From NCBI RefSeq assembly GCF_036507355.1, contig NZ_AP027877.1: 64,000 nucleotides of DNA; one strand, given 5' to 3'. Of the stretch, positions 1 to 64,000 are shown piece by piece. The stretch comes from Escherichia coli (lineage in GTDB: Bacteria; Pseudomonadota; Gammaproteobacteria; Enterobacterales; Enterobacteriaceae). Both the position numbers and the translations under genes were made by a program. How positions within the stretch are numbered: the first letter of the stretch is position 1; the number at the start of each line of letters is the position of its first letter. The notes beneath the pieces were generated by a model that saw only the letters and a program-made list of their open reading frames with translations, had not been told where the DNA came from and did not search any database.

Positions 1-1
1 T

Positions 2-673
2 TTGTTTGAAGACCTCGATTTTACCCAGCCGGTTGACCCGAACTGGGTACAGGAAAAACTGGAACTCGGCGGCTTTGAATCGCAGTGGGAACCGGTGTTG
101 ACCGAGTGGATCACGGCTGTCCTCCAGGCACCTCTCAATGAAACGGGTGTTAGCCTGAGTCAGCTTTCCGACCGCGATAAACAGGTGGAGATGGAGTTTT
201 ACCTGCCGATTAGCGAACCGCTCATCGCCAGCCAGCTTGATGCACTAATTCGCCAGTTTGACCCGCTATCCGCTGGCTGCCCGCCGCTGGAGTTCATGCA
301 GGTACGCGGCATGTTAAAAGGCTTTATCGACCTGGTGTTCCGCCACGAAGGGCGTTATTACCTGCTCGACTATAAATCCAACTGGTTGGGTGAAGACAGT
401 TCGGCTTACACCCAACAGGCTATGGCAGCGGCAATGCAGGCACACCGCTATGATCTGCAATATCAGCTTTATACCCTTGCGCTGCACCGTTATCTGCGCC
501 ATCGCATTGCTGATTACGACTATGAGCGCCACTTTGGCGGCGTTATTTATCTGTTCCTGCGTGGTGTTGATAAAGAACATCCGCCACAAGGGATTTACAC
601 AACCCGCCCCAACGCCGGGTTGATTGACCTGATGGATGAGATGTTTGCCGGTATGATCCTGGAGGAGGCGTAA
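2..673 (+). CDS. recB: RecBCD exonuclease V subunit RecB, C-terminal nuclease-domain fragment (5' end upstream of window)
   Basis: Reading frame open from window edge; 223-aa C-terminal fragment recognised as RecB; stop TAA overlaps recD ATG (TAATG at 671-675). Confidence 0.9.
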
Positions 674-2499
674 TGAAATTGCAAAAGCAATTACTGGAAG
701 CTGTGGAGCACAAACAGCTACGCCCGCTGGATGTGCAATTTGCCCTGACCGTGGCGGGAGAAGAACATCCTGCTGTCACCCTCGCGGCGGCACTGTTAAG
801 TCATGATGCCGGAGAGGGACACGTTTGTTTGCCGCTTTCACGACTGGAAAATAACGAGGAGTCGCATCCGCTGTTGGCGACCTGTGTCAGTGAAATCGGT
901 GAGCTACAAAATTGGGAAGAATGCTTGTTGGCTTCACAAGCGGTCAGCCGGGGAGATGAACCAACGCCGATGATCCTCTGTGGCGATCGTCTTTATTTGA
1001 ATCGCATGTGGTGTAACGAGCGGACGGTAGCGCGCTTCTTCAATGAGGTGAATCATGCCATCGAGGTGGATGAAGCTCTACTGGCGCAAACCCTGGACAA
1101 ACTTTTTCCAGTAAGCGATGAAATTAACTGGCAAAAAGTGGCGGCAGCAGTGGCGCTGACGCGGCGGATCTCGGTGATTTCCGGCGGCCCTGGCACCGGT
1201 AAAACGACCACCGTGGCGAAGTTGCTGGCAGCGTTAATTCAAATGGCCGACGGCGAACGCTGCCGTATCCGTCTGGCTGCACCAACGGGTAAAGCTGCCG
1301 CGCGCTTAACCGAATCTCTCGGCAAGACTTTGCGACAGTTACCGCTGACCGATGAACAAAAGAAACGCATTCCGGAAGATGCCAGCACTTTGCACCGATT
1401 GCTGGGCGCGCAGCCGGGTAGCCAGCGTTTACGTCATCATGCCGGTAACCCGCTGCATCTTGATGTGCTGGTGGTAGATGAAGCGTCAATGATCGATCTG
1501 CCTATGATGTCGAGACTGATCGACGCCTTGCCAGATCATGCGCGAGTGATCTTTCTCGGCGATCGTGATCAACTGGCCTCGGTTGAGGCTGGGGCTGTGC
1601 TGGGCGATATCTGCGCTTATGCCAACGCGGGCTTTACCGCCGAGCGTGCCAGGCAGCTAAGCCGCCTGACGGGGACTCACGTTCCGGCAGGAACTGGCAC
1701 AGAAGCGGCATCTTTGCGCGACAGTCTCTGCCTGCTGCAAAAAAGCTATCGTTTCGGCAGCGATTCTGGCATTGGTCAGTTAGCTGCGGCGATCAACCGT
1801 GGTGATAAAACGGCAGTGAAAACCGTTTTTCAGCAGGATTTTACTGATATTGAAAAACGGCTTTTACAGAGCGGCGAAGATTATATTGCGATGCTTGAGG
1901 AAGCTCTTGCGGGTTATGGACGTTATCTGGATCTGCTGCAAGCGCGTGCCGAGCCTGATTTAATCATTCAGGCGTTTAATGAGTACCAGCTTTTGTGCGC
2001 CCTGCGGGAAGGGCCGTTTGGCGTGGCTGGACTGAATGAGCGAATTGAGCAGTTTATGCAACAGAAGCGCAAAATTCATCGTCATCCGCACTCTCGTTGG
2101 TACGAAGGCCGGCCGGTGATGATTGCCCGTAATGACAGCGCGCTTGGGTTGTTTAATGGCGATATCGGTATCGCGCTGGATCGCGGGCAGGGGACGCGCG
2201 TCTGGTTTGCGATGCCGGACGGCAATATTAAGTCTGTGCAACCGAGTCGTTTGCCAGAGCACGAAACTACGTGGGCGATGACGGTACATAAATCGCAGGG
2301 ATCGGAGTTCGACCATGCGGCGTTGATTTTGCCGAGCCAACGCACGCCGGTAGTAACGCGAGAGCTGGTTTATACCGCGGTGACCCGCGCGCGTCGCCGT
2401 CTGTCGCTGTATGCCGATGAGCGTATATTAAGTGCGGCAATCGCCACTCGTACTGAGCGGCGCAGTGGTCTGGCGGCGTTGTTTAGTTCGCGGGAATAA
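673..2499 (+). CDS. recD: RecBCD exonuclease V subunit RecD (5'-3' helicase)
   Basis: 608-aa ORF with Walker A ([10 protein letters not shown]) and helicase motifs; translationally coupled to recB. Confidence 0.95.
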
Positions 2500-2507
2500 A
2501 CGTAATT

Positions 2508-2548
2508 GCCGGATGCGACGCACGAGTGTTACGCCTGCCGCATCCGGC
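2508..2548. repeat. REP-like palindromic unit between convergent recD and argA
   Basis: Inverted repeat GCCGGATGCG...CGCATCCGGC typical of enterobacterial REP elements. Confidence 0.6.
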
Positions 2549-2560
2549 GATTTTCATCGC

Positions 2561-3892
2561 TTACCCTAAATCCGCCATCAACACTTTGGATTTACGCTGG
2601 TAGTTGTACAACTGCTTTTTGCTCTCGGGCAGTAAATCAATATCCACTGGGGTAAATCCACGTTCCTGGAACCAGTGAATACTGCGCGTGGTCAGCACAA
2701 ACAATTTGCTTAAGCCGCTCTGCTTCGCCTGAGCGGCAATGCGTTCCAGCAGAACCTCGCCCCGTGATGAACTGCGGTAATCCGGGTGAACTGCCACACA
2801 GGCCATTTCCCCAATCTTCTCTTCCGGGAACGGATAGAGCGCGGCGCAGGCAATAGTCGTGTTATCGCGCTGAATAATGGTGAATTTGTCGATTTCCATC
2901 TCCAGCTGCTCGCGAGAACGGCGCACCAGAATACCTTGCTGCTCCAGCGGGCGAATCAACTCCAGAATACCGCCGATATCGTTGATTGTTGCGCGACGAA
3001 TCTGCTCGGCGCTTTCCATCACAATCTGCGTACCGATACCGTCGCGTGAGAACAACTCTTGCAACAGCGCGCCATCTTCCTGATAACTGATTAAATGACA
3101 GCGACGCACGCCGCTGCGGCAGGCTTTCACTGCGCCACGCAAAAAGCGCACCGTACCGGAGTTGTAATCGCCTTTCTCTTCCTGGGCTTCTACCCGCGCT
3201 TGCGCTTCGTTAGGGAAAAGTTCGGAGACAATATCACCGTCGTCATTAGTGACGCCTTGGGAAGAGCAAAAACCAATCATCTTTTCAGCTTTCAGTTTGA
3301 TGGCCAGTTGAGTGGCAATCTCTTCCGAGGTCAGGTTAAAGCTCTCGCCAGTGACTGAAACAGCGACCGGCCCCATTAGCACTATTGCACCGCTGTCCAG
3401 TTGACGATGGATCGCGTCTTCATCAATCCGCCGGATACGCCCGCTATGGCAGTAATCCACGCCGTCATCGACGCCCAGCGGCTGGGCAATAATAAAATTG
3501 CCACTGACGACGTTGATATGCGCGCCCTGTAGCGGCGTGTTATTGAGACTCATCGACAGGCGAGCAGTAATATCCAGTTGCAATGTTCCCGCAGCCTGCT
3601 TCACCAGTTCCAGTGTTTTGGCGTCGGTCACACGTATATTCTTGTGATACAGCGGTTCGTGGTGATGCGCAGCCAGATTTGCGTCGATCTGCGGACGTGC
3701 GCCATAGACCACCACCAGACGGATGCCGAGGCTGTGCAACAACCCGATATCATTAACGATACTGGAGAAATTCTCATGCTCAATGGCTTCACCGCCGAGC
3801 ATGATGACAAACGTTTTTCCCCGGTGGGTATTGATATAGGGAACCGAATGGCGGAATCCCTCGACCAGCTCGGTTTTACGTTCCTTTACCAC
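2561..3892 (-). CDS. argA: N-acetylglutamate synthase
   Basis: 443-aa product from GTG start (rc of 3890-3892) matching the ArgA N-terminus [12 protein letters not shown]; amino-acid kinase domain plus C-terminal GNAT domain; the six-frame ORF extends further upstream to 3958. Confidence 0.9.
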
Positions 3893-4123
3893 GGCACACC
3901 TCTTTGCATGATTATTCGAAATTGTTGTATTTTTATTCTGTTTTTTCGCAGGGTGCAAGTGTAAATTTTATGCGAGAGCGACTTTTTTATCAGTAATGCC
4001 GTGAATATAAAAAGAATGTTTACCGTTTATTAGATGACAGATTATGCGTCTTTCGCTAAAGTTTCCGGTCAAATTAGTCGTTTACTTGTTACACAGCTTA
4101 GATTTCTTTTGCTCGGGAGAGGC

Positions 4124-5377
4124 ATGTCAGGATCCAACACTGCAATCAGCCGTCGTCGTTTACTGCAAGGCGCGGGTGCCATGTGGCTATTGAGCGTAAG
4201 TCAGGTCAGCCTGGCTGCGGTTAGCCAGGTTGTGGCGGTCCGCGTCTGGCCTGCGTCCAGCTACACCCGCGTGACGGTAGAATCAAATCGTCAGCTGAAA
4301 TATAAGCAGTTCGCGTTGAGTAACCCGGAACGCGTGGTGGTGGATATCGAAGATGTAAACCTGAACTCGGTACTCAAGGGGATGGCGGCACAAATTCGTG
4401 CAGACGACCCGTTCATCAAGTCGGCGCGCGTCGGGCAATTTGACCCGCAAACCGTACGGATGGTTTTTGAATTAAAGCAAAACGTAAAACCGCAGCTGTT
4501 TGCCCTTGCGCCGGTCGCCGGGTTTAAAGAGCGTCTGGTGATGGACCTTTATCCGGCCAATGCACAGGATATGCAGGACCCGCTGCTGGCGCTGCTGGAG
4601 GATTACAACAAAGGCGACCTCGAAAAGCAGGTGCCGCCAGCGCAAAGTGGTCCACAACCAGATAAAGCAGGGCGCGATCGTCCGATTGTCATTATGCTTG
4701 ACCCTGGCCACGGTGGCGAAGACTCCGGTGCGGTGGGGAAATACAAAACGCGCGAAAAAGATGTGGTATTGCAAATAGCTCGCCGTTTGCGCTCTCTGAT
4801 CGAGAAAGAGGGCAATATGAAGGTGTACATGACGCGCAATGAAGACATCTTCATTCCGTTGCAAGTGCGCGTAGCAAAAGCCCAGAAACAGCGTGCTGAC
4901 CTGTTTGTCTCTATCCATGCCGACGCCTTTACCAGTCGTCAGCCGAGCGGTTCCTCTGTGTTTGCGCTTTCAACCAAAGGTGCAACCAGTACTGCGGCAA
5001 AATATCTGGCACAAACCCAGAACGCCTCGGACTTGATTGGTGGCGTGAGCAAAAGCGGTGACCGCTATGTCTACCACACCATGTTCGATATGGTGCAGTC
5101 GCTGACCATTGCCGACAGCCTGAAGTTTGGTAAAGCGGTACTGAATAAGCTCGGTAAAATCAACAAGCTGCATAAAAATCAAGTTGAACAGGCCGGGTTT
5201 GCCGTACTAAAGGCACCAGATATTCCCTCCATTCTGGTCGAAACGGCGTTTATCAGTAACGTTGAGGAAGAGCGTAAACTGAAAACGGCGACTTTCCAGC
5301 AGGAAGTTGCGGAGTCTATTCTTGCGGGAATTAAAGCGTATTTTGCCGATGGGGCGACGCTGGCGAGAAGAGGATGA
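4124..5377 (+). CDS. amiC: N-acetylmuramoyl-L-alanine amidase AmiC (Tat-exported)
   Basis: 417-aa ORF from ATG 4124 preceded by GGGAGAGG; twin-arginine signal [11 protein letters not shown]; amidase_3 domain. Confidence 0.9.
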
Positions 5378-5378
5378 T

Positions 5379-5407
5379 AAAAAGGCGCTGAATGGCGCTT
5401 TTTTTAT
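5379..5407. terminator. Hairpin flanked by A- and T-runs downstream of amiC (potentially bidirectional)
   Basis: AAAAAGGCGC-tgaatg-GCGCTTTTTTT stem-loop. Confidence 0.5.
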
Positions 5408-5420
5408 GGGAGACCAGAAA

Positions 5421-5447
5421 CAAAAAAACACCCGTTAGGGTGTTCAA
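5421..5447 (-). terminator. Rho-independent terminator of the tRNA-fMet operon
   Basis: On the minus strand a CACCCTAACGGGTG hairpin is followed by TTTTTTT immediately 3' of the last tRNA. Confidence 0.55.
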
Positions 5448-5451
5448 TAAT

Positions 5452-5528
<77 letters not shown>

Positions 5529-5562
5529 TCACCGTACTGCTTTTACTTCATCAAATTTTGAT

Positions 5563-5639
<77 letters not shown>

Positions 5640-5672
5640 TCACCGTACTGCTTTACTTCATCAAATTTTAAT

Positions 5673-5749
<77 letters not shown>

Positions 5750-5800
5750 TCCGTGGATGCGCACTATACTCCGCTCGCGTTTTCATGCAACCTTTTTTTT
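5750..5800 (-). promoter_or_regulatory. Putative tRNA operon promoter with GC-rich discriminator
   Basis: Minus-strand TATAGT (rc of 5763-5768) followed by GC-rich GCGCATCCACGG just upstream of the first tRNA 5' end; position inferred, not mapped. Confidence 0.3.
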
Positions 5801-5957
5801 ACCCCGATCACGGATCTGGCATGATTTTGAACAAAAACAAATCACTAAAGCCTATTTTTTGTGCAAAATTTGCGTCAGGGAGAGGCTGCTCATTTCATTA
5901 AACGCGGTGGTTTGTTATCTTCGTTGCGCCTTATTTTTTAACCTGAAGAAGAGAACA

Positions 5958-7055
5958 ATGAAAGGACGTTGGGTAAAGTACCTTCTTATGGGCACGGTTG
6001 TGGCAATGCTTGCCGCCTGCTCTTCCAAACCAACCGATCGCGGACAGCAATATAAAGACGGGAAATTTACCCAGCCTTTCTCTCTGGTGAACCAGCCAGA
6101 TGCCGTTGGCGCGCCGATTAACGCCGGTGATTTTGCCGAGCAAATTAACCATATCCGTAATTCGTCACCGCGTCTGTATGGTAACCAGAGTAATGTTTAT
6201 AACGCGGTACAAGAGTGGCTGCGCGCAGGCGGTGATACCCGCAATATGCGTCAGTTCGGCATTGATGCCTGGCAGATGGAAGGTGCCGACAACTATGGTA
6301 ACGTGCAGTTTACCGGTTATTACACACCAGTAATTCAGGCGCGCCATACCCGCCAGGGCGAGTTTCAGTATCCGATTTACCGTATGCCGCCAAAACGTGG
6401 TCGTCTGCCGTCTCGTGCGGAGATCTACGCGGGGGCATTGAGTGATAAATATATTCTCGCTTACAGTAACTCCCTGATGGATAACTTCATTATGGATGTG
6501 CAGGGTAGTGGGTATATCGACTTTGGTGATGGCAGTCCGCTTAACTTTTTCAGCTATGCAGGGAAAAACGGTCATGCCTATCGCAGCATTGGTAAGGTGC
6601 TGATCGACCGTGGCGAAGTGAAAAAAGAAGATATGTCGATGCAGGCGATTCGTCACTGGGGCGAAACACACAGTGAAGCCGAGGTTCGCGAGCTGCTGGA
6701 ACAGAACCCGTCTTTCGTTTTCTTTAAACCGCAATCTTTTGCACCGGTGAAAGGGGCAAGTGCGGTGCCGCTGGTTGGCCGTGCTTCTGTTGCCTCCGAT
6801 CGTTCAATTATTCCGCCAGGTACAACCTTGCTGGCAGAAGTGCCGCTGCTGGATAATAACGGCAAATTTAACGGTCAGTACGAATTGCGTCTGATGGTGG
6901 CGCTGGATGTCGGTGGCGCAATCAAAGGCCAACACTTCGATATCTATCAAGGGATCGGGCCGGAAGCCGGACACCGTGCAGGTTGGTACAACCACTATGG
7001 ACGGGTTTGGGTGCTGAAAACGGCTCCGGGCGCAGGTAACGTCTTTAGCGGCTGA
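5958..7055 (+). CDS. mltA: Membrane-bound lytic murein transglycosylase A (lipoprotein)
   Basis: 365-aa product from ATG 5958; lipoprotein signal with lipobox LAAC; MltA-family sequence. The six-frame ORF (from 5676) runs back into the tRNA repeats and is not used. Confidence 0.9.
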   Translation: MKGRWVKYLLMGTVVAMLAACSSKPTDRGQQYKDGKFTQPFSLVNQPDAVGAPINAGDFAEQINHIRNSSPRLYGNQSNVYNAVQEWLRAGGDTRNMRQFGIDAWQMEGADNYGNVQFTGYYTPVIQARHTRQGEFQYPIYRMPPKRGRLPSRAEIYAGALSDKYILAYSNSLMDNFIMDVQGSGYIDFGDGSPLNFFSYAGKNGHAYRSIGKVLIDRGEVKKEDMSMQAIRHWGETHSEAEVRELLEQNPSFVFFKPQSFAPVKGASAVPLVGRASVASDRSIIPPGTTLLAEVPLLDNNGKFNGQYELRLMVALDVGGAIKGQHFDIYQGIGPEAGHRAGWYNHYGRVWVLKTAPGAGNVFSG

Positions 7056-7090
7056 TGTGATATTCTGTATGCCGTTTTTACGGATATTAC

Positions 7091-7270
7091 AGGGTGAGGG
7101 ATAACCTCACATCCTGATTATTGACTAAGTGCGCGTTGTTCATGCCGGATGCGGCGTGAACGCCTTATCCAGCCTACAAATCATGCAAATCCAAAATATT
7201 GCAGGAGTTATGTAGGCCTGATAAGCGTAGCGCATCAGGCATTTATGCGTTTAGGGTGAGGGATAACCTC
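7091..7270. repeat. BIME-like cluster: two REP palindromes bracketed by an 18-bp direct repeat
   Basis: AGGGTGAGGGATAACCTC at 7091-7108 and 7253-7270; REP-like units GCCGGATGCGGCGTGAACGCCTTATCCAGCCTAC and GTAGGCCTGATAAGCGTAGCGCATCAGGC between them. Confidence 0.6.
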
Positions 7271-7293
7271 GCCCTTTTTAATTCTGAGGTGCT

Positions 7294-8100
7294 ATGTCTG
7301 TGGTAATTAGTGATGTATGGCGTCAGCGTTTTGGTGGCACAGCGCGTCTGTATGGTGAAAAAGCGTTGCAACTGTTTGCTGACGCGCATATTTGTGTGGT
7401 TGGTATCGGTGGTGTCGGTTCCTGGGCGGCGGAAGCGCTGGCGCGCACGGGGATTGGCGCAATCACGCTTATCGATATGGATGATGTGTGCGTCACCAAT
7501 ACCAATCGGCAAATTCATGCCCTGCGCGATAACGTTGGGCTGGCAAAAGCGGAAGTCATGGCGGAACGTATTCGCCAGATTAACCCGGAGTGCCGTGTAA
7601 CGGTGGTGGATGATTTCGTGACGCCGGATAACGTAGCGCAATATATGAGTGCCGGTTATTCGTACGTGATTGATGCCATTGATAGTGTACGGCCCAAAGC
7701 GGCGCTGATTGCTTATTGTCGGCGCAATAAAATTCCGCTGGTCACGACCGGTGGCGCGGGTGGGCAGATTGACCCGACGCAGATTCAGGTTACCGATCTG
7801 GCGAAAACGATTCAGGACCCGCTGGCGGCGAAGTTGCGTGAGCGCCTGAAAAGCGATTTTGGCGTAGTGAAAAACAGTAAAGGTAAGCTCGGCGTGGATT
7901 GCGTGTTCTCTACCGAAGCATTGGTGTACCCGCAGTCAGACGGCACGGTGTGTGCGATGAAAGCCACGGCGGAAGGACCAAAGCGGATGGATTGTGCATC
8001 TGGATTTGGCGCGGCAACGATGGTGACCGCCACCTTTGGTTTTGTTGCGGTTTCTCATGCGCTGAAGAATATGATGGCGAAAGCGGCGCGACAGGGGTAA
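7294..8100 (+). CDS. tcdA: tRNA threonylcarbamoyladenosine dehydratase (E1-like, ThiF/MoeB fold)
   Basis: 268-aa ORF with nucleotide-binding GIGGVGSWAAEALARTG motif; synteny with csdAE. Confidence 0.9.
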   Translation: MSVVISDVWRQRFGGTARLYGEKALQLFADAHICVVGIGGVGSWAAEALARTGIGAITLIDMDDVCVTNTNRQIHALRDNVGLAKAEVMAERIRQINPECRVTVVDDFVTPDNVAQYMSAGYSYVIDAIDSVRPKAALIAYCRRNKIPLVTTGGAGGQIDPTQIQVTDLAKTIQDPLAAKLRERLKSDFGVVKNSKGKLGVDCVFSTEALVYPQSDGTVCAMKATAEGPKRMDCASGFGAATMVTATFGFVAVSHALKNMMAKAARQG

Positions 8101-8106
8101 ACAATC

Positions 8107-8140
8107 AGGTCGGATGCGACGCAAACGTCTTATCCGACCC
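8107..8140. repeat. REP-like palindrome between convergent tcdA and csdE
   Basis: GGTCGGATGCGACGCAAACGTCTTATCCGACC. Confidence 0.5.
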
Positions 8141-8150
8141 GGTTCTGTGC

Positions 8151-8594
8151 TTAAACCTGCTTCGTCGCAGCGATAATCGCCTCGCTTAACGCATTTAACC
8201 CCTGGCTGCGTGAGGCGCTAAGTTGCGCACGCAATCCCAGCTCATCAAACAATGCCAGCGGCGACTGTGCCTGCAATTCGGCGGCGGTTTTCCCCTCAAC
8301 GGCAGTCAACAGCACCGCCAGCAGGCCGCGCACTATACGTCCTTCGCTGTCGCCAAAGAAGTGCATTTTACCGTTTTCAGCCACGGTATATCCCAGCCAG
8401 ACGCGGTTTTCGCATCCGGCTATCTCTTTAGCCTGCGCTTTTAACTCGTCTGGCAAAGCCGGAAGCTGTTTCCCCAGCATGATCAACTGGCGATATTTAT
8501 CTTCCCATTGCGTCAACGGTGCGAAGGTATTGCGTAACGTTTCTGCGGTTACGGTTGTGCCGAACGGATGTCCGGCGAATTGCGGGTTTGTCAT
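8151..8594 (-). CDS. csdE: Sulfur acceptor protein CsdE (SufE-like)
   Basis: 147-aa SufE-family ORF; start overlaps csdA stop (ATGA). Confidence 0.9.
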
Positions 8595-9799
8595 TAATCC
8601 ACCAATAATTCCAGCGCGCGGTCAACGGCATTCACCAGCGCATCCACATCACTCTTTGTATTATATGGCGCAAAAGAGGCGCGCAGTGTGCCGGTTACGC
8701 CTAATTCTGCCAGTAGCGGCTGAGCGCAATGTTGCCCGGCCCGCAAGGCAATACCGTACTCCGCCAGCAGCGTCACCATATCGCTGTGATGAACGCCAGC
8801 AAAATCAAAGGCCAGCAGGCTGGAATCCTGACAGCGGAATGAACGGAAGCCTGGACGTTTCGCCAGCGCATCTTCCGCCAGTGTTGCTAAACTACGGCTC
8901 CAGCTTTCGGCCTGGTTGATATCGTAATCTGCCAGCCATTCCAGCGCCGCGCTTAATCCTATGACACCAGCCACATTTGGCGTTCCTGCTTCCAGTTTCC
9001 ACGGCGCAGATTGAGTCGTGAAGCCGTCAAAACTCACTTCGTGAATCATTTTGCCGCCACCCAGCCAGGGCGACATCGCTTCCAGCAGTTCTGATTTGCC
9101 ATACAGCACGCCGATACCCGTCGGGCCATACAGTTTGTGACCAGAGAAAGCATAGAAATCGATATCCAGTTGCTGAACATCTGCGGGGAAATGCACCGCC
9201 CCCTGAGCACCATCAACCATCACCACCATCCCGGCTGAATGAGCAAAGGTAATCGCTCGCGCCAGATCCGGGCAACCGCCAGTAACGTTCGACATCTGAC
9301 CCAACGCCAGAATCCGACTACGGGGAGTAATCAGTTCTGGCAACAAATCGACATCCGGCAGTCGCTGCGCATTAAGCGGCAATTTCACCACTTTGGCTCC
9401 AGTTTGTTGGGCGACCATCAGCCAGGGGACGAGGTTGGCGTGGTGTTCTGCCACGCTGACAATAATCTCATCGCCCGGTTGCAGACGCGGACGCGCATAG
9501 CATTGTGCCACCATGTTGATGGATTCAGTGGTGCCGCGCGTCCAGACGATAGTTTTATCATCCGGTGCATTCAGTAATTGCGCCACTTTCTCTCGTGCAG
9601 CTTCATAACGCGCGGTCAGGCGTTGGGCTTCGGCAAACTGGCTGCGATGGACGTTTCCGGCGCTCAGACTGTAAAACTGTCGGGTGGCTTCAACCACGGC
9701 TTCAGGTTTAAGCGCGGTCGCGGCGCTGTCGAGATAGACGCCCGCATCCTGTAGTGCGGGAAACTGGGCGCGAAACTGCGCGGGATTAAAAACGTTCAT
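8594..9799 (-). CDS. csdA: Cysteine desulfurase / cysteine sulfinate desulfinase CsdA
   Basis: 401-aa class V aminotransferase from ATG (rc 9797-9799) with GGAG RBS; PLP-lysine region [10 protein letters not shown]. Confidence 0.9.
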
Positions 9800-9987
9800 G
9801 GTACTCCTCGGCTTGATGCACCGATCGTGACGCAAAATTCACTTTGATACAAGGAGAGTGCTAACCATCAGAATTATCTGGATATCCTGGCGAAGCCGCG
9901 TCAGTAACATATGCTGAATAGTGTTAGGCGTTAATTTTAGCCTGTTAATCAATACTATTAAGATTTATTAATCGCTTTAAGGAGAAG

Positions 9988-10218
9988 ATGATGAAAAAGA
10001 CTGCCGCAATTATTTCTGCCTGTATGCTGACTTTTGCCCTGAGCGCCTGTTCCGGTTCGAACTATGTGATGCACACCAATGACGGACGTACCATCGTCTC
10101 TGACGGCAAACCACAGACTGATAACGATACCGGTATGATTTCGTATAAAGACGCTAATGGCAACAAACAGCAGATCAACCGTACCGACGTGAAAGAGATG
10201 GTCGAACTGGATCAGTAA
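9988..10218 (+). CDS. ygdI: DUF903 lipoprotein YgdI
   Basis: 75-76 aa ORF with lipoprotein signal (LSACSG); second in-frame ATG at 9991 is an alternative start. Confidence 0.8.
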
Positions 10219-10234
10219 TTCGCGATCGCAAGGT

Positions 10235-10440
10235 AAAAAAAAGCACCGCAATTAGGCGGTGCTACATTAATCACTATGGACAGACAGGGTAAATGTACAG
10301 GAAGTGAAAAAAGGTAGCTTTGCTACCATGGTCTGAATCGCAGACCAATTGCAAACACAACAACACAACATCACAACCGTAAGCCAAAAGTTCACCAGAA
10401 CACGCATTCCGATAAAACTTTTCGTTCCGGCTCAGGAAGT
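10235..10440 (-). ncRNA. gcvB: GcvB small regulatory RNA
   Basis: Minus-strand 206 nt reading ACUUCCUGAGCCGGAACGAAAAGUUUUAUCGG...GCACCGCCUAAUUGCGGUGCUUUUUUUU, matching GcvB as I recall it; G/U-rich target-binding region; intrinsic terminator; divergent from gcvA. Confidence 0.9.
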
Positions 10441-10568
10441 GCCGCCACTATAGGTATTTGCTGGTAGAAGCTCAACGGACAATTTATAATGGCTCAGATT
10501 AAAAAAACTAATAGGTTACACAGTGTGATCTAATTGTTAAATTCATTTAACATCAAAGTTTAAAAGCC

Positions 10569-11486
10569 ATGTCTAAACGATTACCACCGCTAAATGCCTT
10601 ACGAGTTTTTGATGCCGCAGCACGCCATTTAAGTTTCACTCGCGCAGCAGAAGAGCTTTTTGTGACCCAGGCCGCAGTAAGTCATCAAATCAAGTCTCTT
10701 GAGGATTTTTTGGGGCTAAAACTGTTCCGCCGCCGTAATCGTTCACTCCTGCTGACCGAGGAAGGGCAAAGCTATTTCCTCGATATCAAAGAGATATTTT
10801 CGCAATTAACCGAAGCGACGCGTAAACTCCAGGCCCGTAGCGCCAAGGGGGCGTTGACGGTCAGTTTACTCCCTAGTTTCGCCATTCATTGGTTGGTTCC
10901 GCGACTTTCCAGCTTTAATTCAGCTTATCCGGGAATTGACGTTCGAATCCAGGCGGTTGATCGTCAGGAAGATAAGCTGGCGGATGATGTTGATGTGGCG
11001 ATATTTTATGGTCGGGGCAACTGGCCGGGGCTACGGGTGGAAAAACTGTACGCCGAATATTTATTGCCGGTGTGTTCGCCGCTACTGCTGACTGGCGAAA
11101 AACCCTTGAAGACCCCGGAAGATCTGGCTAAACATACGCTATTACATGATGCGTCACGCCGTGACTGGCAGACATATACCCGACAGTTGGGGTTAAATCA
11201 TATCAACGTTCAGCAAGGGCCAATTTTTAGCCATAGCGCCATGGTGCTGCAAGCGGCTATCCACGGGCAGGGAGTGGCGCTGGCAAATAACGTGATGGCG
11301 CAATCTGAAATTGAAGCCGGACGTCTTGTTTGCCCGTTTAATGATGTTCTGGTCAGTAAAAACGCTTTTTATCTGGTTTGTCATGACAGCCAGGCAGAAC
11401 TGGGTAAAATAGCCGCCTTTCGCCAATGGATCCTGGCGAAAGCCGCTGCTGAACAAGAAAAATTCCGCTTTCGTTATGAACAATAA
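10569..11486 (+). CDS. gcvA: LysR-family glycine cleavage system regulator GcvA
   Basis: 305-aa ORF with N-terminal LysR HTH (LSFTRAAEELFVTQAAVSHQIKSLE). Confidence 0.9.
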   Translation: MSKRLPPLNALRVFDAAARHLSFTRAAEELFVTQAAVSHQIKSLEDFLGLKLFRRRNRSLLLTEEGQSYFLDIKEIFSQLTEATRKLQARSAKGALTVSLLPSFAIHWLVPRLSSFNSAYPGIDVRIQAVDRQEDKLADDVDVAIFYGRGNWPGLRVEKLYAEYLLPVCSPLLLTGEKPLKTPEDLAKHTLLHDASRRDWQTYTRQLGLNHINVQQGPIFSHSAMVLQAAIHGQGVALANNVMAQSEIEAGRLVCPFNDVLVSKNAFYLVCHDSQAELGKIAAFRQWILAKAAAEQEKFRFRYEQ

Positions 11487-11504
11487 TTTACGTAGGGTAC
11501 GACC

Positions 11505-11900
11505 ATGACCAGCCGTTTTATGCTGATTTTCGCCGCCATTAGCGGCTTCATTTTTGTGGCACTGGGCGCTTTTGGCGCGCATGTGTTAAGTAAAACCATG
11601 GGGGCCGTTGAGATGGGCTGGATCCAGACCGGTCTCGAATATCAGGCGTTTCATACGCTGGCGATCTTAGGTCTGGCGGTGGCAATGCAGCGTCGCATCA
11701 GTATCTGGTTTTACTGGAGTAGCGTTTTCCTCGCGTTAGGCACGGTGCTGTTCAGCGGCAGCCTTTATTGCCTGGCACTGTCCCATCTGCGTTTGTGGGC
11801 GTTTGTCACTCCGGTTGGCGGCGTGAGCTTCCTTGCGGGCTGGGCGTTAATGTTAGTTGGTGCTATCCGTTTAAAGCGCAAGGGCGTAAGTCATGAATAA
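11505..11900 (+). CDS. ygdD: DUF423 inner membrane protein YgdD
   Basis: 131-aa hydrophobic ORF; overlaps rlmM start by 8 nt. Confidence 0.8.
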
Positions 11901-12993
11901 GGTTGTATTGCTGTGCCGTCCGGGCTTTGAAAAAGAGTGCGCCGCAGAAATTACCGATAAAGCCGGCCAGCGGGAGATTTTCGGTTTTGCCCGCGTGAAA
12001 GAGAATGCGGGTTATGTCATTTATGAATGTTATCAACCTGATGATGGCGATAAGTTAATCCGTGAGCTGCCGTTCAGTTCATTAATTTTTGCCCGCCAGT
12101 GGTTTGTGGTGGGGGAACTCTTGCAGCATTTGCCGCCAGAAGATCGTATTACCCCCATTGTCGGCATGTTGCAGGGCGTAGTAGAGAAGGGCGGTGAACT
12201 GCGTGTTGAAGTTGCCGATACCAACGAAAGCAAAGAGTTGCTGAAATTCTGCCGTAAATTTACTGTTCCGCTACGCGCTGCCTTGCGCGATGCTGGGGTG
12301 CTGGCGAACTATGAAACGCCGAAGCGTCCGGTTGTGCATGTATTCTTTATTGCACCAGGCTGCTGCTATACCGGTTACTCATACAGCAACAATAATTCGC
12401 CGTTCTATATGGGCATTCCGCGCCTGAAATTTCCGGCAGATGCGCCGAGTCGTTCCACGCTCAAACTGGAAGAGGCATTTCATGTGTTTATTCCTGCGGA
12501 TGAGTGGGATGAACGCCTGGCGAACGGGATGTGGGCGGTGGATTTGGGCGCTTGCCCAGGCGGCTGGACCTACCAACTGGTGAAGCGCAACATGTGGGTT
12601 TATTCCGTCGACAACGGCCCGATGGCGCAAAGTCTGATGGATACCGGACAGGTGACGTGGCTACGGGAAGACGGGTTCAAATTCCGTCCGACACGCAGCA
12701 ATATCTCCTGGATGGTATGCGATATGGTTGAAAAACCGGCGAAAGTTGCGGCATTGATGGCGCAGTGGCTGGTTAATGGCTGGTGTCGTGAAACCATTTT
12801 CAACCTCAAACTGCCGATGAAAAAACGCTACGAAGAAGTGTCACACAATCTGGCGTATATTCAGGCACAGCTTGATGAACATGGCATAAATGCTCAGATT
12901 CAGGCGCGGCAGTTGTATCACGATCGCGAAGAAGTGACGGTGCACGTCCGCCGCATCTGGGCTGCGGTGGGTGGTCGTCGCGACGAGCGATAA
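11893..12993 (+). CDS. rlmM: 23S rRNA 2'-O-ribose C2498 methyltransferase RlmM
   Basis: 366-aa ORF with THUMP-like N-terminus and SAM-dependent methyltransferase C-terminus. Confidence 0.85.
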
Positions 12994-13002
12994 CAGGCAA
13001 GG

Positions 13003-13036
13003 CCGGGGCGTCGTCTCCGGCCTGCTACCTTTTCCG
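13003..13036. terminator. Hairpin between convergent rlmM and fucR
   Basis: GGCCGG...CCGGCC stem followed by T-rich tract. Confidence 0.4.
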
Positions 13037-13768
13037 TCAGGCTGTTACCAAAGAAGTTGCAACCTGGCGCTCATCAGAAATAATGTGCGTTACCTCATCC
13101 AGATGCCCGATGCGGGCTTCCCCTGAACGATTAAATTTACTTTTATCAATCAATAACAACGATTGCGCGGCACGTTTTAATAGCATCGATTTGTAATCAG
13201 CGTTGATAGCATTGGAGTCCCACAGTGCGCCGCTGCTATCGATCCCTTCACAAGAAAAAATAAACAGATCGATTTCCAGCGATTTAAGTTGGGAAATCAG
13301 CGAGGGATTGACGTAACAGCCATATTTGCGCTCAAGTGTGCCGCCGGAACTGATCAGTTGAATGCGTTCGCGTTTACCGAGTTCATGGCAAATCGGATGG
13401 CTATTGGTGAAGACCTGAATGTTGATGTCAGGCAACTGGCGTGCCAGATACCAGCAGGTTGAACTGGCGTCTAAGGCTATCACCATCCCTTCTTCAATCC
13501 ATGCGAGCGCTTCGCGCGCGATATCTGCTTTATGCGCATAATGGCTTTTCAGCCGGATGTGAAAGGGATCGCCACTGTCTTGATTTTGACGGTGGATATT
13601 TTTAGCGCGCCCATGATTGCGCAGAATTTTACCCTGCGTCTGTAATTCATTGAGATCGCGACGAATGGTTTCTTTACTGACCTTTAGCTGTTCAGAGAGA
13701 GCTTCCGTGGTCAGGCTGGTATGGTTCAGCAGCAGGTCGACTATCGCTTGCTGGCGTGCCGCTTTCAT
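13037..13768 (-). CDS. fucR: DeoR-family L-fucose operon activator FucR
   Basis: 243-aa ORF from ATG (rc 13766-13768); DeoR HTH plus sugar-phosphate-binding domain. Confidence 0.9.
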   Translation of the reverse strand: MKAARQQAIVDLLLNHTSLTTEALSEQLKVSKETIRRDLNELQTQGKILRNHGRAKNIHRQNQDSGDPFHIRLKSHYAHKADIAREALAWIEEGMVIALDASSTCWYLARQLPDINIQVFTNSHPICHELGKRERIQLISSGGTLERKYGCYVNPSLISQLKSLEIDLFIFSCEGIDSSGALWDSNAINADYKSMLLKRAAQSLLLIDKSKFNRSGEARIGHLDEVTHIISDERQVATSLVTA

Positions 13769-13825
13769 ATTTTTCACCCCATCATTCGATAACCGCCCGC
13801 GTCATGCGGGCGTACCGGTATGAGA

Positions 13826-14248
13826 TTACGGTGTTACCCCTTTTTTTAAAAGAATATTCCCGTACTTCGCTCGTTCGCCTGTGATAACGATCGCAAAGGC
13901 TTTTTGCGCCCGTTCATAAAACGCAAAACGATTGATGCGGATGATGTCAGGACAGGGGGCTTGTAGTGAAAGCGCATTACGGTAACGTCGTTCTACTTCA
14001 GGATCGAGAGTGTCACCTTCTACCGCCGCCATCATCACCAGCGGTGGTGCATAACTGTCCAGTTCAAATAACGGGATAATCGCCTGGAGCAAGTCGCTCA
14101 CCAACAGGCCATCAGCGCGGATCACCTGCGGTCCCATAGAATGGGCGGGAAAGTGAGCATCGGAAAAAATAATTTCATCTCCATGTCCCATCTCTGCCAG
14201 CACTTTCAATAGTTCGGGAGAAATTAACGGCGAAATTGTTTTCAGCAT
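13826..14248 (-). CDS. fucU: L-fucose mutarotase FucU (RbsD/FucU family)
   Basis: 140-aa ORF; fuc operon synteny. Confidence 0.9.
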
Positions 14249-14249
14249 T

Positions 14250-15668
14250 TCACACTTCCTCTATAAATTCAGGTTCAGTTTGCGGGTAGAAATAACGGTA
14301 CTGATAATGAATCTGTGCACGGGCTTCTTCCGGGCTGTTAAATTCCCCTACGCCATACCAACCGAACAGCGCAGCTCCTGCGACGGTCGTTTCGGCATCG
14401 TCGAGAACTTTTACCGGAATATCAAGCATATTGGCTTTAATCTGATTCCACAATGTGTTGCGACTTCCTCCACCGACTAACAATAATTCAGAGGCCTTAA
14501 AGTGCCCGATTTTTTCCAGCATCTGTAGATTGCGCTGTAATTGCGCAGTTAACCCTTCCAGCGCCGCGCGATAGAAATGCCCCCGCGTGGTATTAAGCGT
14601 CACTCCTTGCCAGCCAGCGTTCTGACACGACAATAAATCACACTGCATTTTCACGCCATCCGCGCCAGGCGCGATCAGACGAGCCTCTTCAATCAACATT
14701 TGCCAGGGTGTTTCAGCCGTCCAGAACAGTTTTCTCACCCATTCCAGCACGCCGGATGCCAGCCATTGCATACCTGGGTTATACAACCCTGCCTGGCTAT
14801 CCAGTTCGCAGGTGGAACCGGCGTACTGACTTAACAGCGAAGTATCAACCTGGGCGCTGCGAACCATTAAAATTTCCCATGTACCGGAAGAGAGCACGGG
14901 TTCATTTTGTTCAGCACCAGCGCCAAAAAGGGCGAACTGGGTATCGTGACCTGCGGAAATCACCGGTATGCCAACGGGTAAGCCGAGCATTGCTGCGGCG
15001 CTGTTCTGTAGCGTACCAATCTGTTCACCCGCTTCCACCAGACGAGGGAAGAGTCGGCGTGGAATACCGGTGGCTTGTAAAATTTGCGGACTGAAATCGC
15101 GTTGCTGGATATCCAGCATCTGGCTGGTTCCGGCCATCGTGATATCAGTAGTGAATTCGCCGGTTAAACGGTGGTTAATCAGCGACGAAATAAAGAGCCA
15201 GGCGTGCGCGCGTTCCAGCAGTTGTGGATGATTTTCTTTCAACCACACCAACTTATATAACGTATTGAAACTAAAGGCTCCGACGCCAGAAATAGCCTGC
15301 AACCGCTGTGCGGAGATTAACCGTTCAATATTGTCCATAACCGCTGCTGTTCGCGGACATTTCCAGCTAATGATCGGATAGAGCAGATTACCTTGCTTAT
15401 CTACCAGAGCGCCATCCACACCAAAGGTGGTGACGGCGATACCGCGGATGTGGCATTCAGTCAGTTCACTATTGATTTGCCGACAGCAATCAGCAAAGCG
15501 TTGCAAAATCGCGTCTAAAGACCACTGGTGCCAGGTGTTGTTTTCCATCGCGATATCGCTGGCATTAGGCGTTGAGGCGCGGGCAACAATTTTTCCCTGC
15601 CGATTAACCGCGATGGCCCTGACATTGGTCGCGCCACAGTCGAGTACCAGGATAACTTCTTGTTTCAT
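14250..15668 (-). CDS. fucK: L-fuculokinase (FGGY family)
   Basis: 472-aa ORF from ATG (rc 15666-15668) with AGGAG RBS; an upstream in-frame ATG at 15698 is an alternative start. Confidence 0.9.
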
Positions 15669-15776
15669 AATCGCTCCTGCAATATAGCCGGATAACATTG
15701 CTTATCCGGCTAACCACTCTTGCTTGTTCAGGCCCGGTAGCCGGAGCGACCGGGCATCACATCAGGGAGTAATGTA

Positions 15777-17552
15777 TTAACGCTTGTACAACGGACCGTA
15801 GTTCTGGCAAGCGCGGTAATCCTGGCCTTCAATATCCATGCCGTGCGCAGCCCAGGCAGAAGGACGATACACTTTGGTCTCTTCAACGTTGTGCATACAT
15901 ACCGGGATACGCAGCATGGAGGCGAGAGTGATAAAGTCTGCGCCAACGTGGCCGATGGTCAGAACCCCATGGTTAGCGCCCCAGTTCTCCATTACCGAAT
16001 ACACATCCGTAAACGGCCCTTTACCGGTGAGGCGCGGTGCAAACCAGGTGGTTGGCCAGGTTGAGTTGGTGCGTTTGTTGAGGATGTCATGCACATCCTT
16101 CGGCAATTCCACGCTCCAGCCTTCCGCGATTTGCAGTACCGGTCCCAGGCCTTTGATGATGTTGACACGAGTCATGGTGAACGGGACGCCGCCTTCGGTA
16201 AGGAAGCGGGAAGAGTAACCGCCGCCACGGAAGTATTCGTGGATCGCCGGGCACCATTCGGTAGCGGCGAGGCAAGCGTCAGCCTCTTGCTGAGAGATTT
16301 CCCAGTGTGGCTTCATCGTCGGGTTACCTTCGCTGTCGCGTTGTTTACAGGAACCGTCCAGCGCAGCAGAACCTGAGTTGATCAAATGGATGATGCCGTG
16401 TTCTGCCAGTCCATCGAGTTTATGCCCCGTTACACGCTCAATTGCTTCTGGTGACCAGTAGGTACGCACATCGGCAAATACCTGAGCGGTGCCGGTGAGC
16501 TGGTGACCCATTAGCATTGCCACGCCGTTAAGACTGTCGTTTTCGGTCGCCACGACAAAGGGTTCGCGCACGCCATTCCAGTCAAATGAACTGTTAAGGA
16601 TCGCTTCGGCGGTGTCGCCATTGGGATATTGATCGGTCCAGTGGCGTTGCCCCTGGAAGCCCGCAGCGATAGCGTTGTAGCCAAGTGATTCTTCCACGCG
16701 ACCAATATCGGCCAGTTTGCTGTTGCCTTGCATCATGTCGCGGATACACATCGCCATCAGTAAACTTTCGCGCAGAACTGCGCGGTTTTGCTCGGCATTG
16801 CGTTGATACTGTTTGTTATTTTCATCTTCGCCATAGCGGAAGTTTTTATCAGCCCAGGCCAGCGCCATTTCCAGTTCGGCTTCGTCGTAAATCTTCTGAT
16901 CGATACGGCGACGAAGTTCGGTCATATCCACCGCCTGGACTTTCATTCCCAGCCAGGATTCAAAGAAGTTGTGATCAACAATAGATCCGGCGATACCCAT
17001 CGAAACGCCGCCCAGCGACAGATAGCTTTTACCTTTCATGCTGGCGACGGCCAAACCGGCGCGGGCAAAGCGCAGCAGTTTTTCTTCAACATCGGCAGGA
17101 ATCGATGTGTCATCGGCATCCTGAACGTCATGACCGTAAATGGAGAATGCCGGGATGCCTTTCTGGCTGTGAGCTGCCAGAGCCGCTGCCAGGTAAACAG
17201 CGCCGGGACGTTCAGTGCCGTTAAAGCCCCAAATGGCTTTCGGGCGGGTTGGATCCATGTCGATGGTTTCACTGCCATAGCACCAGCAAGGCGTTACCGT
17301 AATGGTGAGGCCTACATTCTGGCTGCTGAATTTTTCTTCGCAAGCAGCGGCTTCAGCCATACCCGCGATACAGGTATCGGAAATGACACACTCGACGGCA
17401 GCTCCGCAGGCATGGCGCAGTTTCTCGGTCAGCAGTGTGGCCGTGGCTTTCGCCATATTCATTGTTTGTTCTTCAAGCGACTCACGAACACCCATGCGAC
17501 GACCGTCAATAACCGGGCGGATACCAATTTTCGGTAACGTATTAATTTTCAT
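15777..17552 (-). CDS. fucI: L-fucose isomerase
   Basis: 591-aa FucI-family ORF; N-terminus [14 protein letters not shown]. Confidence 0.9.
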
Positions 17553-17634
17553 CAGGATTCCTCATCTCGCTTTATTGGCGCTCTGCTAAGGCGGAGAAAG
17601 GAAACCACCGAAGCAGTAGTATTGGTCATTATTT

Positions 17635-17650
17635 GCTAACTCGAGTTAGC
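17635..17650. promoter_or_regulatory. Perfect 16-bp palindrome GCTAACTCGAGTTAGC (candidate operator), copy 1
   Basis: Exact self-complementary 16-mer centred on CG in the fucI / ABC-transporter divergent intergenic region. Confidence 0.5.
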
Positions 17651-17694
17651 TTAGGTTCGTAGGCTTTTTATGCACAACTTTTTTGTTGTTGAAA

Positions 17695-17710
17695 TGTGAG
17701 GGGCTTCACG
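17695..17710. promoter_or_regulatory. CRP-like site TGTGA-N6-TCACG
   Basis: TGTGAggggctTCACG, 9 of 10 matches to the CRP core consensus, lying between the two palindromes. Confidence 0.4.
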
Positions 17711-17873
17711 AGAAGTGGTTAAAATACGATCTCTGTCAAATTATTATTTAGCGGGACAAAAATAAATTTTACGTATAATCATATGTTTATTAGATTTTAA
17801 TGGTTATGCATCACAGTTTTAACTCAAATGATTTGGCTAATTTGTATACCTAAAATAGCTTTAAAAGGCGATC

Positions 17874-17889
17874 GCTAACTCGAGTTAGC
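17874..17889. promoter_or_regulatory. Perfect 16-bp palindrome GCTAACTCGAGTTAGC (candidate operator), copy 2
   Basis: Identical to the copy at 17635-17650; centre-to-centre spacing 239 bp. Confidence 0.5.
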
Positions 17890-18021
17890 AAAATGCGAAG
17901 AATAGATTGATGCGATGAATATTTATTCAAAGGTTATTCGTATCACAGTGGAGATGGCTTTAGTAGCGACGTTTATGCCGTACTTCACATTTTCAGTTTC
18001 TGATTATTGAGGAAAGCTGCA

Positions 18022-19521
18022 ATGTCCGAAACATTTTTGCAAATGAAGCATATCACCAAACGCTTTCCTGGAGTGTTGGCGCTTAATGACGTGCAATTTT
18101 CCCTACGCCGGGGCGAGGTTCATGCATTATTAGGTGAAAATGGTGCAGGAAAATCTACCTTAATGAAAATTTTGTCGGGGGTTTATCAACCTGATGAAGG
18201 CGAAATAATTTTTGAAGATAAACCAGTCTCATTTTCTGATCCGTTAAGTGCGCAAAACGTAGGTATTACTATTATTCACCAGGAATTTAATTTATTTCCC
18301 GAGCTTACAGTAGAGGAAAATATTTTTATCGGCAGGGAGTTTTGTAAAAAAAATCGCTGGCGTCTGGATGAGAAACAGCAACGCCAGGCGACGATCGAAA
18401 TTTTGCAAAAATTAAATTTGGCGATCAAACCAGATACTCTGGTTGCCGACCTTACGGTAGCTCAACAGCAGATGGTTGAAATTGCCAAGGCCATTTCGGT
18501 TAACGCCAGGATTCTCATTATGGATGAACCTACTGCGGCGTTAACAGAAACTGAAATTGAAAGCTTATTTCGCGTCACCCGCTTATTGAAAGAGCAGGGG
18601 ACCGGCATTGTGTATATATCCCACCGTCTGGAAGAGTTGGCGCTAATTGCCGACCGCGCGACTGTAATGCGTGATGGTCAGTACATCAGTACGGTGGATT
18701 ATGAGTGCGTAAAAATCAGCGATCTGATTGCCATGATGGTTGGTCGCGATTTAGGGAATATCTATCCCCGCCGCGAGGCCATACAGCAGCGGATGCCGGT
18801 TCTGGAGGTCAACGGACTGACGCGCAAAGGCGTACTCAACGATATTAATTTTACGCTTTATCGTGGCGAGATCCTCGGCTTTGCCGGACTGATGGGGGCA
18901 GGTCGTACTGAACTTGCGCGTGCGATTTTTGGTGCGGACTCCATTGACAGCGGAACGCTAAAGTTAAATGGTAAGGAAACCGTTATTAAAGATATTTCGG
19001 ATGCTATTCAGCAGGGAATTAGTTACCTGACGGAAGACCGAAAAAAAGAAGGGTTGGCACTGAATTTATCTGTTGAACGAAATATTATGTTAGGAAATTA
19101 CCCTGAGTATTCCGATCGTTTTGGGAATGTCGATTCGCGTCGTTGCCAACAAACCAGTGAGGAACAGGTAAAAGCGTTAAGGATTAAAACGCCAAATCTT
19201 GAACAGGCTGCATTAAATCTAAGTGGAGGAAATCAGCAGAAAATTATAATTGCACGTTGGGTGTGTAAAGATACTGATATTTTAATCTTCGATGAACCCA
19301 CTCGCGGCATTGATGTTGGCGCCAAACTGGAAATCTATGAGTTAATGAATCGCCTGGTGGCAAAAGGGAAATCAATCATCATGATCTCCTCTGAATTGCC
19401 GGAGGTGTTAGGAATGTGCGACCGTATTTTAGTGATGCGCAGTGGTCGAATTACTGGCGAACTTAGCGCAAATGAAGCGACACAAGAAAAAATCATGCAA
19501 TACGCGACGTTAGAGGATTAA
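18022..19521 (+). CDS. Sugar ABC transporter ATP-binding protein, two fused ABC domains (CUT2 family, RbsA/XylG-like)
   Basis: 499-aa product from ATG 18022 (GAGGA RBS); Walker A GENGAGKST, second-domain signature LSGGNQQK and degenerate second P-loop GLMGAGRTE; about 42% GC. Confidence 0.85.
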   Translation: MSETFLQMKHITKRFPGVLALNDVQFSLRRGEVHALLGENGAGKSTLMKILSGVYQPDEGEIIFEDKPVSFSDPLSAQNVGITIIHQEFNLFPELTVEENIFIGREFCKKNRWRLDEKQQRQATIEILQKLNLAIKPDTLVADLTVAQQQMVEIAKAISVNARILIMDEPTAALTETEIESLFRVTRLLKEQGTGIVYISHRLEELALIADRATVMRDGQYISTVDYECVKISDLIAMMVGRDLGNIYPRREAIQQRMPVLEVNGLTRKGVLNDINFTLYRGEILGFAGLMGAGRTELARAIFGADSIDSGTLKLNGKETVIKDISDAIQQGISYLTEDRKKEGLALNLSVERNIMLGNYPEYSDRFGNVDSRRCQQTSEEQVKALRIKTPNLEQAALNLSGGNQQKIIIARWVCKDTDILIFDEPTRGIDVGAKLEIYELMNRLVAKGKSIIMISSELPEVLGMCDRILVMRSGRITGELSANEATQEKIMQYATLED

Positions 19522-19524
19522 ATT

Positions 19525-20508
19525 ATGACTATCTCTGTAACCTCTCCAGACAGCAATAATAAGAAAATAAAGATAAATAAAGAACTTTTGATGCGCCTTG
19601 CGCCTCTTTTTAGCTTAATTATATTAGCGCTGTTTTTTAGTTTCAGCTCTCCCTTTTTCTTTAATACCGAAAATATCATGACGATTGCTCTGCAAACGTC
19701 GGTTATCGGCATTATGGCCATTGGGGTAACTTTCGTCATTATTACCGCGGGCATCGATCTTTCATTGGGTTCCGTGGTGGCTTTTTCTGGTGTCGCCGTG
19801 GGGATTTGCGCCACACTGGGCCTGCCGCTGCCAGTGTGTATTATTGCCGGTGTTTTAGCCGGTGGAATGTGCGGCTATGTGAATGGTTTGTTGGTCACTA
19901 AAATGACTATTCCACCGTTTATCGCTACCTTGGGCCTGATGATGTCCGTCAGAGGTATCAATATGGTGATGACCGACGGGCGCGCCATCTATTTTGCCGA
20001 TTACCCGATGTTCAAAACGCTCGCTCAGGGACGCTTGTTTGATGTGCTACCTTATCCTGTTTTCTACCTGGTCATTGTGGCGCTTGTCGGCGCTTACATC
20101 CTGAAGAAAACGGTTATTGGTCGCTATGTCTATGCCGTAGGCAGTAATGAAGTTGCTGCTCATCTTTCTGGTATTAAAGTTCAGCGCGTGAAAATTTTCG
20201 TCTATGCCTTCTGTGGTTTATTAACCGGGATTGCGGGTGTCATTCTCGCTTCTCGTCTCAACTCCGGACAACCGACGGTAGGTGTGGGTTATGAGCTGGA
20301 AGCTATTGCTGCGGTAGTGATCGGCGGAACCAGCTTAATGGGCGGTATTGGCACTATTGGCGGCACAATCATTGGCGCTTTCATTATGAGTGTACTGAAA
20401 AATGGCCTCAATTTAATGGGGGTCTCTCAGTTCTGGCAAATGGTCGCGATGGGCGTAGTTGTGGTCGCTGCCGTTTACCTCGATACATTACGCAAAAAGA
20501 TTCGTTGA
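19525..20508 (+). CDS. Sugar ABC transporter permease (RbsC/XylH-like)
   Basis: 327-aa polytopic membrane ORF starting 4 nt after the ATPase stop with GAGGA RBS. Confidence 0.85.
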   Translation: MTISVTSPDSNNKKIKINKELLMRLAPLFSLIILALFFSFSSPFFFNTENIMTIALQTSVIGIMAIGVTFVIITAGIDLSLGSVVAFSGVAVGICATLGLPLPVCIIAGVLAGGMCGYVNGLLVTKMTIPPFIATLGLMMSVRGINMVMTDGRAIYFADYPMFKTLAQGRLFDVLPYPVFYLVIVALVGAYILKKTVIGRYVYAVGSNEVAAHLSGIKVQRVKIFVYAFCGLLTGIAGVILASRLNSGQPTVGVGYELEAIAAVVIGGTSLMGGIGTIGGTIIGAFIMSVLKNGLNLMGVSQFWQMVAMGVVVVAAVYLDTLRKKIR

Positions 20509-20581
20509 CTTAGGCTCCCTGTTTTATCGGGAAACAACTGCCCTGACGTTAAGGGTGATTCACTCAGAACGGAGTACAACA

Positions 20582-21532
20582 ATGAAAACCAGGCATTTTA
20601 TCTATGCGTTATCTCTGCTGGCTTGCGTAAGTTCCAGCGCACTGGCGAAGGATTTAAATCTTCCGGTTGTTAGTAAAGGTTTCCAACATGAATTCTGGCA
20701 AACCGTAAAAATGGGGACTGAAGCTGCGGCTAAAGAGTTGGGGGATAAAACCAGCTATGTTGGCCCGGCTGATGAAACGCAAATAGCCGAGCAAATTCAG
20801 TTAGTCGAAAATGCGATGGCGCAGAAACCGAATGGCTTGCTTCTGGCAGCCCTCGACGCGAATGCGCTCGCCCCACTGGTAGAAACGGCAAATTCACGCG
20901 GTATCAAAGTGGTGACCTTTGATTCAGGCATCAATTCAGACATTCCGGTGAGTTTTGTCGCCACCAATAACCGTAAAGCAGGTGCTCAGGCAGCTGATGC
21001 CTTAGCCGCGCAGGTAAATAATAAAGGGAAAGTAGGGATTATCGCGCACGTTGCAGGAACATCTTCCGCTATTGAACGCTCGGAAGGCTTCATGGAGCGT
21101 ATGAAAGAAAAATATCCTGACATTAAAGTTTTACCCGTTCAGTACAGCGATGGTGACCCGCAAAAAGCGATGGATAAAACTATCGATATGATTCAGGCCA
21201 ATCCCGATCTTGCTGGGATCTATGGCACCAATGAAGGTTCAACGCTCGGGGTGGCGAATGCCATTGATAGCCAGAATCTGAAAGGTAAGGTGAAGGTCAT
21301 TGGTTTTGATAGTACGGAAGCGATTATTAACTTCCTGAAGAACGGCGTCATTCAGGGCTTTGTTGTTCAGGATGCATACCAGATTGGCTATCAAGGGATC
21401 AAAACGTTGAACGCGGCCCTTTCGGGACAAGCCGTTGAAAAAGAGATCGATATTCCCGTGAAATTTGTTAATGCCGAGAATATTAACACGCCAGAAATCG
21501 ACAAACTCCTGCACCCATTCGGTAAGAAATAA
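20582..21532 (+). CDS. Periplasmic sugar-binding protein (RbsB-like)
   Basis: 316-aa product from ATG 20582 (GGAG RBS); Sec signal MKTRHFIYALSLLACVSSSALA; the six-frame ORF starting at 20459 is an over-extension. Confidence 0.85.
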   Translation: MKTRHFIYALSLLACVSSSALAKDLNLPVVSKGFQHEFWQTVKMGTEAAAKELGDKTSYVGPADETQIAEQIQLVENAMAQKPNGLLLAALDANALAPLVETANSRGIKVVTFDSGINSDIPVSFVATNNRKAGAQAADALAAQVNNKGKVGIIAHVAGTSSAIERSEGFMERMKEKYPDIKVLPVQYSDGDPQKAMDKTIDMIQANPDLAGIYGTNEGSTLGVANAIDSQNLKGKVKVIGFDSTEAIINFLKNGVIQGFVVQDAYQIGYQGIKTLNAALSGQAVEKEIDIPVKFVNAENINTPEIDKLLHPFGKK

Positions 21533-21539
21533 AAAAATT

Positions 21540-21559
21540 GGGGATGAATTTTCATCCCC
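21540..21559. other. Perfect 8-bp-stem hairpin between the binding-protein gene and the kinase gene
   Basis: GGGGATGA-attt-TCATCCCC preceded by an A7 run; no T-tract on the plus side, so it is not a canonical plus-strand terminator. Confidence 0.4.
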
Positions 21560-21585
21560 GTTATCTCCAGCGTCAGGGAGGCTTT

Positions 21586-23166
21586 ATGCACAACGGTTAT
21601 TTTCTCGGTGTCGATGTCGGATCGGCCAGTGTCAGGGCAGGCGTTTACAGTGCCAGTGGCCACAGGCTGGCATTCGCTACTGCGCCCGTCTCCCAGTTTC
21701 GCCCTGGCGGCGAGCGTGTTGAACAGTCTTCGGCGGAGATCTGGCAACAAGTTTGTAAAACGGTGAAAGAGGCGACAGCTTTGGCAGGCATCCCTGGTTC
21801 CGCAATTCGCTCGCTAGGTTTTGACGCTACTTGCTCGCTGGTTGTTCTTGATGAACAAGGCCAGGGTTTAGCTGTTTCGCCCGGTGGATCTGCGAATCAC
21901 GACATTATTATGTGGATGGATCATCGTGCAACTGTCGAGACGGCGCAGATTAACGCGACGAAGGATCCTGCATTGCGCTACGTTGGCGGCGAAGTGAGCG
22001 TCGAGATGGAGTTACCAAAGTTACGTTGGTTGAAGACGCATCTACCGCAAACCTGGCAGGCCGCTCATCGCTTTTTCGATCTGGCGGATTTTCTGGTCTG
22101 GAAAGCAACAGGGCGAGACGTCGCGGGATTATGCACGCTAACGTGTAAATGGAATTATCTGGCTCATGAGCAACGCTTTAGCCATAGCTTACTGGAATCG
22201 ATAGACCTGATCGATATGCTTGAAAGAATTCCTGCCGACATTCTTCCGCCTGGCGCTGCCGTGGGAACATTAACCGCCACAGCTGCTGAAGAGTTAGGAT
22301 TAACGACTAATGTTATCGTGGCCAGTGGCTTGATTGATGCCCATGCCGGTGGCGTGGCGCTGGCTGGCGCGCACCCATCAGGAACGCTGGCATTGATAAG
22401 CGGAACGTCGAACTGCCATATGCTGTGTAGTGAAAAAGAGATATTCACCCCTGGCGTCTGGGGGCCATACTGGTCGGCCATGTTGCCAAATTACTGGCTA
22501 ACCGAAGGCGGGCAAAGCGCCGCAGGGGCGCTGGTGGAGTGGACGCTTCAGGAGTCAGGGGCAAGCGCAAATCTTTTTCACAAGGCGCAGCAACGCGGAT
22601 GTCATCCGATTCAACTGATTAATGAATGGGTAGCCGCCCTGGAAGCTAACGAGTCAGAACCCACACGAAATTTACATGTGCTTGCCGATCATCACGGCAA
22701 CCGTTCGCCACGAGCGCGGCCCGATGCCAGAGGCAGTGTTTATGGCTTAACACTGGAGCGTGGTGAAAGTCAGCTCGCGCGACTTTATCTTGCGACTTTA
22801 CAGGCAATAGCCTTTGGCACCAGACATATTATTGAAACTCTCAGGGAAAATGGGCATACCATTACCCGATTAACATTATGTGGTGGTGCAACGCACAACC
22901 CTTTATGGCTACGCGAATATGCAGACGTGACAGGCTGCGATATCCACCTGATGCAAGAAGAAGATGCCGTTACATTGGGTGCAGCAATTAGCGGCGCTGT
23001 TGCCAGCGGAGCATGGGGGGATTTTACATCTGCGTGTAAAGCAATGGTTGAAGCCGGAGAGGTTATTCAGGTAAATCCACAACGCCGTGAATTTTTAGAG
23101 CGTAAATACCGGGTTTACCTGACGCTTTGGGAGCAACAACAGGCAGTTAACCAACTGATGCAATAA
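21586..23166 (+). CDS. FGGY-family carbohydrate kinase, pentulose (ribulokinase-like) type
   Basis: 526-aa product from ATG 21586 (AGGGAGG RBS); FGGY N- and C-terminal domains (GVDVGSASVR, IIMWMDHRA); distinct from fucK. Confidence 0.8.
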   Translation: MHNGYFLGVDVGSASVRAGVYSASGHRLAFATAPVSQFRPGGERVEQSSAEIWQQVCKTVKEATALAGIPGSAIRSLGFDATCSLVVLDEQGQGLAVSPGGSANHDIIMWMDHRATVETAQINATKDPALRYVGGEVSVEMELPKLRWLKTHLPQTWQAAHRFFDLADFLVWKATGRDVAGLCTLTCKWNYLAHEQRFSHSLLESIDLIDMLERIPADILPPGAAVGTLTATAAEELGLTTNVIVASGLIDAHAGGVALAGAHPSGTLALISGTSNCHMLCSEKEIFTPGVWGPYWSAMLPNYWLTEGGQSAAGALVEWTLQESGASANLFHKAQQRGCHPIQLINEWVAALEANESEPTRNLHVLADHHGNRSPRARPDARGSVYGLTLERGESQLARLYLATLQAIAFGTRHIIETLRENGHTITRLTLCGGATHNPLWLREYADVTGCDIHLMQEEDAVTLGAAISGAVASGAWGDFTSACKAMVEAGEVIQVNPQRREFLERKYRVYLTLWEQQQAVNQLMQ

Positions 23167-23230
23167 GACAAAAGTTGAAAATACTTTTATGATTGTGATT
23201 TGACGTCTGGATGTTAACTGGGAAATACCT

Positions 23231-24229
23231 ATGGCTAAAACAGTAGAGCAGATAGCCAGCGACCTGAATTTATCGGTTACGACCGTGCGACTGGTGCTAA
23301 ATGGAAAAGCGGAACAATATCGAATCAGCGTCAAAACCCAAACGCGTATCAATGAATATGTTGAACACTATGGTTATATCATTAATCATTCCGCTCGCAG
23401 CCTTAAACTTAACAAAACTGATACATTAGGGTTGATTGTTCCCAACATATCCAACGTCTTTTTTGCTACGCTGGCAGAAAAACTTGAACAACGCTGCCGA
23501 CGTTCCGGATATCAACTTACGATCAGTTGTACTTATGATGATGTCGACTATGAAAATAAATTGACGAAAGCATTTATCGCACGAAATGTAGATGGTCTTT
23601 TTATTGTTCCTTCGACGCTGGAGAATCAGCAGCATCATTTACGCAAAATTCGTAAACCAATGGTTTTACTCGACCGTGATTTTAAATATACCGATAATGC
23701 ATTGGTAGAGAGTAATAATATTTCTGGCGGAGAAAAGTTGACACAAAATATTCTTGAGGCCGGGCAGACTCCAGTATGGTTTTTGCTGGGGGATGCCGGT
23801 TTGCCGAGTATCAGCGATCGTCTGACAGGTTATTTGAATGCGTTGGAAAAAAAAGGGATTACCCATCGCGATTGGGTGCGAGAAGGCCCGGTAAATACTC
23901 CGGAAGGCGGCTATGTCATTATGGAAAAACTCATTGAAGAGCAGGGATGTCCGCAGGCATTTATCGCCTCGTCTTTACCTGTGCTTGAAGGCGCTGTCCG
24001 CGCGATTCGCGACCGTCTTGGCGCTGTACCGCCAGAAATCAATATTGGCACTTTCGATGAACATCCCATGCTGGGATTTCTCGCCAACAATGTCTGGTCA
24101 ATGCAGCAGGATGAAAATGCCTGGGCAGAAAAAGCGTTCGAAATGATGTTAAGCGCGATCGAAGAAAGACCAGTCAAAAAAACAGTCAAAGTAGAAATGA
24201 AATTAATTAAGCGCATAAGAAAAAAATAA
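23231..24229 (+). CDS. LacI-family transcriptional regulator
   Basis: 332-aa ORF with N-terminal LacI HTH (VEQIASDLNLSVTTVRLVLNG) and periplasmic-binding-like effector domain; about 43% GC. Confidence 0.85.
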   Translation: MAKTVEQIASDLNLSVTTVRLVLNGKAEQYRISVKTQTRINEYVEHYGYIINHSARSLKLNKTDTLGLIVPNISNVFFATLAEKLEQRCRRSGYQLTISCTYDDVDYENKLTKAFIARNVDGLFIVPSTLENQQHHLRKIRKPMVLLDRDFKYTDNALVESNNISGGEKLTQNILEAGQTPVWFLLGDAGLPSISDRLTGYLNALEKKGITHRDWVREGPVNTPEGGYVIMEKLIEEQGCPQAFIASSLPVLEGAVRAIRDRLGAVPPEINIGTFDEHPMLGFLANNVWSMQQDENAWAEKAFEMMLSAIEERPVKKTVKVEMKLIKRIRKK

Positions 24230-24362
24230 TAATCGCCAAAAGATAATCAGGCTATTGAACAATGATATTCAGTGGCCACCCCTTACTAAAAATAACCCCG
24301 TCTTCATTTGCGGTGCTGTTTTACGCAACAAGGCGAGCTGGAACTGTATCTGGAGAATAGAG

Positions 24363-25010
24363 ATGGAAAGAACACGTTTATCCCGTGAAATAATTGAAAC
24401 CTGTCTGGAAATGACGCGCCTTGGGTTAAATCAGGGGACTGCGGGGAATGTCAGCACACGTTTTGAAAACGGCATGTTGATTACTCCAAGCGGTATTCCT
24501 TATGAAAGAATGACGGAGAATATGATTGTCTATGTTGATGGCAACGGCAAATACGAAGAAGGTAAGATTCCTTCCAGCGAATGGCGTTTCCATATGGCGG
24601 CCTATCAAAGCAGACCGGATGCCAACGCGGTTGTTCACAATCATGCCGTTCATTGCACAGCAGTTTCCATTCTTAACCGACCGATCCCCGCTATTCACTA
24701 CATGATTGCGGCGGCTGGCGGTAATTCTATTCCTTGCGCGCCTTATGCGACCTTTGGAACACGCGAACTTTCTGAACATGTTGCGCTGGCTCTCAAAAAT
24801 CGTAAGGCAACTTTGTTACAACATCATGGGCTTATCGCTTGTGAGGTGAATCTGGAAAAAGCGTTATGGCTGGCGCATGAAGTTGAAGTGCTGGCGCAAC
24901 TTTACCTGACGACCCTGGCGATTACGGACCCGGTGCCAGTGCTGAGCGATGAAGAAATTGCCGTAGTGCTGGAGAAATTCAAAACCTATGGGTTACGGAT
25001 TGAAGAGTAA
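24363..25010 (+). CDS. fucA: L-fuculose-1-phosphate aldolase (class II); N-terminal third diverged from the K-12 sequence
   Basis: 215-aa product from ATG 24363 (GGAGA RBS); residues from about 70 onward match K-12 FucA as I recall it, the first ~70 differ at about 18 positions. Confidence 0.85.
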   Translation: MERTRLSREIIETCLEMTRLGLNQGTAGNVSTRFENGMLITPSGIPYERMTENMIVYVDGNGKYEEGKIPSSEWRFHMAAYQSRPDANAVVHNHAVHCTAVSILNRPIPAIHYMIAAAGGNSIPCAPYATFGTRELSEHVALALKNRKATLLQHHGLIACEVNLEKALWLAHEVEVLAQLYLTTLAITDPVPVLSDEEIAVVLEKFKTYGLRIEE

Positions 25011-25037
25011 TTTCGTAAAGCAACAAGGAGAAGGATG

Positions 25038-26186
25038 ATGGCTAACAGAATGATTCTGAACGAAACGGCATGGTTTGGTCGGGGCGCTGTTGGGGCTTTA
25101 ACCGATGAGGTGAAACGCCGTGGTTATCAGAAGGCGCTGATCGTCACCGATAAAACGCTGGTGCAATGCGGCGTGGTGGCGAAAGTGACCCATAAGATGG
25201 ATGCTGCAGGGCTGGCATGGGCGATTTACGACGGCGTAGTACCCAACCCAACAATTACTGTCGTCAAAGAAGGGCTCGGTGTATTCCAGAATAGCGGCGC
25301 GGATTACCTGATCGCTATTGGTGGTGGTTCTCCACAGGATACTTGTAAAGCGATTGGCATTATCAGCAACAACCCGGAGTTTGCCGATGTGCGTAGCCTG
25401 GAAGGACTTTCCCCGACCAATAAACCCAGTTTACCGATTCTGGCAATCCCCACCACAGCAGGCACTGCGGCAGAAGTGACCATTAACTACGTGATCACTG
25501 ACGAAGAAAAACGGCGCAAGTTTGTTTGCGTTGATCCGCATGATATCCCGCAGGTGGCGTTTATTGACGCTGACATGATGGATGGTATGCCTCCAGCGCT
25601 GAAAGCTGCGACGGGTGTCGATGCGCTCACTCATGCTATTGAGGGGTATATTACCCGTGGCGCGTGGGCGCTAACCGATGCACTGCACATTAAAGCGATT
25701 GAAATCATTGCTGGGGCGCTGCGAGGATCGGTTGCTGGTGATAAGGATGCCGGAGAAGAAATGGCGCTCGGGCAGTATGTTGCGGGTATGGGCTTCTCGA
25801 ATGTTGGGTTAGGGTTGGTGCATGGGATGGCGCATCCACTGGGCGCGTTTTACAACACTCCACACGGTGTTGCGAACGCCATCCTGTTACCGCATGTCAT
25901 GCGCTATAACGCTGACTTTACCGGTGAGAAGTACCGCGATATCGCGCGCGTTATGGGCGTGAAAGTGGAAGGTATGAGCCTGGAAGAGGCGCGTAATGCC
26001 GCTGTTGAAGCGGTGTTTGCTCTCAACCGTGATGTCGGTATTCCGCCACATTTGCGTGATGTTGGTGTACGCAAGGAAGACATTCCGGCACTGGCGCAGG
26101 CGGCACTGGATGATGTTTGTACCGGTGGCAACCCGCGTGAAGCAACGCTTGAGGATATTGTAGAGCTTTACCATACCGCCTGGTAA
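25038..26186 (+). CDS. fucO: L-1,2-propanediol oxidoreductase (iron-containing alcohol dehydrogenase)
   Basis: 382-aa Fe-ADH family ORF (an additional ATG lies at 25035). Confidence 0.9.
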   Translation: MANRMILNETAWFGRGAVGALTDEVKRRGYQKALIVTDKTLVQCGVVAKVTHKMDAAGLAWAIYDGVVPNPTITVVKEGLGVFQNSGADYLIAIGGGSPQDTCKAIGIISNNPEFADVRSLEGLSPTNKPSLPILAIPTTAGTAAEVTINYVITDEEKRRKFVCVDPHDIPQVAFIDADMMDGMPPALKAATGVDALTHAIEGYITRGAWALTDALHIKAIEIIAGALRGSVAGDKDAGEEMALGQYVAGMGFSNVGLGLVHGMAHPLGAFYNTPHGVANAILLPHVMRYNADFTGEKYRDIARVMGVKVEGMSLEEARNAAVEAVFALNRDVGIPPHLRDVGVRKEDIPALAQAALDDVCTGGNPREATLEDIVELYHTAW

Positions 26187-26240
26187 ATGCGCTGATGTGA
26201 TAATGCCGGATGCGACGTTTGCGGCGTATTCGGCACGCCG

Positions 26241-27107
<867 letters not shown>

Positions 27108-28475
27108 TTAATCGCAGGCAACGATCTTCATTGCCAGGCCGCCGCGAGAGGTTTCGCGGTACTTGGCGTTCATATCTTTACCTGTTTCGTACATGGTTTC
27201 GATAACTTTATCGAGGCAGACGCGCGGCTCGCTGGTACGGCGCAGCGCCATACGTGCGGCGTTCACCGCTTTTACTGCCGCAATGGCGTTACGCTCGATG
27301 CATGGCACCTGTACCTGTCCGGCGACCGGGTCACACGTCAGACCGAGGTTGTGCTCCATGGCGATTTCCGCCGCGATGCACACCTGCGCCGGGCTTGCGC
27401 CTAATAGTTCTGCCAGACCAGCCGCCGCCATTGAGCACGCCACGCCAACTTCACCCTGGCAGCCGACTTCAGCACCAGAAATTGACGCGTTCATCTTATA
27501 AAGAGAACCAATGGCGCTGGCTACCAGCAGGTAACGAGCCAGTGAGTTAGCGTTCACTTCGCGGATAAACTTGTCGTAGTACGCCAGCACTGCCGGGATA
27601 ATCCCGCACGCACCGTTAGTTGGCGCAGTCACCACGCGACCGCCAGCGGCGTTCTCTTCGTTCACTGCCAGTGCAAACATGTTGATCCAGTCAACAACCG
27701 CCATCGGGTCAGTGGTGGTTTTATCCTGGCTGACCAGCATCCGGCGTAGTGCCGCAGCACGGCGTGGTACGCGCAGTTTGCCAGGCAACACGCCTTCGGT
27801 GGAAATACCGCGCTCAATACCGCCGCGCATGACTTCCCAGACGTTCGCCAGGTGCTGTTCCAGCTCTTCTTTGCTGTGCAGCGCTAGCTCGTTTTTCATC
27901 ATCAGGCCAGAGAGTGACAGCCCGGTTTCCTGACAATGTTTTTGCAGATCGGCTGCTGAACTGTACGGATAAGGAACTTCAACCGGTGCGCTATCCTGCT
28001 GGCCAAAATGCTCTTCATCAACGATAAAGCCACCGCCAATAGAGTAGTAAGTCTGACTGTAAACGACTTTATCACCCGCCAGCGCGGTAATGCGCATACC
28101 GTTTTCATGCAGAGAAAGGTTGTCGGCATGGAAGTTCATGCACTGATCAACCGGGAACTCCACTTCATGCTGACCGTTTGCCAGCATCAGGCGACCATGA
28201 GTATTCACATCCTGAATAAAACCAGGGATGGAATCGATATCCACGGTATCCGGCAGGTTACCCGCCAGGCCCATAATAATGGCGATATCAGTGTGGTGGC
28301 CTTTACCAGTCAGAGAGAGCGAGCCGTACACGTCAACCACCACGCGGGTCACGTCTTTAAGCAGGTTACGGGCAATCAGATCGTCGGTAAATTGTTTACC
28401 CGCTTTCATTGGTCCAACGGTATGAGAACTGGAAGGGCCAATGCCGATTTTGAAAATATCGAATACGCTAATCAT
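27108..28475 (-). CDS. sdaB: L-serine dehydratase 2
   Basis: 455-aa iron-sulfur L-serine dehydratase. Confidence 0.9.
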   Translation of the reverse strand: MISVFDIFKIGIGPSSSHTVGPMKAGKQFTDDLIARNLLKDVTRVVVDVYGSLSLTGKGHHTDIAIIMGLAGNLPDTVDIDSIPGFIQDVNTHGRLMLANGQHEVEFPVDQCMNFHADNLSLHENGMRITALAGDKVVYSQTYYSIGGGFIVDEEHFGQQDSAPVEVPYPYSSAADLQKHCQETGLSLSGLMMKNELALHSKEELEQHLANVWEVMRGGIERGISTEGVLPGKLRVPRRAAALRRMLVSQDKTTTDPMAVVDWINMFALAVNEENAAGGRVVTAPTNGACGIIPAVLAYYDKFIREVNANSLARYLLVASAIGSLYKMNASISGAEVGCQGEVGVACSMAAAGLAELLGASPAQVCIAAEIAMEHNLGLTCDPVAGQVQVPCIERNAIAAVKAVNAARMALRRTSEPRVCLDKVIETMYETGKDMNAKYRETSRGGLAMKIVACD

Positions 28476-28532
28476 AGGAAATACATCGCGTTAAAACGGA
28501 GGAAGCGCCGCCCGAAAGCGGCGCGAAAGGAC

Positions 28533-29822
28533 TTAGCTGAACAGAGAGTAGAAGATTGCGGAGATTGCAATCAGACCCATCACGACAACGAATACGTTGC
28601 TGATGTGACCGCTGTACTTACGCATTGCCGGTACTTTCTGAATTGCGTACATCGGCATCAGGAACAGGATCATCGCGATGATTGGGCCGCCCAGGGTTTC
28701 AATCATACCCAGGATGCTCGGGTTCAGGGTGGCAACAATCCAGGTCGTTACCAGCATGAACAGCGCAGTGATACGGTTCAGCTTGTTGATTTCGATAGAC
28801 TTACCTTTACCACGCAGAGATTTAATCACCATACCGTTGAAGCCTTCACGTGCGCCCAGGTAGTGGCCGAGGAAGGATTTGGTGATAGCGATAATCGCGA
28901 TAATCGGAGCCATCCACGCGATAACCGGTGCGTTAAAGTGGTTAGCCAGGTAAGACAGAATCGAGATGTTCTGCTCTTTAGCCGCAGCCAGGTCTGCCGG
29001 AGTCAGGCTCAGTACGCAGCTGAATACGAAGAACATTACGGTCAGCACCATCATGATGTGTGCGAATGCCAGGATCTTCGAGCATTTCTGTTCTGCCATA
29101 TCGCCGTACTCTTCACGCTTCGCAACGGCGAAAGAAGAGATGATCGGAGAGTGGTTGAACGAGAACACCATTACCGGAATTGCCAGCCACAGGGTCATCC
29201 ACAGACCGTTTCCGGTTGCAGATGCAGTGTCCAGAGACAGCGTTTCCAGTGCTGCGCCGTTCCACTGCGGGATCAGGTACAGAGCCAGCAGCATCAGTAC
29301 GCCAACAAACGGGAATACCAGAATACTCATCGCTTTAACGATCATCTGTTCACCAAAGCGAACGATGGTCATCATACCCACGATTAGGATCAGCGACAGA
29401 ATCGCACGCGGCGGTGGTGTCATACCCAGCTGGTGAGACATGAAGCTTTCAACTGTATTGGTGATTGCCACGCTATAAACCAGCAGGATCGGGTAGATAG
29501 CGAAGAAGTAGAGCAGGGTAATCAGTTTACCTGCGCCAATACCAAAGTGTTCTTCTACAACCTCGGTGATGTCTTCGCCCGGGTTTTTACCAGACAGTAC
29601 GAAGCGAGTCAGGCCGCGGTGAGCAAAAAACGTCATCGGGAACGCAAGGATAGCCATGATGATCAGCGGGATCATACCGCCAACACCGGCGTTGATTGGC
29701 AGGAACAGCACGCCCGCGCCGATTGCCGTGCCGTAAAGGCCCAGCATCCACATGGTGTCTGTCTTGCGCCAGGCACTACGAGAGTCTTTCGACGCAATCG
29801 TGCTGGTTTGAGTCGTTTCCAT
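28533..29822 (-). CDS. sdaC: Serine:H+ symporter SdaC
   Basis: 429-aa HAAAP-family transporter upstream of sdaB. Confidence 0.9.
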
Positions 29823-30378
29823 CTATTTCTCCTGGAGGAATGCAAATAATTCAGCTTTTAGCCAGTTCAGCCCGGGAAGGTGCCTGACCGTAAAAATGAA
29901 ATCTGTCTATCGGCGATGGCTTAATCATTTACCGCCGTAATAATTTGAGGGCGGAAAGATACACACAAGTTATGTATCTATCAGTGATCTTGATCCCAAA
30001 TACAATAATCTACTTGGAAGATAGATTATCCCAACGCTTTACTCTGTAAATCAAAAGTAAAAGAGAATTTAAGGGCAATATTTGCCCATTAAACGACATC
30101 TGACTTCTTCCGGGGCGCGCAATATATGTAGGTTGAACTGAAAAAATCAATACTTTTAGTTAATCATGGCGATAATTTCTTTTTCATAGCGATAAAATAC
30201 GGTTTATGAAAATAGGGAAACGTTTGCGTTGCAATATAAATTGTATGACATATTAACTGTGATGATATTTGTCGCGTGAGGGTGGTAAGAAACATTCATA
30301 TAACAAATGAAATGAGTTGATGAGTAAGTGACCAAAAACGAGAAAACCCGGCAACAAACGTCACCGGGGGAGGGGAGA

Positions 30379-31743
30379 TTACGTGCAGATTTCGTAGCAA
30401 GGGATGTAGGCTGAGCCTGGCAACTTCATACGATGCTGGGCAACAAAACCCTGTAGCAGGTCGTCCATACGACGCATAATCTCTTTATCGCCGTTGATTT
30501 TGTAAGGACCAAACTCTTCAATGGCGCGAATACCGACTTCTTTTACGTTACCCGCCACAATACCGGAGAACGCACGGCGCAGGTCGGCAGCCAGCACTTC
30601 AACGGGTTGATCCGGGTAAAGCTTCAGATTAGCCATATTCTCGTGAGACGGCTCAAACGGCATTTGCAAATCTGGCGCAATGCGCATTGACCAGTTAAAG
30701 CTGTAAGCGTCACCAGTGTCGCGGCGATTTTCTTTCACCAGCGGCATCGATTTTTTCATCTGACGAGCGACTTCAGCGGCGTCATCAATGATGATGCGGT
30801 AATGGCGGCGCGCGTTTTCGCCCAGCGTATGTACGACAAACTCGTCCAGTACGCGGAAGTAGTCGGCGCTCTCTTTCGGGCCGGTGAGGATCAATGGTAA
30901 AACCTGATCTTTGTTGGCCGGGTTCATTAAAATTCCCAGCAAATACAGCAACTCTTCTGCCGTACCCACACCGCCAGGGAAGATAATGATGCCGTGAGCG
31001 ATACGGACAAACGCTTCCAGACGTTTTTCGATATCCGGCATGATGATCAATTCGTTGACCAGCGGGTTAGGCGGTTCAGCGGCGATAATCGACGGCTCTG
31101 TCATACCAATAAAACGACTGTCTTTGTAACGCTGCTGCGCGTGTCCGACCGCAGCACCTTTCATCGGCGCTTCCATCGCTCCCGGACCACAGCCGGTGCA
31201 GATATTCAGCTCACGCAGGCCCAGCTGGTTTCCGACGCGACGGGCATACAAATACTCATTTTCGTTAATTGAGTGACCGCCCCAGCAGACCACCATATTT
31301 GGCGCTTCACCCACATGCAGCGCGCGAGCGTTACGCAAGATGGAAAAGACCAGGTTAGTGATGTGGACGGAGTTGTCGAGATTCAGGTTGGGAAAACGAA
31401 CGGTGTTATGGATTTGCCCGTAAACGAAGAGAATGTCTCGCAGAACCGCGAACAAGTTGGCCTGCAAAGCGCGAATAATTCGCCCATCGACAAAAGCCTC
31501 TTCCGGGGGATTAATCAGTTCCAGCTTTACGCCGCGTTCACGGCGCAAGACGTTAATATCGAAATTTTCAAAACGAGACAGCAATTCTTTGCTGTTATCG
31601 GTCAAACTACCGGAGTTCAGTACGGCAAGTGAACAGTTGCGAAACAATTGATAGAGGTCGCTGCTGGCGGTGCGTTTAAGCATATCCACTTCCAGCTGCG
31701 ACAACATATCCATGGAGCCAAGCGGGCTAATATGTGTAATCAA
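30379..31743 (-). CDS. ppnN: Pyrimidine/purine nucleotide 5'-monophosphate nucleosidase (LOG family)
   Basis: 454-aa ORF with LOG-family PGGxGTxEE motif ([12 protein letters not shown]). Confidence 0.85.
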
Positions 31744-31854
31744 GAAAAACTCCTTATGGGACGAATATCGTCATTCCCTTTGATTACAATAGCCCTGCCT
31801 GATGACCTTTCACAACCTTCTGCGTGAATCCAGCACGCAAAATTGAGAAAAAAT

Positions 31855-32703
31855 TTATTGCCGAACCAGTCTTGTGGTCGATGGGACAAAATCGCTATTA
31901 CTGCGCCACGGGTTAATGTCCAGACCGCCACGACGGGTATAACGTGCGTAAACGCTCAATTTCTCTGGCTGGCAGAAGCGTAACAGGTCATTAAAGATGC
32001 GTTCCACGCACTGTTCGTGGAACTCGTTGTGATGACGGAATGAGACCAGGTAACGCAGCAGTTTTTCTCTGTCAATTTGGTGTCCACGATACTGAATTTG
32101 GATCGAACCCCAATCTGGTTGATGGGTGATCAGGCAGTTTGATTTCAGCAGGTGGCTGACGAGCGTCTCTTCCACTACTTTTTCACCACTGGTGGCATTC
32201 TCCAGATAGTCAGTAGTGAATTCATAGTTATCGATAGTGATATCCTGGTCATCAATGCAAGTGCCATTGAAATGACCTATCGGCTGGCCTTCCAGTTCAT
32301 CAAGACGATATAACGCCACGCTAACCTTACCCTGAGCGCAAGTGCTTAAGTCGCGCTCCAGCGTCTGGCGCACCTCATCCCAGTTATTAAAACGCGTCTG
32401 GTTAAAACTGTTGAGATAAAGCTTAAAACTCTTCGACTCAATCAGATTTACGCTGGTGTAATCAAGTTCAACATGACCGACAGCGACCTGCGGCAAACCT
32501 TTCGCATTCAGCCAGGAAAGTTCATACAGCGTCCAGATATCCGTACCGTGAAAAGGCAGGTTATCCGCTTTCAGACCCAGCGGGTCGCGATTCAGGCTGC
32601 GTGGAACGCCTTGCAGTAGGCTGGTGTCATAGGTATCCCGGTAATCGGTTGATTTTCCAAGAGTCAGGCCCGCAAGTGCCTGATGGTTTGCATAAGAAGA
32701 CAT
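31855..32703 (-). CDS. queF: NADPH-dependent 7-cyano-7-deazaguanine (preQ0) reductase
   Basis: 282-aa two-domain QueF. Confidence 0.9.
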
Positions 32704-32770
32704 GTTTCACCGTCATAAACCAGATAAACTAAACGACAAGTGTATCTGGTTTAAGTGAAGAGAGAAATTA

Positions 32771-33316
32771 GTGGACGATTTGACCGCACAAGCCCTGAAA
32801 GATTTTACTGCACGCTACTGCGATGCGTGGCATGAAGAGCATAAAAGCTGGCCGTTAAGTGAGGAACTGTACGGCGTTCCTTCACCGTGCATTATTTCAA
32901 CTACTGAAGATGCCGTATACTGGCAACCCCAGCCGTTTACCGGGGAACAAAATGTAAACGCGGTTGAACGCGCTTTTGATATTGTGATACAACCCACAAT
33001 TCATACCTTTTATACGACTCAGTTTGCCGGGGATATGCACGCGCAGTTTGGCGATATCAAACTGACATTGCTGCAAACCTGGAGTGAAGACGACTTCCGT
33101 CGGGTGCAGGAAAATCTGATTGGTCATCTGGTGACTCAGAAAAGGCTAAAACTGCCACCCACGCTATTTATCGCGACGCTGGAAGAAGAGTTAGAGGTCA
33201 TCTCGGTGTGTAATCTCTCCGGTGAAGTGTGTAAAGAGACGCTGGGAACACGTAAACGGACGCATTTAGCCTCAAATCTTGCGGAATTCCTTAATCAACT
33301 TAAGCCTCTTCTGTAA
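32771..33316 (+). CDS. syd: SecY-interacting protein Syd
   Basis: 181-aa ORF; synteny with queF and csrB. Confidence 0.85.
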
Positions 33317-33335
33317 TCCAAATACCCCATCTGGT

Positions 33336-33353
33336 TGTGAGAGATCTCTTACA
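33336..33353. promoter_or_regulatory. UvrY (BarA/UvrY two-component) box upstream of csrB
   Basis: Perfect 18-bp inverted repeat TGTGAGAGATCTCTTACA about 190 bp upstream of the csrB 5' end. Confidence 0.8.
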
Positions 33354-33535
33354 GACTCTGTAGGAGATCGCCAGGAAATAAGCGAATACTTAAAAAGATA
33401 AGAATCGCTATTTTCATTTAAAAACAACATGTTGCTTGTTAATTCCTAACTTTCATATGAAATTTTCCTTAAGGCATTGTCTGTAAGCGCCTTGTAAGAC
33501 TTCGCGAAAAAGACGATTCTATCTTCGTCGACAGG

Positions 33536-33892
33536 GAGTCAGACAACGAAGTGAACATCAGGATGATGACACTTCTGAAGGACACACCAGGATGGTGTTT
33601 CAGGGAAAGGCTTCTGGATGAAGCGAAGAGGATGACGCAGGACGCGTTAAAGGACACCTCCAGGATGGAGAATGAGAACCGGTCAGGATGATTCGGTGGG
33701 TCAGGAAGGCCAGGGACACTTCAGGATGAAGTATCACATCGGGGTGGTGTGAGCAGGAAGCAATAGTTCAGGATGAACGATTGGCCGCAAGGCCAGAGGA
33801 AAAGTTGTCAAGGATGAGCAGGGAGCAACAAATGTAGCTGGAATGCTGCGAAACGAACCGGGAGCACTGTGAATACAGTGCTCCCTTTTTTT
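33536..33892 (+). ncRNA. csrB: CsrB, CsrA-sequestering small RNA
   Basis: About 360 nt with roughly 18 CAGGAUG/AGGA repeats, ending in the intrinsic terminator GGAGCACUGUGAAUACAGUGCUCCCUUUUUUU; 5' end approximate. Confidence 0.9.
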
Positions 33893-33937
33893 ATTCCTGC
33901 TATCCTTCGCGGCAGTTTTTCTTATTGAGGTTGCTTT

Positions 33938-34267
33938 ATGACCACTCATGACCGCGTTCGTCTCCAGTTGCAGGCGCTTGAAGCGTTACTGCGTGAACAT
34001 CAGCACTGGCGAAACGATGAACCCCAGCCGCATCAATTTAATAGTACCCAACCGTTCTTTATGGACACCATGGAACCACTGGAGTGGTTGCAGTGGGTGC
34101 TGATCCCGCGAATGCACGATTTGTTAAATAACAACCAGCCGTTACCGGGCGCTTTTGCCGTTGCTCCCTATTATGAAATGGCGCTGGCGACGGACCATCC
34201 GCAACGCGCGCTTATTCTGGCTGAGTTGGAAAAACTGGATGCTCTTTTTGCGGATGATGCGAGCTAA
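33938..34267 (+). CDS. yqcC: DUF446 protein YqcC
   Basis: 109-aa ORF translationally coupled to truC. Confidence 0.8.
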   Translation: MTTHDRVRLQLQALEALLREHQHWRNDEPQPHQFNSTQPFFMDTMEPLEWLQWVLIPRMHDLLNNNQPLPGAFAVAPYYEMALATDHPQRALILAELEKLDALFADDAS

Positions 34268-35049
34268 TGCTGGAAATACTCTATCAGGATGAATGGCTGG
34301 TTGCGGTAAATAAACCCTCCGGCTGGCTGGTTCACCGCAGCTGGCTGGATCGCGACGAGAAAGTAGTGGTCATGCAAACCGTGCGTGACCAGATAGGCCA
34401 GCATGTTTTTACTGCTCATCGTCTGGACCGACCAACTTCTGGTGTGTTGTTGATGGGATTATCCAGCGAGGCCGGACGGCTGCTGGCACAACAGTTTGAA
34501 CAGCACCAAATCCAGAAATGTTACCATGCGATTGTGCGCGGCTGGTTGATGGAAGAAGCGGTGCTGGATTATCCACTGGTGGAAGAACTGGACAAAATCG
34601 CTGATAAATTTGCCCGCGAAGATAAAGGCCCGCAGCCAGCAGTGACGCATTATCGCGGTCTGGCGACCGTAGAAATGCCGGTAGCGACCGGACGTTACCC
34701 GACCACGCGCTACGGCCTGGTGGAACTGGAGCCGAAAACCGGACGCAAACATCAGCTTCGCCGACATCTTGCCCATTTGCGTCATCCGATTATTGGCGAT
34801 AGCAAACATGGCGATTTACGCCAGAATCGCAGCGGTGCTGAGCATTTTGGTCTTCAGCGGTTAATGCTGCATGCCAGTCAGTTGTCATTGACGCATCCTT
34901 TCACTGGCGAGCCGCTGACTATTCACGCGGGCCTGGACGACACCTGGATGCAGGCGTTATCACAATTTGGCTGGCGCGGTCTGCTTCCTGAAAATGAAAG
35001 GGTTGAGTTCAGTGCGCCATCGGGTCAGGATGGAGAGATAAGTTCCTAA
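34267..35049 (+). CDS. truC: tRNA pseudouridine(65) synthase TruC
   Basis: 260-aa RluA-family pseudouridine synthase (HRLDRPTSGVLL). Confidence 0.9.
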   Translation: MLEILYQDEWLVAVNKPSGWLVHRSWLDRDEKVVVMQTVRDQIGQHVFTAHRLDRPTSGVLLMGLSSEAGRLLAQQFEQHQIQKCYHAIVRGWLMEEAVLDYPLVEELDKIADKFAREDKGPQPAVTHYRGLATVEMPVATGRYPTTRYGLVELEPKTGRKHQLRRHLAHLRHPIIGDSKHGDLRQNRSGAEHFGLQRLMLHASQLSLTHPFTGEPLTIHAGLDDTWMQALSQFGWRGLLPENERVEFSAPSGQDGEISS

Positions 35050-35066
35050 TCTAGGGAGAAAACGGT

Positions 35067-35516
35067 ATGGCGGAAATTGGTATTTTTGTCGGCACCATGT
35101 ACGGAAATTCGCTGTTAGTGGCGGAAGAAGCAGAAGCAATTCTGACCGCACAGGGCCACAAAGCAACGGTATTTGAAGATCCTGAATTAAGCGACTGGCT
35201 GCCCTATCAGGATAAGTATGTTCTGGTGGTTACGTCCACGACCGGGCAGGGCGACCTTCCTGATAGCATTGTGCCGCTCTTTCAGGGAATCAAAGATAGT
35301 CTGGGCTTCCAGCCGAATCTGCGTTATGGCGTGATTGCGCTCGGCGACAGCAGTTATGTAAATTTCTGCAATGGCGGCAAACAGTTCGATGCCTTGTTGC
35401 AGGAACAGAGCGCTCAGCGGGTTGGCGAAATGCTGTTGATTGACGCCAGTGAGAACCCGGAACCGGAAACGGAATCAAATCCGTGGGTCGAACAGTGGGG
35501 CACGCTGTTGTCCTGA
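35067..35516 (+). CDS. yqcA: Flavodoxin-like protein YqcA
   Basis: 149-aa flavodoxin fold. Confidence 0.85.
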
Positions 35517-35569
35517 TATGTTCAGCGAGCGGTAAATGTCGTTTTAGCGGTGCTGAATCGAATCTTTTT

Positions 35570-35624
35570 AGGCAAATGCCAGTAAAAACTGCTTCATAGC
35601 GCGGATTTTTACTGGCGTTTGCCT
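35570..35624. promoter_or_regulatory. Long imperfect inverted repeat upstream of gudP
   Basis: 19-nt arms AGGCAAATGCCAGTAAAAA / TTTTTACTGGCGTTTGCCT with one mismatch and a 17-nt loop; no adjacent T-tract. Confidence 0.35.
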
Positions 35625-35950
35625 GGAGTCAAGCGATCCATTTCATACTCTTCTTTATTTCTTCGTTTTAACCCTTCCTTTCTTGTTCTTGTTTTCATTT
35701 CCGTGAAGTGGATTCCACCGTCCAGGGCTAATGCCAAAATCGGGCCTCATTGAACGCATTAATGTTGTGTTGTTGCACGGTGAGCCGCTATGGCGCGCTT
35801 TTTATACTGCTATTGCCAGATATAAACACGCGCCGTATTCGGCGAACGACCTATAAAAACGGCAAAAAACACCCTACGTCACCTCTGATTTCCTGGCGAT
35901 GTCGCAGTCCAGAGTGAGCGTGGCTAACGCGAATTTTCAGGAGTGCAACA

Positions 35951-37303
35951 ATGAGTTCTTTAAGTCAGGCTGCGAGCCGTGTGGAAAAACGCACGAATGC
36001 TCGTTACTGGATAGTGGTGATGTTGTTTATCGTCACATCCTTCAACTACGGCGACCGCGCTACGCTTTCTATTGCCGGTTCGGAAATGGCCAAAGATATC
36101 GGCCTTGATCCCGTGGGAATGGGCTATGTGTTCTCTGCCTTCTCATGGGCTTATGTTATCGGGCAGATCCCTGGTGGTTGGTTGCTGGATCGTTTTGGTT
36201 CAAAACGCGTCTACTTCTGGTCGATCTTTATCTGGTCGATGTTTACCTTGCTGCAAGGCTTCGTCGATATCTTTAGTGGATTCGGCATTATCGTTGCCCT
36301 GTTTACTCTGCGCTTCCTGGTCGGGCTTGCTGAAGCGCCATCTTTCCCCGGCAACAGTCGCATTGTTGCGGCCTGGTTTCCGGCGCAGGAAAGGGGAACG
36401 GCGGTGTCGATTTTTAACTCCGCTCAATACTTCGCAACGGTGATCTTCGCGCCGATTATGGGCTGGCTGACGCATGAAGTGGGCTGGTCACACGTCTTCT
36501 TCTTTATGGGCGGTCTGGGCATTGTCATCAGCTTTATCTGGTTGAAAGTCATCCACGAGCCAAATCAATATCCGGGGGTAAATCAGAAAGAGCTGGAGTA
36601 CATCGCCGCGGGTGGCGCGCTGATCAATATGGATCAGTAAAACACCAAAGTTAAAGTGCCGTTCAGCGTGAAGTGGGGGCAGATCAAACAACTGCTCGGG
36701 TCACGGATGATGATCGGCGTTTATATTGGTCAGTACTGTATCAACGCCCTGACTTACTTTTTCATTACCTGGTTTCCGGTTTATCTGGTGCAGGTGCGTG
36801 GGATGTCGATTCTGAAAGCGGGCTTTGTGGCTTCCGTTCCGGCGGTTTGCGGTTTTATCGGCGGTGTGCTGGGTGGGATTATTTCCGACTGGCTGATGCG
36901 CCGCACGGGATCGCTGAACATTGCGCGTAAAACACCGATCGTAATGGGCATGTTGCTGTCGATGGTGATGGTGTTCTGCAACTACGTCAACGTTGAGTGG
37001 ATGATCATCGGCTTTATGGCGCTGGCCTTCTTCGGTAAGGGCATTGGGGCGCTGGGTTGGGCAGTAATGGCAGATACCGCACCAAAAGAGATCAGCGGTC
37101 TTTCCGGTGGCCTGTTCAACATGTTCGGTAACATTTCTGGCATCGTCACGCCAATCGCAATTGGTTATATCGTTGGCACGACTGGCTCCTTTAATGGGGC
37201 GCTGATTTATGTTGGTGTTCATGCCTTAATCGCGGTACTGAGCTACCTGGTGCTGGTGGGCGATATCAAGCGTATCGAGCTGAAACCTGTCGCGGGGCAA
37301 TAA
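35951..37303 (+). pseudogene. gudP: Glucarate/galactarate MFS transporter GudP interrupted by an in-frame TAA at 36638-36640
   Basis: 229-aa ORF (35951-36640) and 215-aa ORF (36656-37303) are in the same frame and together form one 12-TM MFS protein; sequence reads ...INMDQ-TAA-NTKVKVPFSVKWGQ... Confidence 0.85.
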
Positions 37304-37304
37304 G

Positions 37305-38645
37305 ATGACGACACAATCCAGTCCTGTTATTACTGATATGAAAGTCATTCCGGTCGCCGGGCATGACAGCATGTTGCTCAATATTGGTGGTGCGCATAAC
37401 GCATACTTCACCCGCAATATCGTGGTACTCACCGATAACGCCGGGCATACCGGCATTGGTGAAGCACCGGGCGGAGAGGTGATTTATCAAACACTGGTCG
37501 AAGCTATTCCGATGGTGCTGGGCCAGGAAGTTGCGCGCCTGAATAAAGTGGTTCAGCAGGTGCATAAAGGTAATCAGGCCGCCGATTTTGATACCTTCGG
37601 CAAAGGTGCCTGGACTTTTGAATTGCGCGTTAATGCCGTAGCGGCGCTGGAAGCCGCCTTGCTTGACCTGTTAGGTAAGGCGCTGAATGTTCCGGTCTGC
37701 GAACTGTTAGGGCCAGGCAAGCAACGCGAGGCTATTACCGTCCTCGGTTATCTGTTTTATATCGGTGATCGGACCAAAACCGATCTTCCTTATCTGGAAA
37801 ATACGCCGGGCAACCATGAGTGGTATCAGTTGCGGCATCAGAAAGCGATGAACAGCGAAGCCGTTGTGCGTCTGGCGGAAGCCTCACAGGATCGCTACGG
37901 CTTTAAAGATTTTAAACTTAAGGGCGGCGTGTTACCTGGCGAGCAAGAAATCGACACTGTTCGTGCATTGAAGAAACGCTTCCCGGATGCGCGGATTACC
38001 GTTGATCCCAACGGTGCATGGCTGCTTGATGAAGCCATTTCTCTGTGCAAAGGGCTGAATGATGTTCTCACCTATGCCGAAGATCCATGTGGCGCAGAAC
38101 AGGGCTTCTCCGGACGTGAAGTGATGGCGGAGTTTCGGCGGGCGACCGGCTTGCCCGTTGCGACTAACATGATCGCCACCAACTGGCGCGAAATGGGTTA
38201 TGCGGTGATGCTCAATGCGGTAGATATTCCACTTGCCGATCCGCACTTCTGGACGCTTTCCGGTGCAGTCCGCGTGGCGCAGCTTTGCGACGACTGGGGG
38301 CTGACCTGGGGCTGCCATTCTAATAACCATTTCGATATCTCTCTGGCGATGTTTACCCATGTGGGCGCGGCGGCACCGGGTAATCCTACCGCTATCGATA
38401 CCCACTGGATTTGGCAGGAGGGCGATTGTCGCCTGACCCAAAATTCGCTGGAGATTAAAAACGGAAAAATTGCCGTTCCTGATGCGCCCGGTCTGGGCGT
38501 GGAACTGGACTGGGAACAGGTACAAAAGGCACATGAGGCCTATAAACGTCTGCCTGGCGGTGCGCGTAACGACGCAGGCCCGATGCAGTACCTGATCCCC
38601 GGCTGGACCTTTGACCGTAAACGTCCCGTTTTCGGCCGTCATTGA
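37305..38645 (+). CDS. gudX: Glucarate dehydratase-related protein (enolase superfamily)
   Basis: 446-aa ORF, paralogous to the downstream gudD. Confidence 0.9.
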
Positions 38646-38665
38646 TTCTGAAAAAGGACATAAAT

Positions 38666-40006
38666 ATGAGCTCTCAATTTACGACGCCTGTTGTTACTGA
38701 AATGCAGGTCATCCCGGTGGCGGGCCATGACAGTATGCTGATGAATCTGAGTGGTGCACACGCACCGTTCTTCACGCGTAATATTGTGATTATCAAAGAT
38801 AATTCTGGTCACACTGGCGTAGGGGAAATTCCCGGCGGCGAGAAAATCCGTAAAACGCTGGAAGATGCGATTCCGCTGGTAGTGGGTAAAACGCTGGGTG
38901 AATACAAAAACGTTCTGACGCTGGTGCGTAATACTTTTGCCGATCGTGATGCTGGTGGGCGCGGTTTGCAGACATTTGATTTGCGTACCACTATTCATGT
39001 AGTTACCGGGATAGAAGCGGCAATGCTGGATCTGCTGGGGCAGCATCTGGGGGTTAACGTGGCATCCCTGCTGGGCGATGGTCAACAGCGTAGCGAAGTC
39101 GAAATGCTCGGTTATCTGTTCTTCGTCGGTAATCGCAAAGCCACACCTCTGCCGTATCAAAGCCAGCCGGATGACTCATGCGACTGGTATCGCCTGCGTC
39201 ATGAAGAAGCGATGACGCCGGATGCGGTGGTGCGCCTGGCGGAAGCGGCGTATGAAAAATATGGCTTCAACGATTTCAAACTGAAAGGCGGTGTACTGGC
39301 CGGGGAAGAAGAGGCCGAGTCTATTGTGGCACTGGCGCAACGCTTCCCGCAGGCGCGTATTACGCTCGATCCTAACGGTGCCTGGTCGCTGAACGAAGCG
39401 ATTAAAATTGGTAAATACCTGAAAGGTTCGCTGGCTTATGCAGAAGATCCGTGTGGTGCGGAGCAAGGTTTCTCCGGGCGTGAAGTGATGGCAGAGTTCC
39501 GTCGCGCGACTGGCCTGCCGACTGCAACCAATATGATCGCCACCGACTGGCGGCAGATGGGCCATACGCTCTCGTTACAATCCGTTGATATCCCGCTGGC
39601 GGATCCGCATTTCTGGACGATGCAAGGTTCGGTACGTGTGGCGCAAATGTGCCATGAATTTGGCCTGACCTGGGGTTCGCACTCTAACAACCACTTCGAT
39701 ATTTCCCTGGCGATGTTTACCCATGTTGCCGCCGCTGCACCGGGTAAAATTACTGCTATTGATACGCACTGGATTTGGCAGGAAGGCAATCAGCGCCTGA
39801 CCAAAGAACCGTTTGAGATCAAAGGCGGGCTGGTACAGGTGCCAGAAAAACCGGGGCTGGGTGTAGAAATCGATATGGATCAAGTGATGAAAGCCCATGA
39901 ACTGTATCAGAAACACGGGCTTGGCGCGCGTGACGATGCGATGGGAATGCAGTATCTGATTCCTGGCTGGACGTTCGATAACAAGCGCCCGTGCATGGTG
40001 CGTTAA
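38666..40006 (+). CDS. gudD: D-glucarate dehydratase
   Basis: 446-aa product from ATG 38666; enolase-superfamily motifs. Confidence 0.9.
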
Positions 40007-40015
40007 GACAGAAAA

Positions 40016-40046
40016 CCAAAACCGGCTCTGTCAGGAGCCGGTTTGA
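40016..40046. terminator. Bidirectional hairpin terminator between convergent gudD and barA
   Basis: AACCGGCTC-tgtcagg-GAGCCGGTT with T-rich tract on the minus-strand side. Confidence 0.5.
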
Positions 40047-40068
40047 GACTGATGCCAAACACAAAATT

Positions 40069-40166
40069 GCCTGATGCGCTACGCTTATCAGGCCTAAATG
40101 CTTTTTAATTTATTGAATTTAATTGGTTTTGTAGGCCGGATAAGGCGTTAACGCCGCATCCGGCAT
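40069..40166. repeat. Two REP-like palindromes (BIME)
   Basis: GCCTGATGCGCTACGCTTATCAGGCC and GTAGGCCGGATAAGGCGTTAACGCCGCATCCGGCA. Confidence 0.6.
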
Positions 40167-40238
40167 AAACACAGGCACTTTGTCACCAATCTGAAACCAG
40201 CGTCATAAAAAGCCGATTGCTACTCGACAAGACATCCA

Positions 40239-42995
40239 TTACCCGAGAATTTTGCTGGCTTCGCGCGCGACATTATCCATCTCGTCCAACAGTTCCAGCA
40301 GCTCCGGCTCCAAATCTTCTTCTTTAGTACCGCTACGTAACTGTTGTTCGATCAGTTGGCAGAGATTCTTCATACGCGGCACACCGCTATAGCCGCAACT
40401 GCCATGCAGTTTATGAATCAAATCAACCAGGCCTTCCGGGTTTTCTCCAACCAGCTGTTCCTCAACTTTGTTGCGAACTTCAGGCAGGAAATCGAGTAAC
40501 ATTTGCAGCATATCGCGCGCCAGATCGGTTTTTCCTGCTGCCTGGCGTAGTGCCAGTTGCCAGTCGAGGGTCGCATTCGGGTTCACCACAATTTCGTTGA
40601 CTTCGGGCGTCACGACGCGAGAGGAAATACCGCTGCCAGGCTTGTAGCGCAACAGCAAATTATGCAATCGCTCTTCTTCAATCGGTTTCGCCAGATAATC
40701 ACTCATCCCTGCGCCAAGCAGCTTCTCTTTTTGCCCGGCCATTGCATGCGCCGTTACCGCGATAACCGGCGTTTGTTGCTGATGGGGGAGTTGGTGGATG
40801 AGTTCGCAGGCCCGAATGCCATCCATGTCCGGCATTTGAATATCCATTAAGATCAAATCGAACGGCATCTGTTTCGCCCGTTCAACCGCCTGATGCCCGC
40901 TATCGCAAAGCTCCACATGTTGCACCATATCTTCCAGCAATGCGCCGATAAGTTTCAGGTTAGCGGGGTTGTCATCAACCGCCATGACTGTCATTGCCAG
41001 CTTACTTTCATCGGTTACAGGCAAAAGCGTGTTTTGTTTGTGATGACAAAATTCCGTCAGGGCAGGCAACAGGCGCGTAGGTGTTAATGGTTTCAGCAGA
41101 CACGCGCCGATACCATCTTGCTTGAGTTTTTCAGCATTGACTTGTGCATGGCAAGGAAGTGCCAGCATCAGGAAATCGGTCATCGATACCGCTTTCGCTA
41201 ATCGCTCATGTTGCATTGTTAGCGGCTCGCGGAAGGTCACCGCGATGCCTAACAACATCATGTCGTAATGCGCGGGAGGCAGCGCGGAGAACGTTGGGCT
41301 ATAAACCACTTCCAGCGGCGTTTCACTTAAAATATCCAGCGTGCATTGCGCTGCTGCGGAGTTTGGTTCGACATAGGCCAGGCGTTTACCGGCGAGGCAC
41401 TGGGTGGATGGCCCTTCAATAATAATGTTCGGGTTCAGATCGAGATTAATGTGGAACCAGAAAGTTGAACCGCGATTCGGCTGGCTATGGAACGAAATAT
41501 CGCCGCCCATTTCATTAACCAGTTTTTGTGTAATCACCAGCCCCAGCCCGGTGCCACCATGACGGCGGGAAATACTGGCATCAGCCTGTCGGAAGGCCTG
41601 GAATAAGCGCGATTGATCGCGTTCAGGAATACCAATGCCGGTATCCCGAATCTGCACTTCAATCTGCACTTTGGTATTACTCAGCGCACGTTTTTCTACC
41701 AGAATATCAATGTTGCCATTCTCGGTGAATTTAATTGCATTCCCCACCAGGTTAGTGATGATTTGCTGTAATCGCAGTGGGTCGCCGATCACGTTATCAG
41801 GCACGTCGCTTTTAATATTGAGCGTCAGTTCCAACCCTTTATCGTGAGAAGAATGTGCCAGCAGAGTAACGACTTCATCCAGCGTGCTGCGTAGTGGGAA
41901 TGGAATACTTTCCAGAATCAGCTTACCTGCTTCCAGTTTCGAGAAGTCGAGAACATCATTAATAATTGCCAGCAAATTATTTGCCGAACGTTCAATCGTA
42001 TTCAGGTGATCGCGCTGCGTTGGTGTTAATTCTGTTTTCAGCGTCAGGCGGGTAAAGCCAATAACACCATTCAGTGGTGTACGCAGCTCGTGTGACATAT
42101 TTGCCAGAAACTCGGATTTAATACGCGCCGCTTCCTGGGCGCGCTTTTTCGCCAGATCCAACTCAACGTTCTGAATTTCCATCTGCTCCAGCGTTTCACG
42201 CAGATCGGACGTCGCCTGGTCGATATTGTGCTGCATCTCTTCGTGATAAGCAGCCAGCGACATTGCCATCGAGTTGATACCGTTTTTCAGCATATCCAGC
42301 TCGCCGAGCATAAATCCTTCCACCCGGCTGTCGAGTTGCCCGCGACGGATGCGGTCGACGGTATTCACCATGTTGCGAATCGGACCGGTTACATCGCGCA
42401 TTAAGCGCCAGCCAAAAATAAGCGCAATACCGATACAAAACAGCATCATCACGCTGGAAATAAAGATCTCTTTATATTGCTGCAAGCGAACCGATTTAAG
42501 ATCCAGCTCAAGCGCAATATATCCCAACATATTTTGACTATTTTTGGCATCGCTACTGGGCGATTCGTCGGGGGAGTAACTCTCAGAAATAATCGGCGTG
42601 CGGAGGATCATAATATCGCCGTCACGAGTGACAGTGAGCTGGCGAGGAAACGGCACGTTGCTGCCGAGCTGCATTGATGAGGGATCAAGATGAAAATTGG
42701 AGGTGACAAAGAGTCGGTTATTTTCATCATAAACCGAAATCGCGCGAACAATATCGGAATGGCGACGATGCAGTACGCTTATTAACTGACCGATAGATTC
42801 GCGATTTTGCAGGCTCATGCCATATTCAGTAGAAACTGCAAGCGGCTCAATAATGCTGGCACCGGCATCTTCCAGTTGACGCTGCAAGTCGTTATAGCGA
42901 TGCACGACGAAAAAGATACTCAGCAATAAACCAATAAGGACGGTCGGTGCCAGGATCAGAATCATCATGCGTGCGCGCAGGCTGTAGTTGGTCAT
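40239..42995 (-). CDS. barA: Hybrid sensor histidine kinase BarA
   Basis: 918-aa ORF with TM, HAMP, HisKA/HATPase, receiver and HPt domains. Confidence 0.9.
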
Positions 42996-43051
42996 GGAGT
43001 TCCGTTATGGGACAATTAAGGTCACACTGTTAAATTGAGAAAGTCTCGCCA

Positions 43052-44353
43052 ATGGCGCAATTCTACTCTGCAAAACGACGCACGACGACGCGTCAGATCA
43101 TAACCGTTTCAGTCAACGACCTCGACTCTTTTGGTCAGGGCGTGGCGCGACATAACGGCAAAACGCTATTTATCCCCGGATTATTGCCGCAGGAAAACGC
43201 GGAAGTTACTGTTACTGAAGATAAAAAACAGTATGCCCGCGCTAAAGTCGTACGCCGGTTAAGCGATAGCCCGGAACGCGAAACGCCACGCTGTCCTCAT
43301 TTTGGCGTATGCGGCGGCTGTCAGCAACAACACGCCAGCGTGGATTTACAGCAGCGAAGCAAAAGTGCGGCACTCGCCCGATTAATGAAACACGAAGTCT
43401 CTGAAGTGATCGCCGATGTTCCCTGGGGCTATCGCCGTCGCGCGCGTTTAAGTCTGAATTACTTACCGAAAACACAGCAACTTCAGATGGGGTTTCGCAA
43501 AGCGGGCTCCAGTGACATTGTCGACGTTAAACAATGCCCCATTTTAGTGCCCCAACTTGAAGCATTGCTGCCCAAAGTCAGGGCATGCCTGGGCAGCTTA
43601 CAAGCTATGCGCCATCTTGGTCATGTTGAACTGGTACAGGCAACCAGCGGCACGCTGATGATTTTGCGCCATACCGCACCGCTAAGTTCGGCAGATCGCG
43701 AAAAACTGGAACACTTTTCGCATTCTGAAGGCCTGGATCTGTATCTTGCCCCCGATAGTGAGATACTCGAAACCGTCTCTGGTGAGATGCCCTGGTATGA
43801 CTCAAACGGGTTGCGCTTAACTTTTAGCCCGCGCGATTTTATTCAGGTCAATGCGGGTGTGAACCAAAAAATGGTAGCGCGTGCGTTGGAATGGCTGGAT
43901 GTGCAACCTGAAGATCGCGTACTGGATCTGTTCTGTGGTATGGGCAACTTTACACTGCCATTGGCGACACAAGCAGCCAGTGTCGTGGGTGTAGAAGGTG
44001 TTCCGGCGCTGGTGGAAAAAGGCCAGCAGAATGCGCGTCTTAATGGCTTACAGAATGTGACGTTTTATCATGAAAATCTTGAAGAAGATGTCACAAAGCA
44101 GCCGTGGGCGAAAAACGGCTTCGATAAAGTGTTGCTGGACCCCGCGCGAGCAGGTGCCGCAGGTGTTATGCAGCAAATTATAAAACTGGAACCTATTCGT
44201 ATAGTTTATGTATCCTGTAACCCTGCAACGCTGGCTCGGGATAGCGAAGCGTTATTAAAAGCAGGATATACCATTGCGCGACTGGCGATGCTGGATATGT
44301 TCCCACACACGGGACATCTGGAATCGATGGTACTTTTCTCGCGCGTTAAATAG
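43052..44353 (+). CDS. rlmD: 23S rRNA m5U1939 methyltransferase RlmD (RumA)
   Basis: 433-aa ORF with TRAM domain, Fe-S cysteines ([10 protein letters not shown]) and SAM-MTase domain. Confidence 0.9.
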
Positions 44354-44400
44354 TTGCGATTTGCCGATTTCGGCAGGTCTGGTCCCTAAAGGAGAGGACG

Positions 44401-46635
44401 ATGGTTGCGGTAAGAAGTGCACATATCAATAAGGCTGGTGAATTTGATCCGGAAAAATGGATCGCAAGTCTGGGTATTACCAGCCAGAAGTCGTGTGAGT
44501 GCTTAGCCGAAACCTGGGCGTATTGTCTGCAACAGACGCAGGGGCATCCGGATGCCAGTCTGTTATTGTGGCGTGGTGTTGAGATGGTGGAGATCCTCTC
44601 GACATTAAGTATGGACATTGACACGCTGCGGGCGGCGCTGTTGTTCCCTCTGGCTGATGCCAACGTGGTCAGCGAAGATGTGCTGCGTGAGAGCGTCGGT
44701 AAGTCGGTCGTTAACCTTATTCACGGCGTGCGTGATATGGCGGCGATCCGCCAGCTGAAAGCGACGCACACTGATTCTGTTTCCTCCGAACAGGTCGATA
44801 ACGTTCGCCGGATGTTATTGGCGATGGTCGATGATTTTCGCTGCGTGGTCATCAAACTGGCGGAGCGTATTGCTCATCTGCGTGAAGTAAAAGATGCGCC
44901 GGAAGATGAACGCGTACTGGCGGCAAAAGAGTGCACTAATATCTACGCGCCGCTGGCGAACCGTCTTGGGATTGGGCAACTGAAATGGGAGCTGGAAGAT
45001 TACTGCTTCCGTTATCTCCACCCGACCGAATATAAACGCATCGCAAAACTGTTGCATGAACGCCGTCTCGACCGCGAACACTATATCGAAGAGTTTGTCG
45101 GCCATCTGCGCGCTGAGATGAAAGCTGAAGGCGTTAAAGCTGAAGTGTATGGTCGTCCGAAACACATCTACAGCATCTGGCGCAAAATGCAGAAAAAGAA
45201 TCTCGCCTTCGATGAGCTGTTTGATGTGCGTGCGGTACGTATTGTCGCCGAGCGTTTACAGGATTGTTATGCCGCACTGGGGATAGTGCACACTCACTAT
45301 CGCCACCTGCCGGATGAGTTTGACGATTATGTCGCTAACCCGAAACCAAACGGTTATCAGTCTATTCATACCGTGGTTCTGGGGCCGGGTGGAAAAACCG
45401 TTGAGATCCAAATCCGCACCAAACAGATGCATGAAGATGCAGAGTTGGGTGTTGCTGCGCACTGGAAATATAAAGAGGGCGCGGCTGCTGGCGGCGCACG
45501 TTCGGGACATGAAGACCGGATTGCCTGGCTGCGTAAACTGATTGCGTGGCAGGAAGAGATGGCTGATTCCGGCGAAATGCTCGACGAAGTACGTAGTCAG
45601 GTGTTTGACGACCGGGTGTATGTCTTTACGCCGAAAGGTGATGTCGTTGATTTACCTGCGGGATCAACGCCGCTGGACTTCGCTTACCACATCCACAGTG
45701 ATGTCGGACACCGCTGTATCGGGGCAAAAATTGGCGGGCGCATTGTGCCGTTCACCTACCAGCTGCAAATGGGCGACCAGATTGAAATTATCACCCAGAA
45801 ACAGCCGAACCCCAGCCGTGACTGGTTAAACCCAAACCTCGGTTACGTCACAACCAGCCGTGGGCGTTCGAAAATTCACGCCTGGTTCCGTAAACAGGAC
45901 CGTGACAAAAACATTCTGGCTGGGCGGCAAATCCTTGACGACGAGCTGGAACATCTGGGGATCAGCCTGAAAGAAGCAGAAAAACATCTGCTGCCGCGTT
46001 ACAACTTCAATGATGTCGACGAGTTGCTGGCGGCGATTGGTGGAGGGGATATCCGTCTCAATCAGATGGTGAACTTCCTGCAATCGCAATTTAATAAGCC
46101 GAGTGCCGAAGAGCAGGACGCCGCCGCGCTGAAGCAACTTCAGCAAAAAAGCTACACGCCGCAAAACCGCAGTAAAGATAACGGTCGTGTGGTGGTTGAA
46201 GGTGTCGGTAACCTGATGCACCACATCGCGCGCTGCTGCCAGCCGATTCCTGGAGATGAGATTGTCGGCTTCATTACCCAAGGACGCGGTATTTCAGTAC
46301 ACCGCGCCGATTGCGAACAACTGGCGGAACTGCGCTCCCATGCGCCAGAACGCATTGTTGACGCGGTATGGGGCGAGAGCTACTCCGCCGGATATTCGCT
46401 GGTGGTCCGCGTGGTGGCTAATGATCGTAGTGGGTTGTTACGTGATATCACGACCATTCTCGCCAATGAGAAAGTGAACGTGCTTGGCGTTGCCAGCCGT
46501 AGCGACACCAAACAGCAACTGGCGACCATCGACATGACCATTGAGATTTACAACCTGCAGGTGCTGGGTCGCGTGCTGGGTAAACTCAACCAGGTGCCGG
46601 ATGTTATCGACGCGCGTCGGTTGCACGGCAGTTAG
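44401..46635 (+). CDS. relA: GTP pyrophosphokinase / (p)ppGpp synthetase I
   Basis: 744-aa RelA/SpoT-family ORF. Confidence 0.95.
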   Translation: MVAVRSAHINKAGEFDPEKWIASLGITSQKSCECLAETWAYCLQQTQGHPDASLLLWRGVEMVEILSTLSMDIDTLRAALLFPLADANVVSEDVLRESVGKSVVNLIHGVRDMAAIRQLKATHTDSVSSEQVDNVRRMLLAMVDDFRCVVIKLAERIAHLREVKDAPEDERVLAAKECTNIYAPLANRLGIGQLKWELEDYCFRYLHPTEYKRIAKLLHERRLDREHYIEEFVGHLRAEMKAEGVKAEVYGRPKHIYSIWRKMQKKNLAFDELFDVRAVRIVAERLQDCYAALGIVHTHYRHLPDEFDDYVANPKPNGYQSIHTVVLGPGGKTVEIQIRTKQMHEDAELGVAAHWKYKEGAAAGGARSGHEDRIAWLRKLIAWQEEMADSGEMLDEVRSQVFDDRVYVFTPKGDVVDLPAGSTPLDFAYHIHSDVGHRCIGAKIGGRIVPFTYQLQMGDQIEIITQKQPNPSRDWLNPNLGYVTTSRGRSKIHAWFRKQDRDKNILAGRQILDDELEHLGISLKEAEKHLLPRYNFNDVDELLAAIGGGDIRLNQMVNFLQSQFNKPSAEEQDAAALKQLQQKSYTPQNRSKDNGRVVVEGVGNLMHHIARCCQPIPGDEIVGFITQGRGISVHRADCEQLAELRSHAPERIVDAVWGESYSAGYSLVVRVVANDRSGLLRDITTILANEKVNVLGVASRSDTKQQLATIDMTIEIYNLQVLGRVLGKLNQVPDVIDARRLHGS

Positions 46636-46649
46636 GCAGAAATTTGCTC

Positions 46650-46700
46650 GTATCTACAATGTAGATTGATATATACTGTATCTACATATGATAGCGGTTT
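46650..46700 (+). promoter_or_regulatory. mazEF promoter region with alternating palindromes
   Basis: TATCTACAATGTAGATTGATATATACTGTATCTACATATGATAGC immediately upstream of mazE. Confidence 0.6.
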
Positions 46701-46712
46701 GAGGAAAGGGTT

Positions 46713-46961
46713 ATGATCCACAGTAGCGTAAAGCGTTGGGGAAATTCACCGGCGGTGCGGATCCCGGCTACGTTAATGCAGGCGCTCAATCTGAATATTG
46801 ATGATGAAGTGAAGATTGACCTGGTGGATGGCAAATTAATTATTGAGCCAGTGCGTAAAGAGCCCGTATTTACGCTTGCTGAACTGGTCAACGACATCAC
46901 GCCGGAAAACCTCCACGAGAATATCGACTGGGGAGAGCCGAAAGATAAGGAAGTCTGGTAA
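46713..46961 (+). CDS. mazE: Antitoxin MazE
   Basis: 82-aa AbrB/SpoVT-fold antitoxin; start [19 protein letters not shown]. Confidence 0.95.
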
Positions 46962-47296
46962 TGGTAAGCCGATACGTACCCGATATGGGCGATCTGATTT
47001 GGGTTGATTTTGACCCGACAAAAGGTAGCGAGCAAGCCGGACATCGTCCGGCTGTTGTCCTGAGTCCGTTCATGTACAACAACAAAACAGGTATGTGTCT
47101 GTGTGTTCCTTGTACAACGCAATCAAAAGGATATCCGTTCGAAGTTGTTTTATCCGGTCAGGAACGTGATGGCGTAGCGTTAGCTGATCAGGTAAAAAGT
47201 ATCGCCTGGCGGGCAAGAGGAGCAACGAAGAAAGGAACGGTTGCCCCAGAGGAATTACAACTCATTAAAGCCAAAATTAACGTACTGATTGGGTAG
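46961..47296 (+). CDS. mazF: mRNA interferase toxin MazF
   Basis: 111-aa PemK/MazF-family toxin; ATG overlaps mazE stop. Confidence 0.95.
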   Translation: MVSRYVPDMGDLIWVDFDPTKGSEQAGHRPAVVLSPFMYNNKTGMCLCVPCTTQSKGYPFEVVLSGQERDGVALADQVKSIAWRARGATKKGTVAPEELQLIKAKINVLIG

Positions 47297-47367
47297 GTGT
47301 TACTAACTCACTTCTATTCTGGTCACAGGTTTCCACCTGACAGACCCGCAATTTTCAGGACATTCTA

Positions 47368-48159
47368 ATGAATCAAATCGACCGTTTGCTCACTATTATG
47401 CAGCGCCTGCGCGACCCGGAAAACGGCTGCCCGTGGGATAAAGAGCAGACATTTTCTTCTATTGCGCCTTACACCCTTGAAGAAACCTACGAGGTGCTGG
47501 ACGCTATTGCCCGCGAAGACTTTGACGATCTGCGCGGTGAACTCGGCGATCTGCTGTTCCAGGTGGTGTTTTACGCACAAATGGCCCAGGAAGAAGGGCG
47601 CTTTGATTTTAATGATATTTGCGCCGCGATTAGCGATAAATTAGAACGCCGTCATCCACATGTTTTTGCTGACGGTTCTGCCGGAAACAGCCGCGAAGTT
47701 CTCGCCCGTTGGGAGGAGATCAAAACCGAAGAGCGCGCGCAGAAAGCGCAGCATTCGGCGCTGGACGATATTCCTCGTAGTTTACCCGCCTTAATGCGTG
47801 CGCAAAAAATCCAGAAACGTTGCGCCAACGTTGGCTTCGATTGGACGACGCTTGGTCCGGTAGTCGATAAAGTCTACGAAGAGATCGACGAGGTGATGTA
47901 CGAAGCGCGGCAGGCTGTTGTCGACCAGGCTAAACTGGAGGAGGAAATGGGGGACCTGCTGTTTGCCACGGTCAATCTGGCTCGTCATTTAGGGACAAAA
48001 GCGGAAATCGCATTGCAAAAAGCGAACGAAAAATTCGAGCGTCGTTTTCGCGAAGTGGAGCGTATTGTTGCCGCGCGTGGACTGGAAATGACAGGTGTTG
48101 ACCTCGAAACAATGGAAGAAGTCTGGCAACAGGTAAAACGGCAGGAAATTGATCTCTAA
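47368..48159 (+). CDS. mazG: Nucleoside triphosphate pyrophosphohydrolase MazG
   Basis: 263-aa tandem MazG-domain ORF. Confidence 0.9.
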   Translation: MNQIDRLLTIMQRLRDPENGCPWDKEQTFSSIAPYTLEETYEVLDAIAREDFDDLRGELGDLLFQVVFYAQMAQEEGRFDFNDICAAISDKLERRHPHVFADGSAGNSREVLARWEEIKTEERAQKAQHSALDDIPRSLPALMRAQKIQKRCANVGFDWTTLGPVVDKVYEEIDEVMYEARQAVVDQAKLEEEMGDLLFATVNLARHLGTKAEIALQKANEKFERRFREVERIVAARGLEMTGVDLETMEEVWQQVKRQEIDL

Positions 48160-48371
48160 GGGAATTACGCGGTCAAGCGCCATTTGTGTCATTTTTTAAA
48201 TGACAAGCGCTTGATTTGCGTCAAAAACATTTACCCCAAAGGGGCTATTTTCTCACTCCTGATTTCAATAGTGCGCTGGCGAAGAGGAGGGATAATGAAA
48301 GTTTGTGGCACAGGTCATGTTCGGGTATACTGCTTTCCCGTCCTGGTTATTCCATCGTCTTTTCAACCTAA

Positions 48372-50024
<1,653 letters not shown>

Positions 50025-50096
50025 GTAAAAAAGTTAGAACGGCAACGCGTACCCTGGGTACGCGTTGTTTGTCTGGAGTTTCAGTTTAACTAGTGA

Positions 50097-51410
<1,314 letters not shown>

Positions 51411-51430
51411 GACTGACTTAACGTCTTAAT

Positions 51431-51461
51431 AAAAAACCCGCTTCTTGAAGCGGGTTTTTTT
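51431..51461. terminator. Rho-independent terminator downstream of eno (bidirectional)
   Basis: AAAAAACCCGCTTC-ttga-GAAGCGGGTTTTTTT. Confidence 0.8.
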
Positions 51462-51465
51462 ATCT

Positions 51466-51828
51466 TCACATTTTGAGTTCAGTAAGCAGAGCGATAACAT
51501 TAATAAATGTTATTCCCACCAGGATAAGTATCCGAACAATTTTTCTGCTATTCCTTACATTGCTGACAAAATCATTATGAGAAATATTGGATGAATATTT
51601 TCGTTGATGGACTTTATAATCCCAAAGAAGATCATTTGCCTCAGGTATTGGGTTAATCAGACTGTAGATGCAAAAGTATACAAACGTATCTAAAGCAAGC
51701 AGTGATGTTATCAGTTGAAATAATTCATCGCCCTGGAAGGCTTTATTAAGCCAAATCATTCCAGCAGCACCGAATAAGCCAAATACAAATTTACTTAATC
51801 GCGGATGATTCGCTAAAATCTTACTCAT
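51466..51828 (-). CDS. Small hypothetical membrane protein (120 aa, 2-3 predicted TM helices), last gene of the LemA/TPM operon
   Basis: ORF with AGGGAAGG RBS 36 nt downstream of the TPM gene stop; very AT-rich (about 35% GC). Confidence 0.5.
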   Translation of the reverse strand: MSKILANHPRLSKFVFGLFGAAGMIWLNKAFQGDELFQLITSLLALDTFVYFCIYSLINPIPEANDLLWDYKVHQRKYSSNISHNDFVSNVRNSRKIVRILILVGITFINVIALLTELKM

Positions 51829-51863
51829 ATTTTCTTACCTTCCCTGTAATCTGTTTTTAAGTC

Positions 51864-52766
51864 TTACCATCTTCCTGACGCGCCGCCACCGCCGGATGAA
51901 CCGCCGCCACCGCTGAAATTGTCATTGTCGAAAGAGGATGAAGAGGAAGAAGACGATGACGAATGCCAGGAGGCCGAGTTGCTTCTTTCGTAGCGTGACG
52001 GTCGGTTTGCACTACGCATTGAATCACGCACCTTTCTGCCGAAAGGTGTGAAAGCGATAGCTACGACCAGGAATGGAGTGGCGAAACATAATAATGTGGC
52101 AAGAATTCCCCAGCTCCCGCTATATCCAGCGATGGGAAGTACAAAGGCCAGTATTATGGCAGCAAAGCAAATCACTCCCAGCGTTTTGATATATCCTCTG
52201 GCAGAAATAAACGTCAGTACTATCGCCCAGACTAACAGAGCCCACCAACCGCTAAAGGGTAAAGGATGATCGGGCGATGTATTATTGACTAAATCATTTC
52301 CTGATAGTCGGGTTTCAATATCACCAATACCTTGTTGCAAGCCGACAGCAAGGTCGCCCTTTTTAAACGCTGGAATAATACTGTTGCGTATAATTTGCCC
52401 GGACTGCGCATCCGTCAGAATACCCTCAAGTCCGTAGCCAATTTCAATATGTACTGTATGATCTTGCTAGGCAACTACCAGTAAAATACCGTCATCAAGA
52501 TTCTTATGACCGGGCTGCCAACGCTCGAATACCCGCGTTGCGTACTGCTCGATGGTTTCGTCGCCTGTTGTATCAACCACTAACACGACCAACTGTGCGT
52601 GTTTTTTTTGTGTCAGGGCTTTAATCTGGTTGGTCAGGGTGTTTACTTCGCTGTTTGTTAATGTGCCGGTTAAGTCATTCACATACTTGGGTGATTCAGG
52701 TACTGGAATTTGTGTGGCAAACACAGATGAACAGAAGAAAGCCGTAAGGAAGATAAAATTTCGCAT
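51864..52766 (-). pseudogene. ygcG: TPM-domain (YgcG-like) protein interrupted by an in-frame TAG at 52467-52469
   Basis: N-terminal ORF (signal peptide MRNFIFLTAFFCSSVFA plus start of TPM domain) and C-terminal ORF (TM segments plus Gly/Ser-rich tail) are in the same frame, separated only by the amber codon; sequence reads ...LLVVA-TAG-QDHTVHIEIGYGLEG... Confidence 0.75.
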
Positions 52767-52779
52767 AGAACTTCCCCGC

Positions 52780-53400
52780 TTAATGAGCATTAGCATTCTG
52801 GCTAAAATCTATTGTTGGGGCTTTACTTACTGCGGCGACATCATCCGGCAAATAATTTTTCTTTGGTGTGTAATCCATGACCTTTGCGGTTAATACAGCG
52901 GGGAATTTGCGGATAGTGACATTATATTGTTCAATGGCTTTAATATATCTTCCTCGCGCAACGGCAATTCTATTCTCACTTCCTTCGAGCTGTACCATTA
53001 AGTTTTGATAGAGCTCTTGAGCCTTTAACTCAGGGTAACGCTCACTAATTATCGTTAACTGACCGAGAGTGCGAGTCACCTGCGCCTGGGCCTGTTGCCA
53101 GGCTTGTAATTTTTGTGCATCTCCGGGAGCTTGCTGAAGATCGCTGCTGGCGCGATTAGCCTGGCTACGAGCCAATGTTACGGCTTCCAAAACGTCTTTT
53201 TCATGGTTGGAATAACCTTTAATACTGGCGACAAGATTAGGAATAAGATCGGCGCGACGTTGATATTGATTTAATACCTCAGACCAGGAGGCGTTAACCT
53301 GCTCATCATAGGTTTGAATATCGTTATATCCACAGCCTGATAAATTGAAAATAAATATAATTAAGATGAATATCCTGAGCATGTTTAAATCCTTTTTCAT
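52780..53400 (-). CDS. LemA-family protein (probable lipoprotein)
   Basis: 206-aa LemA-family ORF with N-terminal signal and lipobox LSGC; stop lies 13 nt upstream of the TPM gene start. Confidence 0.8.
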   Translation of the reverse strand: MKKDLNMLRIFILIIFIFNLSGCGYNDIQTYDEQVNASWSEVLNQYQRRADLIPNLVASIKGYSNHEKDVLEAVTLARSQANRASSDLQQAPGDAQKLQAWQQAQAQVTRTLGQLTIISERYPELKAQELYQNLMVQLEGSENRIAVARGRYIKAIEQYNVTIRKFPAVLTAKVMDYTPKKNYLPDDVAAVSKAPTIDFSQNANAH

Positions 53401-53554
53401 TAATTCCTTAAAACATAATACGCCGCTTCATTTTATTCTTTATGATCTAATGCACTTTTTGCCTTAAACCTGCCTGTAACAGAATGTTAATAAGACATGA
53501 TTGTTGCGGCAGGATCTGCAATAATTAACAATTATCCACTTCACAGAGAATGCT

Positions 53555-54226
53555 ATGCAGTACCCGATTAACGAGATGTTCCAGACCCTGCAAGGTGAGG
53601 GTTACTTTACCGGCGTCCCCGCCATTTTTATTCGTTTACAGGGATGCCCGGTTGGCTGTGCCTGGTGCGACACCAAACACACCTGGGAAAAGCTTGAGGA
53701 TCGGGAAGTCTCCCTTTTCAGCATTCTGGCGAAGACCAAAGAGAGTGATAAGTGGGGGGCGGCGAGCAGTGAAGACTTGTTGGCTGTCATTAGTCGCCAG
53801 GGATACACCGCGCGGCATGTGGTGATTACGGGTGGTGAGCCTTGCATTCATGATTTGCTACCACTGACTGATCTGCTCGAAAAGAACGGTTTTAGCTGCC
53901 AGATCGAGACCAGTGGTACTCATGAGGTACGCTGCACACCGAATACCTGGGTTACCGTATCGCCAAAGCTGAACATGCGCGGCGGCTATGAAGTGTTGTC
54001 ACAGGCACTGGAGCGAGCCAACGAAATCAAGCATCCAGTGGGGCGCGTACGCGATATTGAAGCACTGGATGAACTATTGGCAACGCTGACCGATGATAAA
54101 CCGCGAGTCATTGCACTGCAGCCGATTAGCCAAAAGGATGATGCCACACGATTGTGCATTGAAACCTGCATTGCGCGTAATTGGCGTTTGTCGATGCAAA
54201 CACATAAATATCTAAATATTGCCTGA
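53555..54226 (+). CDS. queE: 7-carboxy-7-deazaguanine synthase (radical SAM)
   Basis: 223-aa ORF with cysteine cluster CPVGCAWCDTKHTW. Confidence 0.9.
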   Translation: MQYPINEMFQTLQGEGYFTGVPAIFIRLQGCPVGCAWCDTKHTWEKLEDREVSLFSILAKTKESDKWGAASSEDLLAVISRQGYTARHVVITGGEPCIHDLLPLTDLLEKNGFSCQIETSGTHEVRCTPNTWVTVSPKLNMRGGYEVLSQALERANEIKHPVGRVRDIEALDELLATLTDDKPRVIALQPISQKDDATRLCIETCIARNWRLSMQTHKYLNIA

Positions 54227-54419
54227 TTAAACATTTATAAGCGTTATAAATGGGTGGAACCTGTAAAGACTTCTACTCATTTATATTCTTTGTCGCCTCT
54301 GAAAACTCCTCCATTTTACCCATCCAGGGCTAATCATTAGCATTCTCTACAAATTCTGTGGTGTTAATTTTTTGTTGGAGTGAAAATTATTGCGGTAAAG
54401 TTTGGTAGATTTTAGTTTG

Positions 54420-54565
54420 TATAGAATTATTTTAAATATTTGCCTTTTTAATCAATGGGTTAAGTGCTCTTTAACATAATGGATGTGTTGTTTGTGTGAT
54501 ACTGTAAAGTTGGTAGATTGTGACTGGCTTAAAAAATCATTAATTAATAATAGGTTATGTTTAGA
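54420..54565 (+). promoter_or_regulatory. AT-rich CRISPR leader of array 1
   Basis: AT-rich tract ending ...GGTTATGTTTAGA immediately 5' of the first repeat. Confidence 0.6.
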
Positions 54566-54777
54566 GAGTTCCCCGCGCCAGCGGGGATAAACCGGAGAGA
54601 GTCCAGTATCAATCCCGCGATCCGCAGAGTTCCCCGCGCCAGCGGGGATAAACCGCCGTTGCGGATCTTGAGTAGTGCCACGTCACCGAGTTCCCCGCGC
54701 CAGCGGGGATAAACCGGGTACAAAAGAGGCCCCATTCTGGCAGGGCTCGAGTTCCCCGCGCCAGCGGGGATAAACCA
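54566..54777 (+). CRISPR. Type I-E CRISPR array: 4 repeats of 29 bp, 3 spacers of 32 bp
   Basis: Repeats GAGTTCCCCGCGCCAGCGGGGATAAACCG at 54566, 54627, 54688 and 54749 (last ends in A); spacers GAGAGAGTCCAGTATCAATCCCGCGATCCGCA, CCGTTGCGGATCTTGAGTAGTGCCACGTCACC, GGTACAAAAGAGGCCCCATTCTGGCAGGGCTC. Confidence 0.95.
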
Positions 54778-55241
54778 CCATATAACCCGTTATCTCTTTC
54801 TCAAGTTTTTATATTAGCAGTACTTGTAATAAGCAACATATCCACGTAACACCTCATGTTCAAAATAGTTCCCCATGCCAGATAAGTTCACAATTATCGA
54901 TACAAAAAATTAAATTTAATCAAAGTGTTATTTGTATAATTCTTAAGCCGTTAAGAAATTTTAATCTATTATTTTTTTAATATTAATTAATGCCTGTTAA
55001 TTTTTTCTTTAGTATAACAGTGTATTTTTTAAGCTTGTTATTCATTGATTAAGTAATAAATCTGGAAATTTGTCTTTGTTTTGAGGCTAATGAGTGGTTT
55101 TACATAACCGCCTCTATACGCTGTTGATGAATAGTTCTTATGAATAAAGATATCCAGTTCATACTTTAAGTGAAAATTGATAAAGTGCGATTCGTATTGT
55201 CTTTTATTCTAAAGACATCGAGTGTAGTTAATATTCCTTGT

Positions 55242-55368
55242 AAAAACAGGGATAAACCGAACTAGTTAAAGTTTTTATTATGTTCCCTGCATCAGCGGGG
55301 ATAAACCGGACTTGTTATCATTTTTTAAGTTGTCGAACTTATGTTCCCCGCGCCAGCGGGGATAACCA
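55242..55368 (+). CRISPR. Degenerate type I-E CRISPR array remnant: 2 decayed repeats plus a partial repeat, 1 full-length spacer
   Basis: Partial repeat ...CAGGGATAAACCG ending 55259; ATGTTCCCTGCATCAGCGGGGATAAACCG (55280-55308); 32-bp spacer GACTTGTTATCATTTTTTAAGTTGTCGAACTT; ATGTTCCCCGCGCCAGCGGGGATAACCA (55341-55368). Confidence 0.8.
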
Positions 55369-55414
55369 TTCAGGTATGTTCAGGCCGGGCAGTTTCCCGC
55401 CCGGTTTTCCTCAC

Positions 55415-56893
55415 TTACGCATTCGACCAGCTCTGGATCGAATCCGCATTTCCCAATTCCCCATGCATCACTTCATACGATTTTTTCAGAATCACATCAG
55501 TATGTTTGGTTAGGTCTTTGAAAATGCCTTTATTCATCGCGTCGTAGCGTTTGGCATTGCTCTCAATCGGTATAAAGATATCTTTCACGCGAACCATTTT
55601 ATCGACAGCCGTTGCGTAATCCGGGTATAGCCCCAGACCTACCGCGGTATTAATCGCTGCCCCCAGACTTGCACAACCGTTAATGGCGTTACGTCGTGCC
55701 GGAAGGTTGAACACGTCGGCAAAAATCTGCATAAACAGATCGCTGTTCGAACCGCCGCCAGTAATGATCACATGCTTCGCAAAGTGATTCATTTCATTAC
55801 ACATATTGTCGTAATTGTTCTTCAGCGTCAGCGCCACGCTTTCCAGTATCGAACGATATATCCATGCGTAATCCATGCTGGAATCAAAGCCGATCATAAT
55901 CCCGCGTTTGTACGGTTCCCACGGATTGGTCAGCCAGTCCAGCACCGTCATCAGCCCATTACAGCCAGGTGGCACACTAGAGGCTTTCTTGTTGAGTAAA
56001 TCTTCCGGTGAAAGATCCTGCGCCCTGGCATCCTGAATTAACGACTCGCCCAACATGTCGCGCAGCCAGCTCACCGTCCACATGCCTTTGCGAATACCGT
56101 AACCTTCATACAGCAATGTTTGCGGAATAGAAGACATAATCGGCCAGTACGCCACCGGATCTTTCGGCAAGGCTTTGCCGTTCATCATCAATGCGATGTA
56201 AGTGCCAAGAGAAATTACCGCAGTTTCATCATCCAGTAATCCGGCCCCCAGAGCTTCTACCGGTTTATCACTGGTGGTACAAACAACCGGCAGTCCTGCC
56301 GGGAAATGTGTCGCCAGTGCGGCTTGTGGTGTGATATGTCCGAGGACGGTGCCAGGCATTTGCACATCAAACAGCATATGACGAGGGATATTAAACTTCT
56401 CCATTACCGCAGCATCTTCGCTCCATGCCCAGCTCTTATAATCCACCGGCCACTGACCAAAATAGTTGGCGATATTGTCTTTAAACTCGCCGGTTAAGCG
56501 ATGCGTCAGATAACCCGAAAAAGAGGTGACATATGCCACGTCAGGATTCGTAGGTTCGTAAGGGCGTGTAACGCGTGCATCCTGCCAGCTAATCAATGGC
56601 GCAGCTGGCGTGCCATCGGCTTTCAATAACGCACGGCAGCAACGGATGGATCCCAGACCAATACCGACAATATCTTCTTTATTCCCGGCAAACTGACTCA
56701 TCAAATCGTGACCGGCAAAACATAATGATGCCCATAAATCGTCGTCAGGATGTTCTGCAGTATCGGCATCTGGCGTGTGCATCGGCTGCAATAAACCTTT
56801 GCCTTCGCAAACCACATTACCTTCCAGATCGTACATCACCACTTTTGTGCTCTGACTTCCGCCATCAATCCCTATGATATATTTTTTCGACAT
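55415..56893 (-). CDS. ygcE: FGGY-family sugar kinase
   Basis: 492-aa FGGY-family ORF (GIDGGSQSTK). Confidence 0.85.
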   Translation of the reverse strand: MSKKYIIGIDGGSQSTKVVMYDLEGNVVCEGKGLLQPMHTPDADTAEHPDDDLWASLCFAGHDLMSQFAGNKEDIVGIGLGSIRCCRALLKADGTPAAPLISWQDARVTRPYEPTNPDVAYVTSFSGYLTHRLTGEFKDNIANYFGQWPVDYKSWAWSEDAAVMEKFNIPRHMLFDVQMPGTVLGHITPQAALATHFPAGLPVVCTTSDKPVEALGAGLLDDETAVISLGTYIALMMNGKALPKDPVAYWPIMSSIPQTLLYEGYGIRKGMWTVSWLRDMLGESLIQDARAQDLSPEDLLNKKASSVPPGCNGLMTVLDWLTNPWEPYKRGIMIGFDSSMDYAWIYRSILESVALTLKNNYDNMCNEMNHFAKHVIITGGGSNSDLFMQIFADVFNLPARRNAINGCASLGAAINTAVGLGLYPDYATAVDKMVRVKDIFIPIESNAKRYDAMNKGIFKDLTKHTDVILKKSYEVMHGELGNADSIQSWSNA

Positions 56894-56919
56894 GATTTTT
56901 CTCCTGTAATTTTCCTGGC

Positions 56920-58197
56920 TTACTTGCTGCTAGCTATTGCGGGGGCGCTATCAGCAGTACGAATTTTTTGGAACAGCAAAAAGGTAAAGACGATCACCAT
57001 GCCGAGTGCCGCCATGCCCATCAGCCACATGTTGCGGTAGGCTTCTGCTGCGGGCAGGGTGTCCTGCCAGTGGCCGATAATCGGGTAAACGAAGACATCC
57101 GGCAGGAATCCAATCACCGAACAAATACCTACCGTGGTGCCCATAATGTAAGACGGTGTTCTCGCTTCGCCAGGGCAGGCCCAGTACAGCCCGCGTGAGG
57201 CGTAACAGGTGAATCCCAGCAGTAAAATCAGGCCAATCCCCATCGCGACCGATTGCGGGTTAGAGTTCGTGACGAGCAGGGCAGTTAACGCCAGCAGGCC
57301 GAGTACGGAAAGGATTTGGATCACGCGGGTAGGGGATTTCACTTTGCTGTAGGTGGTGATTATGCCGCCAAGTGGGCCGCACAGCGCGCGGAATATTTTG
57401 TTGATCACAATCCCCATGTAGCTCGCCGCCACCAGCGACATGCCGTACATTTCGGTCAGATAGTTGGTGGAGTAACTCAGAATGGCGTAGATGGTGAAGA
57501 CACCAAAAATCACCATGCTGCAATACCAGGTGGTGCTGATGCGCAAAACGGCCAGGATGTCGCTAAGCTGGAATGACTGTTTTTCTTCGTTATTGGCACT
57601 ACGCAGGTTATTGTTATCGCTAACAAAAAACCAGCACAGAAGCCCCAACAAGATGTAAACCACACTGTAGATGATAATGACCGTTTTCAGGCTGGCGCTG
57701 TCATCCGGTGCAAAGCGAGAAAAGACCCACATGGTAAACACCGCCAGCGACATTACACCGACGCCGCGCAGCCCTTCCATCCAGCCCATAATTTTCCCTT
57801 GCTCGCTATGATCGCCAAGCAACGATGCGGCTTTAATCGACACCGACCACAGCATTAAAATCGTTGTTATCGCAAAGGCGACCTGAATACAGAGCATTAC
57901 CCACAGCGGTGGATACGTTGCCATTAACAGACCCAGTAATCCGGTAATGATCATCGCGGAAGTAATCATTTTGCGGTGTGAAAATTTATCGGCAATAACG
58001 CCGCTGGGGGCATAAAGAATAATAGCCGCAATACCAAAGGTACTCATTATTAAACCTATCTCGGTATTGCTGAATCCCATAAATTTCGCCATGGGAATTT
58101 GATAAATATAACGTAAATAAGCCAGGTCGAAACTAACGCCGCCGCTAAAACTAATTATCGCGAGGGTTATCCAACGGCGATATGAGTTGTGTTGCAT
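56920..58197 (-). CDS. yqcE: MFS transporter
   Basis: 425-aa 12-TM ORF upstream of ygcE on the same strand. Confidence 0.85.
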   Translation of the reverse strand: MQHNSYRRWITLAIISFSGGVSFDLAYLRYIYQIPMAKFMGFSNTEIGLIMSTFGIAAIILYAPSGVIADKFSHRKMITSAMIITGLLGLLMATYPPLWVMLCIQVAFAITTILMLWSVSIKAASLLGDHSEQGKIMGWMEGLRGVGVMSLAVFTMWVFSRFAPDDSASLKTVIIIYSVVYILLGLLCWFFVSDNNNLRSANNEEKQSFQLSDILAVLRISTTWYCSMVIFGVFTIYAILSYSTNYLTEMYGMSLVAASYMGIVINKIFRALCGPLGGIITTYSKVKSPTRVIQILSVLGLLALTALLVTNSNPQSVAMGIGLILLLGFTCYASRGLYWACPGEARTPSYIMGTTVGICSVIGFLPDVFVYPIIGHWQDTLPAAEAYRNMWLMGMAALGMVIVFTFLLFQKIRTADSAPAIASSK

Positions 58198-58375
58198 ATC
58201 GTATTCCCATTTGTAATAGACAAAAAAAAGAGAAAAGTAAGCCGCCCTTTCAGGTGGATTACTTTTCTCAGGTCTCTAGTAATTGAAATAATAAATAACA
58301 TGGAAAGCAGAGGTGTTGTGTGAGAGTAATCACGCTTCTGCTTTTTAAAACTATTTGATAATGCGAATATCACAC

Positions 58376-58391
58376 TGTGATTACGATCACA
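58376..58391. promoter_or_regulatory. Perfect CRP core site TGTGA-N6-TCACA
   Basis: TGTGAttacgaTCACA in the divergent yqcE / ygcU' intergenic region, about 57 bp upstream of the ygcU' ATG. Confidence 0.5.
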
Positions 58392-58440
58392 TTAGCAGTT
58401 ATGTCCTTATGCTAAAAATTATCTCCAGTTACCAGAGATA

Positions 58441-59571
58441 ATGAGAAAGGTAACTGAGAATATGCAGGCGACGGCGCAATGTGGCGTTCCGCTGGAGGTG
58501 CTGGAAAACGCGTTGCGTGAAAAAGGTTACACCACGGGGCATTCTCCGCAGTCAAAGCCGCTGGCGCAGATGGGCGGCCTGGTAGCAACCCGCAGTATCG
58601 GGCAGTTCTCCACACTCTACGGCGCAATCGAAGATATGGTCGTTGGTCTGGAAGCAGTATTGGCTGATGGCACCGTGACACGTATTAAAAACGTGCCACG
58701 CCGCGCGGCTGGCCCGGACATTCGTCACATCATCATCGGCAACGAAGGTGCATTGTGCTATATCACTGAAGTAACAGTGAAAATCTTTAAATTCACCCCG
58801 GAAAACAACCTCTTCTACGGCTATATCCTGGAAGACATGAAAACCGGCTTCAACATCCTGCGTGAAATCATGGTGGAAGGGTATCGTCCGTCGATCGCTC
58901 GTTTGTATGACGCTGAAGATGGCACCCAACACTTCACGCATTTTGCCGACGGAAAATGCGTGCTGATCTTTATGGCTGAAGGTAACCCTCGCATTGCGAA
59001 GGCGACGGGCGAAGGGATTGCGGAAATCGTTGCCCGCTACCCGCAATGCCAACGCGTGGACAGCAAGCTGATCGAAACCTGGTTTAACAACCTGAACTGG
59101 GGACCGGATAAAGTGGCTGCCGAACGTGTGCAGATCCTCAAAACCGGCAACATGGGCTTTACTACCGAAGTGTCCGGCTGCTGGAGCTGCATCCACGAAA
59201 TCTACGAAAGCGTTATTAACCGTATTCGTACCGAGTTCCCGCACGCCGACGACATCACTATGCTGGGCGGTCACTCCTCTCATAGCTATCAGAACGGCAC
59301 CAACATGTACTTCGTCTACGACTACAACGTTGTCAACTGTAAGCCGGAAGAGGAAATCGACAAGTACCACAATCCGCTCAACAAAATCATTTGCGAAGAA
59401 ACCATTCGCCTCGGTGGTTCGATGGTGCACCACCACGGTATCGGTAAACATCGCGTTCACTGGAGCAAGCTGGAACACGGCAGCGCGTGGGCGTTGCTGG
59501 AAGGGCTGAAAAAGCAATTCGATCCTAACGGCATTATGAATACGGGTACTATCTATCCGATTGAAAAATAA
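58441..59571 (+). CDS. ygcU: FAD-linked oxidoreductase (alkyl-DHAP synthase / GlcD-like), apparently N-terminally truncated
   Basis: 376-aa ORF beginning within the FAD-binding domain (MGGLVATRSIGQFSTLYGAIEDMV); in-frame stop upstream at 58393-58395; family members are normally about 480 aa. Confidence 0.7.
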   Translation: MRKVTENMQATAQCGVPLEVLENALREKGYTTGHSPQSKPLAQMGGLVATRSIGQFSTLYGAIEDMVVGLEAVLADGTVTRIKNVPRRAAGPDIRHIIIGNEGALCYITEVTVKIFKFTPENNLFYGYILEDMKTGFNILREIMVEGYRPSIARLYDAEDGTQHFTHFADGKCVLIFMAEGNPRIAKATGEGIAEIVARYPQCQRVDSKLIETWFNNLNWGPDKVAAERVQILKTGNMGFTTEVSGCWSCIHEIYESVINRIRTEFPHADDITMLGGHSSHSYQNGTNMYFVYDYNVVNCKPEEEIDKYHNPLNKIICEETIRLGGSMVHHHGIGKHRVHWSKLEHGSAWALLEGLKKQFDPNGIMNTGTIYPIEK

Positions 59572-59664
59572 TGTGTCAGGCAGCGTTCCGCGATGATGGG
59601 GCGTTGCCTTTTCGGCTTCTCAGGCGAGAAGCCGTTCTTATTACCGGACAATGAAGGGGTAAAG

Positions 59665-61002
59665 ATGAACACTTCACCGGTGCGAATGGATGATTTACCA
59701 CTTAACCGTTTTCACTGTCGAATTGCTGCGCTCACTTTCGGCGCACACCTGACCGACGGTTATGTTCTCGGCGTCATTGGTTACGCCATTATTCAACTTA
59801 CGCCCGCCATGCAACTGACGCCGTTTATGGCGGGAATGATCGGCGGCTCGGCGCTCCTTGGTTTGTTTCTTGGCAGCCTGGTTCTTGGGTGGATCTCCGA
59901 CCATATTGGTCGGCAAAAAATCTTCACCTTCAGCTTTTTGCTGATTACGCTCGCTTCGTTCCTGCAATTTTTTGCCACCACGCCAGAGCATCTTATTGGA
60001 CTGCGCATTTTGATCGGCATTGGTCTGGGAGGCGATTACTCAGTAGGTCACACCTTGCTGGCTGAATTTTCCCCGCGCCGCCATCGCGGTGTTTTGCTGG
60101 GCGCATTCAGCGTGGTGTGGACCGTAGGCTATGTGCTGGCAAGTATTGCCGGACATCACTTTATTTCCGAAAACCCGGAGGCCTGGCGCTGGCTGCTGGC
60201 ATCGGCAGCTCTGCCCGCGTTGTTGATTACGTTATTACGCTGGGGAACGCCAGAATCGCCACGCTGGCTACTGCGCCAGGGGCGTTTTGCAGAAGCTCAC
60301 GCTATCGTGCATCGCTATTTTGGTCCCCATGTTTTACTGGGCGATGAAGTGGCAACGGCGACCCATAAACACATCAAAACCTTGTTCTCTTCACGCTACT
60401 GGCGGCGCACGGCGTTTAACAGCGTCTTCTTTGTCTGCCTCGTAATCCCATGGTTTGTGATTTATACCTGGCTGCCAACTATCGCCCAGACTATTGGTCT
60501 GGAAGATGCGCTGACTGCCAGCCTGATGCTTAATGCGTTGTTAATTGTGGGCGCGCTGCTGGGATTAGTTCTGACGCACCTGCTGGCACATCGCAAATTT
60601 TTGCTGGGAAGTTTTTTGCTGCTGGCGGCAACGCTGGTAGTAATGGCCTGTTTGCCTTCCGGCAGTTCATTAACGCTGCTGCTTTTTGTTCTCTTCAGCA
60701 CCACCATTTCGGCAGTCAGTAATCTGGTGGGCATTTTGCCTGCGGAAAGTTTTCCTACTGACATTCGCTCGCTGGGCGTCGGTTTTGCCATCGCCATGAG
60801 TCGGTTGGGGGCGGCGGTAAGTACTGGCCTGCTGCCGTGGGTGCTGGCGCAGTGGGGAATGCAAGTCACCTTATTGCTCCTGGCGGCAGTGTTGTTGGTT
60901 GGTTTTGTTGTAACCTGGCTATGGGCACCAGAAACCAAAGCACTCCCGCTGGTGGCGGCGGGAAATGTAGGAGGTGCGAATGAACATTCTGTTAGCGTTT
61001 AA
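59665..61002 (+). CDS. ygcS: MFS sugar-porter-family transporter
   Basis: 445-aa product from ATG 59665 (AGGGG RBS); sugar-porter motifs GRQK and PETK. Confidence 0.85.
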   Translation: MNTSPVRMDDLPLNRFHCRIAALTFGAHLTDGYVLGVIGYAIIQLTPAMQLTPFMAGMIGGSALLGLFLGSLVLGWISDHIGRQKIFTFSFLLITLASFLQFFATTPEHLIGLRILIGIGLGGDYSVGHTLLAEFSPRRHRGVLLGAFSVVWTVGYVLASIAGHHFISENPEAWRWLLASAALPALLITLLRWGTPESPRWLLRQGRFAEAHAIVHRYFGPHVLLGDEVATATHKHIKTLFSSRYWRRTAFNSVFFVCLVIPWFVIYTWLPTIAQTIGLEDALTASLMLNALLIVGALLGLVLTHLLAHRKFLLGSFLLLAATLVVMACLPSGSSLTLLLFVLFSTTISAVSNLVGILPAESFPTDIRSLGVGFAIAMSRLGAAVSTGLLPWVLAQWGMQVTLLLLAAVLLVGFVVTWLWAPETKALPLVAAGNVGGANEHSVSV

Positions 61003-61759
61003 AGCCGAACCGGATGCCGGAATGCTGGCGGAAAAAGAGTGGCAGGCGGCGGCTCAGGGTAATAGCGGACCGGATATTTCGCTACTGCGAAGTTTACTCG
61101 GTGCTGATGAACAGGCTGCCGCCGCGCTGCTGTTGGCGCAGAGAAAAAACGGTACGTCGATGTCTTTAACCGCGTTGAGCATGGGGGATGAACGGGCGTT
61201 GCACTGGCTGCGCTATCTCATGGCTCTTGGGTTTGAGGAAGCTGTATTGCTGGAGACGGCGGCAGATCTGCGCTTTGCGCCGGAATTTGTCGCTCGCCAT
61301 ATTGCCGAATGGCAGCGTCAGAATCCGCTGGATCTGATAATTACCGGCTGCCAAAGCAGCGAAGGGCAGAATGGGCAAACGCCATTTTTGCTGGCGGAAA
61401 TGCTGGGCTGGCCTTGCTTCACCCAGGTGGAGCGTTTCACTCTCGACGCGCCGTTTATCACCCTCGAACAGCGTACTGAACATGGGCTGCGCTGTTGCCG
61501 GGTTCGCTTGCCTGCGGTGATTGCCGTGCGTCAGTGTGGTGAAGTGGCCTTGCCAGTACCGGGAATGCGCCAGCGAATGGCTGCGGGGAAAGCAGCAATT
61601 ATCCGTAAAACTGTTGCTGTCGAATTGCCAGCGATGCAGTGTCTGCAACTGGCAAGAGCAGAGCAACGACGCGGAGCGACGTTGATTGATGGGCAAACGG
61701 TAGCAGAAAAAGCGCAAAAGCTATGGCAGGACTATTTACGCCAAAGGATGCAGCCATGA
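60980..61759 (+). CDS. ygcR: Electron transfer flavoprotein beta-subunit-like protein (FixA-like)
   Basis: 259-aa ORF from ATG 60980 (AGGAGGTG RBS); overlaps ygcS 3' end and ygcQ start. Confidence 0.8.
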   Translation: MNILLAFKAEPDAGMLAEKEWQAAAQGNSGPDISLLRSLLGADEQAAAALLLAQRKNGTSMSLTALSMGDERALHWLRYLMALGFEEAVLLETAADLRFAPEFVARHIAEWQRQNPLDLIITGCQSSEGQNGQTPFLLAEMLGWPCFTQVERFTLDAPFITLEQRTEHGLRCCRVRLPAVIAVRQCGEVALPVPGMRQRMAAGKAAIIRKTVAVELPAMQCLQLARAEQRRGATLIDGQTVAEKAQKLWQDYLRQRMQP

Positions 61760-62616
61760 ATATCGCAATTGTGACAATAAATCAGGAGAATGCCGCATTA
61801 GCGGGCTGGCTGGCGGCGCAGGATGTCAGCGGTTGTACCCTGGCGCACTGGCAAATAGAACCACAGCCCGTAGTGGTGGAACAGGTGCTGGATGCGCTGG
61901 TGGAACAGTGGCAGCGAACGCCTGCGAACGTTGTTCTCTTTCCGCCGGGAACGTTTGGCGATGAACTGTCGACCCGGCTGGCCTGGCGTTTACATGGTGC
62001 AAGCATCTGCCAGGTGACTTCGTTAGAGATTCCAATCGTAAGCGTGCGCAAATCCCACTGGGGAAATGCGCTAACGGCGACGCTGCAAACAGAAAAACGC
62101 CCGCTATGTCTTTCCCTGGCGCGCCAGGCGGGAGCAGATAAAAATGCCACGTTGCCCTCTGGTATGCAGCAACTGAACATAGTCCCAGGTGCGCTTCCGG
62201 ACTGGCTGGTTAGCATAGAGAACCTGAAAAATGTTACTCGCGACCCATTAGCTGAGGCCAGACGGGTGCTGGTGGTGGGGCAGGGCGGAGAGGCAGATAA
62301 CCAGGAAATTGCTATGCTGGCAGAAAAGCTGGGAGCCGAAGTAGGCTACAGTCGGGCACGAGTGATGAACGGTGGCGTTGATGCCGAAAAAGTGATTGGT
62401 ATTTCCGGACATCTGCTGGCACCTGAGGTGTGTATTGTTGTTGGCGCATCCGGTGCGGCAGCGTTAATGGCGGGCGTAAGCAATAGCAAGTTTGTGGTGG
62501 CGATTAATCATGACGCCAGCGCAGCGGTATTTTCACAGGCAGATGTTGGCGTGGTTGATGACTGGAAAGTGGTGCTGGAGGCACTGGTGACAACCATTCA
62601 CGCAGAATGCCAATAA
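61756..62616 (+). CDS. ygcQ: Electron transfer flavoprotein alpha-subunit-like protein (FixB-like)
   Basis: 286-aa ORF; ATG overlaps ygcR stop (ATGA). Confidence 0.8.
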   Translation: MNIAIVTINQENAALAGWLAAQDVSGCTLAHWQIEPQPVVVEQVLDALVEQWQRTPANVVLFPPGTFGDELSTRLAWRLHGASICQVTSLEIPIVSVRKSHWGNALTATLQTEKRPLCLSLARQAGADKNATLPSGMQQLNIVPGALPDWLVSIENLKNVTRDPLAEARRVLVVGQGGEADNQEIAMLAEKLGAEVGYSRARVMNGGVDAEKVIGISGHLLAPEVCIVVGASGAAALMAGVSNSKFVVAINHDASAAVFSQADVGVVDDWKVVLEALVTTIHAECQ

Positions 62617-62619
62617 CGT

Positions 62620-62760
62620 GCTGCCGGATGATCCTGCCTACGGTTCTGGCCTGGGGACTTGTAGGCCTGATAAGACGCGTCAAGCGTCGCATCAGGCGCT
62701 GAATGTCGGATGTGGCGTGCGGCCTACAAATCAAACCAAATTCAATTGGTTACGATTATC
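62620..62760. repeat. BIME: cluster of REP-like palindromes
   Basis: GCCGGATGATCCTGCCTAC, GTAGGCCTGATAAGACGCGTCAAGCGTCGCATCAGGCG, GGATGTGGCGTGCGGCCTAC. Confidence 0.6.
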
Positions 62761-62763
62761 CCG

Positions 62764-63339
62764 TCAAAGCAATTTTTTCGCTAATGTCCAGACTCCGGTA
62801 TTCGTGGTGGAAAGCGCCACGACACCCGCGTTAATCGCATTACGCGCATCTTCTTCATCGCATACCAGCCCGCCAGCAATCAGCGGTTGGCGGATTTTTT
62901 CCGTCACCCAGCCCAGCACTTTGGGCATGCAGCCTGGCAGGATCTCAATACAATCCGGATTCGATTGCGCAACTTGCTTATCAATGTTGTGAAACGAAAT
63001 CGAATCAACAATAAACAGGCGATGAATACAGAAAAAACCTTCCGCTCTTGCCGCTTTTAGCATCGATGCTTTGGTGCTGATAATTCCATCCGCCTCGGTC
63101 ACCAGTTTCAAAAACTGAATCACGACTTCTTTATTTGACGCGCCTTCCAGCAAATCGACATGAATAAAAGCATATTTCCCGGCGTTCTTAATCTTTTTAA
63201 CGATTTGACTAATGGTGCAGATATTGCCGTACAACACGGAAATAAATTGGCATTCAGAATCGATTGCCAGTTGCAGGCTGGCATTATCTTTAACGGCAGC
63301 AATCACCGGATTCTGGCGGAGCAGGTGTAAGAGGGGCAT
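62764..63339 (-). CDS. ygcP: GlpP-family (glycerol-3-phosphate-responsive antiterminator-like) protein
   Basis: 191-aa ORF. Confidence 0.75.
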   Translation of the reverse strand: MPLLHLLRQNPVIAAVKDNASLQLAIDSECQFISVLYGNICTISQIVKKIKNAGKYAFIHVDLLEGASNKEVVIQFLKLVTEADGIISTKASMLKAARAEGFFCIHRLFIVDSISFHNIDKQVAQSNPDCIEILPGCMPKVLGWVTEKIRQPLIAGGLVCDEEDARNAINAGVVALSTTNTGVWTLAKKLL

Positions 63340-63355
63340 AAATTATCCTTATTAT

Positions 63356-63616
63356 TTATCCAAAGCGGTAGGTGATGCCGAATCCGGAAGGTGGATAGCG
63401 CCACTGTTGTAGTGTGGATTCGTCGCACAGCAAACGGCAGGTGCCACACTCCAGGCAACTGCGATAGTCAATACGTAAGTCACCTTCTGGTGTGAGCGAA
63501 AAAAGACCTGCCGGACAGGCGTTAATCAACCGTTCTGCCGTCTGGCGCTCAACGGAGTCAGCCGGAACAATGTGCGGCGCATCAGCAACGCGCCAGAGAT
63601 TACGGGCTACAGACAT
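63356..63616 (-). CDS. ygcO: Ferredoxin-like protein (FixX-like)
   Basis: 86-aa product from ATG (rc 63614-63616) with cysteine motif CLECGTC. Confidence 0.75.
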   Translation of the reverse strand: MSVARNLWRVADAPHIVPADSVERQTAERLINACPAGLFSLTPEGDLRIDYRSCLECGTCRLLCDESTLQQWRYPPSGFGITYRFG

Positions 63617-64000
63617 CGCAGACTCCTGATAACATCGCCCGCCAGATGCCACAGGCCGTGACGACGTAAATGGCGCCAGAATAACTGGCGCAGCGGTGGA
63701 ACAGGTTTATCACCCTGATCCCATAAATCGCGGGAAATATCCTGCATTAACGCAGGCCACGCCCGATACCAGCCAGGGCGTTGCAAAAGCGCCGGAACAT
63801 GCTGATAACGCTGTAGAACATCCCACAGCAGGCTGCGCTCGACGTTGTGATGATAAAGCGGAAACAGATTTTGCGGCTCACAGTGCTGGCAGGCGCTTAT
63901 CAGCGTTTGTGCCGCCGCCTGTGCGCCAGTCAGCGCCATATCCATGCCGCGCACGGAGATTCCGGTATTGACGCAACTGCGTAACGCATCGCCCACCAGC
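63607..64000 (-). CDS. ygcN: FAD-dependent oxidoreductase (FixC / ETF-ubiquinone-oxidoreductase-like), C-terminal part only; 5' end beyond window
   Basis: Minus-strand reading frame open to the window edge; stop TAG at 63607-63609 overlaps the ygcO start. Confidence 0.7.
   Translation of the reverse strand, partial: LVGDALRSCVNTGISVRGMDMALTGAQAAAQTLISACQHCEPQNLFPLYHHNVERSLLWDVLQRYQHVPALLQRPGWYRAWPALMQDISRDLWDQGDKPVPPLRQLFWRHLRRHGLWHLAGDVIRSLRCL

Follow-up and report, generated by a model that had tools for sequence, protein, structure and literature searches.

The window, by which we mean the whole 64-kb stretch of Escherichia coli DNA that was analysed, carries two small CRISPR arrays in the intergenic region between queE and ygcE (Table 1). 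The original prediction had described the first array as four 29-bp repeats with three 32-bp spacers, and the second as a decayed array with substitutions, a 1-bp deletion and one full-length spacer; both descriptions stand. The assignment of the arrays to type I-E is likewise supported by the identity of the repeats. Of 5426 complete E. coli genomes, 4581 have a match to this intergenic region, which RefSeq labels there as CRISPR, and the window as a whole is colinear with E. coli IAI1 from recB/recD to ygcN, containing only core genes, with three small differences. As had been predicted, no cas gene lies anywhere within the 64 kb.

Table 1. Features of the queE-ygcE region, in positions of the window, and the two cas deletions seen in near-clonal relatives, in positions of the intact reference operon L029
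Feature	Position	Strand	Description
queE (ygcF)	53555-54226	+	223-aa ORF, left boundary; name from the RefSeq annotation of matching regions
leader2.3	54227-54565	+	339 bp, AT-rich, 30% G+C against 50% for the window
CRISPR2.3 array	54566-54777	+	four 29-bp repeats and three 32-bp spacers
CRISPR2.3 repeats GAGTTCCCCGCGCCAGCGGGGATAAACCG	54566-54594, 54627-54655, 54688-54716	+	three exact copies
S1 GAGAGAGTCCAGTATCAATCCCGCGATCCGCA	54595-54626	+	leader-proximal, newest spacer
S2 CCGTTGCGGATCTTGAGTAGTGCCACGTCACC	54656-54687	+	middle spacer
S3 GGTACAAAAGAGGCCCCATTCTGGCAGGGCTC	54717-54748	+	leader-distal anchor, oldest spacer
CRISPR2.3 terminal repeat variant	54749-54777	+	ends CCA; 1 mismatch
Inter-array AT-rich stretch	54778-55230	.	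28% G+C, separates CRISPR2.3 from CRISPR2.2
CRISPR2.2 fossil array	55231-55368	+	three decayed repeats, two invariant spacers
CRISPR2.2 repeat 1	55231-55259	+	strongly diverged, 63% identity
CRISPR2.2 interval/spacer	55260-55279	+	20 nt
CRISPR2.2 repeat 2	55280-55308	+	5 substitutions
CRISPR2.2 spacer	55309-55340	+	32 nt
CRISPR2.2 repeat 3	55341-55368	+	ATAACC for ATAAACC, a 1-bp deletion
ygcE	55415-56893	-	492-aa ORF, FGGY-family sugar kinase, right boundary; annotated ygcE in matching genomes
Deletion 1	L029 15273-18790		last 560 bp of cas3, all of casA and casB and first 754 bp of cas7 lost
Deletion 2	L029 19189-20593		cas5 from nt 87, all of cas6e and first 116 nt of cas1 lost

In the first array, CRISPR2.3, the repeats start 61, 61 and 61 bp apart and the three spacers all differ from one another; their length can be read as 32 bp, or as 33 bp when the PAM-derived G is counted with them. 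The repeat agrees with the type I-E E. coli CRISPR2 consensus GWGTTCCCCGCGCCAGCGGGGATAAACCG, with its GC-rich stem of 7 bp and loop of 4 nt, and is identical to, or 1 nt apart from, the repeats of K-12 and IAI1. Folded as RNA, it gives this 7-bp stem and 4-nt loop at -15.1 kcal/mol (z = -3.6). When up to three mismatches are allowed, the repeat occurs four times in the 64-kb window, against 0.00 occurrences expected from 100 shuffles. CRISPR2.3 thus has the repeat, the spacer length and period, and the AWG PAMs with matching G (see below) of a type I-E array. In Rfam, all CRISPR-DR families fell below threshold, the sole match being CRISPR-DR28 with 19 bits against a cut-off of 35, and Tandem Repeats Finder reported nothing at the arrays, where tandem identity is broken by the spacers.

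The AT-rich leader that had been placed on the queE side is indeed found there. It has the same length as leader2.3 of K-12 MG1655 and is 97% identical to it over 339 nt, and the 99 nt closest to the first repeat differ from those of MG1655 by one base. Since the leader is essentially identical to that of K-12, CRISPR2.3 should be competent as an integration target, given a supply of Cas1-Cas2. Leader2.3 is known to be conserved in strains with or without cas genes (PMC3903273) and, as mentioned in PMC3737337, was used by Yosef et al. A simple promoter scan of the leader detected no plus-strand sigma-70-like site, and the promoter and terminator counts were no higher than in shuffled sequences. 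The plus-strand polarity of the array, also part of the original prediction, is supported by the position of the leader at the queE end, by the degenerate terminal repeat at the ygcE end and by the leader-distal position of the shared spacer S3, which is the last spacer in four lineages whose upstream spacers differ.

The distance between the two arrays had been given as about 460 bp, a fair estimate: the end of CRISPR2.3 is separated by 453 bp from the strongly diverged repeat and by 502 bp from the first well-preserved one. The same spacing of 502-503 bp is found in K-12, IAI1 and others, and a 0.5-kb AT-rich sequence has been described as splitting CRISPR-II (PMC10910852, PMC3903273). The intergenic and inter-array stretches contain no credible ORF; the ORFs there are only those that run through the repeats, and coding potential was rejected. 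The second array, CRISPR2.2, forms a 139-nt block with 0-2 mismatches to K-12, IAI1, EC1515, O157:H16 and the assembly L043, and, judged from these comparisons, it is a species-wide invariant fossil. Despite the decay, folding indicates that the 7-bp hairpin is kept in all three repeats, in the most diverged one through two double (compensatory) changes and one G-U pair. In O145:H28 and in assembly L050, CRISPR2.2 is short of one 61-bp unit. For the 32-nt spacer of this array, no credible protospacer was found in the phages and plasmids searched, and its exact sequence had no match in the GTDB representatives. The 'plasmid' matches at 100% are mislabelled chromosomes.

In E. coli, the site between ygcE and ygcF is CRISPR-II, made up of CRISPR2.2 and CRISPR2.3 at a distance of 0.5 kb; the cas genes are sited solely at CRISPR-I, E. 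coli CRISPR-II is never cas-adjacent, and the cas-E operon that belongs to it is found at iap-cysH, some 20-24 kb away (PMC3903273, PMC4489801, PMC10910852). The annotation of IAI1 displays this split layout directly, with CRISPR-II at one place and cas-E at iap-cysH. The features by which the locus is recognised, namely the ygcE-ygcF site (PMC3903273), leader2.3 and the invariant CRISPR2.2 (PMC4489801), are all present in the window. The arrays are the canonical E. coli CRISPR-II locus (CRISPR2.3 and CRISPR2.2), which is already known. Because cas-E normally lies some 15-24 kb off, the cas-free window is what one expects and says nothing on orphan status. The original description of the arrays as orphan hence does not hold as it was framed, with cas genes normally distant and remnants of them found, in relatives, about 6.6 kb past the end of the window; what survives of it is that the arrays are probably functionally orphaned, for the reasons given below.

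Targets were found for all three CRISPR2.3 spacers, so that the spacer search and PAM check proposed with the original prediction gave an answer for each of them. The newest spacer, S1, matches at 33/33 positions (including the last G of the repeat) a lambdoid prophage gene of E. coli STEC384 and STEC379, with the PAM ATG. This gene is annotated as 'type I restriction endonuclease' and lies in the immunity region of a lambdoid prophage integrated at ttcA. In strain Z22-6, the CRISPR2.1 array next to the cas genes begins, at its leader end, with a 32/33 variant of S1, and Z22-7 and MB06231 carry a 32/33 copy within an annotated CRISPR. Because such variants occur in the CRISPR arrays of these three strains, the data point to independent capture of the S1 site. 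An exact scan of IMG/VR with S1 gave no matches.

The middle spacer, S2, matches at 32/33 positions, with the mismatch at position 21 and the PAM AAG, the portal gene of a P2-family prophage beside a tRNA-Leu gene in E. coli N1420. The homologous portal site in Aeromonas phage P05B and in Pseudoalteromonas phage C5a gave weaker matches. S2 was not found in any other array among the 5426 genomes, and a scan of IMG/VR in which the variable base was made degenerate returned no matches.

The oldest spacer, S3, matches traD of F, R100 and thousands of conjugative IncF plasmids at 30/33 positions, with the PAM ATG in F; the mismatches, at spacer positions 14, 18 and 30, lie outside the seed. As no plasmid in either collection searched matches S3 better than 30/33, the spacer is consistent with being old. 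Among complete genomes, 83 of several serotypes (including O145:H28, O169:H41, O157:H16 and EC1515) have an identical S3 in CRISPR2.3. In all four of the arrays inspected it is the last spacer, and the spacers upstream of it are unrelated among them. The exact S3 pattern had no match in the GTDB representatives. Being common to 83 genomes and last in the four inspected arrays, S3 is an ancestral anchor spacer and is not strain-specific. The earlier view of the three spacers as a strain-specific record can accordingly be kept for S2, and for S1 at this locus, which are lineage-specific, and has to be given up for S3; comparison with the CRISPR2 arrays of other E. coli, which had also been suggested, thus revealed a shared S3 as well as a CRISPR2.2 spacer that is invariant.

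The PAMs of S1, S2 and S3 (ATG, AAG and ATG) all conform to AWG, and each match runs through the G of the PAM, which is the last base of the repeat. PMC3737337 reports a CWT acquisition motif for a non-K12 I-E variant; the AWG set equals this motif and is what is expected for the non-K12 cas-E variant. Linkage of hok to E1-type cas-E has been described (PMC3903273), and the AWG PAMs fit the hok-linked, E1-type cas remnant of the window's lineage, which is described next. The predominance of prophages among the spacer targets agrees with PMC10910852.

The complete E. coli genome closest to the window's lineage shows 97.3% identity over 20 kb. As no close complete genome is available, the region past the window was read from draft relatives. 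These were found by exact look-ups of lineage-specific variants of the proteins YgcS, CysI, YgcE and LemA; the conserved proteins YgcP and CysH, used in the same way, returned solely unrelated lineages. The near-clonal set consists of the draft assemblies GCA_905398585.1, GCA_047852605.1, ERR3330519, SRR32181686 and SRR31122001, which are 99.98-100% identical to the window over 4-12 kb (1-3 differences per 10-12 kb). All near-clonal assemblies that cover the site share the diagnostic 1254-bp ygcW-ygcU deletion of the window. Past the end of the window, the gene order in these relatives is ygcN-queD-cysJIH-hok-cas3 (721 aa)-cas7 fragment (109 aa)-cas1 (287 aa)-cas2-CRISPR2.1-iap, where CRISPR2.1 has 3 repeats and 2 spacers. 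Mapped on window coordinates, cas3 would start about 6.6 kb beyond position 64000, and the cas remnants in the relatives lie about 16 kb from the array.

Alignment to the intact operon of L029, an assembly of the same wider clade, resolves the damage into two deletions (Table 1). Both are clean and internal, involve no IS, and leave cas3', cas7', cas1' and cas2. Cas3 in the relatives is short by about 186 C-terminal residues (its C-terminal quarter), the cas7 remnant is a 3' fragment encoding 109 aa, and of cas5 the first 86 nt are left. The Cas1 remnant has lost native residues 1-39, with 19 unrelated residues in their place, and keeps its catalytic C-terminal domain with 2 substitutions; Cas2 is intact. 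The type I-E cas set (cas3, casA/cse1, casB/cse2, cas7, cas5, cas6e, cas1 and cas2) is thus incomplete in the near-clonal assemblies that reach the cas region. Both junctions are identical across four independent assemblies. The remnant is carried by L027 and L030, in which the ygcW-ygcU deletion and the cas region are both covered, and also by L031 and L034. In the sample ERR3330519, the S1-S2-S3 array (L051, with 2 mismatches in 12.1 kb) and the cas remnant (L034) occur together. The cas content varies nearby: within the wider clade that shares the same CysI, L029 has an intact operon, and L028 and L035 have a larger deletion. Where the ygc region is visible, in L028 and L029, ygcU is intact, placing these two outside the window's sub-lineage.

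From the near-clonal relatives we infer that the source genome itself carries the same cas remnant, lacking Cascade and Cas6e, and that this remnant is non-functional. In a type I-E system that lacks Cas6e and Cascade, any array transcript would stay unprocessed and unused. With the Cascade genes and cas6e removed by the two deletions, and cas3 and cas1 shortened, the arrays, although not strictly orphan, are probably functionally orphaned.

The identity of the locus, the targets and PAMs of its spacers and the decay of cas in the near-clonal relatives are direct observations, and a history that connects them can be proposed. According to this proposal, CRISPR2.3, which bears the leader and is capable of growth, and the fossil CRISPR2.2 are both part of the chromosomal type I-E system; the cas-E operon of this system and its first array, CRISPR2.1, are sited beyond the window, at iap-cysH. 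Cas1-Cas2 would have inserted the three spacers at the leader end, from DNA beside an AWG PAM, beginning with traD of an F-like plasmid (S3), followed by the portal gene of a P2-family prophage (S2) and then by a lambdoid prophage gene (S1). Later, two internal deletions would have destroyed cas-E, leaving no Cas6e, no Cascade and truncated Cas3 and Cas1. The intact leader may still give rise to a transcript, which would go unprocessed and unused; growth of the arrays would have ceased, and their units could still be lost by recombination between repeats. We therefore hold it very probable that this CRISPR-II belongs to a chromosomal type I-E system whose cas-E was destroyed by two deletions, and that its arrays are most likely an inert fossil.

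The source genome might instead carry an intact type I-E operon beyond the window, normally silenced as in K-12, with crRNAs directed against lambdoid phages, P2-like phages and IncF plasmids. An intact operon is the default in cas-E-bearing E. coli (IAI1 and the assemblies L021-L023, L026 and L029), the leader is perfect, as are the first three repeats, and the three spacers match mobile elements with interference-competent PAMs and no mismatch in the seed. However, all of the ygcW-ygcU-deleted assemblies that reach the cas region (L027 and L030) carry the two-deletion remnant, as do L031 and L034, and the last of these comes from the very sample that holds the identical S1-S2-S3 array. Fewer repeats have been reported for strains without functional cas-E, and the short CRISPR2.3 with 3 spacers together with the 2-spacer CRISPR2.1 fits the reduced repeat counts of such cas-E-deficient strains (PMC4489801). 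We accordingly consider an intact operon improbable. Elsewhere, the source genome may carry another CRISPR-Cas system or a type I-E system on a plasmid.

Under the preferred reading, in which the arrays stopped growing once cas-E was destroyed, a polymorphism at S1 calls for an explanation. Over about 11.7 kb, GCA_905398585.1 shows three substitutions relative to the window; it also lacks the S1 unit, and its cas deletion junctions are the same. One may speculate that S1 was gained after the loss of Cascade and cas6e, through the activity of Cas1(delta 1-39) with Cas2 or of an integrase acting in trans. It is true that this near-clonal pair, with identical cas junctions, differs by exactly the leader-proximal S1 unit, that spacers are always acquired at the leader end, where S1 sits, and that cas2, the catalytic C-terminal domain of Cas1 (with its 2 substitutions) and the leader are all preserved. 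The N-terminal beta domain of Cas1 mediates dimerisation and contact with Cas2. In the remnant, however, 39 residues of this domain are gone and 19 unrelated ones stand instead, and the loss of a single unit without Cas proteins is seen at this very locus, making a loss of S1 from GCA_905398585.1 the simpler account. We thus favour loss of S1 from this assembly by recombination between repeats, because part of the N-terminal domain is missing from the Cas1 remnant, because Cas-independent loss of a single 61-bp unit is seen in CRISPR2.2 (O145:H28 and L050), and because the window and ERR3330519 both carry S1 (the latter in L051, among the matches listed). A gain of S1 after the decay of cas-E is, in our judgement, very unlikely; if it were true, a truncated Cas1-Cas2 or an integrase in trans would be writing memories into an array that is unable to use them.

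Finally, the notion that the repeats reflect chance, an assembly artefact or an unrelated repeat family such as REP/BIME is ruled out, by the four copies against the shuffled expectation and their exact 61-bp period, by the E. coli I-E repeat in synteny in thousands of genomes, and by the independent assembly of the same array in ERR3330519.

The literature already describes the CRISPR-II locus, the distant position of cas and the invariance of the fossil CRISPR2.2, as well as cas-E operons that have often decayed in E. coli and in Shigella, and the locus described here is of little importance beyond annotation and strain typing. What our analysis adds are targets for all three spacers (a lambdoid prophage, a P2-family prophage and traD of IncF plasmids), in agreement with the idea that the I-E spacers of E. 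coli are chiefly a record of prophages and plasmids, and a two-deletion cas remnant of possible use as a marker of the lineage. It also illustrates that, in a species that splits its arrays across about 20 kb, a lack of cas genes in the window does not speak for an orphan array.

Among the systems already characterised, CRISPR-II of K-12 MG1655 resembles that of the window in its flanking genes, its 339-bp leader, its terminal repeat of the form GAGTT...CCA and its 0.5-kb AT-rich gap, and its CRISPR2.2 differs at 1 of 139 nt. The two differ in CRISPR2.3, where 6 other spacers and GTGTT-type repeats in K-12 stand against 3 spacers and repeats of the GAGTT type in the window, and in cas-E, which is an intact, H-NS-silenced operon in K-12 and a gutted E1-type operon, still linked to hok, in the window's lineage. 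IAI1 likewise shares the 339-bp leader, the last repeat (GAGTT...CCA) and the gap of 502-503 bp, and its fossil spacer is identical.

The arrays of O145:H28 RM13514, O169:H41 F6326-C1, O157:H16 Santai and EC1515 have the same locus architecture and an identical, leader-distal S3, but every spacer upstream of S3 differs in them, and S1 and S2 are absent. The closest counterparts in terms of fate are cas-E-deleted strains of E. coli and Shigella, in which the array and its leader are kept while cas is lost or decayed, such as the derivatives of BL21, a strain not known to carry cas genes, that serve in acquisition assays, and S. flexneri 2a 301, in which cas3 is partly deleted. Unlike the deletions described in PMC3903273, which for the most part are mediated by IS elements or take out the entire IG6-IG3 interval, those in the window's lineage are two clean internal deletions that involve no IS.

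The leader-proximal spacer of CRISPR2.1 in E. coli Z22-6 (L055 1502-1533) is identical, except for one changed base, to S1, the leader-proximal spacer of CRISPR2.3. In Z22-6 the array bearing this variant adjoins cas genes, with cas1-cas2-cas6e intact. Z22-6 is an unrelated strain, which suggests that the two arrays took up this site of the lambdoid prophage independently and recently. In a near-clonal relative whose sequence extends past the window end, the lineage's CRISPR2.1 (L027 16858-17008) is down to three GTGTT-type repeats and two spacers, ACGAGGGGCTCGTTATTCGGGAAATTACAAAA and GCCCAGGGATTTGTTCAATCCAGCGTGCCGCT.

Within the fossil CRISPR2.2 array, the most diverged repeat (55231-55259) can still form the 7-bp hairpin: two of its base pairs have undergone compensatory double changes, each from C-G to U-A, and another pair is G-U. 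This pattern is more suggestive of an old variant of the repeat than of random decay. In O145:H28 RM13514 and in a further comparison locus (L050), the CRISPR2.2 block, elsewhere invariant, lacks one 61-bp repeat-spacer unit; this is an instance of unit loss through repeat-repeat recombination.

Relative to IAI1, the window has a 1254-bp deletion at 58198-59592 (junction near 58455): ygcW is gone, and ygcU, without its 5' end, remains as an ORF of 376 aa. This deletion is common to the near-clonal assemblies and was used as a lineage marker.

The RNA features identified in the window are core features expected for this chromosomal region.

Noncoding RNA features of the window
Feature	Window coordinates	Source
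Three tRNA genes in tandem (IAI1: tRNA-Met)	5455-5749	Rfam
ES036 sRNA	7177-7219	Rfam
GcvB	10235-10440	Rfam
CsrB	33536-33895	Rfam

The ygcG gene, coding for a TPM-domain protein (51864-52796), seems to be broken in two: after a TPM ORF of 99 aa (52467-52766, minus strand) comes an ORF of 158 aa in a different frame, an arrangement found likewise in the near-clonal relatives; the product is ~290-300 aa long in K-12 and in comparison locus L052. The fuc locus (17565-24392) also departs from its IAI1 arrangement. Here, fucA, fucO and fucIKUR are still present, and ~6.8 kb, coding for an ABC sugar transporter (ATPase, permease and periplasmic binding protein), an FGGY-family kinase and a LacI-family regulator, stands in place of the IAI1 fucP and fucP-fucA intergenic stretch (~1.9 kb).

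Follow-up and report, generated by a model that had tools for sequence, protein, structure and literature searches.

A rare deletion in the Escherichia coli ygc cluster removes ygcW and the start of ygcU and interrupts a conserved leader RNA

In Bacillus subtilis, the antiterminator protein GlpP acts with glycerol-3-phosphate to disrupt terminators in the 5ʹ untranslated regions (UTRs) of glpD, glpFK and glpTQ. All of these 5ʹ UTRs have a GlpP binding site with the terminator behind it (PMC9604022). The ygc cluster of Escherichia coli, composed of ygcE, yqcE, ygcW, ygcU, ygcS, ygcR, ygcQ, ygcP, ygcO and ygcN, resembles this system in several respects. The cluster encodes a PF04309 protein, its operons carry a promoter, a conserved leader and a 5ʹ-UTR terminator, and both gene sets are catabolic, with an FGGY kinase and a flavoprotein dehydrogenase among their products. 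However, the ygc host is Gram-negative, the gene content differs, RNA binding by YgcP is presumed, and one of the two terminators has been deleted in the locus described here. The ygc genes form an orphan cluster, and a search of the literature for ygcP, ygcU and related names turned up no study of its function.

The locus lies in a 64,000-nucleotide stretch of E. coli DNA (hereafter ‘the window’) and was recognized as the ygc locus from its open reading frames (ORFs) and by comparison with strain K-12. Gene order, orientation, the binding site for CRP and the leader of yqcE are the same as in the K-12 arrangement (ygcW-ygcU-ygcS-ygcR-ygcQ, divergent from yqcE-ygcE), whereas the window lacks a leader terminator, ygcW and codons 1-113 of ygcU, and carries TTGATA instead of TTGACA as the −35 element of the candidate ygcW promoter. 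Relative to the VAO/PCMH-type FAD-linked oxidases (FAD_binding_4 plus FAD-oxidase_C), the ygcU remnant retains the C-terminal cap and the latter half of the domain that binds FAD, but it is without the first FAD-binding subdomain and the diphosphate loop and so falls outside the domain definition of the family. Alleles in which IS1 has inactivated ygcU are found in E. coli strains 720632 and SY033, the former also lacking ygcW and the leader. In contrast, the junction in the window is free of insertion sequences (IS), and its breakpoints differ from those of both IS1 alleles.

A 1,254-bp deletion between yqcE and ygcU

The initial annotation of this stretch had pointed to a gap of only 243 bp (58198-58440) between yqcE and a 376-aa ORF that starts at 58441 and cannot be extended because of an in-frame TAG at 58393-58395, in a protein family with a usual length of about 480 aa. 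All of these features are present in the sequence, and YgcU of K-12 has 484 aa. The annotation had also placed an SDR gene (ygcW) between yqcE and ygcU in K-12 and had estimated a deletion of 1.2-1.4 kb. Comparison with the K-12-derived strain MC1061 (locus L001), which served as the K-12 reference, agrees on both counts, because ygcW (786 bp) and the 484-aa ygcU lie between yqcE and ygcS in that strain and exactly 1,254 bp (L001 4057-5310) are missing from the window. The K-12 alignment that had been proposed as a check located the deletion and its breakpoints to the base. Positions 57900-58455 of the window correspond to L001 3501-4056, with 5 mismatches in 556 positions, and the sequence from 58456 onward corresponds to L001 5311 onward. 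The lost DNA comprises the final 60 bp of the ygcW leader, the whole of ygcW (the SDR gene), the 69-bp spacer between ygcW and ygcU, and the first 113 codons of ygcU. The native spacer between yqcE and ygcW spans 318 bp, of which 258 bp are retained.

The features of the locus are collected in Table 1. The yqcE start codon ends at 58197, immediately before the gap, and the gene diverges from the ygcW operon. Apart from ygcW and ygcU, every gene of the cluster has remained intact in the window.

Table 1. Features of the ygc locus, in window coordinates
Feature	Position	Strand	Description and basis
queE	53555-54226		
Type I-E CRISPR array	between queE and ygcE		
ygcE	55415-56893	−	
yqcE (MFS transporter)	56920-58197	−	425 aa, intact; residues 1-425 align to orthologues (tblastn)
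yqcE leader motif	58222-58285	−	Intact; CAATTACTAGAGACCTGAGAAAAGTAAT...TTACTTTTCTC then T8; motif scan, covariance model
Candidate ygcW promoter	58355-58381	+	Retained; TTGATA, 15 nt, TGTGAT; prediction
CRP binding site	58376-58391	.	Retained; TGTGATTACGATCACA, perfect consensus half-sites; sequence
Predicted yqcE promoter	58418-58447	−	Retained; TTCTCA-18-GATAAT; prediction, consensus scan
ygcW leader, retained 5ʹ part	58426-58455	+	CAGTTACCAGAGATAATGAGAAAGGTAACT; K-12 alignment
Chimeric ORF ygcUʹ	58441-59571	+	376 aa; ORF list, Pfam, K-12 alignment
Deletion junction	58455/58456	.	GGTAACT/GAGAATATG; comparison with K-12 and strain 131
ygcS (MFS sugar transporter)	59593-61002	+	Intact; likely true start 59665
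ygcR and ygcQ (homologues of ETF beta and alpha subunits)	60980-62616	+	Intact
ygcP (GlpP-family antiterminator protein, presumed regulator of both leaders)	62764-63339	−	Intact; Pfam PF04309
ygcP, ygcO, ygcN		−	

Two further observations concern the neighbouring sequences. As annotated, ygcS encodes 469 aa, but an ATG 72 nt downstream has a much better ribosome-binding site, and the 445-aa form that this codon would produce matches orthologues from its first residue. The downstream ATG is probably the true start. The annotated extension (59593-59664) contains a GC-rich hairpin of 9 bp at 59613-59634 (CGGCTTCTC-AGGC-GAGAAGCCG), which would be an intergenic RNA element if translation begins at the later codon. 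The CRISPR region holds four well-conserved repeats of 29/30 nt (GAGTTCCCCGCGCCAGCGGGGATAAACCG) with a spacing of 61 nt at 54565-54777, and three degenerate repeats about 450 bp beyond them at 55230-55369. One assembly that shares the deletion (L003, see below) differs from the window mainly in this region.

At the deletion junction the leader joins ygcU directly. Neither an IS sequence nor a terminal-repeat remnant was found there on comparison with K-12 and with strain 131, the closest intact relative examined, in which the junction context is identical. The microhomology amounts to one nucleotide, a single T that can be assigned to either side. An overlap this short in a junction without an IS indicates illegitimate recombination. 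Slipped mispairing between two nearby TGAGAA 6-mers was considered and rejected, because both copies are still present at the junction and the repeat was therefore not used. The left breakpoint falls in the 5ʹ arm of a hairpin with a 19-bp stem in the ygcW leader, and this position is compatible with breakage or replication slippage provoked by the hairpin, a conjecture on mechanism that derives from the breakpoint position alone.

Loss of the enzymatic core

The chimeric ORF consists of five codons from the ygcW leader joined in frame to residue 114 of YgcU (ORF codon 6, at 58456), such that positions 58456-59571 encode YgcU residues 114-484. The initial annotation was thus correct that ygcU lacks its N-terminal FAD-binding segment. 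It had also placed the ORF start inside the FAD-binding domain, which holds for the ygcU portion, as this begins in mid-domain, but not for the start codon itself. The ATG at 58441 corresponds to L001 4042 and belongs to the ygcW leader rather than to ygcU. In GenBank the remnant starts instead at an ATG at 58462 and is given as a 369-aa ‘putative FAD-linked oxidoreductase YgcU’. This exact 369-aa product is on record for Escherichia coli as BED21166.1 and HCP3730035.1, and an exact look-up of the 376-aa form returned no record. The Shine-Dalgarno contexts of both candidate ATGs are weak.

In K-12, the leader ATG shares its reading frame with the ygcW start, which lies 25 codons further on, and no stop codon intervenes (L001 4042-4119); for this reason the deletion yielded an open chimeric frame. 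A role for this ATG as the start of a leader peptide or as an alternative ygcW start was rejected, because orthologous leaders carry ATG, CTG, AAG, AGG, ACG or CCG at the position. The frame match with ygcW looks coincidental from these alignments.

A Pfam scan, also proposed as a check, did not find a complete FAD-binding domain in the 376-aa product. The match to FAD_binding_4 (PF01565) covers only profile positions 60-138 of 139, whereas in the 484-aa K-12 protein the domain occupies residues 51-190 (profile 1-138 of 139) and is accompanied by FAD-oxidase_C. The latter domain (PF02913) is complete in the remnant (residues 120-370, profile 2-247 of 248, E 9.8e-20). The closest solved relative of full-length YgcU is alkyl-dihydroxyacetonephosphate synthase (PDB 4bby, E 2.7e-40). 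Its segment PIGGGTSVSYGL aligns with PRTGASATEGGL of YgcU (residues ~79-90), which is absent from the remnant. From what is established for the VAO/PCMH family, this glycine-rich loop holds the FAD diphosphate. Because the loop and the first 59 profile positions of FAD_binding_4 are lost, the remnant should not bind FAD. The inactive oxidase predicted by the initial annotation is thereby supported, and YgcUʹ is very probably devoid of activity.

The conservation of the two affected genes was examined in 62 loci anchored on YgcP orthologues and drawn from Escherichia, Serratia, Pantoea, Erwinia, Listeria and Bacillus. Almost all of the approximately 55 loci with a ygcU gene, from Escherichia to Listeria, encode the full-length protein (residues 1-484, to within a few positions). 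Within Enterobacterales, no proteins of the cluster are better conserved than YgcU (76-100% identity) and YgcW (74-99%); for YgcQ the range is 40-88%. Judged by this conservation, the deletion took out the enzymatic core of the cluster. With ygcW gone and YgcUʹ lacking its N-terminal FAD subdomain, the encoded pathway should be broken, on the assumption that YgcW and YgcU are not bypassed. Annotators should therefore flag the 369-aa ‘YgcU’ as a remnant and not as a protein.

A conserved leader RNA ahead of both divergent operons

The hairpin that contains the left breakpoint is an intrinsic terminator in the K-12 ygcW leader. Located at L001 4044-4092, 25 nt before the ygcW ATG, it combines a 19-bp stem and a 4-nt loop with a T-run. 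In RNA folds, the K-12 hairpin reaches −31 kcal/mol with a z-score of −7.9 against shuffled sequences, compared with a z-score of +0.4 for the equivalent sequence in the window. The sequence GGTAACT at the start of the terminator 5ʹ arm is also the partner of an upstream AGTTACC in an alternative, antiterminator stem. The antiterminator stem is complete in the window, whereas the terminator 5ʹ arm has been shortened to 13 nt and the loop, the 3ʹ arm and the T-tract are missing. A scan of the sequence between this leader and ygcQ found no terminator of comparable quality (a long stem followed by a T-run).

An equivalent element with a terminator and an alternative antiterminator stem is present in the yqcE leader. 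A covariance model built from alignment A1 of 54 distinct leaders identifies the yqcE copy as its sole full match in the window (74.3 bits, E 7e-12) and gives no match at the ygcW-leader remnant (58426-58455). In K-12, the same model finds two copies, with scores of 82.1 and 74.3 bits. The leader motif lies there at L001 4027-4092 on the plus strand and 3823-3886 on the minus strand. Upstream of ygcW, all Enterobacterales loci examined share one layout, in which CAGTTACYNGAGA is followed after 3-4 nt by GAGAAARGTAAC, a variable upper stem-loop, the complementary arm and 7-9 T residues. The resulting leader consensus is CAGTTACYNGAGA-N3-4-GAGAAARGTAAC-stem-loop-TTACYTTTCTC-T8. A regular-expression scan of all loci placed this motif upstream of ygcW in 48 loci and upstream of yqcE in 34, and nowhere else, and the covariance model added yqcE copies from Serratia and Pantoea that had escaped the regular expression. 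Besides the window and L001, about 50 loci (L008-L068) carry the leader.

Both helices are maintained across the 54 leaders. The terminator helix is 88% paired (55-66% in slid controls), with 8 of its 19 pairs changed on both sides. For the antiterminator helix AGTTACC/GGTAACT, pairing reaches 93.9%, compared with 15-53% in slid controls, and compensatory changes occur at two pairs (G-C in 37 leaders and A-U in 16; U-A in 35 and C-G in 15). Column 25 of the alignment covaries with each of the two positions with which it can alternatively pair, as is expected for mutually exclusive pairings, although the shuffle controls for covariation ignore phylogeny. Beyond the Enterobacterales, Listeria carries ygcU-ygcP-yqcE-ygcW-ygcE as a single operon with a recognizably related leader (TAGTTGCTAGAGAATTGAGATAAGCGACTCCT...AGGAGTGCGCTTTTTTT) directly after a TTGACT-17-TATACT promoter. 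A related leader was also observed in Bacillus. An Rfam scan of the leader returned nothing at the gathering threshold, with SurA sRNA as the best hit (25.9 bits, against a gathering score of 100). By comparative sequence analysis, the leader is a strongly conserved terminator/antiterminator element, and it appears not to have been catalogued.

The protein presumed to act on this RNA is YgcP, which contains a complete G3P_antiterm domain (PF04309, E 1.4e-62, profile 1-173 of 173). The leader was seen without exception in clusters that encode this protein. In the 62 loci, which were themselves chosen by the presence of YgcP, ygcP co-occurs in most cases with ygcU, ygcW, yqcE and ygcE. Two hallmarks of GlpP-type control can be recognized in the leaders. 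An intrinsic terminator resides in the 5ʹ UTR of both ygcW and yqcE in K-12, and of yqcE alone in the window, and the AGTTACC/GGTAACT helix is a leader structure that competes with the terminator.

The initial annotation had suggested a re-wired promoter for the genes downstream of the deletion. This proposal is only partly borne out, because the native promoter region and the CRP site are retained, and what changes is the loss of the leader terminator. The CRP site was predicted by PhyloScan (PMC1794230), is bound in vivo according to ChIP-seq in ETEC H10407 (PMC4287617), and is bound in vitro with a Kd of ~1.7 nM by Footprint-seq (PMC12871828). The distance between this site and a −10-like hexamer, TAAAAA, would suit a class II promoter with a transcription start immediately ahead of the leader motif. 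A genomic SELEX study lists TTGACA-16-TGTGAT as the ygcW promoter hexamers and gives the same yqcE promoter hexamers as those predicted here (PMC3946193). The −35 difference noted above, in which the window departs from the consensus hexamer of K-12, maps to position 58359. The −35 element of the predicted yqcE promoter is 8 nt from the deletion breakpoint.

These components suggest a regulatory model. Wild-type transcripts initiated at the CRP-dependent promoter would end at the leader terminator unless YgcP, presumably loaded with a phosphorylated pathway intermediate, stabilizes the competing AGTTACC/GGTAACT stem. The inducer would probably be the phosphorylated product of the FGGY kinase YgcE. 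Since the ygcW-leader terminator is missing from the deletion allele, transcription of ygcUʹ-ygcS-ygcR-ygcQ from the native promoter should not need YgcP, whereas the divergent yqcE-ygcE operon would remain regulated through its own intact leader copy. We infer from sequence, from RNA folding and by analogy with GlpP that termination is lost and that YgcP plays this part. Alternatively, the poorly translated 1.1-kb ygcUʹ segment could cause Rho-dependent polarity and thereby lower, rather than raise, the expression of ygcS, ygcR and ygcQ.

By itself, the deletion carries little weight, as it is an ordinary, rare and recent gene-loss allele in a poorly characterized and dispensable catabolic cluster. 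Its value is indirect, in that the breakpoint exposed the conserved, YgcP-associated leader ahead of both divergent ygc operons, which is a better lead than the deletion. Two such leaders, a GlpP-like gene and a high-affinity CRP site provide a concrete regulatory model for the orphan ygc cluster, of which the window allele is a natural variant with one terminator missing. We lean towards the broader reading that the deletion cuts into one copy of a cis-regulatory RNA, previously undescribed and present twice, which is a likely YgcP target and is distributed from Escherichia, Serratia and Pantoea to Listeria, that the window represents a natural terminator-less mutant in which ygcS-ygcR-ygcQ are uncoupled, and that the cluster constitutes the first GlpP-type antitermination regulon in Enterobacteria.

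Distribution, age and origin of the deletion allele

The identical 38-nt junction was found in three further assemblies, GCA_905398585.1 from NCBI and SRR32181686 and SRR31122001 from Logan. The contigs that carry it (L003, L004 and L006) are each 99.99-100% identical to the window over 4-9 kb. Its presence in three independent assemblies excludes both chance and a fault of a single assembly. By contrast with these carriers, none of 5,426 complete RefSeq E. coli genomes has the junction or, with it, the same short ORF and spacing: no single match in them covers at least 80% of window positions 57900-58900, and the match is instead split into two separate pieces. Searches of GTDB species representatives and JGI metagenome contigs also yielded no junction. 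The deleted segment is present at a coverage of at least 80% in 5,047 of the 5,426 genomes and entirely absent from approximately 330. The deletion is thus real and restricted to a lineage that is rare and near-clonal.

This lineage lies unusually far from sequenced E. coli, as the closest of the complete RefSeq genomes reaches 98.8% identity for positions 58456-63400 and 98.5% for positions 30000-53000. The spacer and yqcE stretch (57900-58455) shows 99.8% identity to cattle strain 130. These values suggest a rare lineage of mosaic history for the source strain. Between K-12 and the ygcU remnant, 25 of 1,116 nucleotides but only 2 amino acids differ, and this pattern of purifying selection, together with the near-clonality of the carriers, indicates that the deletion is recent.

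Several other origins of the allele can be weighed against these data. The absence of the junction from complete E. coli genomes, GTDB representatives and JGI metagenomes is what would be expected if the 1.25-kb gap were a sequencing error or a collapsed or mis-joined region of one assembly, but the junction recurs in unrelated sequencing runs, and the flanks, which are collinear with K-12 and strain 131 and whose missing segment is present in relatives, contain no repeats able to cause a collapse. An artefact is therefore extremely unlikely. The proposal that the short form is ancestral, and that K-12-type genomes gained ygcW and the 5ʹ end of ygcU by insertion, would account for the bare length difference and nothing more. 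It would leave unexplained an ORF that begins in the middle of a Pfam domain, the prevalence of the segment in E. coli, the full-length YgcU and YgcW encoded by nearly all orthologous loci (including those of Listeria), and a left breakpoint that halves a conserved RNA hairpin, and we regard it as virtually out of the question. An IS element that landed in ygcU, deleted the adjacent DNA and was later lost is another conceivable route, given that IS1 has struck the locus independently in 720632 (with a deletion) and in SY033 (inside ygcU), and that two contigs with the same ygcU allele end 0-2 nt from 58462, where a repeat could reside. Nevertheless, the junction retains no trace of an IS or its terminal repeats, the two IS1 sites coincide with neither breakpoint, and an IS would not be expected to disappear cleanly once it had deleted the DNA beside it, so that this route seems quite improbable.

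Selection might also have favoured the deletion, either by freeing YgcS and YgcR/YgcQ from YgcP or by shedding a costly or toxic pathway step. Removal of the terminator with the promoter, CRP site and downstream genes left intact fits such a scenario, as does the repeated loss or disruption of the locus in the genomes that lack the segment and in the IS1 alleles. Yet the carriers are so rare and so nearly clonal that there is no sign of allele spread or recurrence, and neutral loss fits equally well; an adaptive origin is doubtful. Nor does the 369/376-aa product seem likely to be a functional, shortened oxidase with a new start codon. The frame is open to the native stop, FAD-oxidase_C is complete and GenBank lists a protein rather than a pseudogene, but 59 of the 139 FAD_binding_4 positions are gone, including the pyrophosphate loop, none of the approximately 55 orthologous loci shows a comparable N-terminal shortening, and both candidate starts have poor ribosome-binding contexts, which makes retained function very unlikely. 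We consider it highly probable that the locus is jointly explained by a lineage-specific deletion through illegitimate recombination, the loss of ygcW and of a functional ygcU, and transcription of ygcUʹ-ygcS-ygcR-ygcQ that would be free of YgcP.

Other alleles of ygcU were encountered in the same searches. The two contigs that end near ATG 58462 (L005, from GCA_025524775.1, and L007, from ERR2242052) are 98.4% and 99.4% identical to the window, and their ends lie 5-7 nt from the junction. They may represent the same deletion, a repeat or IS at this position, mixed alleles in the sample or a coincidence. In strain 720632 (L002), IS1 is accompanied by a deletion that takes in ygcW and the leader and reaches into the 5ʹ end of yqcE, whereas in SY033 (L070) IS1 follows nucleotide 81 of ygcU. 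These independent events show that ygcU has been hit repeatedly in E. coli.

Follow-up and report, generated by a model that had tools for sequence, protein, structure and literature searches.

Genomic setting of the locus

The window, that is the whole 64,000-nucleotide stretch of Escherichia coli contig NZ_AP027877.1 (assembly GCF_036507355.1) that was analysed, contains a cluster of genes grouped around one short intergenic spacer. The genes of the locus are as follows.

55415-56893, minus strand: ygcE, FGGY kinase (from open reading frames and Pfam)
56920-58197, minus strand: yqcE, MFS transporter (from open reading frames and Pfam)
58462-59571, plus strand: ygcU', truncated FAD-linked oxidase, 369 aa from the ATG at 58462 or 376 aa from the ATG at 58441
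59593-61002, plus strand: ygcS, MFS sugar transporter
up to 62616, plus strand: ygcR and ygcQ, ETF beta and alpha
62764-63339, minus strand: ygcP, GlpP-family (PF04309) antiterminator, candidate reader of both leaders described below

The annotated E. coli genomes F9792 and MG1655 have yqcE, a 318-bp spacer, ygcW (encoding an SDR) and then a full-length ygcU. The initial annotation had placed the region between yqcE and ygcU' as divergent genes; the ancestral region is the yqcE/ygcW spacer, and ygcU' adjoins it only through a 1254-bp deletion. The GC content of the spacer is about 35-37%.

Two features of the surroundings can be mentioned in passing. Gene ygcS is an intact 469-aa ORF in the window and in strain F9792; the K-12 MG1655 record lists it as a pseudogene that has an internal stop. 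Between queE and ygcE there is a short CRISPR array resembling type I-E (window 54565-54777 and 55230-55369), with four 30-nt repeats (AGAGTTCCCCGCGCCAGCGGGGATAAACCG) at 61-bp spacing and three degenerate repeats closer to ygcE. The array was seen by a direct-repeat finder; TRF reported no array between queE and ygcE.

CRP site A and published evidence for binding

The spacer holds two CRP sites, neither assigned to a strand.

58376-58391: CRP site A, TGTGATTACGATCACA, with a 22-bp footprint at 58373-58394 and its centre at 58383.5
58319-58334: CRP site B, TGTGAGAGTAATCACG, one mismatch, with its centre at 58326.5, pairing with the yqcE promoter

A perfect CRP core had been claimed at 58376-58391, and this is borne out. 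All 10 core positions (10/10) fit the consensus TGTGA-N6-TCACA, both half-sites being exact. In a pattern search of the 64 kb window site A is the sole match to exact TGTGAN6TCACA on either strand, where chance would give a mean of 0.05 matches and at least one match in 5 of 100 shuffles. The site reads ...cacacTGTGATTACGATCACAttagc... in its context, and its 22-mer, cacTGTGAttacgaTCACAtta, is identical to the K-12 sequence in the Footprint-seq table cited below. The distances reported earlier are likewise correct: counted from the centre of site A, the ATG at 58441 is 57.5 bp away and the ATG of yqcE, at 58197, is 186.5 bp away. When up to one mismatch is allowed the window contains five CRP-like sites vs 1.63 expected, two of the five being sites A and B, 57 bp apart in one intergenic region. 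Further sites with one mismatch occur at 13880-13895, 17695-17710 and 32983-32998 (TGTGATAACGATCGCA, TGTGAGGGGCTTCACG and TGTGATACAACCCACA, respectively).

Binding of CRP to the site A sequence is established and already known, since ChIP-seq and Footprint-seq results have been published for the identical sequence. The yqcE/ygcW spacer was within the top 20 CRP predictions of PhyloScan in 2007 (PMC1794230). In CRP ChIP-seq of ETEC strain H10407 grown in M9-fructose, a sequence identical to the site A 16-mer is among 111 high-confidence peaks, and the peak was assigned to ygcW/yqcE (PMC4287617). In vitro Footprint-seq of K-12, described in a 2026 preprint, gives a site at 2900412, acTGTGAttacgaTCACAtta, for which the Kd is estimated at about 1.7 nM; it is one of 37 strong sites that have no RegulonDB-described site within 500 bp (PMC12871828). 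From transcriptomes, yqcE-ygcE was counted as Crp-activated in a 2021 study (PMC8085971). Thus, the earlier interpretation, cAMP-CRP control of a catabolic cluster, is correct in outline: the CRP site is real, with binding published in vivo and in vitro on identical sequence, and the flanking genes form a catabolic-type cluster, the control itself being a transcriptome-based inference that covers yqcE-ygcE only.

The same spacer was bound by RNA polymerase and H-NS in genomic SELEX (PMC3946193), and with H-NS bound there the locus may be largely silent in the laboratory. The promoters guessed in the genomic-SELEX paper are TTGACA-16-TGTGAT for ygcW and TTCTCA-18-GATAAT for yqcE (PMC3946193).

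Two predicted divergent promoters, each with its own CRP site

Conservation of the spacer was followed in 59 loci encoding YqcE relatives, sampled within the Enterobacterales at one genome per species. The loci span Escherichia to Serratia, Rahnella and Pantoea, and nearly all have ygcW as divergent neighbour and both CRP sites. Within an alignment of 21 spacers (alignment A1) only a few blocks are invariant: the half-sites of CRP, a TGnTA element and a leader element, each present on both sides. The two elements of TGnTA type are located as follows.

58410-58420, plus strand: extended -10-like element of the inferred ygcW promoter, TGcTAAAAATT
58290-58300, minus strand: extended -10-like element of the inferred yqcE promoter, TGtTATTTATT as read on the minus strand

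Positions T 58410, G 58411, T 58413 and A 58414 are invariant in A1 on the ygcW side, as are C58299/A58300 and T58296/A58297 on the yqcE side.

The half-sites of site A are conserved, with a free spacer between them, in 57 of the 59 loci; they are kept while the central 6 bases drift (TGTGATCGTAATCACA, TGTGATGAAACTCACA, TGTGAAGCTCATCACA and others). The CRP-like sites found on the ygcW side in these 57/59 loci have 0, 1 or 2 core mismatches in 27, 21 and 9 cases, and the CRP centre lies 26.5-28.5 bp upstream of the TG (26.5 bp in the window). The yqcE side has a CRP site in 55/59 loci (0, 1 or 2 core mismatches in 13, 42 and 0 cases), and there the distance from CRP centre to TG is 26.5 or 27.5 bp. 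A homologous cluster in Vibrio hannami carries a perfect site, TGTGAGCATTTTCACA, 27.5 bp from TGaTATAAC. The distance between sites A and B is 36-37, 46, 57-58, 69, 93-105, 133, 163-173 or 246 bp across genera, with 36-37 bp in Rahnella-type and 93-246 bp in Serratia-type loci. As the spacing from A to B varies and the spacing to TGnTA is fixed, each CRP site moves together with the promoter that it serves.

Taking TGnTA for an extended -10 (T at -15, G at -14, TA at -12/-11) would place the transcription starts at about 58425 on the plus strand and about 58285 on the minus strand, positions that may be off by 1-2 nt. The fixed 26.5-28.5 bp to TGnTA would put CRP at -41.5 to -43.5 from the predicted start. 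From its conserved distance to the invariant TGnTA, site A is predicted to be a class II activator site, at about -41.5 and overlapping the -35, of the rightward ygcW-operon promoter. Gene yqcE would be served by its own site B in mirror geometry, likewise at about -41.5; with the yqcE promoter a mirror image that has its own CRP site, the spacer would hold two back-to-back CRP-dependent promoters. The -10 hexamers of both are unorthodox, TAAAAA and TATTTA being without the usual T at -7, and a simple sigma-70 scan flagged neither TGnTA element. The picks of that scan, TTCTCA-18-GATAAT (minus strand) and TTCTCA-16-AATAAT (plus strand), were set aside, neither coinciding with the conserved TGnTA. 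The analysis thereby assigns a known CRP site to a specific promoter with a specific geometry, and gives yqcE a separate site.

The initial annotation had measured site A against yqcE as well (about 185 bp). A role at yqcE is unlikely, because yqcE has site B and because the A-to-B distance ranges from 36 to 246 bp. It could still be imagined that site A serves both promoters, activating ygcW and co-activating yqcE from upstream, in class III fashion, together with site B. Tandem CRP sites cooperate at other promoters, sites A and B are 57 bp apart in Escherichia, and the ETEC H10407 ChIP-seq peak was assigned to both ygcW and yqcE. Site A would, however, stand at about -98.5 from the inferred yqcE start, out of helical phase between the usual positions of about -92.5 and about -103.5, and it is each site's distance to its own TGnTA that is fixed across genera, not the distance from A to B. 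Joint service of both promoters by site A is accordingly regarded as unlikely.

Rather less probable still is an idle operator, that is CRP binding with little or no transcriptional effect in a cryptic cluster silenced by H-NS. The binding of the spacer by H-NS in genomic SELEX and its GC content of about 35-37% would suit such a state, as would the distance of over 500 bp that Footprint-seq gives between site A and the nearest RegulonDB-described site, and literature searches found no direct expression data for ygcW. Yet CRP occupies site A in vivo despite H-NS, and both the half-sites and their exact distance from the -10 have been kept across genera and in Vibrio, which is hard to explain without selection on activation. 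That CRP instead represses, by occluding a constitutive promoter composed of TTGACA and TGTGAT (the left half-site), is very improbable: the TTGACA-16-TGTGAT given for K-12 ygcW in the genomic-SELEX paper (PMC3946193) is a motif picked within a SELEX fragment and not a mapped start, its -35 is TTGATA in the window and falls on columns of A1 that are unconserved in other genera, and a site used for repression would hardly hold to a class II distance from a TGnTA located downstream.

Paired leader RNAs with overlapping hairpins

The CRP site itself adds nothing new; the novel lead is a pair of adjacent conserved leaders, or attenuators, which follow the two putative CRP-activated promoters.

58427-58455, plus strand: ygcW-leader antiterminator (RAT-like) hairpin, AGTTACC-agagataatgagaaa-GGTAACT
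58220-58286, minus strand: yqcE leader, with a RAT-like hairpin at 58283-58258 (ATTACTagagacctgagaaaAGTAAT) overlapping an intrinsic terminator

As RNA, the element on the ygcW side reads AGUUACC-agagauaaugagaaa-GGUAACU (58427-58455) and that on the yqcE side AUUACU-agagaccugagaaa-AGUAAU (58283-58258, minus strand). The near-invariant leader element opens both inferred transcripts, at +3 or +4, and the loop of both leaders is of the form AGAGA..GAGAAA. The pattern TTACYAGAG-N3-6-GAGAAARG occurs exactly twice in the window vs 0 expected. The K-12 leaders, about 70 nt each, are at 6071-6137 (minus strand) and 6276-6345 (plus strand) of the K-12 locus (L002).

Each leader folds into a terminator-like hairpin. 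The K-12 ygcW leader gives a hairpin of 19 perfectly paired bp with U9 after it (-37.9 kcal/mol, z -5.9), and the yqcE leader of the window gives an analogous hairpin followed by U8 (-23.3 kcal/mol, z -3.5), with its stem at 58269-58230 and the U8 at 58229-58222. In each leader (on the ygcW side, in the wild type) the 3' arm of the small hairpin lies within the 5' arm of the terminator. Small hairpin and terminator share a strand, and the two structures are therefore mutually exclusive.

Covariation was counted in an alignment of 55 distinct leaders (alignment A2), on which a covariance model was also based. The terminator helix is 90.4% paired, with 8 pairs that show changes on both sides. 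The 7-bp helix of the small antiterminator hairpin is paired in 94% of cells, with 3 compensatory pairs, and slid controls for this hairpin are paired in 16-52% of cells. Column 25 varies in step with columns 9 and 59, a three-way covariation as expected for a shared strand. These counts overstate the number of independent events, because part of the signal reflects differences between the two paralogous types of leader and between related lineages.

In 30 of 30 spacers tested, the covariance model yields two strong copies per spacer, no more and no fewer (44-85 bits). Loci of Pantoea/Erwinia type carry the leader according to the covariance model and a relaxed regular expression; the strict expression had missed them. 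In the window the model finds one full copy, 58220-58286, at 75.7 bits, because the deletion begins directly after GGUAACU. A permissive-threshold Rfam scan of the K-12 spacer returned no family at its gathering score, the best match being 25.9 bits against a cut-off of 100 (SurA sRNA). Literature searches on combinations of ygcP, ygcW, yqcE and ygc genes turned up no paper about ygcP and nothing on leaders or antitermination.

YgcP and homologous clusters in distant genomes

A candidate reader of these leaders is encoded in the same cluster. YgcP gives a full-length match to PF04309 (1.4e-62, Pfam), and its nearest solved relative is a GlpP-like protein of Listeria (PDB 3kts, 8.5e-28). PF04309 takes its name from the glycerol-3-phosphate responsive antiterminator.

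Homologues of YgcP with 54-62% identity occur in Vibrio hannami, Clostridium sediminicola, Thalassobacillus and Fodinisporobacter (L062-L065). In all four cases SDR, FGGY kinase and FAD-linked oxidase genes are the neighbours, a core that is kept across phyla (the last three genomes being Firmicutes), and ETF subunit genes are present as well in the clusters of Vibrio hannami and Clostridium sediminicola. The covariance model places a leader upstream of the cluster genes in 4/4 of these distant genomes, at 28-58 bits; the Clostridium leader, for example, reads AGUUACUAGAGCAGAGAGAAAAGUAACUUCC....

Transporter genes of other types are found in and beside these clusters. A BCCT transporter lies inside the Clostridium and Thalassobacillus clusters and a BCCT gene adjoins ygcP in Vibrio hannami, and the Fodinisporobacter cluster includes an OpuA-type ABC transporter. 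Such BCCT and OpuA-type neighbours may hint at the substrate of the cluster.

In the region upstream of ygcN-ygcO-ygcP in K-12 the covariance model finds no leader match, so that the putative RNA switch does not govern the gene of its own antiterminator. The ygcN-ygcO-ygcP genes lie downstream of queD, in the same orientation and at a distance of only 77 bp (L070, K-12 991072-991150 region).

From the architecture of the leaders, their co-occurrence with ygcP and the analogy with known antiterminators, we infer as the most economical reading that YgcP with a ligand stabilises the small hairpin and so allows read-through.

A deletion that removes one terminator

In the lineage represented by the window, the ygcW side of the spacer is interrupted.

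58455/58456, no strand assigned: deletion junction, with 1254 bp missing (6307-7560 of K-12 locus L002) and 1 nt of microhomology (T)

The deletion covers the final 60 bp of the spacer, the whole of ygcW and the first 339 bp (codons 1-113) of ygcU. With it were lost the loop, 3' arm and U-tract of the ygcW-leader terminator, together with the ygcW ribosome-binding site; site A, the TGnTA element and the small ygcW-leader hairpin were retained. Of 5426 complete E. coli genomes, 5098 match a 501-bp query across the region, but only in its first 306 bases, and none has both halves of the query in one place. At least two public assemblies, independent of each other (L066, L067), share this junction.

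The deletion allele is real and no assembly artefact, because the 369-aa product from the ATG at 58462 is found on 8 public contigs, one of which (GCA_905398585.1) matches the window at 100% identity over 7.1 kb, and because an independent run assembled in Logan also has the junction 60-mer.

In YgcU' the FAD_binding_4 domain (Pfam) is missing its first 59 profile positions, and the protein is probably inactive. The start codon that had been given for the truncated ygcU, the ATG at 58441, lies inside the conserved leader-RNA hairpin, in its loop (AUGAGAAA), and gene callers start the gene at 58462 (369 aa). The triplet matching it on the yqcE side is CUG, AUG or AAG; the ATG at 58441 is therefore no conserved start, and it is in frame with ygcU only because the length of the deletion is a multiple of three. 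An exact look-up of the 376-aa ORF from this ATG found no record; the 369-aa form from 58462 is recorded. In the wild type, AUG 58441-58443 stands in frame with ygcW, 25 codons upstream and with no stop between. As the yqcE side does not conserve this triplet, its being in frame with ygcW, and then with ygcU', is probably a coincidence.

With the loop, 3' arm and U-tract of its leader terminator gone, the ygcW promoter should now give transcripts that run unchecked into ygcU', ygcS, ygcR and ygcQ.

A two-input model for the ygc locus

Taken together, it appears likely that the locus combines a high-affinity CRP operator activating the ygcW promoter, a mirror-image yqcE promoter, and leader terminators that are read by YgcP. 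According to this model, cAMP-CRP at site A would activate the rightward ygcW-operon promoter in class II fashion, with a start at about 58425, and CRP at site B would activate the leftward yqcE-ygcE promoter. Each transcript would begin with a short hairpin, and transcription would stop within the leader unless the hairpin were stabilised, most likely by YgcP bound to a phosphorylated inducer. Expression would then need both carbon limitation, sensed through CRP, and the substrate, sensed through YgcP. In the lineage of the window, ygcU'-ygcS-ygcR-ygcQ would be read directly from the CRP-dependent ygcW promoter without the leader checkpoint.

CRP is probably only half of the control of the locus, the first of two checkpoints, because both leaders carry terminator/antiterminator switches. 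The more specific proposal, that the CRP site is one input of a two-key switch in which the elements of about 70 nt after both promoters, AGUUACY-AGAGAnnAUGAGAAA-RGUAACU, are the targets of YgcP, is favoured with somewhat less assurance.

Were this proposal true, YgcP would give E. coli, in addition to BglG, a second antitermination system that depends on a protein, and one absent from Rfam. YgcP, its RNA target and a pathway of SDR, FGGY kinase, FAD oxidase and ETF would have been inherited together in both Firmicutes and gamma-proteobacteria, and the deletion in this lineage would have cut one terminator and left ygcS-ygcR-ygcQ under CRP alone. The hairpin/terminator pair of the leaders offers the orphan regulator YgcP a concrete and testable RNA target, and the leaders offer a handle for finding the inducer of the uncharacterised ygc pathway. 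The natural deletion allele could serve as a ready-made terminator-less control strain.

Comparison with known systems

At the promoter level, the inferred arrangement resembles class II CRP promoters of the galP1 and melAB type, where CRP is at about -41.5: a consensus CRP site lies over the -35 position, an extended -10-type TGn stands instead of a good -35, and the operon is catabolic. It differs from these in that the start is an inferred one, the hexamers are without the T at -7, and two promoters are placed back to back with their own sites.

The logic of the locus is like that of the E. coli bgl operon, also a cryptic catabolic locus with a CRP site at its promoter and reported H-NS binding, and with a leader terminator overlapped by a short hairpin that is the target of a protein (a putative target in the ygc case). 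Unlike in bgl, the putative antiterminator belongs to the GlpP family (PF04309) and is not a PRD protein of the BglG/SacY kind. The ygc RNA motif, AGUUACC-AGAGAnnAUGAGAAA-GGUAACU, is unrelated to the RAT of BglG.

In layout the ygc leaders resemble the Bacillus subtilis glpD, glpFK and glpTQ leaders, which respond to GlpP and glycerol-3-phosphate and in which, as here, the promoter is followed directly by a small hairpin. The 5' UTR of B. subtilis glpD placed behind foreign promoters is sufficient for control that depends on GlpP and glycerol (PMC9604022). The glpD hairpin has a GAGA-rich loop (GGUCcugagaugaggagaGACC) and its 3' side opens the terminator stem, the same layout as in the ygc leaders. 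The stem sequences and lengths of the ygc leaders differ from those of the glp leaders, and in place of glp genes the ygc locus has genes for an SDR, FGGY kinase, FAD oxidase, ETF subunits and MFS transporters. YgcP groups with homologues of 55-62% identity that are always in ygc-like clusters, and it is set beside B. subtilis GlpP by family only. In both systems, a GlpP-family gene lies nearby and catabolite control is added to the leader, through CcpA in B. subtilis and through CRP at the ygc locus.

Follow-up and report, generated by a model that had tools for sequence, protein, structure and literature searches.

The known ygcNOP / ygcQRSU(W) / yqcE-ygcE cluster of Escherichia coli lies, in damaged form, at the end of the 64,000-nucleotide stretch of DNA analysed here (the window). 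On balance, we consider it probable that this damaged cluster belongs to a pathway for an organic cation that runs through YgcU, a flavoenzyme resembling alkyl-DHAP synthase (ADPS), and that YgcP controls its expression by antitermination in leader RNAs.

A damaged copy of the ygc cluster

Annotated E. coli ygc loci match the region with 98.4% DNA identity. The genes, their order and orientation, and the CRP site are the same as in the K-12 cluster ygcNOPQRSUW-yqcE-ygcE (b2766-b2776, y-genes), with the difference that, in the window, ygcW is absent together with the 5' part of ygcU and the ygcW leader's terminator (Table 1). An earlier reading made from the letters and open reading frames (the sequence-only reading) had given the same gene identities, order and orientation, with which the ORFs and Pfam families agree. 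The FGGY kinase and second MFS gene that it placed alongside are both present, as ygcE and yqcE, but just beyond the segment it described. The overlapping stop and start codons it reported are real, being 23 nt for ygcS/ygcR, ATGA for ygcR/ygcQ and 10 nt for ygcN/ygcO. The cluster, which had looked complete to that reading, is not: ygcW is deleted, ygcU lacks its N-terminal FAD-binding segment, and ygcN is partial because the gene runs past the end of the window. In the intact E. coli locus L001, ygcN encodes 423 aa and scores 382 bits against the FixC-type model PRK10015 (cut-off 466). According to the E. coli annotation, ygcP is co-operonic with ygcNO. The nearest solved structure to YgcE is the AI-2 kinase LsrK.

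Table 1. Features of the ygc region, in window coordinates.
Feature	Position	Strand	Description
ygcE	55415..56893	-	FGGY-family kinase, 492 aa, intact; Pfam FGGY_N + FGGY_C; E. coli annotation
yqcE	56920..58197	-	MFS_1 transporter, 425 aa, intact; Pfam MFS_1; E. coli annotation; operon with ygcE
yqcE-ygcE leader RNA	58217..58295	-	Intact; covariance-model and nhmmer matches
CRP site	58376..58391		TGTGATTACGATCACA; between divergent yqcE and ygcW promoters, common to both
ygcW leader RNA remnant	58416..58455	+	5' half only; partial covariance-model and nhmmer matches
Deletion junction	58455..58456		1,253 bp missing versus intact E. coli; blastn
ygcU'	58462..59571 (or from 58441)	+	5'-truncated gene for ADPS-like FAD enzyme; partial Pfam FAD_binding_4
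ygcS	59593..61002	+	MFS transporter, 469 aa, intact; Pfam Sugar_tr
ygcR	60980..61759	+	ETF beta/FixA-like subunit, 259 aa; Pfam ETF; annotation
ygcQ	61756..62616	+	ETF alpha/FixB-like subunit, 286 aa; Pfam ETF_alpha + ETF
ygcP	62764..63339	-	GlpP-family protein, intact, 191 aa; matches PF04309 over the whole profile (E 1.4e-62)
ygcO	63356..63616	-	FixX-like ferredoxin, 86 aa; NCBIfam FixX 81.9 bits (cut-off 166); weak Pfam Fer4 matches
ygcN	63607..64000	-	FixC-like flavoprotein; last 129 codons (C-terminal) only; ORF list

Comparison with L001 by blastn reveals a clean deletion, with position 58455 of the window abutting both positions 6747 and 8001 of L001. The lost segment comprises the ygcW leader terminator, ygcW in its entirety and, from the 5' end of ygcU, 338 nt (about 113-115 codons). 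A search of 5,426 complete E. coli genomes found the junction in none, and the same arrangement recurs in five other assemblies (L002-L006); the window is from a rare E. coli lineage from which these elements have been removed. The remaining ygcU' encodes 369 aa, or 376 aa if translation begins at 58441, an in-frame ATG in the leader, versus 484 aa at full length, and the exact 369-aa protein is deposited as BED21166.1/HCP3730035.1. It covers only positions 60-138 of the 139 of the FAD_binding_4 profile and lacks the invariant YgcU loop T81-T92, which aligns with the GGGTS FAD loop of ADPS. Judged from these losses in its sequence, the product is probably non-functional. With ygcW lost and ygcU truncated, the enzymatic core is therefore dead and every other gene intact, and, since the ygcW leader has no terminator, transcription from the CRP-dependent promoter should run on constitutively into truncated ygcU and ygcSRQ.

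This damage could be taken as one loss step of a cluster that is a silent, decaying remnant across E. coli and has no selected function, which would fit the absence of most of the region from about 6% of complete E. coli genomes. As the sequence-only reading held, the cluster is functionally unassigned: the full-text literature searched reports neither a substrate nor a phenotype for it, and a 2026 paper merely terms YgcU an 'FAD-binding oxidoreductase'. Nonetheless, such decay is very improbable. At least 80% of the region is retained, at 95-99% identity, in 5,090 of the 5,426 genomes, and the ORFs remaining in the window are all full length. Conservation among Enterobacterales genera extends to both leaders, the CRP site and the proteins, with compensatory changes in the RNA, and YgcU is 64-73% identical between phyla.

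YgcU, electron transfer and the substrate class

Across 80 loci from several phyla, the conserved core consists of the SDR YgcW, the flavoenzyme YgcU, the FGGY kinase YgcE and the GlpP-like YgcP, which occur together in Enterobacterales, Vibrionaceae, Desulfobacterota, Firmicutes and Actinomycetes. The best solved homologue of YgcU is ADPS (E 3e-40), with an E-value 14 orders of magnitude below those of the others. YgcU shares with ADPS/AGPS (PDB 4BBY, 2UUU) the VAO-type FAD domain and cap, and keeps the catalytic residues: R262, Y398 and H438-440, invariant in 14 diverse homologues, align with R419, Y578 and H615-617 of ADPS. It differs in being shorter (484 versus 584-658 aa), without the N-terminal extension, and in being a soluble bacterial protein in a catabolic context with betaine-type transporters. 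Furthermore, ETF genes often lie 3' of the YgcU gene, whereas ADPS requires no external electron acceptor.

An alternative is that YgcU is an ordinary ETF-dependent dehydrogenase, acting on the secondary alcohol of a phosphorylated polyol or on a D-2-hydroxy acid (compare GlpD/EryB and LctD/D2HGDH), with the ADPS likeness reflecting ancestry only. The superfamily of YgcU also holds GlcD, LctD, D-LDH and D2HGDH, the stop and start codons of YgcU and the ETF genes 3' of it often overlap, and YgcU is the sole candidate ETF partner in the Enterobacterales cluster. However, YgcU is without the (G/S)EHG motif of 2-hydroxyacid dehydrogenases, which is found instead in its paralogue U2, whose best match is LctD, and the His-His-His loop, Tyr and Arg that YgcU invariably carries are those of ADPS. 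The distance in E-value to the next solved homologue also speaks against a plain dehydrogenase, as does the distribution of the ETF genes: among the 54 loci that retain at least 5 kb downstream of YgcU, 14 have none within 10 kb of it. The dehydrogenase reading is therefore possible but doubtful.

The ETF is optional. FixCX-like genes accompany the core in Enterobacterales only, where ETF and FixCX are always found with YgcU and a second oxidase is absent. YgcR, Q, N and O are FixA-, B-, C- and X-like when compared with FixABCX/YdiQRST of E. coli, but all four score under the FixABCX equivalog cut-offs. Outside Enterobacterales, the ETF genes usually lie alongside U2, which is LctD-like and, as in LctBCD, has an ETF beside it, here with a ferredoxin domain in the alpha subunit; there U2 may be the true ETF partner. 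An ADPS-type reaction without net redox sits uneasily with a dedicated ETF, and this counts against the explanation that we favour.

The transporters bear on the substrate. YgcS scores 144 bits on the sugar-porter model (cut-off 238), its best PDB matches are OCTN2, OCT1 and OCT2, and its E-values are about 1e-22 against OCTN2 and OCT1 versus 4e-10 against XylE. By these scores it resembles SLC22/NiaP carriers and not typical sugar porters, and the MFS sugar porter of the sequence-only reading appears closer to organic-cation/carnitine carriers. YgcS has been described as a NiaP homologue, and overexpressing it increases NMN production (PMC8601175). In other phyla, BCCT and OpuA/OpuC-type betaine transporters and MttB methyltransferases travel with the enzyme core. 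Betaine/organic-cation transporters of four unrelated families are found beside the core. Given this company of BCCT, Opu-type ABC and SLC22-like MFS transporters, a quaternary-ammonium substrate is indicated over a plain sugar, and the comparison of 80 genomes suggests that the cluster degrades a choline- or betaine-like compound. The substrate class is drawn chiefly from non-enterobacterial loci; the carriers of E. coli are MFS proteins.

The sequence-only reading had instead described the complete catabolism of a neutral sugar or sugar alcohol, with an MFS sugar porter, an FAD-linked oxidase and an ETF passing electrons to a FixCX-type ETF:quinone oxidoreductase. The gene families and the stop/start overlaps agree with it, an FGGY kinase with a KduD-like SDR is typical of polyol and ketose routes, and ETF and FixCX are constant companions of YgcU in Enterobacterales, without a second oxidase. 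Reading the substrate as a sugar or polyol is nevertheless too simple, given the SLC22/NiaP-like YgcS and the betaine-type transporters and MttB that accompany the core elsewhere. The catalytic residues of YgcU are of the ADPS type, not those of an oxidase or 2-hydroxyacid dehydrogenase, and with the ETF missing near YgcU in those 14 loci, the route from oxidase through dedicated ETF to quinone is one reading only. With ygcW deleted and ygcU truncated as well, we regard the neutral sugar pathway as unlikely.

The organic-cation pathway would begin with the import of a small organic cation or zwitterion bearing a glycerol-like diol, by YgcS or YqcE in enterobacteria and by BCCT or Opu transporters elsewhere. 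The kinase YgcE and the SDR YgcW would convert it to a 1-substituted dihydroxyacetone phosphate, steps that presumably mirror those of alkylglycerol kinase and alkyl-DHAP reductase in ether-lipid metabolism. YgcU, as a short soluble alkyl-DHAP synthase homologue, would then act on this intermediate at C1, and in enterobacteria any electrons would be handed to the FixAB-like ETF YgcRQ and from there to the FixCX-like YgcNO.

Leader RNAs, YgcP and CRP

Two copies of a leader RNA motif flank the CRP site in E. coli. In the yqcE-ygcE leader, an antiterminator helix, AUUACU/AGUAAU, encloses the loop AGAGACCUGAGAAA and is followed by an intrinsic terminator with a U8 run, the end of which lies 20 nt upstream of the yqcE start; the leader matches covariance model R1 over its full length (81.8 bits, E 6.6e-15; nhmmer E 6e-10). 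The ygcW leader remnant retains the antiterminator strand and the conserved loop but has lost, by the deletion, the U-run and the terminator's 3' arm; it scores 15.9 bits against R1 with 50 central model positions missing (nhmmer positions 3-38 only). The intact ygcW leader (L001 6714-6785) forms a 19-bp stem followed by U9 (z = -6.4).

Among 111 copies of the motif, 109 are sense-oriented, a median of 30 nt upstream of W, YqcE-type MFS, BCCT or U genes, with a YqcE-type gene immediately 3' in 38 cases. The antiterminator helix is 98.1% paired, versus 15-63% for slid control helices, and five of its six pairs show compensatory changes (GC 65 / AU 35; UA 77 / CG 20). Pairing in the terminator reaches 88.6%, and 11 of its 17 pairs have compensatory changes. 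Alignment column 39 covaries with each of its two alternative partners, and nucleotides of the loop do not vary between phyla (A2: G20, G22, G28, A29, G30, G35). The motif has no match in Rfam or in the literature searched. These features suggest a newly inferred regulatory mechanism, in which a protein would control an RNA terminator switch.

The candidate protein is YgcP, which aligns over its full length with Listeria GlpP (3KTS, E 8.5e-28). YgcP is found in all 48 motif-bearing loci; two further loci have YgcP only, three have neither, and none has the motif only. Its gene is often divergent or upstream, and the annotated E. coli cluster contains no gene for a DNA-binding regulator. YgcP, which had been listed as a mere component of the pathway, would on this evidence be its regulator, and we propose that it is an RNA-binding antiterminator of both leaders.

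The CRP site, in identical form, is bound in vivo in ETEC H10407 (PMC4287617) and in vitro in K-12 with a Kd of 1.7 nM (PMC12871828), and is also predicted by PhyloScan; the yqcE and ygcW promoter hexamers are loose predictions. CRP would activate these two divergent putative promoters, with both transcripts starting with a leader of about 70 nt that folds into an intrinsic terminator. YgcP, probably carrying a phosphorylated intermediate, would stabilise the alternative helix, which would sequester the 5' arm of the terminator and lead to transcription read-through. To the leader anatomy shown by the alignments, we thus add the binding of YgcP and its ligand as what we infer.

A precedent exists in the GlpP system of Bacillus subtilis (glpD, glpFK and glpTQ), where the 5' UTR of glpD, a validated GlpP target, has a short helix around a GAGA-rich loop overlapping the 5' arm of the terminator (PMC9604022 Table S4). 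The two systems share a PF04309 protein, an operon-initial intrinsic terminator with this same overlap, added catabolite control (CRP in ygc versus CcpA in B. subtilis) and an FGGY kinase producing a likely phosphorylated inducer. They differ in that the ygc system belongs to a proteobacterium, its regulated genes lie outside the glp set and its ligand is unlikely to be plain glycerol-3-phosphate. The glpD leader was undetected by the sequence HMM of the ygc motif, tested in that direction, and the likeness is therefore architectural only.

The leader might instead be a protein-free, metabolite-binding riboswitch, with YgcP a TIM-barrel pathway enzyme acting on a phosphorylated intermediate. 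The invariance of the loop between phyla and the classic pairing of terminator and antiterminator would suit a riboswitch, and the phosphate-binding barrel of the GlpP fold (3KTS, 1VKF) and the operon shared by ygcP and ygcNO would suit an enzyme. However, the putative aptamer consists of only 6 bp closing a loop of some 14 nt, its layout is that of the protein-dependent glpD leader, the motif never occurs without a nearby YgcP, and the placement of the ygcP gene is regulator-like. Moreover, the full enzyme set persists in Desulfopila and other Desulfobacterota in which YgcP and the motif are both absent, and Desulfopila has a LysR regulator in place of both; YgcP is therefore dispensable for catalysis. 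All this makes the riboswitch, with YgcP as an enzyme, distinctly unlikely.

Gene content of the cluster

The ORF listing and the Pfam scans bear out the gene list of the sequence-only reading, with yqcE and ygcE lying just upstream of the interval that this reading had marked. The overlapping start and stop codons that it had described are also present, amounting to 23 nt between ygcS and ygcR, to an ATGA between ygcR and ygcQ, and to 10 nt between ygcN and ygcO.

Genes of the ygc/yqc cluster in the window
Feature	Coordinates	Strand	Basis
ygcU' (FAD-linked oxidase)	58441/58462-59571	+	ORF listing and Pfam
ygcS (MFS transporter)	59593-61002	+	ORF listing and Pfam
ygcR (ETF beta)	60980-61759	+	ORF listing and Pfam
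ygcQ (ETF alpha)	61756-62616	+	ORF listing and Pfam
ygcP (GlpP family)	62764-63339	-	ORF listing and Pfam
ygcO (FixX-like ferredoxin)	63356-63616	-	ORF listing and Pfam
ygcN (FixC-like), last 129 codons only, cut by window end	63607-64000	-	ORF listing and Pfam
yqcE (MFS transporter)	56920-58197	-	ORF listing and Pfam
ygcE (FGGY kinase)	55415-56893	-	ORF listing and Pfam

Over 5,546 nt, the ygc part of the window is 98.4% identical to annotated loci of E. coli, gene order and strands being the same, and at least 80% of this part is present in 5,090 of the 5,426 complete E. coli genomes. A Shigella origin, to which the deletion described below and a best identity of no more than 98.4% had pointed, was rejected, given that the exact truncated YgcU protein is deposited as E. 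coli and that relA-rlmD is 99.5% identical to O145:H28 strains. According to the annotation of the intact locus, no DNA-binding regulator is encoded in the E. coli cluster. About 94% of complete genomes carry the ygc/yqc genes, which count among the conserved genes of E. coli still lacking an assigned function. Given that no substrate or pathway assignment was found in the literature searched (by gene names, b-numbers and enzyme/transporter combinations), the earlier description of the pathway as functionally unassigned stands; deletion of ygcU in EHEC gave no D-serine phenotype. Its description as complete is wrong for the window, where ygcW is absent, the first 115 codons of ygcU are missing and ygcN runs past the window end. 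The cluster is known and annotated, its function is still unassigned, and the copy in the window is damaged.

Two further elements were observed beside these genes. Between queE and ygcE there is a short type I-E-style CRISPR array (54565-54777 and 55230-55369), with four 29/30-nt repeats (GAGTTCCCCGCGCCAGCGGGGATAAACCG) at a spacing of 61 nt and three degenerate repeats beside ygcE; these were found by repeat search, Tandem Repeats Finder having given nothing there, and in the intact reference a larger CRISPR array is annotated at this site. A REP-type palindromic element occupies the convergent gap between ygcQ and ygcP (62664-62737), and its match to naRNA4 is sub-threshold, with 34 bits against a gathering score of 59.5 bits.

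Leader RNAs and the GlpP-like protein YgcP

In intact E. coli, the leader of ygcW, which encodes an SDR, carries a 19-bp hairpin followed by U9 (z = -6.4) 25 nt before the start codon, and no gene ends at this hairpin. The leader contains a motif with the consensus rUUACy-AGAG-N(3-5)-GAGAAArGUAAy, followed by the terminator and a U-run. The same motif is found ahead of ygcW homologues in Enterobacterales, Photobacterium, Sporomusa, Halobacillus, Clostridia and Saccharopolyspora, and E. coli has a second copy on the opposite strand, ahead of yqcE. The HMM search of the fetched loci returned 111 full-length copies, 109 of them in sense orientation at a median of 30 nt upstream of genes for YgcW (55), a YqcE-type MFS transporter (38), a BCCT transporter (9) or YgcU (7). 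A long-loop variant of about 95 nt, with an extra insertion atop the terminator stem, precedes an operon in Clostridia that encodes YgcU, YgcR, YgcQ and a second FAD oxidase paralogous to YgcU (leaders upstream of ygcU in loci L062, L065, L067, L070 and L089). No family of Rfam 15 matches either leader, of intact E. coli or of the window, at E values up to 1.

Covariation was measured on an alignment of 104 sequences, from which the long-loop variant was excluded. The antiterminator helix (columns 13-18 with 39-44, rUUACy/rGUAAy) is paired in 98.1% of cases and shows compensatory changes in five of its six pairs, with none of 500 shuffles being as good and with slid controls reaching 15-63%. 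The terminator is 88.6% paired, and 11 of its 17 pairs show compensatory changes. Given that the two helices share nucleotides, and that alignment column 39 covaries both with its antiterminator partner and with column 74 of the terminator, antiterminator and terminator are conserved, mutually exclusive structures.

The candidate for the protein acting on this switch is YgcP. It matches PF04309 (G3P_antiterm) over profile positions 1-173 of 173 (E 1.4e-62) and aligns over its full length, residues 11-184, with Listeria GlpP (3KTS, E 8.5e-28). The main rival explanation is that the leader works as a riboswitch which is independent of any protein. Among the loci flanked by 6 kb or more on both sides, the motif and ygcP are both present in 48 and both missing in 3, ygcP alone occurs in 2, and the motif alone in none. 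This co-occurrence is the evidence here for a putative binding of the leader RNA by YgcP in response to glycerol-3-phosphate. In Desulfopila, the enzymes are kept and a LysR regulator is found in place of both ygcP and the motif.

In the 5' UTR of B. subtilis glpD, an experimentally validated GlpP target, a GGUC/GACC helix encloses the loop UGAGAUGAGGAGA (PMC9604022, Table S4) and the terminator arm begins at the second GAGA, which is the layout of the ygc motif. The search of this 5' UTR by nhmmer with the ygc motif gave no match and, for this reason, only an architectural resemblance to the glpD leader is claimed. Between yqcE and ygcW there is also a perfect CRP site (TGTGATTACGATCACA, window 58376-58391), which is bound in vivo in ETEC (PMC4287617) and in vitro at 1.7 nM (PMC12871828). 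YgcP is likely to act on both leaders as a GlpP-type antiterminator, with CRP giving catabolite control; that the leader is a protein-independent riboswitch is less likely. The regulatory mechanism is well supported by the comparative analysis, and the biochemical hypothesis discussed below is narrower and testable. What is new here is the pair of short leader RNAs with a defined switch, together with YgcP as a candidate RNA-binding regulator. Should its role be confirmed, YgcP would be, judging by the papers and libraries covered by the searches, the first antiterminator of the GlpP type with a demonstrated function in a proteobacterium.

A 1,253-bp deletion in the window

Alignment to the intact, annotated E. 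coli reference locus (L001) shows that window position 58455 corresponds to both L001 6747 and L001 8001, which is a clean deletion of 1,253 bp. This leaves nothing of the SDR gene ygcW and takes away the initial 338 nt of ygcU, so that the residual YgcU has 369 aa from the ATG at 58462, compared with 484 aa at full length. The remaining genes of the cluster are full length (ygcN being limited by the window end). The junction is spanned by none of the 5,426 complete RefSeq E. coli genomes. The deletion is real and lineage-specific, and not an assembly artefact, given that five other assemblies share the same arrangement and that the exact truncated YgcU protein has been deposited as E. coli BED21166.1/HCP3730035.1. 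A homology-mediated event was considered and rejected, the repeats sought at the deletion ends amounting to at most 1 nt of microhomology.

The ATG at 58441 comes from the former ygcW leader, and the deletion has brought it into frame with the truncated ygcU (58441-58462), giving rise to an ORF of 376 aa. In intact E. coli, the corresponding ATG shares the reading frame of ygcW and precedes the annotated start by 25 codons. This ATG was rejected as a real start or as a leader peptide, being simply former ygcW leader fused by the deletion; in other assemblies the gene is called from 58462.

The covariance model of the motif finds one full copy in the window, in the yqcE leader (58295-58217, minus strand, 81.8 bits, E 6.6e-15), and, of the ygcW leader, no more than the 5' half (58416-58453, plus strand), the terminator of ygcW having been deleted; there is no further copy of the motif in the 64 kb. 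The deletion begins within the terminator's 5' arm. Transcription from the CRP-dependent promoter should therefore continue without attenuation into the truncated ygcU and ygcSRQ, with the SDR and the flavoenzyme missing. Since its copy of the cluster is broken, the window strain is naturally null for ygcW and ygcU, and its ygcW leader has no terminator.

The identity to one reference genome is uneven, with 92.6% in the queE flank, 95.8% across CRISPR-ygcE-yqcE and 98.4% across ygcU-ygcN (52075-58455 versus 58455-64000). Such a pattern is suggestive of a mosaic created by recombination around the CRISPR locus.

Predicted YgcU chemistry and the candidate substrate class

The closest solved relative of YgcU is alkyl-dihydroxyacetonephosphate synthase (ADPS, E 3e-40), followed by glycolate oxidase (E 5e-26). 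The eukaryotic ADPS has 584-658 aa including an N-terminal extension, while full-length YgcU has 484 aa and aligns from ADPS residue 138-215 onwards. With the catalytic positions marked in the alignment by the deposited mutant chains R419H (4BC7) and Y578F (4BCA), residues R262, Y398 and H438-H440 of YgcU fall opposite Arg419, Tyr578 and His615-His616-His617 of ADPS. All five are invariant in an alignment of 14 diverse YgcU homologues and are still present in the truncated YgcU of the window. The damage lies in the FAD-binding part, where the window protein covers only positions 60-138 of the 139 of FAD_binding_4, a domain that is intact in other E. coli, and where the invariant T81-T92 loop, aligned with the FAD-binding GGGTS loop of ADPS, has been deleted. 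The (G/S)EHG motif of the 2-hydroxyacid dehydrogenases GlcD, LctD and D-LDH is missing from YgcU, which has VHHHG at that position, and the score with the GlcD model TIGR00387 is 143 bits against a cut-off of 568. From these comparisons, YgcU is predicted to be a flavoenzyme with alkyl-DHAP-synthase-type chemistry.

ADPS puts a fatty alcohol in the place of the acyl group of acyl-DHAP. Its residues at these positions reportedly enolise the DHAP ester and give a flavin-N5 adduct at C1, after which the leaving group is swapped. This chemistry is redox-neutral. The kinase and the SDR of the cluster presumably mirror alkylglycerol kinase and alkyl-DHAP reductase; YgcW and YgcE together would make a 1-substituted DHAP, which YgcU would then process.

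The sequence-only reading had taken YgcS for an MFS sugar porter, an assignment that does not hold, given that TIGR00879 scores 144 bits against a cut-off of 237.8 bits and that the nearest solved relatives are not sugar porters. The best of these are OCTN2, OCT1, OCT2 and SV2 (E about 1e-22 to 1e-19), compared with 4e-10 for XylE. Among E. coli proteins, YgcS has been described as the nearest homologue of NiaP, a niacin transporter, and NMN production rises when YgcS is overexpressed (PMC8601175). In other phyla, the same core is accompanied by BCCT transporters, by OpuC-type ABC transporters with MttB-family methyltransferases, or by OpuA-type ABC transporters. These four unrelated transporter families share a preference for quaternary-ammonium or zwitterionic solutes and, therefore, point to a substrate of this kind that carries a phosphorylatable diol. 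Deacylated betaine-lipid head groups and glycerophosphocholine-like molecules may be named as candidates by way of speculation. The putative substrate class is thus narrowed to quaternary-ammonium compounds with a glycerol-like diol which, if right, has a bearing on microbial choline/betaine-lipid turnover and possibly on gut trimethylamine precursors. In one Bacillota metagenome-assembled genome (L077, 13971-14030, minus strand), the leader motif was also observed ahead of a separate operon, which encodes an MttB-family methyltransferase, a PanB-like protein, an Opu-type ABC transporter and a proline-racemase-family protein.

The 80 loci fetched around YgcU homologues have a recurring core of YgcW, YgcU, YgcE and YgcP, and YgcU is 64-73% identical from Escherichia to Photobacterium, Desulfobacula, Sporomusa, Halobacillus and Saccharopolyspora. 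ETF genes follow ygcU in most loci; of the 54 loci with 5 kb or more of sequence downstream of ygcU, 14 have no ETF gene within 10 kb of it, including those of Erwinia, Pantoea, some Serratia, Halobacillus and Saccharopolyspora. Genes of the FixCX type are found in Enterobacterales only in the 80-locus comparison. The Pfam ETF domains are present, and the scores against the Fix equivalog models are 34.5 bits versus 219 for FixA, 63 versus 549 for FixB, 81.9 versus 166 for FixX and, for the full-length YgcN of intact E. coli (ygcN is only partly inside the window), 363 versus 610 for FixC and 382 versus 466 for PRK10015. These scores argue for YgcR, YgcQ, YgcN and YgcO being Fix paralogues and not equivalogs.

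Many Firmicutes and Desulfobacterota loci, and that of Photobacterium, carry the second FAD oxidase, which has the (G/S)EHG motif (SEHG or GEHG) and LctD as its best PDB match (further loci: L062, L063, L065, L070, L086 and L089). It is frequently accompanied by a second ETF pair, the alpha subunit of which has an N-terminal ferredoxin domain in Photobacterium (L009, 13187-16591). Together, they look like an electron-confurcating module of the LctBCD type, and the second oxidase may be the ETF partner outside Enterobacterales. Given this, and given that the chemistry of ADPS is redox-neutral, the role of the ETF and of FixCX is uncertain.

A wider reading, which we consider unlikely, is that YgcW, YgcE and YgcU form an unrecognised multi-phylum catabolic route that would free the glycerol backbone from a quaternary-ammonium glyceryl compound, under a new GlpP-family class of antiterminator RNA. 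The steps of ether-lipid metabolism would be run in reverse, with the kinase acting first, then the SDR, and then the ADPS-like flavoenzyme breaking the C1-X bond of a substituted DHAP. The RNA class would sense a phosphorylated intermediate, and (2,3-dihydroxypropyl)trimethylammonium would join the betaine-lipid head groups and glycerophosphocholine-like molecules as a possible substrate. If true, gut Enterobacterales could, by this route, release choline, betaine or trimethylamine precursors in a way that has gone unrecognised.

One locus labelled as a Planctomycetota metagenome-assembled genome (L011, JADFMM010000147.1) encodes a YgcU that is 99-100% identical to the E. coli protein, probably because E. 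coli DNA has contaminated the bin.
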